From the NCBI GenBank assembly GCA_951406725.2, contig OX597823.1, positions 66,588,001 to 66,652,000 on the forward strand: a stretch of DNA of 64,000 nucleotides, read 5' to 3'. Under the pieces are notes generated by a model. That model was not told the origin of the DNA. It ran no database searches and saw nothing but the letters and a program-made list of their open reading frames with translations. Position 1 is the first letter of the stretch. The number at the start of each line of letters is the position of its first letter. Made by a program: the position numbers and the translations under genes. This DNA is from Octopus vulgaris. Taxonomy: Eukaryota. Of the stretch, positions 1 through 64,000 are shown in pieces.

Positions 1-324
1 TGGTCAATGGAATGAGAACAATTTATTCTACGGTTGAATAAACGACTGAGTTTGAAATTTCTAGATTGACGTTCAACATAACCACTTGAAGAAACTCGGA
101 GAATTCAATGCAAACGTTCTAGTTTGATTTATTGAGATTACTGAGGGCCTTTTGGCGGCCTTAATTAATACAGTATGATCGGCCAAGCATGCAGAGAAGA
201 AAAGTTATAACCATGACGACAATGTAACGAATTAAATCTCGACGAACAATAAAATCAGATAAAATGAAGCAGAACCAAAGGTAAATTAGTAAATGTATAA
301 GGATAAGCTATGAAATGATGACTA

Positions 325-580
325 TTGGGTTGGTGCATAATTATTGCGGCTTTTTTTTTTTCAATAAATTTTATTCAACAAAAGCAATACCAATATTTAA
401 CAAAAATATCTTTAAAATGACGGTCTGACCGTCTATCAAGCAAATGGGGAGCAGTAATTGTAGTAGATGGTGAATGTGCTCTGGAATAATCATTTAAAGA
501 TGTTTTTGTTACATGTAGTTATTGTTTTTGTTGAATATAATTTGTTGAAAAAAAGCCGCGATAAGTATACGCCAGCCCAA
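325..580. mobile_element. Mariner-type MITE with TA target-site duplication
   Basis: TA|TTGGGTTGGTGCATAATTATTGCGGC...GCCGCGATAAGTATACGCCAGCCCAA|TA. The imperfect TIRs resemble the Hsmar1/MADE1 TIR (TTAGGTTGGTGCAAAAGTAATTGCGG), and inverted similarity continues inward. Confidence 0.8.
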
Positions 581-1144
581 TATACAATTATTGATAGAAT
601 TCCTAATATTATAAGGTATCACATGAATACGAGTATGTCATAATTTTAATTAAGCCCAGTAAATAGATGTAGAATAAAAGACAAATGCTAATATGTTGGG
701 TCGAAATACAGCTTAATAGTTATCTGAGACCACTGGCGATTATGGATCTAAATCTATGCCTGCAGAATGTACTTCAGCCAGGTTGTTTGTCAAGGAGATC
801 TGTTGTTATTCACGTAATATTTCCAGAGACTCTCCGTTACCCAGATTACATGCAATGCGAGCACCTTGGTAAGGTTTGCCACTCCTTTCAATAGACCAAG
901 CAATATAATAGGAAATGAATGGATATAATACACTAATGATGTGGAAGATTTGCTCGTAGTTTTAGAAAATGAACTGACATTTCCAGGGTAACATTTCTTG
1001 AAACTAATGGAAGACACAATGTATATTTTGTCGACTTTTGACGTTAGTATAAGCAGTGTATCTATGATCGACATTGCGTAGCAAGTATCTACCACCCAAA
1101 TGCAATTCATCTTGTTGGTGTCGTCGTCGTTCTTGTTATTATAA

Positions 1145-1145
<1 letters not shown>

Positions 1146-1239
<94 letters not shown>
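1146..1239. repeat. (GCT)n/(GTT)n trinucleotide microsatellite
   Basis: Read directly; explains the poly-Ala and poly-Ser ORFs. Confidence 0.95.
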
Positions 1240-1242
<3 letters not shown>

Positions 1243-1254
1243 TTTTTTCCTCGT

Positions 1255-1395
1255 CCAAAATGTTTAGCGTCATTTCGTTCGTTCTTACGTTCTACGTTCA
1301 AATTCCTCCGAGGTTGACATAGGCTTTCATCATTTCGGGGTGCATGAAATAAGTACTAGTTACGCACTAGGGTTCATGAAATCGACTAGCCCCCA
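1255..1395 (+). mobile_element. Decayed SINE family A fragment
   Basis: GTTCAAATTCCTCCGAGGTTGACATAGGCTTTCATCATTTCGGGG...AAGTACTAGTTACGCACT matches the intact copy at 33428-33662. Confidence 0.75.
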
Positions 1396-1569
1396 ATTAT
1401 ATTACTATTGTTGTTGTTGTCGCCATAGCTGGAGGTGTGTTTTTTGAGTTCTGTAAGTTTATGACAAATCCACTTGTTTACAAGGTTCTATACTGTATTT
1501 CGCTGTTTAAATCATTTTTCAAACCAGCTGTTGTGGATAACTTCCAGAAATTACTGGCCTAGTAGTGCT

Positions 1570-1690
1570 ACCAGGAGAAGTCAGTGAACCTGCAGCTCGG
1601 CATCTGGAGAGGCAGGCCTATGCCAACCAAGAGCTTGAAGGGGCACCTAACGAAAGGACCTGTTAAGTTGCTCGGCGTCTGGTTCGGTAC
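1570..1690 (+). mobile_element. Tx1/L1-like LINE reverse-transcriptase fragment
   Basis: Translates as QEKSVNLQLGIWRGRPMPTKSLKGHLTKGPVKLLGVWFG, resembling the NxxKS...KxLGV segment of L1/Tx1 RTs. Confidence 0.55.
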
Positions 1691-1699
1691 GTGCTGTGG

Positions 1700-3030
1700 A
1701 TTGTTGTGATGTTCAGCAACTGTAATGAAAGTGTTTCACGTACGATGTTAGTGGTGCCTTGTAGTGCTATATATTTTCTGTATGCTATATATACTTGTTA
1801 GTCCAGGTGTTTATGCTATGTGTTTGTCTGAAATATTTTTTTATCATACTAAATGCACCTATTATGATAGGAATTCTTTGTTTTTAGACTCCACCTTCGA
1901 GCTATTTCCAGATATTTGTATTTTGATAGCTTCTCCGTTTCTTTTAGAAAACACATTGTCATCTGTTGATATTGATACATTGATTAGAAAGTATTTTTAC
2001 TTGATAATCTCTGACAACTATATCCGGCTTATTGGCCTTAATTTCTCTGTGTGTATTGGCTTATCTCAGAGTATGTTTGATTTCTCATTTTCTGTGACCT
2101 TTTCTGGCGCATTCGTATACCATCGTTTTTCTGTTGCTATTCCATAGTGTTGTCCCAACTCTGTTGTGTCTATGAATACATTCATTCTTAACTAGGACTG
2201 GGCAGCCAGAGACAATATGATATTGTTCTTTCTCCATTTCCATATATTTTGCAGTTACTTGTACTTCTTTTCATTAAATGTATTTGTGTTATTTCTAGTG
2301 GGAAGGCTTTGATCTTGTGCTGTAATTAAAAATCCTTCAGTCTCTGATTTGAGTCCTGAGCTTTTCTCTCATTATTGGAGATTTTGTTTTTTTTCTATTT
2401 CTTTTCTGTTTAGTTAACCCAATATTTACCATCTAGGGCCTTTCTTGCCATCGTTTTCTCATGATCCGTTGCTGCTCCAGTTTTTTTACAACTTTTGTTG
2501 TCTCTTCTTTGTCTTCATAGTTCTTATTTACTATGACTTTTTTTGTATTTGTCAGCTTCATTAAAACTAAAAACAGTTTTTTTTTGCTTCGTAGCTATTT
2601 AAATTAGTTTTCCTTGCTTCTGAAGGATGTACGTATTTCCTAAGGTGGTTATTTTGTAAGATTTTTCTAGCTGTATAAAGCCTCTAACACCTTCGATACG
2701 TAGTATATACAACCTTTCTATGTCAGATTTTGGGTGGTGCATCCTAATTCTGTCATTATTTTTCTTGTTTTCCTGTCTATTTTGATTAGTTCATTCAGAG
2801 TCCAGTTAAGAATATTGTAGCTGTAACTTATAACTGGGGCGACTAGAGTGTTGATACCTATTATCTTGTTTTTCGCATGAGCTCTGTTTTCAGTATTAAT
2901 CTACCTCGTCTATAGTATCCTTCTCTTGTCTTCTCTTTCATTTGTGTGTGCTGCATTGTAGCTATTTCTTTCATTCCTAAATATTTGTATGTCTGGCTTT
3001 GGTTTAACGCCCTTATTTCATTTGCTTTAT
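1700..3030 (-). mobile_element. Decayed R4/Dong-clade non-LTR retrotransposon (RT C-terminus + restriction-like endonuclease region)
   Basis: Minus-strand pieces across frameshifts: YKYLG..MQHTQMKEK..YYRRGRLILKTEL, GINTLVAPVISYSYNILNWTLNELIKIDRKTRKIM, MHHPKSDIERLY, ETEGFLITAQDQSLPTRN, KYKDLEIA, IQKI. The 5' side abuts a long (ATT)n tract. Confidence 0.8.
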
Positions 3031-3245
<215 letters not shown>

Positions 3246-4987
3246 GCTGCTGCTGCTGATACTACAACTACTACTATTACTAATACTAATACTAATAGCA
3301 AATCTACCCATATATGATGGAGGCGTAAAATGAAGGTGGGGAATCATAACAGCAGTATGTATTGAGAAATGTGTAAGTGGACTTGATAGATTATTGATTG
3401 ATGTCTTAGAGAAATCCCATTAATGTTGGTGATACAGCATTCTGTTGCAGCTATATGATATGTATTTGCGATTAAGTGACATATGATGGCGATTCATCCC
3501 CGAACTGAAAAATGCTCCAATTTCTGTATCATGAACGGATATGTGGATCATTCCTAACGAAATCCAGACTTTCCTTCGACCACTACATAAAAAGTATTAA
3601 GAAAAATAATGTTTAGATATAATTTTATTTTAGGTGTTTACACTATTTTACGCTTTTTTATCTATATCTGTAAAAGAGACTTTGTGTGTGTAGGGGGCGC
3701 ATGTGCGTGTTTCTTATGCATTCCAAAACCGAGTTGCCTATTTTGATGTATGGGGTGTCAAATGATTCAGTAGGCTTTTGGCTACCAACTAAATTATATT
3801 TTCATTCACATATTTGCATTACAAAAATTTAACATTGTCATTTTTCTTTTAGTCACCTATCGTAAACGACATTTTATATCACCACCACAACGACAATGAC
3901 GTCACATTTTCTATATGAGCGTGTTCGCGCGTTCGTTACCTACGTTAGACCGATGACTGATAAGTATAGTTGTGTGAAGGTGTTAGTGTCTGTTAGTATA
4001 CATACATTTTTGAGACGACTGACAATTCACAGGGACAGAGATAGGCTTCAGGTGTGCGCTAATGCATGTGTGCGTGTGTTTTAGTTTATGTATGTAACTT
4101 TCTCCCGCCCAACAGTGAAACGCACGGACATTGAAAGTTTAGTTGCGGCCTGGACTTTAAACGAACAACAACGTTCGCTTTGAAGTACTACAAACATGAA
4201 GACACCACTCACAATATTTGCAAATATATCTGAAAAAAATGTATTCTGGTTATTATAGCAAATTCGGAATCTTGGTGAAGTAGGAAGCTTCAGTGAGTCC
4301 TTCAATATAATGTTATTCCACTCCTTGTAATCAGTTTCAAGACAATTTTTAACAGTCCTCCAAAGATTCTTCATCACTTTGAGTATCAACGTCGCACAAC
4401 CTTTTTACGGCGGTAGTCAGTATTTATTCTACAGCCTATAACGTTCCACAGTTAAAAAATATGTAGTAATGTCAAATCAATGTCAAATCTTGCTACATAC
4501 AGCCTTCAGCAAATAATTTAAATTAACGTTCACAACTAGAGCATCTTCCTTTCTATACACTTGGTTCAATGCTCGTTTCAGGATTGTAAAATAAATTATT
4601 TTTGTATAAAAAATTGAATTTCTTGGACGTTCACTTTCTTCACCGTGATATTCAACTGTGAATTTTATAACATTTAGTACATGCTCCAAATAAATGTTGA
4701 CTTTCTGTACTTTGTTACATTGGTGACGCATAGTAACTTTTGTAAATTGGTGAATTTCCATTTTTTATAGCATAACTATGCAACAGAAAGTAAGTTTTGC
4801 ACATATATTGACGACATTTAGTGACTTTTGCTAAATTGATGACGTTCCATTCTTTTATAGCATAACTATGCTACAGAAAGTGTTTTGCACCTATATTGAC
4901 ATTTCGTTTCACTTGAACTTCGTATGTGTACATTTTCCTTTTTTCAATATTATCACTTCTATGAGTGTATGTGTGTATGTATGTATG

Positions 4988-5026
<39 letters not shown>

Positions 5027-7879
5027 CTGCGTTCTTTACGCCTATTGTAAACTATAGTAAAGAACATTTTTTGCTATTTTAATGAGACCACATCTAATGA
5101 AGTAGCCATCCTTATGGTTGGTGATACCCATGAAAATCCTGATATTCTCATTCATGTCCGAGATAACGTCTTTTATGAACTCATCTCTCTAATCATGCTC
5201 TCCAGTATTCTCTTATTTTGTGGAATGGACAAGATGGGTATCATTTCAATATTCCCCAAATTGAACCCGCAACAGGAGAGCCAATTACAAACAAAAAGGT
5301 GTCGTCAAATGACTTCTATTCTTACCAGCTTATGTTAAGACCATAACAATGAAATCAATAACACATATAAAATAAACTTTATTTTCATTTACATACTTTC
5401 TGTTATCTCAAGAACCAGCTATAGTTATTTCAAATATTCTTCTCTACAACGACCAGGTTTTATTAGAAAATGAAAATAATTTCACACTTTCAATTTGAAC
5501 GAAAATTACAAAGTGTTGCATTACGAAAGTGACGATGTGTGAATAATGAAAACAATATTTCTCCGAATTAGTCACATTTGTAGTATAAAATAGAAAGCTG
5601 CTTATTATCTATCTAGCAAATAAACTATGTTTTTGACTCAACAACACTTTTTGACAACTAAAATAACCCCGGCATAATTTTAAGGGTCATATTCGGACAA
5701 TATTTCGATTTGCTTCCAATGTTTCACTTTCGTCCGATGTTTGACGCATGCGTATAATTCTACTCAAACATTTATGAAGATGTACACATAAATACTGTAT
5801 TAAAATAAAACCACAACCAAAAAAATTCCATTAAAAGATATCCATTTTTCTATATGTTATGAGGAAATACAGTGACACACACAGGCACACTATCTCTTTC
5901 ACTCTCTCTCTCTCTCTCTCACGCACAAAAAAGATGTATGCATGTGTATTTATGGGCCAAGGTAAAGAATACGCACTCCCGGTGTTTAGGGTGAGAGTTA
6001 CACCCAAAACGAGTTATGTGCGAATTATTTACCTTCACTATATATGTGTATGAAAGAGAATGTGTGTGTATGTGTGTGTGAGAGAGAGAGTGAGTGCCAC
6101 TTACACATGCATGCAAAAAATTCATTCATCACAACACACACCTTCACTCACTCACTCTCTCCTCTCGCTCACACACACACACACACGTCCATTTCACATA
6201 CACGTATATCTTAAACTTTCTCTTATCACTTCAAATCAAATGTCGCCTTTTCACTTTATCCTGTCTTTCAACTTCTGATCTTTTCAATGCATACAGAAAT
6301 TAAAACAATTTTACGAAACTTAACGAACAATCATATGATCTCATATATGTCGAGTTAACATATTTGCTTCTTCAAACAAAAGAATGCCATAAAATTAATT
6401 TCTATGACATACATACGCACACTCTAAGTAAAACTTCTGTGCGAATTATGTTAAATCTTGCAGAATTAAGTTATTTCTCACACACGCCAATTTACAACTC
6501 AAATCCAATTGAAATAATCTTTTTCTATAGTGTAATTTGTGTTGGTGATAAGAAATATTTTATTGCTATGGTCAACACTACAACTACTACTACTACTACT
6601 GATTTTCGATATAAAATTAGAAGAAAGTTTTCCCAGAAATCCTGTCTTTTATCTCTTCTTTCTAGCATGTCCGAGATGATATTTCCACTATCTCTAGTAG
6701 TTTTACTGAGCTTTTCTGTAAATATTTTAGTAGGCATTTTCTTTCCACCTATACACACACTACCACAACAATTAAGCCTCAGCTACCCTGGTTTCTCTTC
6801 AAGTACAGCTGGATGATACCAGCTTTCGAATGGTGCGCTCGATACATTGTCACAACTTTCTAGTTTTTCCGTCAAGTTTCTGTATGTCGCTTTTGGTCCA
6901 CTCTACAATTCCGACTCCGTATTTGATTACATTTATTGCTTCAAGAACATTTTTTTAAAAAATTCAGTTACACTGTAATAATCTTCTCACTCTCCTTGTA
7001 TACTTTCTACTAGTAATTTGTTTCATTTCCTGTGCTTCAAGTATATCCAAATACATATACCATTGTCCTTTCTCAACCACTTTTCAAAACAGAGCACTTA
7101 TCCATCCCAAATCCCATTCCTACATCATTTGAGAAAATTCGAACAGCATTCTTTTATTCTTTTATTTGTTCATTTGTTTCAGGTCGACTTTTCTATCTTC
7201 CTTCGGGGTCGATTAAATAACTGCCAGTTGAATACTGCAAACGATGTAATCTTCATTCCTCCCACCGAAATTACTGGCCATGTGCTACAATTTGAAACCG
7301 TTATAATTATTATTTGTATTAGTAGTAGCAGGAGCAGCAGTAGTAGTAACAGCAGCAATAACAGTAGCAGCAGCAACAGTTGTAGTAGTAGTGTGTTGAC
7401 CATAGCAATAGAATATTTCTCTAAGTATATCCATTGATTCAAGGCTAAGAATTTCATTTCCAATATTACATCTTATAATATTGGAACTGGTTAACCTTGC
7501 AAAGGCAGCCGCACTGTATACAATCTATGCAGCAGAAAACCTCTTAAAATATTACGTGAGAAATGATCTTCTTAACAAACAGCGAGACACAATTACATTC
7601 TGGGAGCATCGATTTCTTAAAACGTTTATTCTTTTTAGCATAGATCCATATGCTTCAATCAACTCAGATAACGGTTTACTCTTTACTCTTTTACACTTTT
7701 ATTTGTTTCAGTCATTTGACTGCGGCCATGCTGGAGCACTGTTTTTTGTAATCCTAGTACTTATTCTATCGGTCTATTTTGCCAAACCGCTAAGTTACAG
7801 GGACGTAGACACACCAACATATGTTGTCAAGTGATGGGGGGAGGGACAAACACAGACATAGAAACATATACATACATAC

Positions 7880-7932
<53 letters not shown>

Positions 7933-7936
<4 letters not shown>

Positions 7937-8245
7937 GTATGTAGAAAAATACAACATGGACAAGAACGTATAACTCTTAGAAGACGATACAATAAACACG
8001 GACAGGACATTCGAAACCCTCAGTCTTCAGTCAAGAACCGGATCATCGTAGTAATTTTGGCTGATTAATCTTGAGATTACTAGATCACGGCCAGCCCTCC
8101 AAGAAAAACTAAGCAACGAGCATTAGAAAAACTAAGCTGGGAGCGTAGATTTCCTGGAAGAAGGATCGAATGCATACGAACACCGGGACAGCAAAAGGGA
8201 CGAATATAAAAGGCAAAAAACAATAATGGAATACAGAAACATACA
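7933..8245 (-). mobile_element. TA-inserted retroelement 3' terminus (probable PLE) with rearranged hammerhead-like motif
   Basis: Abuts (TA)n; homologous in motif order to 15810-15995 and 16560-16765. Confidence 0.55.
8021..8097 (-). ncRNA. Candidate non-circularly permuted hammerhead ribozyme (decayed)
   Basis: Minus strand: GGCTG..TAGTAAT-C-TCAAG-ATTAAT-CAGCC-aAAATTACTA..CTTGA-CTGAAGA. All three stems pair; G12 is mutated to A. Confidence 0.5.
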
Positions 8246-9035
8246 CGACTGGCTTCTTTCAGTTCCCGTCTACCACATCCACTCACAACGCTTTGACCAG
8301 CACAAAGCTGTAGCAGAAGACACTTGCCCAAAGTGCCACTCAGTGGGACTGAACCGAGAACAATGAGGTTGGTAAGCAAGCTACTTACCACACAAACACT
8401 CCTTTTAGCTGTATTTTGACAGAACATCCTTTGTCCTAGTTTTTATATTTCCTTCTTCATTTACTGACTTGTATAAACTGAGTCTAATTAAAATTATCAA
8501 AGACTTTTAAGTTTATAACACCTTAAAATATTTCAAATTCTGTTCATAGCTATAAAATCATTTTAGGTGTCCTTATTTATAAAATTTCTAATTCTGTTTC
8601 GTTTTCTTCTTCCATGTTATCAATCCTTTAAATTTTCGCATCGGCTCCTATCATATCTTCTTTGTACTCTTGAACGTTCTTATTGTATTAAGACCGCCAA
8701 AATATCATTTGGCACTTGCTTAGCAGGAATACCTAACTGCTTTCCTCTTTTATTTTTAACTCTTTGTTTGCATTTCTTTCTTTTAATGCATTCTCTTTCC
8801 TCTTTTCCTCCTCATACTTAGATTAATGATTCGCCTTGACAAGTCTGGTTCTAAGCCCCTTCGTATTTTCTCTTTTCCTTTTTCTTTTTATTACACTAAC
8901 TTCATCCCTACACCATCTCCCTCACTTTTATTACATGTAGCTGCCAGTCCCTTAAACTTTCTTCCTATTACTCTTTTCCCCTCTCCTACCCTATACTTTC
9001 TCTTTGTTTACTGATGTTTCTATGACTATTATATT

Positions 9036-9707
9036 CTTTTCTACTCTAGGCACAAGGCCCGAAGTTTTGGGGAGGAGGCCAATCGATTAGATCGATCCAC
9101 TATGCAGCTGGTACTTAATTTAACGACTCCGAAAGGATGAAAGGCAAAGTCGACCTCGAATCTGAACTCAGAACGTAAAGACAGACGAAATACCTTTTTC
9201 TTTACTACCCACAAGGGGCTAAAGACAGAGGGGACAAACAAGGACAGAGAAACGGATTAAGTCGATTACATTGACCCCAGTGCGTAACTGGTACATAATT
9301 TATCGACCCCTAAAAGATTAAAAGCAAAGTCGACCTCGCCGGAATTTGAACTCAGAACATAACGGCAGACGGAATACCTATTTATTTACTACAAAAAATT
9401 GTTAAACACAGAGAGGAGAAACAAGGACAGACAAACGGATTAAGTCGATTTCATCGAGCCCAGTGCGTAACTGGTACTTAATTTATCGACCCCTAAAAGA
9501 TTACAAGCAAAGTCGACCTCGCCGGAATTTGAACTCAGAACATAACGGCAGACGGAATACCTATTTATTTACTACAAAAAATTGCTAAACACAGAGAGGA
9601 GAAACAAGGACAGACAAACGGATTAAGTCGATTTCATCGAGCCCAGTGCGTAACTGGTACTTATTTAATCGACCCCGAAAGGATGAAAGGCAAAGTCGAC
9701 CTCGGCG
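9036..9707 (-). mobile_element. Tandem array of about four partial SINE family A units
   Basis: Repeated AAGGACAGACAAACGGATTAAGTCGAT..CCCAGTGCGTAACTGGTAC..AAAGTCGACCTCG units; the two central units are near-identical. Confidence 0.85.
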
Positions 9708-10787
9708 TTATCCATATTTTTTCCAATTATAGCGCATTCAAGCCGACTCTTATTCTAAAGAATTCATTTTACGCTCATTGGGAGGTTGGATTTCATGAAC
9801 CTAGACTAGTCCGTGTGTTAATCCGCGTTCATCTCTTATGCGCTTATATTGTCTTCTCACCCATTGCATGAGTGTACAGTAGCAGTCACCATATTTCATT
9901 CCATAAGGGCTACCATTGATGAGCGCTGGGTTACATAATCGCACTGTCAGCTAACAGAACGAAACCGATTGGTAAGATCGGCTGCATTGGATATATAATA
10001 CTGTACACTTCAATCAATATATCTGTGTGTGTGTACGCATGTTTACACACGCATGTACCTACATATATTGACAGATGTATGTATATTTATACACATGTAC
10101 ATATACGCATACACAAAAACATACGATTGGATAGGTAGACAAACTGACAGACACACAGGGGGAAGATAACGTGGTTTATTGAAAACGTCAACAATATATT
10201 TGAGGGAAAATTAGAAAATTAAAAGCGAGCATCTAAATAAAACATACTGACATGAAATAGTTTCACATTTGTATTGTAAGAGCTGTAAAATTTCGATCAA
10301 CTGAGATTATTCAAGCAATTTGTATACAAAACCACCTTCTACAAGCTGTTGAAAGTCGAAAGAAAACGACAGTATAAAACCAAAGGAGATCAGTTAAACG
10401 ATAAAACTGAACAATAAAAATTTACAGACTATAATGAATCAAGTGTTAAAAATCAATTGGCGAATGCAATAGGCATGTTTTTGTGTCATAAAACCTCTGC
10501 AGGGATATTTATGCTATTTACTTGGCAAGAATAAGTGCAGTCGATTTATAAAAGAATGCAGGGAATGTTTTAAAGCTGATAATAACAATGTGGCAGCTCG
10601 AGTGATGTTGATACAGAGGAATTGAAAATAAAAACTGAAACAAAACGCGCATAATATCATCTATTGAGCATGTTAGAGCACTGAACGTGTTCTGGTGTTC
10701 TGTTTGTGAGGAGCGGCCTATTGTTATGGGGAATCTTTATTAATGCCTTCCTAGTGAATGCCTTGGGTTTGCGTGCGCGGTGCGCGG

Positions 10788-10866
<79 letters not shown>

Positions 10867-10874
10867 GTACACAA

Positions 10875-10917
<43 letters not shown>

Positions 10918-10918
<1 letters not shown>

Positions 10919-11500
10919 TAGATGCCACTTGATGCAAACCTCAGGCATCAACCTGCCGACCGGCGTCGTCGGCTGACGTCGTACTGCACTTGTTGCAGCT
11001 TTGTTTGACAGTGCTTCTCTCCTGTTCGTCGTTTTTTGCGATGGCTGAAACGTGAAATTTTGGTTGCTGCTGGGAAAAAACAGCGACCGAAGCAGTTGCC
11101 ATACTTCAAACAGTTTACAAAGACACTGCCATGAGTAAAACACAAGTTTACGAGTCGTTTCCACGATTTAGGAATGGTCACTTGTCGCTTGAAAAACAAT
11201 CTCATTCAGGACGACCGTCCCGAATGAATGAAAACATCACGAAAATTCATTAACTGATCTTGGAGGATTGTCACCGAACAATTACTCTTTTATTTGTTTC
11301 TGTCAATTGACTGTGGCCATGCTAGAGCACCGCCTTTAGTCGAGCGAATCGATCCCAGGACTTATTCTTTCTAAGCCTAGTACTTATTCTATCGGTTCCT
11401 TTTGCCGAACCGGTAAGTTACGGGGACGTAAACACACAAGCATCGGTTGTCAAGCGATGTTGCGAGGACAAACATAGACACATAAACATATACACACACA

Positions 11501-11556
<56 letters not shown>

Positions 11557-12186
11557 TACGTTGAGGTTCTTTCAGTTTCTGTCTACCAAATCCACTCACA
11601 AGGCTTTGATCGGCCCAAGGCTATAGTAGAAGACACTTGCCCAAGGTGCCACGCAGTGGGACTGGACCTGGAATCATGTGGTTCGTAAGCATCTACTTAC
11701 CACACTGCCACGCCTACGCCTATACTTACCACACAGCCACGCCTGAACTTGGTGATATCGCTGATGTCCTGGAGCTCCTCCCAACGAATTTTTAGCGTGG
11801 AATTGCGAACGAAAAGAGTTGCAGTAAAATGTGTGCCCCGCTTGCTCACAGAAGATCAGAAAGCAGTCACGACTGAATGCCTGTCGTGAACTGAAACAAC
11901 AGTTAGAAGTTGATCCGGACCTTTTTTAGAAGGTCATCAGTGATGACGAAAGTCGGTGCCACGGAATATGGAGATGTGAAAGAGGTGAAGGAAAAATAAG
12001 GAGGACGCGTTACAAGGCATCACTTCGCAAGAGTTCCGGAACTGCTTCGAATAATGGAAAACGCGCTTTGACCGATGCATTGCTTTAAATGGAGAATACT
12101 TTAAAGACGATAAAAGAGTAAAAATGTAAATCTAAGTGAATAAAACAATATTGCGAAATTCCGGCTTCTTTTGAGTACCCCGTCGT
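10918..12186 (+). mobile_element. Decayed, internally deleted mariner transposon interrupted by a SINE
   Basis: KTATEAVAILQTVYKDTAMSKTQVYE..SGRPS before the SINE. After it: KRVAVKCVPRLLTEDQK, VISDDES, then directly the C-terminal WKTRFDRCIALNGEYF. The right end reads TTTTTGAGTACCCCGTCG|TA. The left boundary is approximate. Confidence 0.85.
11283..11743 (-). mobile_element. tRNA-derived SINE family B (full length, internal TA/CA microsatellite)
   Basis: Minus-strand head GGCGTGGCTGTGTGGTAAGTA (locally duplicated) with a B-box-like segment, body GGCACCTTGGGCAAGTGTCTTCT, tail GAAACAAATAAAAGAGTAA. Confidence 0.9.
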
Positions 12187-12640
12187 ATATATACATGTGA
12201 AAACCCAGCCATATTCGAATATACATGCTTACATACATTAATAGATGTGTTCTCTATTATATACCCATTACGGTTTTGCGCTAGAATTTCAACGGGGTGT
12301 TAGGCAACGGTACAATTATGTAACTCTGCACTCATCAGAAGTAGTCATTATGTGTGCGTGTGTGTGTTTGTGTTGAGAGGGATACATTAAACGTGTGAAT
12401 ACCGTGCTAGTTCTCAGGTATACTGTAGTATTTAACATCTGTGACTACTTGGAATTGTCACTCACGCTGTATCCGCTTCACTGGATGGTAATATTATCTC
12501 AAGTGTGTATAATTGTATAATTGAAATGATAAAGAATACGGAGACTTGCACATTCTCAAAATGTATTTCCTTATATTTAACAATGTTATGCAGCATATCT
12601 TTATGGTTACAACGATCTACACGTATTTCCACTGCACAGA

Positions 12641-12711
<71 letters not shown>

Positions 12712-12759
12712 TACATATATACATATATGTACATATGCATATATATATATATATATACT

Positions 12760-13027
<268 letters not shown>

Positions 13028-13041
13028 GTATGTGTGTGTGT

Positions 13042-13320
13042 GGAGGTGCAATGGCCCAGTGGTTAGGGCAGCGGACTCGTGGTTGGAAGATCGCGGTTTC
13101 GATTCCCAGACCGGGCGTTGTGTGTGTTTATTGAGCGAAAACACCTAAAAGCTCCACGAGGCTCCGGCAGGAGGTGGTGATCCCTGCTGTATTCTTTCAC
13201 CACTCTTTCTCTCACTCTTTCTTCTGTTGGCCCGCTCGCTTGTTCGAAGGATAAAACAATGCAAACGCATTGTGACCAGGGATGTGTAGCAACATCTGTT
13301 GGTCTGGTCGGTCACGGTGA
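13042..13320 (+). mobile_element. tRNA-derived SINE family C
   Basis: A box TGGCCCAGTGG, B box GTTTCGATTCC; ends GTCACGGTGA followed by (TA)n. Confidence 0.85.
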
Positions 13321-13344
13321 TATATATATATATATATATATATA

Positions 13345-13538
13345 TCACCGTGACCGTTTGCATTGTTTTAGCCTTCGAACAAGCGAGCAGGCCAACAGAA
13401 GAAAGAGTGAGAGAAAGAGTGGTGAAAGAATACAGCAGGGATCACCACCTCCTGCCGGAGCCTCGTGGAGCTTTTAGGTGTTTTCGCTCAATAAACACAC
13501 ACAACGCCCGGTCTGGGAATCGAAACCACGATCCTCCA
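13345..13538 (-). mobile_element. Inverted partial copy of the adjacent SINE C
   Basis: Reverse complement of about 13084-13320 with a ~40-nt deletion near the 3' end and about four substitutions. Confidence 0.9.
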
Positions 13539-13565
13539 CACATATATATAAATACGCCTCCACAC

Positions 13566-13687
<122 letters not shown>

Positions 13688-13829
13688 TATACACATAACA
13701 GATATATATATATATATACAATATATATTCACATACACAAATACATACGCACATACGCATTATACATACACAAATACACACACACATTTATATGTATATT
13801 GAGAAACTACTTTTCTTTTTATACATACC

Positions 13830-14490
13830 TCATTGAATACAGGATTGTATTCAAGTTTTATCGTTTCTTTGGCTTTTGTTTTACATATTCCATATTCTGT
13901 TATGAGCGTTTTACAGTTGGCTTGGAACAGTAGATTTCCTAAATCCATATCTGAGTTTTCTAGACCTTCACATTCTTATTATCGAGAATTGAACACGATG
14001 TTTCTGACGGCTGTTTTGCCTCTTATCGGAATTCAGTTGTATATTTCAATATTTTAGCTGTTATATCGTGTATATTTATGTTTCTGTCTATGCCGAACAG
14101 CTTTACTTTTATATGTTTCCTTAAATAGACGTCCAAAATTTATCTATTTTATTTTATATCTTTCACATTTACTTGTTTGCTTTTTACAGGTGGTTTGGAA
14201 CAGAAGAGTGCCTAAATCCATATGCGACGTTTCAATGCCTTCACAGTCTCATAAAATTACGTGATATAAACTCATAACAGCGAAAAATGTTCGACAGAAA
14301 TTCCGATAAGAAACAAAACAAACGTCTCCATATATTCAATTCTTGATAATGAGAAAGTACAGGTGTGTAAAAGTCGGATATGGATTTAAGAACTATACCG
14401 TTTCAAACCAAATGGAAGAAGTTAATGAGAAAATATCAAGAATATAAAGTATAAAAGATAAAACTTGAACATATTTGTGTATTTAATGAA
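13830..14490. repeat. Old diverged inverted repeat with a third direct partial copy
   Basis: About 13830-14075 versus 14260-14490 inverted (CCTAAATCCATATCTGA / TCGGATATGGATTTAAG; CTTATCGGAATT / AATTCCGATAAG); direct copy at about 14180-14250. Confidence 0.7.
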
Positions 14491-14522
14491 ACCCTCTCAC
14501 ACACACGCATCTCTCTCTCTCT

Positions 14523-14573
<51 letters not shown>

Positions 14574-14689
14574 CATATATATATATAAATATTCACATAT
14601 TTGTGTGTGTATCCTATATATCCATATATTTATATCTATATACATCTTTATATTTTTATATATGTATATATAAATGCATCTCTCTCCTC

Positions 14690-15033
14690 GTCTGAATTTA
14701 TATATATATTTGTCCTCTTTTTACCGTTCTTCTACTTTCACTTTTCTCCTTTTGTCGCCACCATTTACACCTACATAAACATTCACACCCCCTCATCATG
14801 CCTGACAGCCACTCCTTCCTCCAACACCTTCAATCCATTCTTACCGCGTGTGTATCGTTATCGATTTTTCCTCCTTCCTTGGATTTTCCTTTCCCTATGT
14901 TTCTGACGGAGAGCTCCACTCGAAGCGTTAAATCCCCCTTCTTTCTTTCCTTTCCTGGGCGTCTAATAGCACTATGCTTGTTCCACATCCTCGCGTTGTT
15001 GTGTTTTCTCTTTGTGTTTTCATGTTTGGATTA

Positions 15034-15038
<5 letters not shown>
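14690..15038 (+). mobile_element. PLE-like pyrimidine-rich 3' terminus ending at (TA)n
   Basis: C/T-rich UTR-like sequence containing a decayed minimal hammerhead, followed by (TA)n. Confidence 0.55.
14899..14933 (+). ncRNA. Decayed minimal type I hammerhead ribozyme
   Basis: GTTT-CTGACGgA-GAG ctcca CTC-GAAg-CGTT-AAA; two core substitutions. Confidence 0.5.
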
Positions 15039-15088
<50 letters not shown>

Positions 15089-15189
15089 TTATCTTTTATT
15101 AAACTTTTAATACTTTTGATATATATATAAAAAAAAAATAATAAATAAATAAATAAATTAATTAATAAAATAATATATAAATATAAAAT

Positions 15190-15231
<42 letters not shown>

Positions 15232-15466
15232 ATATATATATATATATAAAATTTATAAGTTTAAATTATTTAAATAATTTTTTATTTTTAACTTTTATAT
15301 TTTAAATTAATTTTATGTATTGGCTTATGTTTTTCACTGTTTGATTTGCCTAATAGTGGTTTTATCTCTAATTCAATATAATATAATATAATATATTTAT
15401 ACTATAAAATTTGATTTAATCCTAAATCTAATTTTTCCCTGTAAGTTTGGATTTATTCCCTAATAT

Positions 15467-15514
<48 letters not shown>

Positions 15515-15530
15515 ATATATCATACGTATG

Positions 15531-15735
15531 TATCATCATCATCATCGTCATTAATCATCATTTAGCGTCCTTTTTCCATGCTGGCATTGGTTAGACGATT
15601 TGACAGGGACCGGTAGGCCAGAGAGATGCACTGAACTTCAATCTATTTTGGTTTGGTTTCTACGGTAGGATGTCCTTCCTAATGTCAACCAGTCCACAAA
15701 GTGTAGTGAATGCCCTTTACATGTTACAGGTACTA
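15531..15735 (-). mobile_element. Decayed retroposon 3' fragment with (GAT)n tail (RTE-type tail)
   Basis: CATCATCAT..TTTAGCGTCC..TTCCATGCTGGCAT..GGTTTCTACGG..GGATGTCCTTCCTAATGTCAACC. Confidence 0.5.
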
Positions 15736-15809
15736 GCCTCAGCTACGATTTGACTTATCTTTACGTGTCTCCTCAGCCACACCAAGTAGCCCAACAGTCA
15801 AAATTATAT

Positions 15810-15995
15810 GAAACTGGGGGCAACGAGATCGAACCATCTCAAGTGTAACTGCCCGTGATGGCCGAAACTTCTGGAACTTGACTGAGGAAAGAAATCCACG
15901 AATGACTCGTCTGTTTGTTGTTTCTCTTGTCCGCCTCTGTATCGTCTATCTGTCCGAATGTCTTAATGTCCTCTATTGTGTTTTTGTTCCATCCA
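15810..15995 (+). mobile_element. TA-inserted PLE-like terminus with rearranged hammerhead-like motif (copy 2)
   Basis: GGGCA..CCAT-C-TCAAG-TGTAAC-TGCCC-GtgATGG..CTTGA-CTGAGGA; ends at (TA)n. Confidence 0.55.
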
Positions 15996-16059
15996 TATAT
16001 ATATATATATATATATATATAGCAGCGTACGTACATCCTTGTGCTCACCATATATTAGG

Positions 16060-16761
16060 TATGAATCTAAATTTTGTACGATTTTACTCTTTTATTCCAC
16101 CTCTCATCTTTCTTCCTTTTTCTCGCTCCCCCTCTCTTACATTTCTTGGCCTACTCTTTCTTTAACTCCCACTATTTTCCACTCGTTTATTTCCCCTGTA
16201 CCTTTCCCTTTGTCACTGATTTTTTTTCTAATCCTTCAATCCCGCTGCCCCCTACCCATCTCTCCTCCTTCCACGCGACCGGTGTCCGGCCAGCCATGAT
16301 CTTTCTTTCTTTCTTGGCTTGACTACCGACCGCCAACACCTCTTATATCCATCTATGTTCCTGCCCTTAGGCTTTCACTTCATACACGCCAGCTCAATTT
16401 GATTCGATGTCAGTCGAAAGACATTTTTTGTTATTTCTTGTTTGTATTCGTAATTGTGTACCACGTTCTCCGGTTTTTTGTTTGTTTGTTTGTTTGTTTT
16501 TATCTTTGTTGCCATACACATTTGCTAGCTTCCTTACAAATAGATCTAATGCTCTTAGCTTAGACTTTTTGGGGAACAACCAGATCGAGCCATCTCAAGT
16601 GTAACTGCCCGAAACTGTCGTGACTTCTGGAACTCGATTGAGGAAAGAAAGCCACGAATGACCCGTCTTTTTTTGCCAGTCCTTCTAATTGTCGTTTCTC
16701 TTGTCCGCCTTTGTGTCGTCTGTCTGTCCGAATATTTTAATGTCCTTCATTGCGTTTTTGT

Positions 16762-16765
<4 letters not shown>
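16060..16765 (+). mobile_element. Longer PLE-like 3' terminus (pyrimidine-rich UTR + rearranged hammerhead-like motif, copy 3)
   Basis: 16560-16765 is homologous to 15810-15995 and retains TGCCC-GAAA; flanked by (TA)n. Confidence 0.55.
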
Positions 16766-16859
<94 letters not shown>

Positions 16860-18289
16860 CATTAATATACATATATACCCATTATATACGCTCGCACACG
16901 TATACTCATAAATATGAATATATACTTCCCCTCAAAATACACACACATCTGCACACACACGCATACAATTAAACTAACAAGCAAACAAAGAACTTATGCA
17001 AAGTTAGTGTTTAAGTAAATGTTGTTTTTTTTTTGGTGAAAGATATTATTGCCGCTGTTGGTGTTCTTTCACCATAGATCTTCCATAATAAAGGTGTCTT
17101 ATGATGAAACTAATTTCGACTGTGGCATTCTCATTATTTTCCTGTGTCTAGAGAACTCAGGACATTATCCAAACTATGGGATGTTAGGCTGTGATTTTAA
17201 CGGAAATTGGACGGATTGCGTTCCAGAATGACGACCGATTCCGCAGATGCTGAGGATGTTTATGGTGGTGGTTATAATTCTGACGTAGAATAGTAGTAGT
17301 ATTGAGAAAAGCGTATAGGGTGTAAAGTGTAAAGAGCCCCTTCGGTCATGACAGGCCATGAGATTGCACCTAGAAAGTTCTCCTCCAAAGCACAATTCTC
17401 GGCAAGTTTATTTGTGGAAAAAAAGGGAGATAAGAAGGAAAAGAAAGAAAAGAAAAAACTATGGGATGGGGTAACAGCAGAAAATGAAGGGAAAGGGGGC
17501 GATGGGTCACATACTCCAGAATGACCATGATGGTGTTCCCACGGAGAATTTCCAGCAAAACTCACTGCAGCAGCCACTGCACTTCGCGGGATTCATTTCA
17601 CCGACGGACCGACGTTATCCATATTTTGCGAAGGAAATCCGTAGTACGGTGTTCCAGAACACCTAACGACTCAACGGCGACCGGGACACACTGATAGCGG
17701 TCGGTCTGGACCTTATGTTTACTGAGAAGCGGGCGGTGACACCGGATTTGCAGCCGATGCTGAAAGGTTGTTGCCAGAGAAGGTGTTGGTGCACTTCGTG
17801 TCCCAAATTCAACAGTAATTACTCGGATAAATGTGAATTTGTTGTCGGAGTAAACACAGAAGAGTTGCAGTTTTAGAAGCAGTTTTCCATAATTATTTCC
17901 ATTCTGGCTGAGTTTTGAAGCGGTTTTCAAATTTACAAGGCAGTTGACCTTGAAAACAATGCAATATTTCCTTTTCTCTCTGAAATAACTACATCGGATT
18001 TATTATGTTTACACTTAGCAAAAATTTTGACGGAAATTTTCTACCAATATCCCTTATGTCGACGTGCATGTATTTCCTATAGATGGTATTTTGTCCTGAA
18101 AATAACATTATATCACATTGGATATATATTTGGTCATGTGTAATGTCCTTTACCTATGTGTACGTGAGAATGTTTATATATATGTACATATACTTTTTTT
18201 TTATTTGTTTCAGTCATTTGTAAAGCAGCCATGCTGGAGTACTGCCTTGAAAATATATGTGCTTGTGTGTGTGTTAATGTGCGCACGTG

Positions 18290-18359
<70 letters not shown>

Positions 18360-18790
18360 TACATACATGCATATAAGTAGTACACATACGCAGCGATAGA
18401 AAGCATTACTCAAAACCAAAAATATGAAAGTGTTACCTTCCTTTGTGATATAATATTATTTTCAAAACAAAATACTCTACCATCTATAGGAAAGGCTCGG
18501 CTGTTGCTGGACAAATACATGTTTGTCAACACTAGGGATATTGGTGGAACATTCTTAGCAAAATTGCTGGCAAGTTTAAACATAATAAACCCGGTATAGT
18601 TCTTGTAGTCATAAAGAAAATTCTGTACATTTAGAGTTGAGATGTGTAGATATGAAAGACTCATAAACAATCATGCACGCACACACATACATTCACGCAC
18701 GCACGCACACACACACATGCACACACAAACACATACACATGCACACGCGCAAACACACACACAAACATATATATATATATATATATATTT

Positions 18791-20245
<1,455 letters not shown>

Positions 20246-20288
20246 AATAATATATATAAAAGATATATAAAAATAACATATATATAAA

Positions 20289-20353
<65 letters not shown>

Positions 20354-20359
20354 ATGTAT

Positions 20360-20730
20360 TTCTCTTACTTTTCTCAGTCATTACAATGCGGGCATGCGGG
20401 CGCACCGCCTTGAAGTACTTTTAGTTGAATGTTTCGAACCAAGGTCTTATTATTTAAAGTCTGTTACTTATTCTATCGGGCTCTTTTGCCGAACCGCCTG
20501 GTTATGAGGACGTAAACACACCAGTGCCGGTTACCAAACGGTGTGCGCGGGGGACAAATGCAGATATAGTGAGACACATAAATATAGATATATATGCATA
20601 TATACAGGTTTCTTTCAGTTTCCGTCCACCGAATCCACTACTCACAAGGGTTGGTCAGCTGGAGGCTATAGTAGAAGACACTTGCCGAAGTTGACTCGCA
20701 GCGAGACTGAACCGGAACCATATGGTTGGA
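20360..20730 (-). mobile_element. SINE family B, 5'-truncated
   Basis: Matches 11283-11743. Confidence 0.85.
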
Positions 20731-21164
20731 ACGGGCAGCAGAAGCCGCATGAATGAGGTGGAGCGATAGCAGCTCTCTAATACCCCTAGATTTCCGAGGC
20801 CGCATGTGGGCTACACTGGAAATATCAGCTGGTGTCAATTCCGCAGACCGAGAGGGCGGGGAAATCTTTGAAGCACCTTCGGTGATAACGATCGGGGACT
20901 GGAATCAAACCGTGAACCAGGAATTCCCGAGAATCAAGGATTTGAGATTAAATGTATTTCTGTATACACGGATATATGTCAGTATGTATATATGGCATAT
21001 CATCGTGAACAATACCTTCGACTCGTGTTAAATAAACACACCTACAAAACAGAAAACGAAAATAAGAAAACTATTTTAAGTAAAGTTTTAAAATGACATG
21101 GTTATGTCTTTTTAAGTTTAGTTTTCAACTATGTGAATATCAACAACTGCAAGTATGATACTGA

Positions 21165-22057
21165 TTTCAAATTTTTGTCACAAGTTCTGCATTTTAGGGA
21201 AGGGGATAACTCGATTACATCGACCCCAGCGTTCATCTGGTAAATTGCTCATCGTCCCCGAAGGGATGACAAGCAAAGTCGACCCTGGCAGCATTTGACT
21301 GTAAAATGAGAAGAAATGTCGTATTTTTGTGCCGGCACCTAGCGCTAAGCAAGAATAATAATGGCTTAAAATTTTGTTACAACGCTTGCGGCCTTATGTG
21401 AGGGGTATGTCGATTACATCGCCCTTACTGCTGAAATGATGAATATTTTATCGAACCCGAATTGATAAAATGGTAAAGTTAATCACGATGGGATTTGAAC
21501 TCAGAACAAAACAAGTCGGAAGAAATTCCGCTAAACGATTTTTCGCATGCAGAAACGATTCGCCAGCTTACCGTTTTAACAAAAAACAACAACAACAACA
21601 ACAACAATAGGCAGAAGGCAGGAATTTTTGGGGCAGAGACCTGTCGATTACATCGGTTTCAGTGGGTAACTGGTAGTTATTTAATCGACCTCGAAAGAAT
21701 GAAATCAGCCTCGGCAGTATTTGAACTCAGAACAGTAAGACGGACGAAATAACACAAAGCATCTTGCACGGCGTGATAACACTTCTGCCAGCTCACCGCC
21801 TTAGCAATAATAATAACCCTTTGTAATAAAGGCACAAGGCCTAAAATTTTGAGGGCTGGTGTAAGTCTGATATATCGATCCCAGTGTTTCACTGGTATTT
21901 AATTTATCAACCTTGAACGGCAAAGTCAACCTCAGTGGAATTTGTCCTCAGAACATCTTTAAAACAGAAGAACTGCCGCTAAGCATTTTCCTCGGGGTGC
22001 AAACGGTTCTGCCAGCTCGCCGCCTTAACAATAATAATAATAATAATAATAATAATG

Positions 22058-22138
<81 letters not shown>

Positions 22139-23460
22139 AGGGTTTGAGTTGGCGAGCTGGCGGAATCGTTAGCACGCCGAGGAAAATGCTTAGCGGCAAT
22201 TTGTACTCTTTACGTTCTGTTTTCAAACTCCACCGAGATCGACTTTGCCTTTCATCTTTATCGGGGTCGATGAATTTAGTACCAGTGAACCGATGGGGTC
22301 GATGTAATCGACTAGCCCCCTTTGCCAAAAGTTCAGGCCTTGTGCCCATAGTAGAAAGTATTATTATGATAAGGTTTAAAATTTTGGCATAAGGCCAGCA
22401 ATTCTAAAGGATGCGACCATAGAAAATCGACCTTATTACATGAATGATACTTTATTTTATAGATACCGAAAGAATGAAAGACAAAGTTTTGAACTCAGAA
22501 CGTATAAAGATACATCAAATGATATAAGGTATTTTGCTGACGCTGAAGCTATTCCGCAAGCTCACCGCCTTTAATAACTTCTAATTTTGAGGGGTAGGAG
22601 TTAGGTGATAATATCGATTCCAGTATATGAGAGGTATCAACCCAGGAGAGACGAAAAGCAATGTTGATCTTGACGCGTTTTGAACTCAGCATATACAGAT
22701 GAATAAGAAAATAAATTTTCCAGTACGCTGGCGTTTCTGCCAGTTCGCCATCCTTAAAATAGTTATCTCTAACTAAGGCATATCACCAGAACTTTGCATG
22801 AAGTGTATGACCGACAGTGACGGCTCCAGTACAAGTGAAACACTTGTACTTTATTTTATTGACCCGAAAATATTGAAATTTGGTACTTATTTTATCAACC
22901 CCGAAAGGATGAAAGGCAAAGTGGACCTCGGCGAAATTTGAACTCAGAATGTGAAGACGGACGAAATACCTATTTCTTTACTACCCACAAGGGGCTAAAC
23001 ACAGAGGGGCCGAACAAGGACAGACAAACGGATTAAGTCGATTATATCGACCCCAGTACGTAACTGGTACTTAATTTATCAACCCCGAAAGGATGAAAGG
23101 CAAAGTCGACCTCGGCAGAATTTGAACTCAGAACGTAGCGGCAGACGAAATACCACTAAGCAATTTTACCCGGCCTGGAAACGATTCTGCCCGTTTGCTG
23201 TCTTGCTTTGATCCGAAAATATTAAAAGCAGAATTTACGCCAGCGAGATTTGAAACTGGAACGTAGACCTTAATATTATTTATCCGACGTTCTAACGATT
23301 CTAGCCATCCTCACCCCACACAAATAATAATTGTTTCCATCATAAGCACAAGACTTGAAATCTGGCGGACAGAGTCAGTCAATTAAATTGCCTACGGTAC
23401 ATGTTGGCGCTATAATTTGTAGACACCTGAAAGATGATAGGAAAAGTCACATTCGCCGTC
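21165..23460. mobile_element. Cluster of about ten SINE family A copies (mostly minus strand) interspersed with (AAT)n
   Basis: Recurrent CCCCGAAAGGATGAAAGGCAAAGTCGACCTCGGC..TTTGAACTCAGAAC; one plus-strand copy at about 22140-22365. Confidence 0.85.
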
Positions 23461-23976
23461 TCTTCACCGCGTAATCACGGAGACGCTAAACATTAAAAAG
23501 ATAATAACGATGAGAAAAGTAACAGCGTAGAGAATAAAAGTTACGATGAGCAGCATTGCAGCAATGTGTTGAGTTTTACAGAGATAGTGGTAATGATTTC
23601 TTGCCACAAGGTCTGAACTAGCACTACGTTAGAATACAATGCAATTGGCGCAATGTATACAAATTGAATAGAGAAGAAAACGTATAATTGCAGCAGGGAA
23701 ATAAACGTTTATTAGAGAAAAAAAATCAATGAAAAATATAACAGTGGGCACAGTACATATACACACAAACGTACATATAGGCACACACAGAGTACATACA
23801 CACACACACACACACATATAGATACGCAGATATTACGTACTCAGAAAACACACACCACACACACACACACACGCACATACACACGCACAAGAAATATACA
23901 TATGCACAAATATAGACAAATGAATGGAACTGATGAGGACGGTGACATTGATGACAATGAAGTCGAGGTTGATCCT

Positions 23977-23978
23977 CC

Positions 23979-24010
<32 letters not shown>

Positions 24011-24066
24011 TTGCTGCTGCTGCTGTTGCTGCTGCTGCTGTTGCTGCTGCTGCTGTTGCTGCTGCC
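23977..24066. repeat. (GCT)n compound microsatellite with a 15-bp period
   Basis: (GTTGCTGCTGCTGCT)n read directly. Confidence 0.95.
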
Positions 24067-24329
24067 ACGAATGATGATGATATTAATGATGGTGCTTACT
24101 ACGACAGCAATAATAGCGTGATGATGCACGAACAAACACACACACACACACACAGAGAGGCACACATAGATATATATATGTATACATATACATATATATA
24201 TATATATATGTATGTATATACATATATAAATTCTTGTCAGTACAAATATCTATCTACATAAGTCTTGTGAGACACGCATATACACACACATACGTATGTA
24301 TGTATGTGTGTGTGTGTATATATATATAT

Positions 24330-24705
24330 ACTCTTTTACTCTTTTACTTGTTTCAGTCATTTGACTGCGGCCATGCTGGCGCACCGCATGACTTATTCTT
24401 TCTAAGCCTAATACTTATGCCATCGGTCTCTGTTTACCGAACGTTACGGGGACGTAAACACACCACAATCGGTTGCCAAGCTATGTTGGGGGGACAAACA
24501 CAGACACACAAACATATACACACACATATATATATACATATATACGACAGGTTTCTTTCAGCTTCTGTCTAACAAATCCACTTACAAGGCATTGGTCGGC
24601 CCGAGGCTATAGCAGAAGACAGTTGCCCAAGGTGTCACGCAGTGGGAATGAACCCGGAACCATGTGGTTGTTAAGCAAGCTACTTACTACACAGCCACTC
24701 CTGTT
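24330..24705 (-). mobile_element. SINE family B
   Basis: Matches 11283-11743. Confidence 0.88.
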
Positions 24706-24820
24706 CCTATATATACATACATTTATATATATGTGTGTGTACATATATATGTATAGACAGAAAGAAAGACAGTTTATATAGATAGATAGAAAGAGAGAGA
24801 AAGAGAGAGAGAGAGAGAGG

Positions 24821-24910
<90 letters not shown>

Positions 24911-25822
24911 TCAAACGTATCAATATATCTCATTAAAAAATGGGTGAGTTAAACAACGACAACTTAATAAGATAATATAATGTTTCAGCAACAAATATTA
25001 TAATACCGGTACTTAATTTACCGAAATGCGTGTATCTTTTATTAAGCAAAATATATGGTATATGGTTTCTAAATTTTGTAAATACTATTACAGCTATAGT
25101 AGAAGACACTTGCCCATGGTGCCATGCAGTGGGGCTGAATTCGGAGCTAGGCGAGTGAATTTATGTTATAAAACCGTTAAAGCACTCAGAGCATTTGTCC
25201 TTGCGTTCAGTACAATGAATTACAATTCCGTCAAAGTTATCAGTGCCTTTCGTATTTTCGACGTCGATGGCATACTATCACAGTCGAACCCGCTTGCCCC
25301 GCAGCATATATGTCGGTTGTTTCTTTTGTAAGTTCAAATCCCCTTTGGCTAATAAAGTGGGTAGACTTCACACCACTACCGTACAATTTGGGTGTTCTTA
25401 GCTGAATGGTCACTATTGCAAGAATTCAGGCATGGTTTCCTGTTTGAAAATTCTTCCGAGAGAGACAGAGAGATTAGGAGCAGGAAGTTGCAAAAATATT
25501 TTTGTGTTATTTATTCACCGTTACACGGTATTTTATTCTATGTCAGAAGAATATCTGATAGGAAATTTCTTTCATCTTTATCTAGCATGTACACTTTTAT
25601 AATTCCTATCAGCAAACGAAACAAATGTAATGGTGAATAAACAGTACAAAATTATTTTTCCAGCTTCCTAATTTGATATAAAATAACTGTACTACGTATT
25701 TCTAGAATTTTCAATCCTAATAAAGTACTTCACAGAAACATAACGACTACGTACTCGATTATAATACTGCAATAAGCAAATAAGCCTTAAGAGGTCACAG
25801 TTTATATTTTAAGCCTACCAAC

Positions 25823-25873
<51 letters not shown>

Positions 25874-25919
25874 AAACAAGTAAAAAATAGAAAATGCTAA
25901 AATAATTTTATAGTGAACA

Positions 25920-25963
25920 TTTCAGTACCGGTTTCGGTCATTTTGAGACCTTTTCAACTGTAA
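25920..25963 (-). ncRNA. Minimal type I hammerhead ribozyme, U3-A8 variant (inverted-arm copy)
   Basis: Exact reverse complement of 32497-32540. Confidence 0.75.
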
Positions 25964-26685
25964 CGATTAAATAATTAAATTTAGGAAAATTAGAAGAAAA
26001 GTTTTTTTAAAAGAATATTTCTATAGTAGTGTTCAGATTTAAGTGGCATTCTGCCTTTCTCTGACTCCCTTGTTTGCACTTGTGTGTTCGAGGTAGTTGT
26101 GAGTTCTTGGTAGGGTAGTAGAGGGAAGGCTGGTGAGGAAAGGGGGTGGGATAATCTGGGAGTGCCCTGATGGTCGTATTTTGAATGGTCAGTGGCGGCT
26201 GGCAGTCTCAGTTCAATTCAGGAGAATATTTATATTGACAGGCTTGTTTATAGAATTAGCGTAGGTGTTATACTAAAAAACATTAGTGACAAACTTAAGG
26301 GGTAGGGGGTGGAGAAGAAGAAGAAGAAGAAGAAGAAGAAGAAGAAGAAGAAGAAGAAGAAGAAGAAGGAGAAGGAGAAGGAGAAGATGATGGTGATGGT
26401 GGTGATGATTATGACGACGATGATGATGATAACGATGATGATGAAGAAGAAGAAGAAGAAGGAGGAGAAGGAGAAGATGGTGGTGATGATGGTGGCGATG
26501 ATGATGACGCCGATGATGATGATAACGATGATGATGAAGAAGAAGAAGAAGAAAAAAACAGAGAAGGGAGAATATGAATGGGTGTAAATATAGCTATGAA
26601 GGGGCTGATTAGTAATGGATTCTATGGAGTGTAGTATTTGTGTGTGTATATATATTTTTTTCTTTTATTCTAAAGTTGAGGTATA

Positions 26686-28523
26686 TTAATTGTTTGTCGT
26701 AGACCCGTTAAGAAGTGGCTTGTATTTTGTAATAAAGAGATTTTCTTTACTTATTCTTTGTCTCGAGGTTGTATCGTCCCTAAATTGGTAGAGGGGGAAA
26801 ATTCTGAAGTTTGGTGTTTTTTGTTGGCGCAAGTATCTATGTGTTGGCTAAAAGCTATTTTTCTGTTTTGGGGAATTTTTATCTGGGATCTGTGCAGGGC
26901 CATTCGTTTACGCAAACCATTTTTTGTTTGGCCTATGTACTGCTCTTGACACCCGGAGCAGGTTAGTGAGTATATTAGGTTCTCCGAAGCACATGTGAAG
27001 TTGCTTTTCACTGTAAACCGTTGTCCCTGTTTGAAGGAGAACTCAGAACCCTCGATTAGATAGTCGCATATCCCGCAATTGGGTCTTCCACATTTTTTTA
27101 CTGTCGGCTTCTGTGTTGAAGAGTGAATTCGGGCTTGTGTAAGGAGACTTTTCATGGATCTAGGCTGTCTTTTGCTTTTTATGATCGTGTGTGTTTGGAG
27201 GATTGTGTTCATTCTGTGGTCTTTTTTTAGGAGGGGTATGTTGTGGAGGATGGTGTCGAAGGCTTCGTTATTGAGAGGGTTGTGTGTGGAGATGTATGGT
27301 AAGGCTTTTGGTTGTAAGTTTTTCTTTGATTTGGGATGTCTCAGTTCCTTGATGTTAAGTTGAAGGGCACGTTGAATGCACTTGTCAATAAGTGAAGGTG
27401 GATAGTTCCTGGTGATTAGGGTATCTTTTAGTTCTTGTAGTCGTGTGTCTCTGGTGTTTGCGTTAGAGACTATAGTGCATATCCTTTTTGCTAGATTGAA
27501 GGGGATATTCATCCTGGTGTGTCTGGGGTGGCATGAATTGAATGGAAGATATTGCTTAGAGTCTGTAGGCTTATAGTATATGTCTGTTTCTATTATATTA
27601 TTAGCTTTCTTAATGAGGATATCGAGGAAGGGGAGTTGTTGTTGGCTATATTCCATCGTGAATTGGATGTTTACGTCCAGTCCGTTTAAAATTTTCTGGA
27701 ATTCTATGAGTTTTTCTATATTTTTATGCCAAAGGATGAAACAGTCATCTAGATATCTCTTCCAGTTGTTTTCTATGTAGATGGAGAAAGGGCTGCCATA
27801 TCTTTCTAGAACCTTACGATACAGACTGATCTCTATAAATTCTATGACTAGGTTGGCAAAGGAGGGGGCCATTCGTGTACCCATCGCAGTCCCCGATTTT
27901 TGTCGGTAGAAGTTGTCATTGAAGGCGAAGAAGTTATTTTCCAGGATGAATTTAACCCCTTCTATCACAAATTCTTTTTTGATGCGGTGTGGTAGTTCGT
28001 TGGCGTGATTCTCTAGCCAGAATTGGATTGCCTCTAGTCCTAGGTTGTGGGGGATATTGGAGTAGAGGTTGACTACATCGAAGGATACCAGTATGGTGTT
28101 TTTGTTTATAGTATTCGGTAGGTGATTGAGCATATCTAAGTCGTCCCTTATATAGCTTTTGACATGTTTGAGGAGTGGTTTTAACAGGGTGTCTAAAAAG
28201 TTACTGAGGCGGTGGGTTTCGCATGCGGGACCTGCTATTATGGGTCTCAATTTGAGGTCATTAGGATTAGGGACTTTAATTATTTTGTCTGTAGCTATCT
28301 TGCATGCGTTGCTTATTTTTTCACTTTTGTGGATCTTAGGTATACCGTAGAATTGGCTAGTTTTACTTGTGAAATTGGTCATATAATCATATTCTTTGTC
28401 GGTGAGCCCTGCTTTGTATGGGTTTAATATGGATTTTAGTTCCCTCATTATTTTTTGTTGACTGTAGTTTTGTGCCTTTTCATAGTATGTTGTGTCTTCC
28501 AGCATAGAAAGTACCAAAGTTAT
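26686..28523 (-). pseudogene. 5'-truncated inverted duplicate of the PLE RT/GIY-YIG ORF
   Basis: Protein identical to ORF 29623-31776 from ITLVLSML onward until a 1-nt deletion in an A7 run (about 26817-26822) shifts the C-terminus. The MICSIVV start in the ORF track is junction-derived. Confidence 0.92.
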
Positions 28524-28531
28524 CATACCAA

Positions 28532-29485
28532 ATGAAACACCACATAATACCACAATGGAACAAATCACTCAGAGATAGAAAGTTCGCCTTTTGGAAGATG
28601 ATCCAAAACAACAACAAAGCGGATATATACGAAAAATGGCTCAACCGGACCCCGTTAATCCTCCCACGTAAATTCCAGTTCAAAGCTATTACAGAAGAAC
28701 CTGAAACACAAAGACACCTCAGGGAGAGAATGGCACTGGAAAAAATGAAAATGGAAATAGAACTTCTGAAATTGAGGGCCCAAACGAATGAGGATAAAAT
28801 AAAATCCACCGATGAAGATATCAACGAAGAAATTCGCAAAATGACCCAAGGCCCAGATCAAGAGAAGTTCTCCAAACTATGGAAAGAGGACTGTGAAAAA
28901 GAAGAACTAAAATCTCTCCAACGCTGGGAGAAAAGCGCCACTTGGTTCTCAGACTATGAAGCCGTCTTTCAAACAGAGCACGCCTCCAACAACCCTTTCC
29001 AGAAAATAAGAAAACCAAAACAACACCCAAACACCGATACACACCTGTCTAAAAATCGGAACCTTCACTACTATCAAAAAAAGAATACAGGACCTAACCC
29101 CAACTCTGTAAGCAGCCAGCGATACAATATCAGGAATACCCCCACTTCAAGCAGAGAAAGGATAAATCAACACCCACAGCATAGACACTGCAACCTCATC
29201 CCCACCCAAAGGAGTTACCAACGAAATCTTCGTCCCATTAACCGGTTAAACAACCATGCACAACAAACCCACACCACTTGCAATGATTACCAACGAAGGC
29301 CTCCTAGAACACCACACCCGAATATGGGATATCGGGATGCTCTCCTCAATACTGCTCCAAGAACACACACCACAAATCACAACAGGAGACCCCTAATCAA
29401 CAAAGAACAACTATATACTAGCTACCGTCCCAACCACCGCATTCATTTTTTAGACCCAATACGCAAACACAGAGACACAAGATAG
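28532..29485 (+). CDS. PLE upstream ORF1 (charged helical/coiled-coil N-half, basic N/R/P/H-rich C-half); probably 5'-truncated by the inversion
   Basis: 317-aa ORF with the same A/C-rich strand bias as the RT ORF. Heptad-like ERMALEKMKMEIELLKLRAQTNEDKIKSTDEDINEEIRKM. The frame is open back to the inversion junction at 28523. Confidence 0.75.
   Translation: MKHHIIPQWNKSLRDRKFAFWKMIQNNNKADIYEKWLNRTPLILPRKFQFKAITEEPETQRHLRERMALEKMKMEIELLKLRAQTNEDKIKSTDEDINEEIRKMTQGPDQEKFSKLWKEDCEKEELKSLQRWEKSATWFSDYEAVFQTEHASNNPFQKIRKPKQHPNTDTHLSKNRNLHYYQKKNTGPNPNSVSSQRYNIRNTPTSSRERINQHPQHRHCNLIPTQRSYQRNLRPINRLNNHAQQTHTTCNDYQRRPPRTPHPNMGYRDALLNTAPRTHTTNHNRRPLINKEQLYTSYRPNHRIHFLDPIRKHRDTR
29446..29452 (+). promoter_or_regulatory. 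Candidate -1 ribosomal frameshift heptamer T TTT TTA (alternatively a 3' splice acceptor TTTTTTAG)
   Basis: Phased X XXY YYZ in the ORF1 frame and inside the 29422-29485 overlap with the RT frame, which is -1 relative to ORF1. Confidence 0.6.
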
Positions 29486-29622
29486 CACCAAACAAGCAGG
29501 AGGAACCAAAAGTAATAAAAATTATTAATCTAACTCACAAGGAACTAACAGCAAACCAAATAAACATACTTTCCAAAGGACTCAAGTTTACACCCACCCC
29601 ACAACACCCCAACTACAATGAA

Positions 29623-31776
29623 ATGAAAGAAGACATCGCAGAATTCTGCAGAAAATTAAGACTTACTGAGGAGCTATACGATAAATACAACGAGGACGAA
29701 TCGTTAGCCAGAAATAGGAGTAACTACACCCCCTCGAAAGGTAAGAATAAAACACTTGATGATTTCTGTGACCACATATCAAATTACCCATATCAACATA
29801 TGCACAAACAAAAACACAAACCAAACTTCAGCAAAAAAGAATGGGCTGAGTTGAACAAATTAAAACTAGATAAAACAATAACAATCAAAGAGGCCGATAA
29901 AGGGAGTGCTGTTGTCTTAATGGATACGACATTTTACATAACTTTGGTACTTTCTATGCTGGAAGACACAACATACTATGAAAAGGCACAAAACTACAGT
30001 CAACAAAAAATAATGAGGGAACTAAAATCTATATTAAACCCATACAAAGCAGGGCTCACCGACAAAGAATATGATTATATGACCAATTTCACAAGTAAAA
30101 CTAGCCAATTCTACGGTATACCTAAGATCCACAAAAGTGAAAAAATAAGCAACGCATGCAAGATAGCTACAGACAAAATAATTAAAGTCCCTAATCCTAA
30201 TGACCTCAAATTGAGACCCATAATAGCAGGTCCCGCATGCGAAACCCACCGCCTCAGTAACTTTTTAGACACCCTGTTAAAACCACTCCTCAAACATGTC
30301 AAAAGCTATATAAGGGACGACTTAGATATGCTCAATCACCTACCGAATACTATAAACAAAAACACCATACTGGTATCCTTCGATGTAGTCAACCTCTACT
30401 CCAATATCCCCCACAACCTAGGACTAGAGGCAATCCAATTCTGGCTAGAGAATCACGCCAACGAACTACCACACCGCATCAAAAAAGAATTTGTGATAGA
30501 AGGGGTTAAATTCATCCTGGAAAATAACTTCTTCGCCTTCAATGACAACTTCTACCGACAAAAATCGGGGACTGCGATGGGTACACGAATGGCCCCCTCC
30601 TTTGCCAACCTAGTCATAGAATTTATAGAGATCAGTCTGTATCGTAAGGTTCTAGAAAGATATGGCAGCCCTTTCTCCATCTACATAGAAAACAACTGGA
30701 AGAGATATCTAGATGACTGTTTCATCCTTTGGCATAAAAATATAGAAAAACTCATAGAATTCCAGAAAATTTTAAACGGACTGGACGTAAACATCCAATT
30801 CACGATGGAATATAGCCAACAACAACTCCCCTTCCTCGATATCCTCATTAAGAAAGCTAATAATATAATAGAAACAGACATATACTATAAGCCTACAGAC
30901 TCTAAGCAATATCTTCCATTCAATTCATGCCACCCCAGACACACCAGGATGAATATCCCCTTCAATCTAGCAAAAAGGATATGCACTATAGTCTCTAACG
31001 CAAACACCAGAGACACACGACTACAAGAACTAAAAGATACCCTAATCACCAGGAACTATCCACCTTCACTTATTGACAAGTGCATTCAACGTGCCCTTCA
31101 ACTTAACATCAAGGAACTGAGACATCCCAAATCAAAGAAAAACTTACAACCAAAAGCCTTACCATACATCTCCACACACAACCCTCTCAATAACGAAGCC
31201 TTCGACACCATCCTCCACAACATACCCCTCCTAAAAAAAGACCACAGAATGAACACAATCCTCCAAACACACACGATCATAAAAAGCAAAAGACAGCCTA
31301 GATCCATGAAAAGTCTCCTTACACAAGCCCGAATTCACTCTTCAACACAGAAGCCGACAGTAAAAAAATGTGGAAGACCCAATTGCGGGATATGCGACTA
31401 TCTAATCGAGGGTTCTGAGTTCTCCTTCAAACAGGGACAACGGTTTACAGTGAAAAGCAACTTCACATGTGCTTCGGAGAACCTAATATACTCACTAACC
31501 TGCTCCGGGTGTCAAGAGCAGTACATAGGCCAAACAAAAAATGGTTTGCGTAAACGAATGGCCCTGCACAGATCCCAGATAAAAATTCCCCAAAACAGAA
31601 AAATAGCTTTTAGCCAACACATAGATACTTGCGCCAACAAAAAAACACCAAACTTCAGAATTTTCCCCCTCTACCAATTTAGGGACGATACAACCTCGAG
31701 ACAAAGAATAAGTAAAGAAAATCTCTTTATTACAAAATACAAGCCACTTCTTAACGGGTCTACGACAAACAATTAA
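29623..31776 (+). CDS. Penelope-like reverse transcriptase with C-terminal GIY-YIG endonuclease (frame actually open from 29422)
   Basis: IKEADKGSAVV, LRPII, LVSFDVVNLYSNIPH, QKSGTAMGTRMAPSFANL, WKRYLDDCF, LPFLDI, YYKPTD, YLPFNSCHP, linker CGRPNCGIC, NLIYSLTCSGCQEQYIGQT..RKRMALHRS. Upstream in-frame IINLTHKEL..LSKGLKFTPTP. Confidence 0.96.
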   Translation: MKEDIAEFCRKLRLTEELYDKYNEDESLARNRSNYTPSKGKNKTLDDFCDHISNYPYQHMHKQKHKPNFSKKEWAELNKLKLDKTITIKEADKGSAVVLMDTTFYITLVLSMLEDTTYYEKAQNYSQQKIMRELKSILNPYKAGLTDKEYDYMTNFTSKTSQFYGIPKIHKSEKISNACKIATDKIIKVPNPNDLKLRPIIAGPACETHRLSNFLDTLLKPLLKHVKSYIRDDLDMLNHLPNTINKNTILVSFDVVNLYSNIPHNLGLEAIQFWLENHANELPHRIKKEFVIEGVKFILENNFFAFNDNFYRQKSGTAMGTRMAPSFANLVIEFIEISLYRKVLERYGSPFSIYIENNWKRYLDDCFILWHKNIEKLIEFQKILNGLDVNIQFTMEYSQQQLPFLDILIKKANNIIETDIYYKPTDSKQYLPFNSCHPRHTRMNIPFNLAKRICTIVSNANTRDTRLQELKDTLITRNYPPSLIDKCIQRALQLNIKELRHPKSKKNLQPKALPYISTHNPLNNEAFDTILHNIPLLKKDHRMNTILQTHTIIKSKRQPRSMKSLLTQARIHSSTQKPTVKKCGRPNCGICDYLIEGSEFSFKQGQRFTVKSNFTCASENLIYSLTCSGCQEQYIGQTKNGLRKRMALHRSQIKIPQNRKIAFSQHIDTCANKKTPNFRIFPLYQFRDDTTSRQRISKENLFITKYKPLLNGSTTNN

Positions 31777-31889
31777 TATACCTCAACTTTAGAATAAAAG
31801 AAAAAAATATATATACACACACAAATACTACACTCCATAGAATCCATTACTAATCAGCCCCTTCATAGCTATATTTACACCCATTCATA

Positions 31890-32150
31890 TTCTCCCTTCT
31901 CTGTTTTTTTCTTCTTCTTCTTCTTCATCATCATCGTTATCATCATCATCGGCGTCATCATCATCGCCACCATCATCACCACCATCTTCTCCTTCTCCTC
32001 CTTCTTCTTCTTCTTCTTCATCATCATCGTTATCATCATCATCGTCGTCATAATCATCACCACCATCACCATCATCTTCTCCTTCTCCTTTCTTCTTCTT
32101 CTTCTTCTTCTTCTTCTTCTTCTTCTTCTTCTTCTTCTTCTTCTTCTCCA
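31890..32150. repeat. Compound (CTT)n/(CAT)n repeat within the PLE 3' UTR (mirrored at about 26310-26570)
   Basis: Present in both arms, so it is part of the element. Confidence 0.9.
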
Positions 32151-32496
32151 CCCCCTACCCCTTAAGTTTGTCACTAATGTTTTTTAGTATAACACCTACG
32201 CTAATTCTATAAACAAGCCTGTCAATATAAATATTCTCCTGAATTGAACTGAGACTGCCAGCCGCCACTGACCATTCAAAATACGACCATCAGGGCACTC
32301 CCAGATTATCCCACCCCCTTTCCTCACCAGCCTTCCCTCTACTACCCTACCAAGAACTCACAACTACCTCGAACACACAAGTGCAAACAAGGGAGTCAGA
32401 GAAAGGCAGAATGCCACTTAAATCTGAACACTACTATAGAAATATTCTTTTAAAAAAACTTTTCTTCTAATTTTTCTAAATTTAATTACTTAATCG

Positions 32497-32540
32497 TTAC
32501 AGTTGAAAAGGTCTCAAAATGACCGAAACCGGTACTGAAA
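32497..32540 (+). ncRNA. Minimal type I hammerhead ribozyme, U3-A8 variant
   Basis: ttaCAG-TTGAAAA-GGTC tcaaaat GACC-GAAAC-CG-GTA-CTGaaa. Stem I CAG/CTG, stem II GGTC/GACC, palindromic stem III ACCGGT; predicted cut after A32534. Confidence 0.75.
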
Positions 32541-32894
32541 TGTTCACTATAAAATTATTTTAGCATTTTCTATTTTTTACTTGTTTTTTCATATATATCA
32601 ACTCGTGTGTTCCTTTTCACCCTTATACATATATATATATATACACATACAATGTTGGTAGGGTTAAAACAAAAGCTGTGACCTATTGAGGCTTATCTGC
32701 TTATTCTAGTATGATAATCCAGTACATAGTGGTTATATTTCTCTGAGTGGGTCATCATAATCATTATCATCATCAACCTCATCATCATCATCGTCGTCGT
32801 CGTCGTCAAACTCATCATCTTCTGTTGCTAGGGTTCTAGAAAATGATGTGTTGTAAATGGACTACAAGAAACAGTAAGCGATTGTAAATTTCTA

Positions 32895-32929
<35 letters not shown>

Positions 32930-33049
32930 CACGTATGTATGTACATATGCATGAAAATACATATATATATATATATATGTATATACACACATTCATATAC
33001 ATACATGCATACATATATATACATATATACACACACACACCCACACACC

Positions 33050-33096
<47 letters not shown>

Positions 33097-33119
33097 GCAT
33101 ATAACTATATAATATATAT

Positions 33120-33820
33120 ATTTTATTCTTTTATTTCTTTCAGTCATTTGACTGCGGCCATGCTGAAACACTGCCTTAATCGAAGAAATCGATTCCAGGA
33201 CCTATTCTTTGTAAGTGTAGTACTTTTTCTATCGGTCTTTTGCCGAACCGGTAAGATACGAGGACGTAAACACACCAACATCGATTGTCAAGCGATGGTG
33301 CGGGGACAAACGCAGACACAGACTGACACACACACACACATATATATATATATACAGATATATACACATATAAACAGTTTTTGTGATATTTCTGCTGCTT
33401 TTTAATAAAGTATATTACTCTACGGCTAAGGCGGCGAGCTGGCAGAATCGTTAGCACGCCGGGCGAAATGCGTAGCCGTATTTCGTCTGCCGTTACCTGT
33501 TCTGGGTTCAAATTCCGCCGAGGTCGACTTTGCCTTTCATCCTTTCGGGGTCGATAAAATAAGTACCAGTTACGTTCTGGGGTGGATGTAATCGACTTAA
33601 TCCCTTTGTCTGTCCTTGTTTGTCCCCTCTATGTTTAGCCCCTTGTGGGTAGTAAAGAAATATATATTACTCTACGGCTGTATTCGAGTACTATTTTCTC
33701 CACCTTGTTTCGCATTTATGAACTTACTCCGGTATAAATATATATATATATATATATATACAAGGCTTTGGTGGGCCCAAGTTTATAGTAGAAAACACTT
33801 AGGTGCCACGCAGTGGAATA
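33120..33820 (-). mobile_element. SINE family B split by nested insertions
   Basis: 3' half at 33120-33355, 5' remnant at about 33760-33820. Confidence 0.8.
33428..33662 (+). mobile_element. Full-length SINE family A with 17-bp TSD
   Basis: TSD TATATTACTCTACGGCT at 33411-33427 and 33663-33679. Head AAGGCGGCGAGCTGGCAGAATCG, B box GGTTCAAATTCC, core GCCTTTCATCCTTTCGGGGTCGATAAA (Meta/MESC-like by recollection). Confidence 0.93.
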
Positions 33821-34364
33821 CAGATGTGTATATAAATATTCATGTATTGTGTGTATGTGTACGCATATATTTATGCAGTTATGTACGCGTGTGCGTATAT
33901 ACCTGTGCACGCACATTTATACTATCTCAAACTTAATGCGTTTCTGTCGTAGCACTCTAAGTTAACTTAATCCTCTCGTATTTTTATGGTATGTAACTCC
34001 GCATCCCTTCATCTAACTATCTTTCGATCGATCGTTCATAGTCTCGTTTGATCGATTAGTCTGTTGGACGATGCGTTGGCTGTATGATCGGTTCTACGTT
34101 CGGTCGGTTTATCTGTGGATGTGTCTGTCTCACAAAGGTGTCTTTCTGTCAATCAAGTTAACTCTCCCATCTCATTCACCCATCTCATTCGGAATCTGTC
34201 TGTCTCTTCTTCTCCCACTTTACATATATGTTTGTGCGTGTGTGTATGTGCGTGTGTGTGTGTGAGAAAGAGAGAGAGAGAGAGAGAGGGCGCGAGTGAG
34301 TGAGAGAGAGAGAGGGCGCGAGTGAGAGAGAGAGAATGCATATATAGTTGTATATATGTACATT

Positions 34365-34389
34365 TAGATATAGATAGATACATAGATAA

Positions 34390-34420
<31 letters not shown>

Positions 34421-34440
34421 CATACATACATAGATAAATT

Positions 34441-34510
<70 letters not shown>

Positions 34511-34513
34511 GAG

Positions 34514-34579
<66 letters not shown>

Positions 34580-34645
34580 TTAGGCAAGTAGCTAGTCAGA
34601 TAGGCAGACAGACAGGCAGACAGAAAGACAGACAGCCAGACAAAT

Positions 34646-34703
<58 letters not shown>

Positions 34704-34712
34704 GGATAGATC
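34365..34712. repeat. (GATA)n/(GACA)n tetranucleotide array
   Basis: Read directly; similar arrays at 24775-24910, 39975-40645 and 51125-51286. Confidence 0.95.
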
Positions 34713-35310
34713 CATACATACATACATATATATATATATATACATACATGCATAGATGCATGTATACATACATGCATACGGTCACATCGATAGACACATA
34801 TATAGTTAGATAGAATTTGACAGAGAAAGCAAAATATATATATCTATATACATACATAAATTTGTGTGCATGTAACGTGAATGTATATAGATGCTAACAA
34901 CATTATAAACCTAACCCAATCCGCATACAAAGCACGCAAAAACACACAACTGACAGACACACACACACACACACACACACAACTGACAGACACACACACA
35001 CACACACACACGCAAATGCAAAACCACGCACATATATACATGCATATCAACTAATATCTGTACGTGTGTGCGCGTATTAATAGCTAGATAGATTGACAGA
35101 TGGATAGCCAGAGAGACAGACAGACAGATAAAAGAGGAGAAAGACAGACAACAGACAGACAGCCAGACAGAAAGTTAGAAAGATAGAAATATAGATAGAT
35201 AAATTTATTGATAGATACATAGATAGGAAGTTAGATAAATAGATCTAAAGATAGAGGAAAGACAAATATATAATAAATACACATATATACACATATATAT
35301 TTGTGTGTGT

Positions 35311-35385
<75 letters not shown>

Positions 35386-36188
35386 TACTTGCAGACATAA
35401 TATATATAGCTACACATATATAAGCAAGCACCAAACACACTCCTATGTATGTATGTGTGTCTATATAGTTATATATTTAAACGAACGCGTCTATCATTAA
35501 TCACTGTCTATTTCACAGTTATTTCATTCATTCATCTGCTCATTCCTTCACTCGTTTTCTCGTTTTACCCATTCAGTTATTCGTTCATTCCGTCGCCTGC
35601 TCATTCTCTTATTCATTTCATCCATTCGCTCTATCATTTCACTGTTTGTTCGTTTGGACGGCGGCTTTATATGACTACAACGTAACACCATACTCATCGA
35701 TACTCACGCAAATGCGCGCACATACACTGCACCGTCGAATCGCACGTGCAAACGTACACACACATCGCATGTACGGACATATATTCACGCACTTACGGAT
35801 GCACATACATATACACACCTAAACAGACAAACATCAAAGAACTTATATCCATCCATATAAATATATATATATACATAAATATATATGCGTGTGTGTGTGA
35901 GAGTTTGTGTGCACAGTATTTACTTTGTAAAAATGTACGATATTTAGAACAAAATAGTTATTTTTAAAATGTGGAAATTTTACTTGATATTAGGGATGTT
36001 TAGGTCTCAAAGTTAGAGTTAACATTATCTCTCATACCATTTTACACGTGTATTTTACTCATAAATACATACATTTGTGCACATAATCCTACACACATAC
36101 GGACACACACGTATATATCTCTTTACATACATGTACAAACACACATCCCTGTGTACAGCCGTATTCTACATACATATAAATATACATA

Positions 36189-36352
36189 TTTTCTTATTGC
36201 CCACAAGGGGCTAAATACAGAGGGGACAAACAAGGACAGACAAAGGGATTAAGTCGATTACATCGGCCCCCAGTGCGTAACTGGTACTTAATTTATCGAC
36301 CCCCGAAAGGATGAAAGGCAAAGTCGACGTCGGAGGAATTTGAACTCAGAAC
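36189..36352 (-). mobile_element. SINE family A, 5'-truncated
   Basis: Reverse complement of the 3' part of 33428-33662. Confidence 0.9.
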
Positions 36353-36431
36353 ATATAAATATACATACAAATACATTCATTCACACACACACACATACAC
36401 ATACATACAAACACACACATACATGATATAT

Positions 36432-36472
<41 letters not shown>

Positions 36473-37839
36473 AGGACAGACATGTACAGACAACATGATA
36501 GGAAATACCGAAGTGTATGCTCGTCCGAGTAAAAGTGAAAGAAATATCAAAAGTAACTGAAGCAACAGCGAGGAGTAAAAGAACAACTACAATAATAACA
36601 AGACGAATTACTAACGGAAAGAATATCCTTAACTTCATCATAACAACAATAGCCACAAGTGTAATAACAACAACAACAACAACAAGAACAACACAATGAT
36701 ATTTTGCCGGTAATTTCACTGCCATGTGATCTAAAGAAACTATGGAAGGCTTGAATATGAGTTTGTTACTATATCTTACAACCTTCCAACATGTTGCTGT
36801 TTGCTAGCGCTGCGGTGTAATAAGCAACTCCTGGAGAATTCCCCACGTTCTCAACAGACAACCAACCGCTTCTTTCCCACCTCTCTCTTTCTCTCTCTCT
36901 CTCTCCCTTCTCTCTCTCACTCCTTCTTTTTCTTACTCTGTCTTTCTCCCCTTTTCTATATCTTTCTTTCCTCCTCCTCCTCCTCTCTCTATCTTTCATA
37001 CAGACGCTATCTTTTTTTCGGCGCTCTTTTTATCTTTCTGTCGTTCATTTTTTTCTGCATCTGATTTATTTGCCTTCATTTTGTTTTTGCTTTTTATTAT
37101 TTTTTTTAAATATATTCATTATTTATTTGTTTATTTATTTATTAATGTATATTCATTCATTCATTCATTCATTCATTATCGGTCGTCAACCTCCCCGCTA
37201 CCTGCCTAATCTCCACAAACTTCTCCGCACGTTATTCCAGGAACAGCACTACCACCAACATCACCACCACCACCACCAACAACAACAACCAACACACCTC
37301 CCACATTCCGTTACACGCTACAATCAACTAGCCAATCCAACATAACGAACGCATCTCACTAACAAAGAACAACAAACATCTACACATACACACACACACG
37401 CACATACACACGCATACACACATACATACATATATATATATATACATGTATGTATTTATATAAATATATATATACATATATATAAATACATACATATATA
37501 TATATATATACATACATATATATATATATATACATATGTGAACGCACGTCTGTGTGTGTGTGTGTGTCTGTGTGTATGTGTACATATGCGTATCCGTGCA
37601 TACACATAGGCATGCTCGCAGTATATTTACACAACATAGCACAACTATCTTTCGGAAACCGTCTCAGCAACACGCACGAAAGGAAATCACTTTGTATACA
37701 TTGATGCATTAAAAACAAAACAACGACAGCAATTTTAACCGCGAGACTTGGCAACTTTTATTCCTTATCCACTTTATATCTTACTGCAATATTTATTTTA
37801 AATACACTCAAGTACATACGTAAATACATACATACACAC

Positions 37840-37918
<79 letters not shown>

Positions 37919-38189
37919 CGTATATATATATATGTAGTTGTTATCACAACGTGAACAAAATATAAACTCAACTAGAATAAAAAAAAAAGAAAAACGTTAT
38001 ATACACGGAGCATTAAGTCGTCTTCCTAAAGACGAATGTAACTCATTTTTCTGCTACTGGTCTCTTTTTAAAACAAAAACATTATAATCGGTAAGTACAG
38101 TTTAATGTTTGTTTATTTTTGTCCAGAAATATCTCACTTTCACGCCGTGTTTTCATTGATTATATATCACTGTTGTAATTGTTAATTAC

Positions 38190-39360
<1,171 letters not shown>

Positions 39361-39478
39361 ATCATACACACGCACAAACACACACTTGTATATATATATC
39401 TATATATATATATATATATTAGTATATATATGTGTGTATATATATATAGATGCATACATATATATGTATGTATGCACA

Positions 39479-39515
<37 letters not shown>

Positions 39516-39536
39516 ATATATATATATATATACACT

Positions 39537-39593
<57 letters not shown>

Positions 39594-40000
39594 ACACACA
39601 CATACATATATATGTATGTGTGTATGTATACATGTGTGTGTTGTAGAAGCAATAGATTTTCTTTCAGATGTGTTGTCTTGAAAACACGATCCCGATCTAG
39701 TTTATATCAAGGTTAATTTCTCTGTACGTGTGTGTGTGTGTGTGTTTGCGTGAATATGACTGTGCATGCATATGTGCATGCGGCTTGTTTTTACTTATGG
39801 TTTGAAATAACTAGCAAGTTACTATGCTATTTAAAAACGGAACTTTATCATATAAAACAAACAGTAAAGGTTCATAGGAAAATATTTTAAAAAGAAACAG
39901 CATTGTTACTAGAGCACGTACGTGGTTTTCAATAAGGCATACAGACACGAGTGACTGACTATAAGAATATGCAGTCAGATAAATAGAGAGATAGACTGAG

Positions 40001-40064
<64 letters not shown>

Positions 40065-40065
40065 G

Positions 40066-40103
<38 letters not shown>

Positions 40104-40160
40104 AATGCATCTAGACTGTCAGAAAAACAGATAGATACATAGGTATATAGATAGATAGAA

Positions 40161-40199
<39 letters not shown>

Positions 40200-40240
40200 T
40201 AAATAGTCAGACAGACAGACTGACAGACAGACAGACAGAC

Positions 40241-40291
<51 letters not shown>

Positions 40292-40372
40292 CAAATAGAT
40301 AGACAGACAGACAGACAGACAGAAAGACAGACATAGACAGACAGACACTCAGTCAGACAGACAGACAGACAT

Positions 40373-40434
<62 letters not shown>

Positions 40435-40686
40435 GGACAAACAAGCAGTGACAGACACACAGGCAGATGGATAGTTAGATAGACAGATAGACAAACTGAT
40501 GAATAGACATATAGACCGATATATGGATAGCCAGAGAGAGAGAGAGAGAGAAACGGATAGAGCGAAACAGACAAAGCAGACAGGCGGGCAGACAGACAGA
40601 TAGACAGGCCGAGGGATAGTTAAATAAATAGACAGACAGACAGACATATGCTTACATACTTATGATTAATGTAACCTCGTGTGTGT

Positions 40687-40755
<69 letters not shown>

Positions 40756-40852
40756 GTGTGACTTTTTCTGCGTGAATGTTTCTGTACGAACGAATATGTA
40801 TATTCGTGTGTGACTTTTCGTTTTTACTTATATATTATGTGTGTGTGTGTCC

Positions 40853-40884
<32 letters not shown>

Positions 40885-40996
40885 GTTTGTGTTTGAATTT
40901 ATGTAGCTGTACACGCACACACACACACACAAACAACCCCGGTCTTCCCCCTACGCACACACGCAGGTGCATGGACGCACAGGCGCATACACACAC

Positions 40997-41031
<35 letters not shown>

Positions 41032-41191
41032 TTGCGTGTATATATATATATGCGTGTCTTCCGTATGTGTTGCATGTGTGTGGGAGTAGGGGTATGTACT
41101 TCCCTTATTTTGTTTATGCGGTTTCATTGTAATATGTGTGCGTTAATGCTTTCATTTATTGTTGCTGGTATTGTTGTTGTTGTCAATTCAT

Positions 41192-41979
41192 GTGAAGCTG
41201 GGAGAATCGTTAGCACGCCGGGAAAAAATGTTTACCGACATTTCGTCCGTCTTGACGCTCCGAGTTCAAATTCCGCCGAGATCGACTTTGTCTTTCATCC
41301 TTTCAGGGGCGATTAAATAAGTACCAGTTACGCACTGGGGTGGATGTAATCGACTAAATCCTTTCCCCCCCAACTTGTGTCCTTGTGCTTCCATTAGAAA
41401 GGATGATAATTATAAATATTATTATTTTACTCTCGGTGAGTCGAAAAAAACTAGCGCAACGGTTGCGATCTTTGGTAATTTATTGGAATGAATCTTCACA
41501 TCTAAGTCCATATACAATCAGGTTTGATTATGCTATACGTCCTTCTGAAGGTGGAGGTGGGGAGTGAAATAAAATTAAGAATCAATAAAAGTACTGACAA
41601 AAATCGATCTCACTGACAAGAACTGGCACTCACCAATATTTATACCATTGCACTTTTTTTTATTGTTATTATTATTATTACTATTATTGCAGTCTATTGT
41701 TAACAACTACAACAAAATCAACAACAGCAAAAAGAACAACAACCATAATAATAATTGATTTTTCGTACAAGGTTCATAATGAGGTGTTATTTGATGACAT
41801 TCACCCTAGTATTTCACGGGTACTTTTCTTACTATTCCCAAAGGATGAAAAGAAAAGTTGACCTCGACGCATTTGAACACAGAACGTAAAGAAACAGAAT
41901 ATTACTAAGCATTTTGCCTGACGCGCTAACGATTCTGCCAGCTCACCACCTTAACGACAAGAACAACAAAATGATTCCC

Positions 41980-42040
<61 letters not shown>

Positions 42041-42053
42041 GATAATGATAATG

Positions 42054-42096
<43 letters not shown>

Positions 42097-42615
42097 TAAT
42101 AATTAAAATAATAATAATAATAATCTTCGTATTATATTACTTCCTATTTCTTTAGCGCCAAGTTCGATTTTACCTTTCATCATTTCGGTTTCAATAAAAT
42201 AATATCAATCGAAAACTGGATTCGATGTAATGAATTAGCACTTCTCTCGAAATTTCAGACTTTGTAGTAGAAAGAATTATTTCTTAGTCCATTCGAAGTC
42301 CATTTCCCGCCGAGGCCAACTTTATCTTTTTTCCTTCCTGGGTCGATGAAATAAAGTACCAGATAAGTTCTGGGATGGATGATATCTACTACCCCCACTC
42401 CAAATCGTTCGCCTTTGAGTTTAAATCAGGAGTCGTTCTGATAATTATTATCTTCTCCAGCTTTTTATATTCTGAGTTCATATCCCGCTAGAGTCAAGTT
42501 TGCCTTTCACCCCCCATTCAGGGTATCAGCTTCAAGAAGCATGAAGCAAACACAAGTGCCCATGAACCCAGCTCCTCTTAAAACTGCTGGCCTTGTACCA
42601 ACATAAGATACCATA
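41192..42615. mobile_element. SINE A cluster with (AAT)n/(AATGAT)n
   Basis: Plus copy at 41192-41405, minus copy at about 41770-41953, plus fragments at 42155-42615. Confidence 0.75.
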
Positions 42616-43436
42616 AATGTTATTATTGATTCCTTAGAACGTGTATGTTTATCATTTATACATGCATTTCATTAAAATTTACAATAATTTTTTAGTTACC
42701 ATATTTATGAAGAAGTACAATGTGTTACTAACTGACATCATATCACTTACGTTATACGTTGTACTACACACACACACACATATATGTGTGTATAAATGGG
42801 AGCGCACGTTCGTCCGTGTCTGGAATTGTATGTATGTTTATTTATTATACTTATATAATTTGTATTCGGTATATGTATTTTTTGTATATATATACGTACA
42901 GAAACGTGCACAAGCATGTAACTGTAAACGCACACTCATATTTACTCATACATACACAAGCATACGCGCTCAAATACAGCCATATATACATACTTGCATA
43001 TGTGTTGTGTGCATATATGTATAAATACATATAAAAAAAAAACAAGAATATGGGCATTTATATATACACACCCATATACATGTGTATATATATATATATA
43101 TGTAATTATATGTGTGTATATATATGTACAAACATGTGTGTGCGTATATATATATGTACAAACATGCATATAAACATAGACATGTGTGTGCGTGTGTGTG
43201 TGCGTGCATATGTATTGTAATAGACGGTGTACCGCAAGTGTTTATGACATTCGATACTTCAGACTGCAAGTCTGTTCTTGCACGCTCTATAGAATATTCT
43301 ATTTTGGTTTTTCAGCCAAGGATTATGTCAGAAAGGCATGGTAGCCTCACCATCTCCTTTGATTATCCTAAAAAGCATTTGGAGACATGCAACCTATTTA
43401 TGGACTTATGACAATATTCTTTGCTTCTGTTTTCAT

Positions 43437-43475
<39 letters not shown>

Positions 43476-44319
43476 TTCATGTCGTTTATCAAAGTTCCTT
43501 TCGTGCATGCCGGTGATGAGCAGGATTCCCATTGTGACTTTCTCGGCAAGTCTTAAAACAGATAGATAGCTATCTATATATATCTCGTTTCCATACATCA
43601 ACTCTATTTCAAAGCTGTATAGTGTCACTTGTTGTATATATATATATGACTGCTATTTTTAGCTGAATGTGCTACCATGTTAAAGCTCTCCTTTTATTCT
43701 TTTATTTATTTTTGCATTTCATTTGTTGTTTTTTTTCTAGTTGTAATATCTATTTTGAAAGCTGAGTGTCTTGAAACACAGCGGGAGAATAACTACCAAG
43801 CTATAGCAATTGTTATTGTGTAACTAGAGGTCAATCTTCGTCGAGGAACACTACAATTATAGACAGTCCACCCATGCCCATCCAACCTTTATGCAAAATA
43901 TTATCTAGCGTGTCTCCCTTGTCGTATTTAAAACCAAACTTGTTGAGTATGAATTTGAGAGAGATTTAGCTGCTGTTTGTAATAGAGCAATCGACAACAT
44001 ACTCGATCCCCGGTTTCTTGATGATGAGAGAGAAAGTAGTCAGTAATCCTGTTTTACCGCCTGATATTACTAGATTTCTCTTTCGCTTAACGTTAGAACT
44101 CTTTCAGTGTAAAGTATGGATGGATAGTAGTGACACTACTTCTCACTAACTGTGCATGCTGCAAAAACTTTCCCCGAGGTAAGAATATTAACGTTTGAAT
44201 AAAGAATATTTTCATTGAACGAATATTTCATGATATGGAAATCTATAGTTATAATAATAATTGTTATTGTTGTTGTTGTTGTCATGGTTGTTGTTGTTGT
44301 TGTTATTGAGGATAATGAT

Positions 44320-45346
44320 GTTTATTCAATCTTGCCGGCGCCAGCTTTGCCTTTAATCCTGTCGCAGTCGATAAAATAAAGTCCCAGTGAAATATTGGGG
44401 CAGATTTCATCGAATAACCCTGCCAACCCTCGAACTTTAGACCCATTGTCTATGCATTACAAACAACTGCTTCGCCTTTTATTTAGATTCACACAAATGC
44501 ATAGACACAAAGAGTCGCATGTGTATATGTGTGTGTATGTTTGTACGTAGTTATATATATATATATAGATACATACACGCAAACATATGTGTGTGTGTAT
44601 GTGTGTACGTGTGTATGTATGTATGTATGTATGTATGTATATATATATGTATGTATGTATGTAATTTATGTATTTTTGTATATGCGCACACATGGGTGTA
44701 TGTATGTATGTGCGAGTGTAAGCCTTCCGGCAATTCTGTTCCTATTATCTTTCTTCTTTCTTTCTAACTCTCTTTACATTCCGTGTTCAAATCCCGCTGA
44801 GATCATATTTTGTTTTTCATCCTTTCGGAGTCAATAACGTAAGTGCCAGTGAGATATTGAGATTCGGAGTAATCAACTCACCCAACACTCACTAATATTA
44901 CTGGCTTGGGGCCAAAATTTGAAACAATTACTATTTTTGCCGATTGGCACGGGTAATTTCTCAAATATCGGTTCATCGACATTCCTGATCTGCATCAGTC
45001 AGCATCACCATCTCCCTCATCATCACCATAGTCGTCGCCATTGTCGTTGTCAACATCATCATCATCTTCATCGTAGTCGTCGTTGTAGTCGTCGTTATGG
45101 TGATCGCTGCCAACACTGTCATTATGAGCACGGTCACCATTATTCTCCACGTTAACTTTAGTAATTAAATCATTTCGTCTGCCGTGACGTTGTGAGTTCA
45201 AATTCCGCCGAGGTCGACTTTGCCTTTCATCCTTTTTGGGGTCGATAAAGTAAGTACCAGTTACACACTAGGGTTGATGTAATCGACTTAATCCCTTAGT
45301 CTTCCTTGTTTGTCCCCTCTATGTTTAGCCCTTGTGGGCAATAAAG

Positions 45347-45350
<4 letters not shown>
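44320..45350 (+). mobile_element. Three SINE A fragments
   Basis: Core motif at about 44330-44450, 44720-44930 and 45170-45350. Confidence 0.75.
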
Positions 45351-45381
<31 letters not shown>

Positions 45382-45708
45382 TGTGTGTGCGTGCGTGCTT
45401 GTGTGTGTGTGTATGTGTGTGTGTGTGTATGTGTGTGCGTGCGTGTGTGATGTTCTTTAGAAAGTTTATAAAAATTCTTATGACAACCACACCATACGAT
45501 TCTCCTTGTTAAGTATAAAGTTACTAAAACAATCAAATTTAGAGGATTTCTGTGGCTGAATTGCACATCGCTTATTGCAATTAAGGGAGATTCAGGTTCG
45601 AGTCCCAAGCGCATCTTTCGACTTTTTTCCATATTTTAAGCCAATATTTATAGGCTATCATTTATAGCCTGTATGCTTCCAGATCCAACATTCCAAAAAG
45701 CAATTATA

Positions 45709-46112
45709 CAGGCGTGGCTGTGTGGTAAGAAGCTTGCATCCCAACACATAGTCCACGGTTATGTCCCAGTGCGTGGCACTAATGTCCTCTACTATTGCCT
45801 CGGGCCGAACAAAGCGTTGTGAGAGGATTTGACAGACGGAAACTGAAAAGAAGCCCATCGTATATATATATATATATATATCACGTGTGTGTGTCTTTTT
45901 GTTTGTGTTTGTCCCCTATCATTACCTGACAACCGATGTTTGTGTGTTTATATCCTCGTAATCTATCGGTTCGGCAAAACTGACCGATAGAATACATACT
46001 AAGCTTACAAAGAAATAAGTCCTGGGGGTCAATTTCTTGACTAAAACCCTTTAAGGCGGTACTCCAGCATGGCCGCAGTTAAATGATTGAAACAAGTAAA
46101 AAAGAATAAAAG
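45709..46112 (+). mobile_element. SINE family B
   Basis: CAGGCGTGGCTGTGTGGTAAGAAGCTTGC...CCAGCATGGCCGCAGTTAAATGATTGAAACAAGTAAAA. Confidence 0.88.
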
Positions 46113-46458
46113 AAAATGTATGTATGTGTGTGTGTGAGTGTGTTTGTGTATGTGTTTGTGTGTGTGTTCCATTAAACATTTTGTTATATTTCTGAAGACA
46201 TCTTGACAACTTGAAGTCAAACTTCTGAAACTTTTAAAGAAAACCGTGGTCATGCCGATCATACATAATATAAGGACGCACATTTTGTTCTCTCGTTTAA
46301 ATTCGAGTGAATTTGTTTGCTGCTGGGATTCAAATCTTGCACGCAAGCTCCGTTTTTGCCCAGGTGACACCTATCCCCTCCTGATCAATATCCTATTATT
46401 TCGCACAGAAGATTCTTGTTATTCGGATCAATATTTTAAGTCTTATTAATGATATCAT

Positions 46459-46910
46459 TAAGGCGGCTAAATAGCAGAATCGTTAGCACGCCGGGCAAAA
46501 TACTTAGAGGCATTTCGTCTGCCGCTACGTTCTGAGTTCAAATTCCACCGAGGTCGACTTCGCCTTTCATCCTTTCGGGGTCGATAAAATAAGTATCAGT
46601 TCATAACTGGGGTCAATGTAATCGTCTTTCCCTCGCCCTACAAATTCAGGTCTTGTGCCTATAGCAGAAAGGATTATTAACGATATCATCAGGTGGCTCT
46701 ATCGAGCTGGAAGATTCGTTTCCGCACCGGACAAAATGATTAGGCAGCATTTTGTTCATCCTCACGTTCGGAGTTCAAATTCTGTCGAAGTCAACTTTAG
46801 TTTTATTCAGTTTGGGTTAGGCAAAATAAGCATTAGCTGTACATTGAGGTCGATGTCATCGACTTACTCCCTCCCTTGCAATTGCTGGCCTTGTGCCAAC
46901 ATTTGAAACC
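46459..46910 (+). mobile_element. Two tandem SINE A copies
   Basis: 46459-46678 is well conserved; about 46690-46910 is decayed. Confidence 0.85.
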
Positions 46911-46964
46911 TTTAGCAATGATATCTTATGTATATATAATCGAAATTATATATATATATATATT

Positions 46965-47183
46965 ATTCTTTCTTTATTCTTTCATTTGTTTCAATCAATT
47001 TAATCTGGCGATGCTGGAGCACCGCCTTTAGTCGAACAAATCATCCACAGGATTTATTCTTTGTAAGCCCGGTACTACTTCTATCGGTTCCCGCTAAGTT
47101 ACGGGGAAGTGAACACACCAACATCGGTTGTCAAGCGATGGTGGGAGGACAAACACAGACACACAAACATACACGCACACACG

Positions 47184-47217
<34 letters not shown>

Positions 47218-47303
47218 CGACGAGCTTTTTTCAGTTTCCGTCTACCAAATCCACTCACAATGCTTTGGTCAGCCCGAGGCTATAGTTGGCCAAGGTGCCA
47301 CGC
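46965..47303 (-). mobile_element. SINE family B, truncated
   Basis: Matches 11283-11743. Confidence 0.85.
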
Positions 47304-47330
47304 ATACATACATGCATACATACATACACA

Positions 47331-47413
<83 letters not shown>

Positions 47414-47858
47414 TCATGCACGTACACATATACACGCAGACCCGGATATTTGCGTATGAGAGGTTTTATGTGTGTGGGCGTGTGTTTAGTCAAGAGCATA
47501 TTAGTGTGTTGTATGTTGGAGATTGTTGCTTCGCAATCACGGAATTCCCGGTTTGATCTCACTCTGCGGTTCAAGGAACTGCAATACCAATACTGTATGA
47601 GTGTAATTTCGTTGATGTGAACTGCTCAAAAGTTACGCCATGTATGAATGCATTCGTGTTTATGCTTACGTTTTGTAACTAAAAATTGCCATGGATTTTC
47701 ATGGTGTCTGTTTTGGTCCCGTAAATGAGAGGTTCGATGAACTGATAATGATAAGTATGTACCGAGTGAAATAAGCCCTGGGATCGATATAATAAGATGA
47801 ATCTTTGCAGGTGGTACACCAGCATTTCCAATGAATGTGACCAATATATATGTATATA

Positions 47859-48389
47859 CAGGGTTACAGTTATCACGTAGGCACTTTAAATTTCTTTCAA
47901 AACGTTTTATTACATTTAAATTTCTATCTTACAATCATATTGTTTCTACACATCTTAATCAGATGCTCAAAGTGTCTTCCTTTTATATTGCACCATTCTT
48001 CAAACCACTTCAGAACACTTTGACACACAGTGCGGCACAAATTCCTATCTCCATCAATTTCAGTGAATGTGTCAGATATGTAATCTTTTAATTCATTTAC
48101 TGTTTTGGGATCCTTCTCATAAATCTTGTTCTTTAGAACATACCCTAAAAAGAAATCCATTGGTGTCAGGTCAGGTGAACGTGGTGGCCATTCGATGTTG
48201 CCCCGTCTTCCAAACCAACGCTGTGGAAAGGCTTGGTTAAGGTAGTCTCTTACTGTCAACGCATAACGTGGAGGCGCTCCATCTTGCTGAATAATGAGTT
48301 CATATTTCTTTTATAATTAACATCTAATCTCTTAACATATGAATACGAAAGAGATGGTAGAATGATTGTAAACCAACTTTTGGGCCACC

Positions 48390-48392
<3 letters not shown>
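47859..48392 (-). mobile_element. Internally deleted Tc1/mariner transposon, DD41D (rosa-type) transposase remnant
   Basis: QQDGAPPRYALTVRDYLNQAFPQRWFGRRGNIEWPPRSPDLTPMDFF, with 41 residues between the second and third catalytic Asp; C-terminal GRHFEHL; ends TA|CAGGGT and CCACCATG|TA. Confidence 0.85.
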
Positions 48393-48427
<35 letters not shown>

Positions 48428-48432
<5 letters not shown>

Positions 48433-48760
48433 CAAAAGTAAATTTCCAAAAATGGTTAATAGAGATATATAATCCTAGCGGGTACCGTGCTTGCTCTTAT
48501 CGGTTAACAATGCTAGTTAAACTCAGTGAATGTAGATAAACACCAGCTAGATAAATTTACTAAGATCGGTTAATCCTCACTTTAGGTAATTTCAAATGTC
48601 CTTATAAAGACTGCATATTGTCGGTAGAGAAAAATAATAAATTAATAAATATGAGAATAGAGATTAACACATCCAAGTTTTAGCGTACAGTTAATCGTGA
48701 TTAACTGTATAATAAACTTGGATATGTAAATCTCTGTTCTTCTCATCTTTATTAATATAT
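48428..48760. mobile_element. TA-inserted element terminus ending in a snap-back hairpin
   Basis: Homologous to 60732-61090; hairpin arms about 48641-48696 and 48699-48756. Confidence 0.7.
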
Positions 48761-49154
48761 ATACATACATACATACATTCATGCATACATACATGTGTAC
48801 ATATATATAATATATGTGTGTACGTGAGATATGAATGTGTCTAGGTGTGTATAAGTGCGTTGGATTTTCATGAGTTTTGGGGATTACATTCTAAATCTAT
48901 TATTCTTGTTTTGGAAATATTGTCCAGCAAATTACTAGACCAACTCAGACTCTACTGAGTGAAGCAACTGTGAGTGAAATGCATTTTTGCCGATTTCTTT
49001 CACTCAAGGCCCGAAAGTTCCGTTCATTTGTACTTATCAAGCCTAAGTGCCTCTTAGCCATTGAGTCAGTACCTCTTGGCCCTTGAGTTACTTTGTAGTT
49101 CCTGACGATTGTTAATACCATACTCGCTTATATATAAGTATGGATGGATGAAAA

Positions 49155-49490
49155 ACATGGCTCTGTGGTTAAGCAGCATGTTTTATTATCGTATCGTTTC
49201 ATGTTCATCCCAGTACGCAGTATCATACACACTCACACACTCACGTACTTACACACACATACACACATATACATATGTATGCATGTGCGTGTGAATTCTT
49301 AACCCCCAACTATTTGATGACCGCTATTGGGTCCTCGTAACTAGCGGTTCGGGAAAAGACTGATAAAATTAATACCAGGCCGTAAAAAATATATACAAGA
49401 ATCAAATCGTTAAACTGAACCGTACAAGGCATTGCTCCAGCATGGACGTAATCTATGACTGAATTTAGTAAAATATAAAAGATAAAGATA
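49155..49490 (+). mobile_element. Decayed SINE family B
   Basis: TGGCTCTGTGGTTAAG head; CTAGCGGTTCGG and GCTCCAGCATGG in the 3' half. Confidence 0.65.
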
Positions 49491-51183
49491 AAAGACGATG
49501 TATTTTTGAGTGCGTGTGGTTTGTGTATGTGTGTGTGCGTGTGGATAGATACCTATCCATATATGGACATATATGTATATATACATACATAAATTTGTAT
49601 ATGCATGCCTATACACATAAAACATGTATAGATACACTCATATAATATTGCATAGGTCGATGGACACACATATAAACACATAGACATTTAAATACACTTA
49701 TACAAACATGGAAGCATATGCATCGCCCACACAAGTTTATATTCCCATATGTTTCAAAAGTTGTATGTTTACATATACGAACATGCATCAATACATGCAT
49801 ATATACAGAATATATAAATGTTTCCACTTCATAAATTCAGTATTATGCGGATTCTTTAATTTGAAACTTCATGTTAATCAACAATATGGTTTAGGGAAAA
49901 TACCTGAGGGGAAACAGCCAGCATAATAAATAAAAAATGCGATAAATCATACACATATATTATATAGGGAATTGAATAACTTCGATTAGCTAAGTTTATT
50001 CAACCAATTATTTGACAAAATCTCTCTTCGAGGCTGTATAAAGTCCAAAATCAATATGCGGGAAAACGGACTCCCGCAAGAAATATTGGTGGGATTTTTT
50101 TTGGATGATATAGAATCATCGATACATTTGCTATTTAAAATCTAGCAGAGAAAGAAATGGAAAGGGAAATGGTCCGTTGTTTAAAGTTGAGCATATAACT
50201 GTACATCCATGCAGAAGCTATGCCTGAACATTTTGTTTTGTTTTGTTTTGAAAAACGCCATTTTACTGATGTTTATGCAAAAGAAAGATTGCCATCTTGG
50301 CACTTAGGCACCAGTAGCGACGCAGATGTTGCTGACAAATGCTAAAGCCAGAGTAAATACCATAAGGCACTTTGCTCGAGACTCGAACAGTTCTTCCCTG
50401 GAATGGTTTATTTTACCGATCCCAAGGCACAGTTGACCCTGATGAGCTTTGAATTCAGATTGTAAAGTATTGGAAACAAATACAGTGAGGCATTGTATAG
50501 AAGTCTCTAACAACTCTGCTAATTTGCCATCAAAAGCAGCTGTCCAAATCTGATAATAGAGGAATTATTTACCTTAGTCATAGTTTCTATATCATAAACA
50601 ACATTTACAAATGAAATTATGCTTAGTAATTTCTCAGATGACCCCAGCTCATCGACGTTTTGTTTAATTCTCTACATTACATATTTAAGAGACTACTGTA
50701 TATGTGTTTAGAATGTAGAATGTTTCCTTTTTATAATTTTCTTGTAGCCACGTTGTTTAGATGTATAATCAGCTCATATCTTAGCATTTTATTCTACATG
50801 TAATGGTCACTCTTAGTTTCGCCAACTGAGAAGAATATGTTCAGTTGAGGTGGATTAATTCCAAAACCTAACAGTTCCTCTTATCAGTTACCTTTACAAA
50901 TCAGTTGCACTCTAATCTTGAATGTCTACATTATGTAAAAAATTTCCATCAACTATTTTGTTTGAGAAACCTGTTGAATGTTAAACACAACAGGATGGCG
51001 TTTTTATTTGCTAATTGCTGAAAAAATCTCAGTTGGTCGAAAGTTCTCAGTTATTGCAATCATATAACCAACAGTTCCCCGTGCATAAAAATAACTATCA
51101 TTGCTACTGCTGCTACTACTACTATATAGATAGATAGATACACCGACAGGCAGAGAGGCAGACAGATAGACAGACGAGGGATG

Positions 51184-51286
<103 letters not shown>

Positions 51287-51499
51287 GTATAGGCATAGAT
51301 ATGACCTTATGCTTAGGAAGCCTGCTTTGCAACCATGGTGTTTTGGAGTCAATTTCACTGCGTAGCACCTTGAAATATTGTCGCTAGTGTCTTCTACTAA
51401 AGCTTCAGACCGACAATTAATGCTTCGTGAGTGAATATAGTTGACAGACACTATGGGCCGGCCTTCATATACGTGCGTGTGTGTGCACACGCGCGTGTT

Positions 51500-51541
<42 letters not shown>

Positions 51542-51544
51542 CTT

Positions 51545-51689
51545 AATAGCACCACCTGGTGAAGTCTTTCAAGTCAGAATTTGGGCACTATGGCCCACTC
51601 AAGTAGAGAGTTATTGTTTACAGAGACATATCCGGGTGTAGGGGGTTTATCCGAGATTTCTTGAAGGAATCTGTCCAAAGACTTCTTGA

Positions 51690-51693
<4 letters not shown>
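51545..51693 (-). mobile_element. CR1/L2-group LINE 3' end
   Basis: GFKKSLDRFLQEISDKPPTPGYVSVNNNSLLEW, resembling the FKxxLDxFL..PD.P C-terminus. Confidence 0.65.
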
Positions 51694-51720
<27 letters not shown>

Positions 51721-51722
51721 GT

Positions 51723-51760
<38 letters not shown>

Positions 51761-51791
51761 CTGTGTGTGTGTATGTGTGTGTGTGTGTATC

Positions 51792-51825
<34 letters not shown>

Positions 51826-51826
<1 letters not shown>

Positions 51827-52294
51827 AGAAGGTTGAAAAGGAACATACGAGTTTACATGTATAAGGAAAATAAGACAAGGCAGAACATGCTAAAATAATT
51901 TTATCATGAATAACATATTAGTACCGGTTTCAGTCTTTGCGACGTATACAATTTAAGAGTAAAGCATGAGAAACAATTAAATTGTGGAAAAGTTAAATGA
52001 AATATTTTCTTAAAATACTTCCATAGTTTTCAAATGGAAGGGACACTTTCCTTTTTTCTGTCTTCCAGTCTGTCACTTTTTTAGTCTTTTTTACACTTAC
52101 ACACAAGAGTAAAAAAGAGAGAGGAAGACATACACTGTGGAAATATTTTTAAAACATTTCATTTAATTTTTCCACAATTCAATTTTTTTTCCTGCTTTAT
52201 TCTAAGTTGAAAAAGTCGCAGAGGCTGAAACTGGTACTAAAATGTTCTTAGTGATAGAATTATTTTAGCATGTTCTACCTTGTCTTATTTTCCT

Positions 52295-52298
<4 letters not shown>
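51826..52298 (-). mobile_element. Old miniature fold-back relic of a PLE related to 25862-32628
   Basis: Arms at about 51860-52030 and 52135-52298 are inverted and homologous to 32430-32598. Tail 51826-51860 is homologous to 32599-32628 and is present on one arm only. Confidence 0.85.
52204..52240 (+). ncRNA. Minimal type I hammerhead ribozyme, U3-A8 variant
   Basis: AG-TTGAAAA-AGTC gcaga GGCT-GAAAC-TG-GTA-CT; stem II differs in sequence from 32510-32524 but still pairs. Confidence 0.65.
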
Positions 52299-52359
<61 letters not shown>

Positions 52360-52384
52360 GGTAAATGTTCTTAGAATACATTTT

Positions 52385-53063
52385 TTCTAGTGGTCAGCAT
52401 GCGTAATAAAAGTCAGAAAAAATAAATAGTTCTATATAATAGTGTATGATAGTTTCTACATTGAGAGGAGACCACCGTGTGGATTCCTAACATGCTAGAA
52501 AGGGCAGTCAAAACCTAAACCACGAAAAGAAAGATTCTTTTTTAAGGCATGTTGCTTGTAAGCGAGCAGGATATCTAAATAAATAAAAGTTTCAGTTAAC
52601 CCTATACCCACGAGCTTCACCATTAATGACCAAATAAATCAATTCATTAATCGATAAATAGATTAATTAACCAACCGTGGTTTGTCAGTAAAGTCACTGG
52701 CAAATGCATAATTATGAAACTATTATACGCACCGAAAAACACGATGTAAGACATATACGCATTTAGTTCCATCTTCATACATCAAGAATTCAAATCAAAT
52801 ATCCTCAAGCACCGTGTCGAGTCAGCATAGTACAGCAGTGAATAAATTTAATTGTGCATCACCCGGCCGAAGAATCGGAATATTTAACTAATATATTTAA
52901 TAATATTTAACATGGTAAAAAATTATTAAACATTATTAAAAAATAATAATGTTTACTAGTGGTGAGCAGGTGTAATGAATGTCAGAAGACATAAATAATT
53001 CTATATAATAGTGTATAAAAATTTATACATGGAGAGGAGACCACCATGTGGACTCTTAACATG

Positions 53064-53106
<43 letters not shown>

Positions 53107-53270
53107 GAGAGTGAGAGAGAGAGAAGAAAAAGGCAACTTAATGGTGAAGCTCGTGGGTATAGAGTTAACTGACACTTCTTTTTAGCATGTTAGGAGTCCA
53201 CATGCTGATCTCCTCTCTGTGTATAAATGATCATACATAACTATTATATAGAAATATTTATCTCTTGACT
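52385..53270. repeat. Local direct and inverted duplications around a (TA)n tract
   Basis: 52385-52497 matches 52952-53066 (direct). 53183-53270 is their inverse, and 53138-53173 is the inverse of 52592-52627. Confidence 0.8.
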
Positions 53271-56200
53271 GGAAGGAAGAAAGAGATGGAAGTTTTCCTT
53301 AGTTAGGTATTGCTAACTATCTTCCATTTTATAGGAAAATATGTGAATGTTAAGAAAAGTATATAAAAAGATTCAGCTAAAGTTTTGCGCTGTCACAATC
53401 CATGGGAACACCACAGATTGATTACACTAAAAAGTCTCTGGTCCAGTAGAACTGAAATATGGAATATTGCAATTAAATGGATCTGCCATACTTTAATACA
53501 ACAAGAATATTGCGAAAACTCATTGAGTCTTCTTCAGGTTTATTGCAAACAATGTTCAACAAAATGTGTTCGCTGATAAGTGGTATTGTTTTAGCACGAA
53601 AAACAGGCAATGAAGCCAATAAATTGTAAGTTTGTCACGCGGCCACAAATGTGTAAAGGATGGATAAAGCTAGTTGAATAAGCATTGGCCCTACTTTATG
53701 GTTTACGGATAAACGAATATCAATGTTGTGATACGAAATGAGAACACAATGGGATTATAATCAGCAAATTCAGCAAACCATTTGATAAACCGCTACCATT
53801 AAAGTTAAGCCATTATTCAGCTATAAATATAATTATGTCGAATTTAGTGAAAGGTCCATACGTGGTGTAGGTACGGGAAATGATGGATAATGTCACCTCC
53901 ACTTACATAAAATGTTCTTTCTTGTACCGGATTCTTAAAGGAGATAAGTTCAACATTTACCTCTCTTGATTAAAAGAACCGAAACATCAGCAGTTCATCC
54001 TTCTTTAGAACACTGTCCAGTTATCTCTGTTACCAGCAACAGCAAAAACAAAAACAACCAAAGATGGATAAACAATGATAATCATTATTTTTTAACATAG
54101 ACACAATTTTTACTTCAATAAAAACGGATGCAAGTGCAACCTGTTCGAGTCTGAATTGATGATGAGAATTTATATGCGTTTTATCCTACTCTAGAACCAA
54201 ACCATCAGTTACTTCCCTACGAAAAAAGAAAAGAATAGATAGAGAAAATAAAAGAGCAACAGCACAATAACAACATAACGACTTAAACAACTACAACGCT
54301 CGAAAATAGATAACAAGGCGTGAAATGTATTTTCTTGACTAGAAGGAAGAAAAAGATGGAAGGTTTCCCTTGTTAGAATGAACCTAAGAACTTTAAGGTC
54401 GTTAAACCTGAAATCATAAAATTTGATTCTACGGATTTTCGCAATAATCTCTTTACAAAACACTGGCCTACAAATTATTATTGTTGAAATCACTTCTCCA
54501 CCTTCCCCAGATTTTCACTGGAACGTTATCTGCAGATAACTTTTCACATTGATAAACGTTATATGGGGTATGGTTGAGTGAATAAGATACTCGACTACGT
54601 GCTTCTGAGGTGAAATACGTCAGTTTGTGTGCCGTAAGGAATGAAGGAATTTGACATTTTGTTGTGATTACTTGGAGCTTCCAAGTGTTAAATTGCTTCT
54701 TTGACCCTTCACCATACTAACTGCTATGAACTGAAGGACTTCACTACATAACATTTATATATTTCCTACGTAAATCAGCGCCTTTATTTATTTTTTACTT
54801 GCTTCTACGCCAAGAGTTAGAAACCGACTGTAGAATAGTCTATGCAGTAGTTATAATAAATGACTGCAATAGACATATCTTCCTGGAAAAGTTATTTTTG
54901 AGATATCAGAGGTCATTTCAAAGTTTTGGTGTAAATCCTGGAATAATTCTCGAATTCAAAACACATAATTAAGCTGCAGATCCTTCAAATTTGGATGGCT
55001 ATAAATCAAACTTATCAGTTGCAATTACTCGAATAACTGCTTGAAAATGGGGAAGAGATTCCACGTAACTGTCCGTGCAATGAATCGCTTAAAATAAAAA
55101 AAAAATATGGCTGCTTTTGCAAGCAAATCAAGTAATCACGTAGAGGTTTCCTTTCTAGTTTCTTCATTGCTGTATTTTTACGTTTCGTAATTAAGTAATC
55201 TCAAGATCGTCCATTACATTTATCCCTCTTGAGAATTCATTAAATAGTTTATCACTAATATAGTTTACGCTAAATGTATTGGTTTTATCGCATCCATATA
55301 GATTTCTCAGTATACGTAGATTCATAGAGCTTTTTGCCTCGTCCCATGAACATAGCCAAAAATTTACTGGCGCCTGAAGTTGTTTAAATTCATGCAATAG
55401 CAGCAGCGTTAGTTGTAATGTAGTAAAAGCAGTAGCAGTAGTCATAATAGCAGCTGCACGAGTAGAAGTTGTTTTTGTTGCTGTTGTTGGCACCGTCTTC
55501 TTCGTCATCAAACTCATTGGTATTTAGTCGTAAATCAGTTCTTATCGACCAGACAGATTTATAATCAAAGATGTTACAGCCTCAATCATTTTCGTTTGAT
55601 TGTAGATGGCCAGGATTAATAGTGTCCAATATATCTTCCATCTTTTTTGCTACAAGAAGGCAACACATGATTTGACAGCGTTTTGTTGGAGGTTTCTAGC
55701 GAATTTATTTATGCCGTACAAGAGACATACAGTGATTCGTTAGTGTTTAACTTTATGGAAATGGGTTGCTTAATAACAATCATATAGGTGGACTATAAAA
55801 CACAAAAGTAAGAACAGAAAATATGAAGAAACAAATATTAACTTATAATAATTGAATGGGTATCTCATTCAGCTTAAATTTGCAACATATACAATAACAG
55901 ACTAAAATTATTCGATTTTCCATTCATACACACACACGCACACACACACATATCTTTTATATAATGAGGTAAAATAAAAAGAAATAAAACGAATCGAATA
56001 CAACAAAAATAAAATATCAATATTGATTTTGGTTAACATCGAGTAGGAAACAAAAGCAAGAAGCTAGACAGAATTGGGGTGAGAAATGGTGTTTTGTAAA
56101 GAGTTGCAAGTCAAAGAAATAATGCAAGTGAAAGTAGGAGATTGTGCAGCAGCTGGTGGATTGGATGTATCCATTGAATAAGATATGTAGGTAAAGTAAA

Positions 56201-56314
56201 CAATCAAGAAATAACTGCTAATGTAGAAATGTGTTATAATAGATCGTCGACGTTTTGCAATAATACAATTGGAATAGAAAATAAAATATATAGTGAGGTG
56301 AATATAGCACATAC

Positions 56315-56560
56315 GTATGTACGTACGTTTGTATTTATGTATGTACGCATGTATGTACGTATGTATGTATGTATGTATGTATGTATGTATGTATGTATGT
56401 ATGTATGTATGTATGTATGTATGTATATATGTATGTATGTATGTATGTATGTGTACATGTATGTATTATGTATGTGTGTGTGCATGTATGTATCTATGTG
56501 TGCATGTATGTATTATGTATGTGTGTGTGCATGTATGTATGTATGTATGTATGTGTATTT
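56315..56560. repeat. (ATGT)n microsatellite
   Basis: Read directly. Confidence 0.93.
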
Positions 56561-57604
56561 ATTTATTTATAAGCAAACGCACGCACAAACGTTTATACAT
56601 AAATATGCGCATATGAATATGCATCTATGAGTACGTGCGTGTGTCTGTGTGTATGTGCGTGTGTCTCTGTGTATGTTTGTGTGTGTGTGCGTGTGTGTGC
56701 GTGTGTGTGTGTGTGTGCGTGCGTGTTTGAGTACGCAGTTCGACAAAACAATCCCACGGGAAGTAGATTGGAAATAAAGGAGCGCCGTCTTTTAATGATG
56801 TGATTGTTTACAATAAAATAAATGGCTGGATATACATATAAATATGCATATATCCATGTGTGTGTTTGTGTGTGTGTGTGTATGCGCGTATATGTGTGTG
56901 TATTTGTATGTGTATGTGTGTATATATAAATGCATGAGTATTATGTATGCAGGTAAATAAATTGATATGCAGAATGTCATGGGGCCCTTTGCGACAGCAT
57001 GTGGCATACTGAGATCACCAACCGAAGAGAAATGTGCCATCTTGTACAAAGTGAAACATACTCTGAGTTATCAATTTTTTCTGTATGGTCAGTCATTAAA
57101 GGTTGTGAATAAATCATTCACTTATTTAGTCAGTACTGTGAATTGACAAATAATGTTGACCAAACTTTCCTCTGCATCGAGAAAGTCTGTGCTCCATTTC
57201 TAAGATCGAAGTGACGTTGATTGTGTGGAATGGAGTTCCAATTGAGACAAAGTTGAAGTTCTATAATACTTGTGTTTTGTCTTCGTTGGTATATACATTG
57301 TGAGAGTTCGGTTACTCACTGGAGGTATATACAAAGCCTGGAGCGATTTTACTAACAGTGCCTCCGTCCTATACTGAGTATCCGATGGCAACTGTATTTA
57401 AGTGACTCTCAATTCCTTGAGCGCATTCATTTTAACAGTACAGAGCTTCTCCTATTTCGGAACCGGTTACGATGGATGGAGTGGTTATATGGTGAGTGCG
57501 GAATACGATTGGATTCCACAATAATATCTGAGCTATAAGTTAACCCAATGTAAAAGACCAGTGCACAGATTGAAATTAGGGTGGTGATGAAAGATAGTCA
57601 ATAT

Positions 57605-57654
<50 letters not shown>

Positions 57655-57754
57655 CGCGAGCTAGTAGTATAATGCAAGTTATAGATAATAACCTAGGAAT
57701 GGTTTGAGTTGTGGCGTTTGTGTGAAAGAATACCTTAATATATTTTTAGTTTAA

Positions 57755-58385
57755 AAATTGACAAAAACTGTGCCAGCAACATTTTTATTGATGAATGATT
57801 TGATGAACTTTTACAACGATTACATGCTGAAAATAATCCACTTTCATGAGGTTGAGTTTAAACATAAGAAGACAAAATTTCAAACGCCTCGCTTTGCTAA
57901 GCCATTAGCAATGCGAGTAAGTACGTCTGAAGGACCGTTTAAAATTCAAAGGGCTTTTAGTGATACTCTTAGGGCAGAGATCAGAGACAATAAAATTTCA
58001 TAGATCGCTATTATAATTCTTGATGTATTCTATGATGACTAGAAAAGGCATTATTTTATTGCTTTCTTTTCTGATCTTTTAATGCTTTCTCTATTGATCA
58101 TTGGATACATAAATAATTATGATAGTGATCTATGAAATTTTATTGTCTCTGATCTCTGCCCTAAGTGTATCGCTGGCAGCCCTTTAAATTTTCCACGGTT
58201 CTTCATATGTACTTACTCGCATTGCTTTGCTAATGGCTTAGCAAAGCGGGTCGGTTTAAATTCTTTTTTCTTATCTATGTTTACAATCACAAAATGATAG
58301 CTCAGATTTTTATGATGTAACCGTAGTAATTGAACTATTCATTAATAAATAAAGCGCTGCTGAAACAACTGTTTAGAATTTTTTA
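57755..58385. repeat. Inverted repeat with ~265-bp arms and a ~95-bp spacer
   Basis: CTTAGGGCAGAGATCAGAGACAATAAAATTTCATAGATC (57968-58006) is perfectly inverted at about 58126-58164; the outer arms are more diverged. Confidence 0.88.
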
Positions 58386-59152
58386 AATTCTTCTTGTGTT
58401 CTTTTATGTATAAATACATATATGATTACCCCCAGTATGCATACGCACACCACAATTTCGATAATATTAACGGTTAAGACTTAGACAGAATTTTTCTGTT
58501 ATCTTCCTTACCTATCTACATAAGCGTAGTTGCTCCTTTTAATTTCAATTCCATAAGAAATCCATTTGCTTTTAATCTTTATCTGAATATCGATTTTAAC
58601 GATCCTATTATCAAATAGATGCCGCACTCACTTACAATTCTTTCCTTTTTCCTTAGGATTCTTCTCCTCATAGCAGATATAAGCACATTTATATTTACTC
58701 ACTTTCAAAAACGTCAGATTTCCAAGATAAATGTAGTCAATTTGTATCCACTTTTTAAAATTAATTACAAACTCAGCGTCAAATTATAAAATCGTTCGTT
58801 TAGCTTGCTCTGATTGTCCCTATTATAAATAAATATTTCCATATTTATATGGAAATGTGTGTATGTGTCTGTGCGTGGCTGTCTGTCTGTCTCTGTGTCT
58901 GTATGTGTGTTCGTGTGTGTGTGTGTTTGTATGTGTGTGTGATTGCATGTGTGTGTATTTGCATGTGAGTATGAGTGTGTATATACATATGTGTGTGTGG
59001 TTATATGTTTGTTTATATATATGCACATATATATGTAAATCTACGTACATATATCCGCACGTACACCTGCACCCATGCACATATATATACATAATGTATG
59101 TATGTATCTGTGCATGTATATACATATATACATATTGTATAAATGTATAAAT

Positions 59153-59254
<102 letters not shown>

Positions 59255-59380
59255 TTATATATATATACACATACATATATATATACATTAATAATAGTAA
59301 AGTGACAGCAAAAGAATGAATGAGACCTCGATATTATGTAAACAGATGAATTTATATATATATATGTATATATATATATG

Positions 59381-59414
<34 letters not shown>

Positions 59415-59426
59415 TATGCGACTCTA

Positions 59427-59460
<34 letters not shown>

Positions 59461-60277
59461 CGTGTGTATGTATGTATGTGTACGCATACACACACATCAT
59501 GCCTAAATTATCGCCTAAAATTTGAATCTTTACACCTGTAGGCGAAAATTGAAGCTGCTGTACCATAAGTATTATGTCAGCAGCGGTATTGTACGTGATA
59601 TTGAAAATATATACTGGGAAAAAGAATTTATTACACCAATATTACCAATGATTATTGAAGATGTACGTAAGAATACACTTCTTACCAACTATATATGGAT
59701 GTGTTATTCTAACGAATATTTACCCTCGAGGTGCTGCTCATGTGTTCCATACTTAACCAGCTATAGTCATAAAATTTTGGCGGATCAGTGTACTGTTCTT
59801 GAATGATGAACCTCTCTTTATAATTTGAAAATTCAATGCAGTTTTAGGCTATCAATATTAAAATGAAAATGATAAATACAATGGATAAAAATGGATTCGT
59901 GAGCATTATTTGTGCATACAAAATGTTATTGATATTTGATATGATTTTAAATTACAGTTGCATTTCAAATACAAGACTTCAGTAACACCCTATAAAATCA
60001 CACTGTTCTTCATACACGATACTGAATAAATCTTAATAATCACCTGCGTGAATGATATTATCATATGAATCCCCTTCATCACTACTCTGAGTAATTATAG
60101 GTTGTAATCATTTACCCTTTCTTCATTATCCGTCTCCCACGGATAATTATCCTCTGTACTATCCAACGCATTAGAACTTTCACTTTATGAAATCCTTTGA
60201 TCATAATACCAGTATTTATCTATCGTCTCATGAACCCGTGCACCAAATTATTTCTTTCTTTGGTAGCTTTTCTGAAA

Positions 60278-61093
60278 GCATGGCTGTGAGGTAAGAAGAA
60301 GCTTGCTTCCGAATCACATGATTTCGGTTCATGCTCATTGTGTACCACCTTTGGTATGTGTCTTCTGCTATAGCCTCAGGTCGTCCAAAACTTTTTAAAT
60401 GCATTTGATAAACGGAATCCGTAAGAAACCTTTCGTATATATAGTATATATAATCCTAGCGACATATAATCCAAGCGGTTGCCGTGCTTGCTCTTATTAG
60501 TGAACAATGTTGGCTAGCCTCATATTTTCTGTTTTTACTTTTGTGTTTTATATTCCACCTATATGATTGTTATTAAGAAACCCATTTCCATAAAGTTAAA
60601 CACTAACGAATCACTATATATCTCCTGTACGGCATAAATGAATTTGCTAGAAACCTTCAACAAAACGCTATCAAATCATGTGTTGCCGTCTTGTAGCAAA
60701 AAAGATGGAAGATATATTGGACACTATCGCATATATAGTATATATAATCCTAGCGCCATATAATCCTAGCGGGTACCTTGCTTGCTCTTATCGGTTAACA
60801 ATGCTAGCTAGCCTCAGTGAATGTAGATGGACTGCAGTTAGTTGAATTTACTCTACTAGGTTAATCCTCACTTTGGTAAATCCAAATGTCCTTATAAAAA
60901 CCGCATATTATTTCTTCAATAGAGAAGAAATAATAAATTAATATACACAAGAACAGAGATTTACATATCCAGGTTTTATTATCCAGTTAATCGCATCTTT
61001 CTTTGTTAGTACCAAAAAAAGATGTGATTAACTGTATAATAATACCTGGATATGTAAACCCCTCTTTTCGTGATATTTATTAATTTATTACTC

Positions 61094-61137
<44 letters not shown>

Positions 61138-61565
61138 CGAGAGGGTGTTGAAGAGTTCCTGGCTTTAAAGTTTTTGCGAAAGGCCTGGTTTTGGCTCAAC
61201 CTTCCGAGTTCTTTGACAGGGATTAGAGAACCTGAAGGGCTGGTGCTCTAAGTGTGTGAATCTGTTGAATAAATATCATAATTAACTGATATTCCTGTAT
61301 TGCCTTTTACCCAATGCTATGGACTTTTCTGTACCCCTCGTATACCTGTGTGCGCGCGCGTGTGTGTGTCTATGTTGTCGTCGCCACCGCTTAGCAACCA
61401 GTGTTGGATTGTTGTTTCTATTGCCCAGCAGTTCGGCAAAGAGTTCAATAGAATAAGTACCAGGATTTAAGAAAGTATTGGGGTCGATTTATTCCACTAA
61501 ATATTATTCAAAGCGGTGTGTCAGCAATGGCCGCAATCTAATAACTGAAACTGATCAAAGAAAAG
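60278..61565 (+). mobile_element. SINE family B split by several nested insertions
   Basis: 5' half at 60278-60435, 3' half at about 61345-61565. Confidence 0.75.
61138..61340 (+). mobile_element. Mariner-derived MITE
   Basis: Imperfect TIRs CGAGAGGGTGTTGAAGAGTTCCTGGC / GCTATGGACTTTTCTGTACCCCTCG|TA; internal remnant QGLENLKGWCSKCVNL resembles a mariner C-terminus. Confidence 0.65.
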
Positions 61566-62722
61566 TTATATATTTTGTTAGCTTCAGGGATTGTACTTTT
61601 TCCATCTCAAATGTTTCCAAGAATCTACTTCGTATAGAACCATCTTTCTCCAAAGGTAGCCAGGTGCAAAGCTGGTTTGCTCAATCTTGCATTGTCTAAC
61701 GATTCTTCGATATTTTGCCCTCCAGCCTCTTGCAAGTTCCATCGCATTACGGAATGCTCTTGTTGCTACATAGTTAGACATTTGTCATTTCAGCAACTTC
61801 TATAACATTCATTTCGAATGTGGCTGGACATTTTCAGATCTTTTAGTTCTTCTTCTGCAAGAATTTCTATCAAAAATTACATAGTATTTAAAAAAAAAAC
61901 AATACGACATAAGTATAGGTTTTAAGTATATTACAGGAACTACGAAAAGTGTCCTACCAAATGAGACTGCGACTCGACTTCACATGACTTTTACAAAGTC
62001 AGGTCTTTCTGCTCAATGAAGTCAATGAATAGAAATAACACACAGTAATGTCACTGACGTAATTGCGTTGAAAGGTATTGTATTTCATCGTTTATCTGAT
62101 AACAATTATTAGAATACTTCACAGTCTTGCTTACATATATAAACTGTAGTGTGATGAAGCATTGTCTACTATTAAGTGATGCCAATTCAGTGTTATGGTA
62201 ATTATAGTCAATTATACGGGTGTACCTTTTGTAAGAGATGATAATGTTGCGTATTATATCACATTAATTACACTATAGAAATTACTGTGCTTCCTTGATA
62301 ATGAACTCCAGAAATATATAACAGTGTTTGTACAAATTGTACATCTAATGCATGGTAACATTGGAGAGTTAATTTTTGTCGTGTTATATACACGCAGGAT
62401 AATCAATGGACGAACGAATGTTGACCTGTTGCTTTAAAAAAAAAAGCGTGAGTCCACTTTTATAAGAGGTACACGAAAAACACTTAAATTTGTAGCCAAA
62501 AAAATAGGATCGAATTTTACACGAGATCAAACCTGTATTGGAGATCAATTTATGTTGAAATATGTAAGATGCATAAACACAAGCAGGCGCGTGCACACAT
62601 GCACTCAGGAAGACACAGACACACATGCACACAGTTCACACACTCATGGCTGTACACACATAAACGCAAGAATATATCAGCCGAGTGGCATTGACAAAAT
62701 ACTAAACAATATGACGAAACTC

Positions 62723-63049
62723 AGTGAGGGTGCGTGGCTTAGTGGTTAGGGCATTCGGCTCATGATCGTAAGGTTGTGAGTTCGATTCCCGGCGACGCGT
62801 TGTGTCCTTGAGCAAGACACTTTATTTCACGTTGCTCCAGTCCACTCAGCTGGCAAAAATGAGTTGTACTTGTATTTCAAAGGGTCAGCCTTGTCACTCT
62901 CTGTGTCACGCTGATTATCCCCGAGAACTACGTTAAGGGTACACGTGTCTGTGGAATGCTCAGCCATTTGCACGTTAATTTCACGAGCAAGCTGTTCCGT
63001 TGATCGTATCAGCTGGGACCCTCGTCGTCGTAACCGGCGGAGTCTTTAG
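62723..63049 (+). mobile_element. tRNA-derived SINE family D with 12-bp TSD
   Basis: A box TGGCTTAGTGG, B box GTTCGATTCC, V-domain-like GTGTCCTTGAGCAAGACACTTT; TSD ATGACGAAACTC (62711-62722) / ATGACTAAACTC (63050-63061). Confidence 0.85.
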
Positions 63050-63652
63050 ATGACTAAACTCTAACCATACAAAGGAACCTGTTCGCAATTTTTTTTTTTA
63101 TATTTTTAAATTAGCAACCATTTATATTAATAACTATGGAAGATTGGTGGGAATATCATCTGCCTGGACTTCAAAGGCTAGGTTTCTATTTATTTAGATA
63201 ATTTAAGAGTATTAAATTTACTTATTGAATTAACTTACCGATACTGATTTGTACATAAAAAAATGTGTTTCTTTGTTGTATTTTAATTAATAATGTTAGC
63301 ATTTAATCCTTCCTAGAATTAAGAAAGAATGAATGTGGTGATATCTAAGGTATGTTTATTCCCAAACAACATTTATTTTAGTGCTGTTGACACCACCGGA
63401 CCGAATGGTACTGCACAATTGTCGAAACCATAGTGACATCCGTGAGGCAGCTGATGATGGAGGCATGATGTATTGTTGGCATGGCTGTTATTCTATGTTG
63501 GAATAGATTCATAAGACATCAATTTGATATATATTGTCTGCACATTATTATTTGTAGCGTTATCTACTTCGCGTTCCACATTATTAAATATTTATATATT
63601 TCACTATTATGCAAAACTATTGTTTTTCCTGTGTCATCACATTTTTATATAG

Positions 63653-63689
<37 letters not shown>

Positions 63690-63693
<4 letters not shown>

Positions 63694-63950
63694 AATTAAA
63701 ATGAGAATGTCTGTGTCTGTCGGTATGTGCGCATCACTACAACTCGAGTACTACCCAACCAATTTCATTCAAATTTTACACATACACTACCTAAGGTGCA
63801 TGGAGTGTCCTGCAGCAAAATATTTTCAACTTCTTGCAAGCCTGGAGCAATCTCTTAGAGCGTTTCGGTATTACGTGTCAGTGTGAAACAATAACATCTC
63901 TATTGTAATGTGAGATAATATTTTCACTGTGTCTACTATATATACGTAGT
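63690..63950 (+). mobile_element. Possible non-autonomous Helitron-like 5' region
   Basis: TATATA..AAAATGAGAATGTCTGTGTCTGTC..CAACCAATTTCATTCAAATTTTACACA resembles invertebrate non-autonomous Helitron/Helentron left ends; no right end identified. Confidence 0.4.
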
Positions 63951-64000
63951 AAAACTATTATATAACGTTACATGTATACATGCATACATACATACATATA

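Follow-up and report, generated by a model that had tools for sequence, protein, structure and literature searches.

How the reverse transcriptase (RT) and endonuclease (EN) of a Penelope-like element (PLE) are translated when their reading frame lacks a start codon is the question raised by the stretch of 64,000 nucleotides of Octopus vulgaris DNA analysed here (the window). The sequence-only reading of this DNA had placed the opening of the RT frame directly after a TAG at 29419-29421 and its first ATG downstream of the conserved motif IINLTHKEL..LSKGLKFTPTP (29521-29601). It had also described an upstream ORF1 that overlaps the RT frame in the -1 relation and carries a T TTT TTA correctly phased as Phe-Leu. 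All these positions were the same on re-check (Table 1). The frame and the stop assigned to ORF1 stood as well; its extent did not, as the window copy starts inside ORF1, at residue 92 of 411, and the ATG at 28532 encodes Met95 and is no start codon. We propose that the element is a two-ORF PLE of the Neptune type whose RT-EN would be made by programmed -1 ribosomal frameshifting at a U UUU UUA close to the 3' end of ORF1, a reading to which we assign a probability of roughly 0.82-0.85.

Table 1 Features of the element (nucleotide positions in the window; last row, residues of the ORF1 protein)
Feature	Position	Strand	Remarks
Penelope-like element, likely Neptune-type, active, 5'-truncated, family A	28524..32598	+	98-99% identity to full-length copies, e.g. 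locus L031
Inverted 3' partial copy (= 29938-32598), adjoining the + copy	25862..28523	-	arms 100% complementary
ORF1, residues 92-411	28524..29485	+	helical core, then basic low-complexity tail rich in R/N/H/P/T
Slippery heptamer U UUU UUA, predicted -1 shift site	29446..29452	+	Phe400-Leu401 of ORF1
ORF1 stop TAG	29483..29485	+	10 sense codons past UUA; ribosomes may queue here (candidate pause site)
RT-EN frame, -1, 784 codons	29422..31776	+	first in-frame ATG 29623
RT core	30208..30771	+	Pfam RVT_1, E 3.6e-8
C-x4-C-x2-C linker motif	31369..31395	+	Neptune/Nematis type
GIY-YIG endonuclease	31483..31746	+	2 Cys between the motifs and 2 His beyond them; Pfam match slightly below the curated cut-off (E 3.7e-4)
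3' pseudo-LTR and short tail	32143..32633	+	same sequence precedes ORF1 in full-length copies
Hammerhead-ribozyme-like stretch in the pseudo-LTR	32485..32557	+	weak HH9 match, 18.8 bits, E 0.83, gathering score 52; in the pseudo-LTR of both copies
Predicted ORF1 helices	11-37, 48-75, 86-132, 152-198, 202-243		

The two copies in the window form an inverted pair typical of PLEs, with outer ends in (TA)n. An RT followed by a GIY-YIG domain with CCHH motif, and pseudo-LTRs (pLTRs) with tandem or inverted, 5'-truncated copies, are the marks of EN-bearing (EN+) PLEs and were all found, as was the Cys-rich C-x2-5-C-x2-C linker between RT and EN that marks Neptune and Nematis. The linker and the (TA)n targets make the affiliation as Neptune-type likely. 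EN+ PLEs are usually described with a single ORF; here there are two overlapping ones. Neither trait of Athena/Terminon elements, the lack of an endonuclease and telomeric repeats at the ends, was observed, since EN is present and copies lie on many contigs, in (TA)n. In all five fuller copies examined, the pLTR is followed by an ORF1 of 411 aa. The 3' UTR contains long TTC/TCA microsatellites that are copied with the element (31905-32147 and 26290-26560 in the window). A short dispersed, SINE-like repeat of about 180 nt occurs elsewhere in the window, at 9108-9704 (in tandem), 22881-23154, 33499-33668 and 36283-36372.

The -1 offset is a property of the whole family. A search of the genome with the 451-nt junction returned 730 candidates, with a full-length match in all 40 that were scored and the exact junction in all 30 that were fetched. 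With a pattern allowing a variable T run, 132 matches were obtained; among the 100 listed, 98 had six T and two had seven. A homopolymer indel in a single copy, a caveat of the sequence-only reading, is thereby ruled out as the source of the offset, T6 and the -1 relation being common to the copies. Family A is a young one and was dispersed with the offset already in place. The heptamer by itself is not rare, as three other phased words of the X XXY YYZ form occur in the ORF1 of the window, none of them within the overlap. ORF1 is, however, only 15-19% T and the junction run is the sole T6 run in its frame in five of the eight families of this genome described below, so that T6 at the junction exceeds chance. 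The site thus has the canonical form of a -1 frameshift signal, a 0-frame X XXY YYZ heptamer lying inside a -1 overlap and conserved at the nucleotide level. A second phased T TTT TTG lies near the start of ORF1 in family A (L031:4472-4478, about codons 28-30), upstream of the truncation of the window copy; its run length differs among copies, and the other families lack it at that place.

Distant relatives within the genome were collected with divergent ORF1 proteins as queries, hence blind to the heptamer. The 60 loci retrieved, together with family A, fall into eight families, between which ORF1 is 21-52% and the RT N-terminus 40-72% identical. Intact copies of all eight have RT in the -1 frame and the six T in the same phase of ORF1; the heptamer is T TTT TTA in seven families and T TTT TTT (Phe-Phe) in family H. 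An alignment of further copies and relatives, proposed in the sequence-only reading as a check, thus found offset and heptamer kept across copies and families alike. Many single copies are broken by indels elsewhere in the element. ORF1 and RT share one frame in four copies of family H (L107-L110, 1199-1214 aa) and two of family C (L073-L074), which arose through single-base gains in A runs. Three of the four fused H copies have the same additional A in an A run, but on different haplotypes. A fused sub-lineage spreading within family H was therefore rejected; the shared gain reflects recurrent slips or assembly errors.

Outside this genome, searches with ORF1 found homologs in 582 cluster representatives (50% identity) at E values up to 0.001, 150 of which were listed. 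Among the matches listed, 66 of the 78 homologs of at least 330 aa have Phe-Leu within their last 45 residues, compared with four and five of the same 78 in the two preceding windows; the end region around this dipeptide is otherwise without conservation. RT-based scans yielded 79 metagenome and 11 genome loci, 21 of them with a match to the ORF1 profile. Twenty of these 21 (L130 was left out, having no sequence upstream of its junction) and five close RT relatives without an ORF1 match were examined, and the 25 loci reduce to 18 families. TTTTTTA was found in 13 of them and TTTTTTG in three, one has an imperfect site (L134) and one has none (L148). Altogether, a U6N phased Phe-Leu or Phe-Phe in ORF1, with RT-EN at -1, is present in 8/8 families here and 16/18 elsewhere (24/26); the two exceptions count against frameshifting. 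The seventh base of the 24 sites is A in 20, G in three and T in one family, and the base before the T run is not a T in 23. In the L128 family, the run has five T in two copies. In L134 (529-560) the imperfect T TTT CTA lies exactly 10 codons before the stop; four codons further upstream there is a phased A AAT TTA, possibly a case of site turnover. In L148 (700-760), ORF1 ends Tyr-Phe-Arg without a clear heptamer.

One relative with a named source comes from a bivalve. Several PLE RT-EN proteins (P0191, P0234, P0236, P0240, P0244 and P0255) and loci (L206-L216) are filed under bacterial genomes or symbionts and are likely host contamination. No match was obtained in ORF1-based scans of metagenome and viral contigs, nor in the RT-based scan of viral contigs. 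None of the best 120 RT homologs (612-803 aa; search range to 1320) was fused to ORF1, and there were no RT homologs in the range of 1321-3770 aa, which lies above the length expected of a fusion. Two other PLEs, L166 (112-1581) and L190 (3-530), have a long in-frame N-terminal extension before RT, of 490 aa in L166; its pattern His...Asp...Gln/Gly-x-x-Asp-Cys-Gly is reminiscent of Ulp1/SUMO-type proteases.

In the proposed mechanism, most ribosomes would end at the ORF1 TAG and release a free helical protein with a basic tail. On a minority, tRNA-Phe and tRNA-Leu would re-pair one base back, giving a predicted ORF1-RT-EN fusion of 401 + 774 = 1175 aa, and the fraction that shifts would fix a gag-pol-like ratio of ORF1 to fusion. 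Between the heptamer and the conserved RT motif the RT frame contains no stop, and in 20 of the 24 families this leader also lacks an in-frame ATG. Since TTT and TTA are not favoured codons in these elements (39% of Phe and 16% of Leu codons, respectively), the constraint at the site acts on nucleotides. It also acts on codon phase, which re-pairing of tRNAs needs and which splicing and polymerase slippage do not. In alphavirus reporters, U UUU UUA caused 5-40% frameshifting, in one group without a compact fold (PMC2569925). Taken together, the conserved sequence points to a real and deeply conserved feature, likely a gag-pol-like -1 frameshift in an EN-bearing, Neptune-type PLE lineage.

Three other routes to RT were weighed. 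Were TTTTTTAG a 3' splice site, as the sequence-only reading had cautioned, a minor spliced mRNA would drop part or all of ORF1 and join an upstream exon to the RT frame. In 18 of the 24 families the T run is followed by an AG, always in RT phase 2, so that TTTTTTAG can be read as an acceptor there; in family H, a CAG of that phase occurs 8 nt further downstream, and PLEs are known to carry and retain introns. Six families (H, L128, L136, L206, L139 and L141), however, lack an AG at the site, none has the CAG form there, and an acceptor gives no cause for a T run kept in one phase of ORF1. A credible donor is also missing from family A: no GT[AG] inside ORF1 joins in the ORF1 frame, two donors give only exons of 5-11 codons that begin at out-of-frame ATGs within ORF1, and with a non-coding exon the first ATG would still be that at 29623. 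The caveat thus fits poorly and splicing is very improbable. In each of eight sequencing runs, six only presumed to be RNA and two of unknown kind, a contig bridges 29453 unspliced, and no joint was listed there; as contigs lose rare forms and may derive from DNA, they were counted neither way.

A separate start of RT is nearly as improbable, though marginally less so. It would take place, by reinitiation or at a near-cognate codon, 12 codons past the T run, where a codon of the RT frame overlaps the ORF1 stop position. An ATG stands at this codon in families B, D and L137; another four have GTG or CTG there and three have ATA. In several close RT homologs the initial Met lies 9-11 residues ahead of the motif. 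Yet four families whose stop lies exactly there have CTA or GTA, and in 10 of the 24 the codon is unrelated; moreover, the mostly ATG-free leader speaks against such a start, which would leave the invariant phased heptamer unexplained. Least probable of all is that RNA polymerase slips on T6 and adds one U, yielding a minority of in-frame transcripts. The invariant homopolymer run and the two T7 copies among the 100 listed would agree with it. Slippage works in any codon phase, however, while a single phase is kept in 24/24 families; the restriction of the seventh base to A, G or T likewise argues against it, and six T are short for slippage by Pol II.

By analogy with L1 ORF1p and Gag, the protein encoded by ORF1 would probably be an oligomeric, RNA-binding assembly protein. 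Residues 1-270 were modelled with good confidence as entirely helical (pLDDT 86, pTM 0.65), and the N-terminal part gave weak coiled-coil matches, which together support the coiled-coil character noted from the sequence. The last 156 residues are of low complexity with a net charge of +21. No Pfam family was common to more than one of 60 ORF1 members searched, the Atlas search gave no usable match, and the fold search returned generic helical bundles only (best Z 8.8, rmsd 4.4 over 152 aligned residues). An origin of the core as the detached N-terminal domain of single-ORF PLEs was unsupported (hhalign E 0.16, probability 0.4%); the register with that in-frame domain is plausible, without significance.

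A stimulator of the predicted slip was also sought. The sequence-only reading had seen no obvious stimulatory hairpin, and the 70 nt downstream of the site in family A indeed fold at only -0.9 kcal/mol (z +0.4 to +0.7). Canonical sites have a stem-loop or pseudoknot 5-9 nt downstream; local fold prediction, which covers neither pseudoknots nor long-range pairings, gave no such structure in family A and no conserved 3' fold across the 24 families. Two candidates were therefore considered, both within the frameshift explanation.

The stop codon may itself take the place of the fold. Among 95 ORF1 proteins of at least 290 aa, 79 have Phe-Leu or Phe-Phe in the last 50 residues; the distance from heptamer to stop is 10 codons in 26 of them, 11 in six, nine in one, fewer than nine in none and 12-43 in 46. 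Under a constant stop hazard, some 1-3 cases would be expected at 10 codons, against the 26 observed. At the nucleotide level, codon +11 is TAA or TAG in seven of the 24 families (including the window) and TGG in seven more, that is, one of the three in 14/24, compared with 5.6% at other positions. The A sites of mammalian disomes are 30 nt apart, with a second state one codon longer (PMC7397865), and in E. coli reporters -1 shifting rose about 2-fold when a slow stop lay behind a 9-codon spacer (PMC6815119). As the 10-codon spacing matches that of queued ribosomes, a queue was considered as the stimulator: the ORF1 stop would be kept at a distance of one ribosome length (10 codons) downstream of the U UUU UUA, and a ribosome terminating there would hold the next one on the slippery site. 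We put this forward tentatively, as less than an even bet. Against it, 17 of the 24 families have other spacings, 46 of the 79 proteins have 12 or more codons, and the stop of L135 comes after a single codon. On a quick tree the 10-codon label forms clusters (14 changes versus 25.5 when shuffled), so the 10-codon cases are not independent. Families B, C and D, which are closely related to family A, multiplied despite a TGG at +11; three of the 24 families are predicted to form a stable 3' fold (z below -2); and the SARS-CoV-2 stop acts by another route, letting a pseudoknot refold. A periodicity of 10, 20 and 30 codons proved weak, the 20-codon stops in C and D coming from the RT motif itself.

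The other candidate, for which we see a chance only slightly short of even as far as the stimulator is concerned, is that a real frameshift is promoted by a short unstructured 3' sequence or by slow decoding of UUA, and that the 10-codon spacing was inherited or set by constraints on the overlapping peptides. G is enriched at two positions 7-8 nt past the heptamer (16 and 18 of the 24 families), a conserved GG that possibly constitutes such a signal, and in Semliki Forest virus the first 14 nt play a role in the absence of a fold (PMC2569925). The clustering on the tree agrees with inheritance of the spacing, and at +18 there is an accumulation of stops created by the RT motif itself (7/24 families). 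The GG is missing from family A, however, and an aliphatic RT residue as the cause of the spacing predicts NTT or NTC codons (55% of NTN codons), of which none was seen in 14. Nor do the ten-residue tails, which range from acidic to basic, share a common sequence; the stop follows the heptamer and not the RT motif, which is 18-28 codons away in the 10-codon families.

Canonical EN+ PLEs are described as single-ORF, and Neptune and Nematis as defined by their Cys linker, by Craig et al. (2021; PMC8557442). According to the legend of Fig. 1 in the same source, a frameshift with a pseudoknot can set ORF1 apart; no clade is named there. For killifish Neptune, a short ORF1 ahead of RT has been described, the two ORFs being non-overlapping, with no mention of a frameshift (PMC12602865). 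The sequence-only statement that EN+ PLEs are usually single-ORF therefore holds as the usual description, with exceptions in print in these two sources. The octopus element has the RT, the C-x4-C-x2-C linker, the C-terminal GIY-YIG with CCHH, the pLTRs, the tandem or inverted copies and the (TA)n targets of Neptune EN+ PLEs; it differs in its ORF1, which in this lineage is 350-550 aa long, overlaps RT at -1 and ends on a conserved slippery site. The frameshift-separated ORF1 of the legend mentioned above is reportedly that of Athena. With the EN-deficient Athena/Terminon PLEs the element shares the coiled-coil ORFs upstream of RT, which have been described for Terminons (PMC6431247); in contrast to them it has an endonuclease, inserts genome-wide and has no conserved 3' fold. 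U UUU UUA in the Phe-Leu phase, with a structural-type ORF ahead of the shifted frame, is also found in HIV-1 gag-pol and alphavirus 6K/TF (PMC2569925). There, a hairpin or pseudoknot usually follows on the 3' side, whereas local fold prediction gave none in family A, and the likeness implies no homology with Gag. The collision-stimulated E. coli reporters of Smith et al. (2019; PMC6815119) likewise have a heptamer one ribosome length before a stop without RNA structure. They are engineered and bacterial, with an optimum of nine codons and an effect of about 2-fold, whereas the present candidate would be natural and eukaryotic, at 10 codons. Targeted searches of the literature on PLEs turned up no account of a slippery site; an earlier one is possible, for example in figures or in Repbase or Dfam notes.

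If frameshifting is true, the protein to express for studying these telomerase-related retroelements would change to the ORF1-RT-EN fusion of about 1175 aa, and the Met-started RT fragment of gene callers would be an incomplete enzyme. A place would also be gained by an ORF1 family that is widespread but lacks annotation, with 582 clusters at 50% identity and no assignment in Pfam. The dozens of natural U6N-slip variants without a conserved fold, with stop distances of 1 to 43 codons, make stop-codon queues as programmers of frameshifting in eukaryotes directly testable. The most interesting point is whether the stop codon, via a ribosome queue, stands in for the usual RNA structure. If so, a mechanism that we found described only in engineered bacterial reporters would have a natural counterpart in a eukaryote, and RT output would depend on ribosome load across a whole lineage of animal retroelements.
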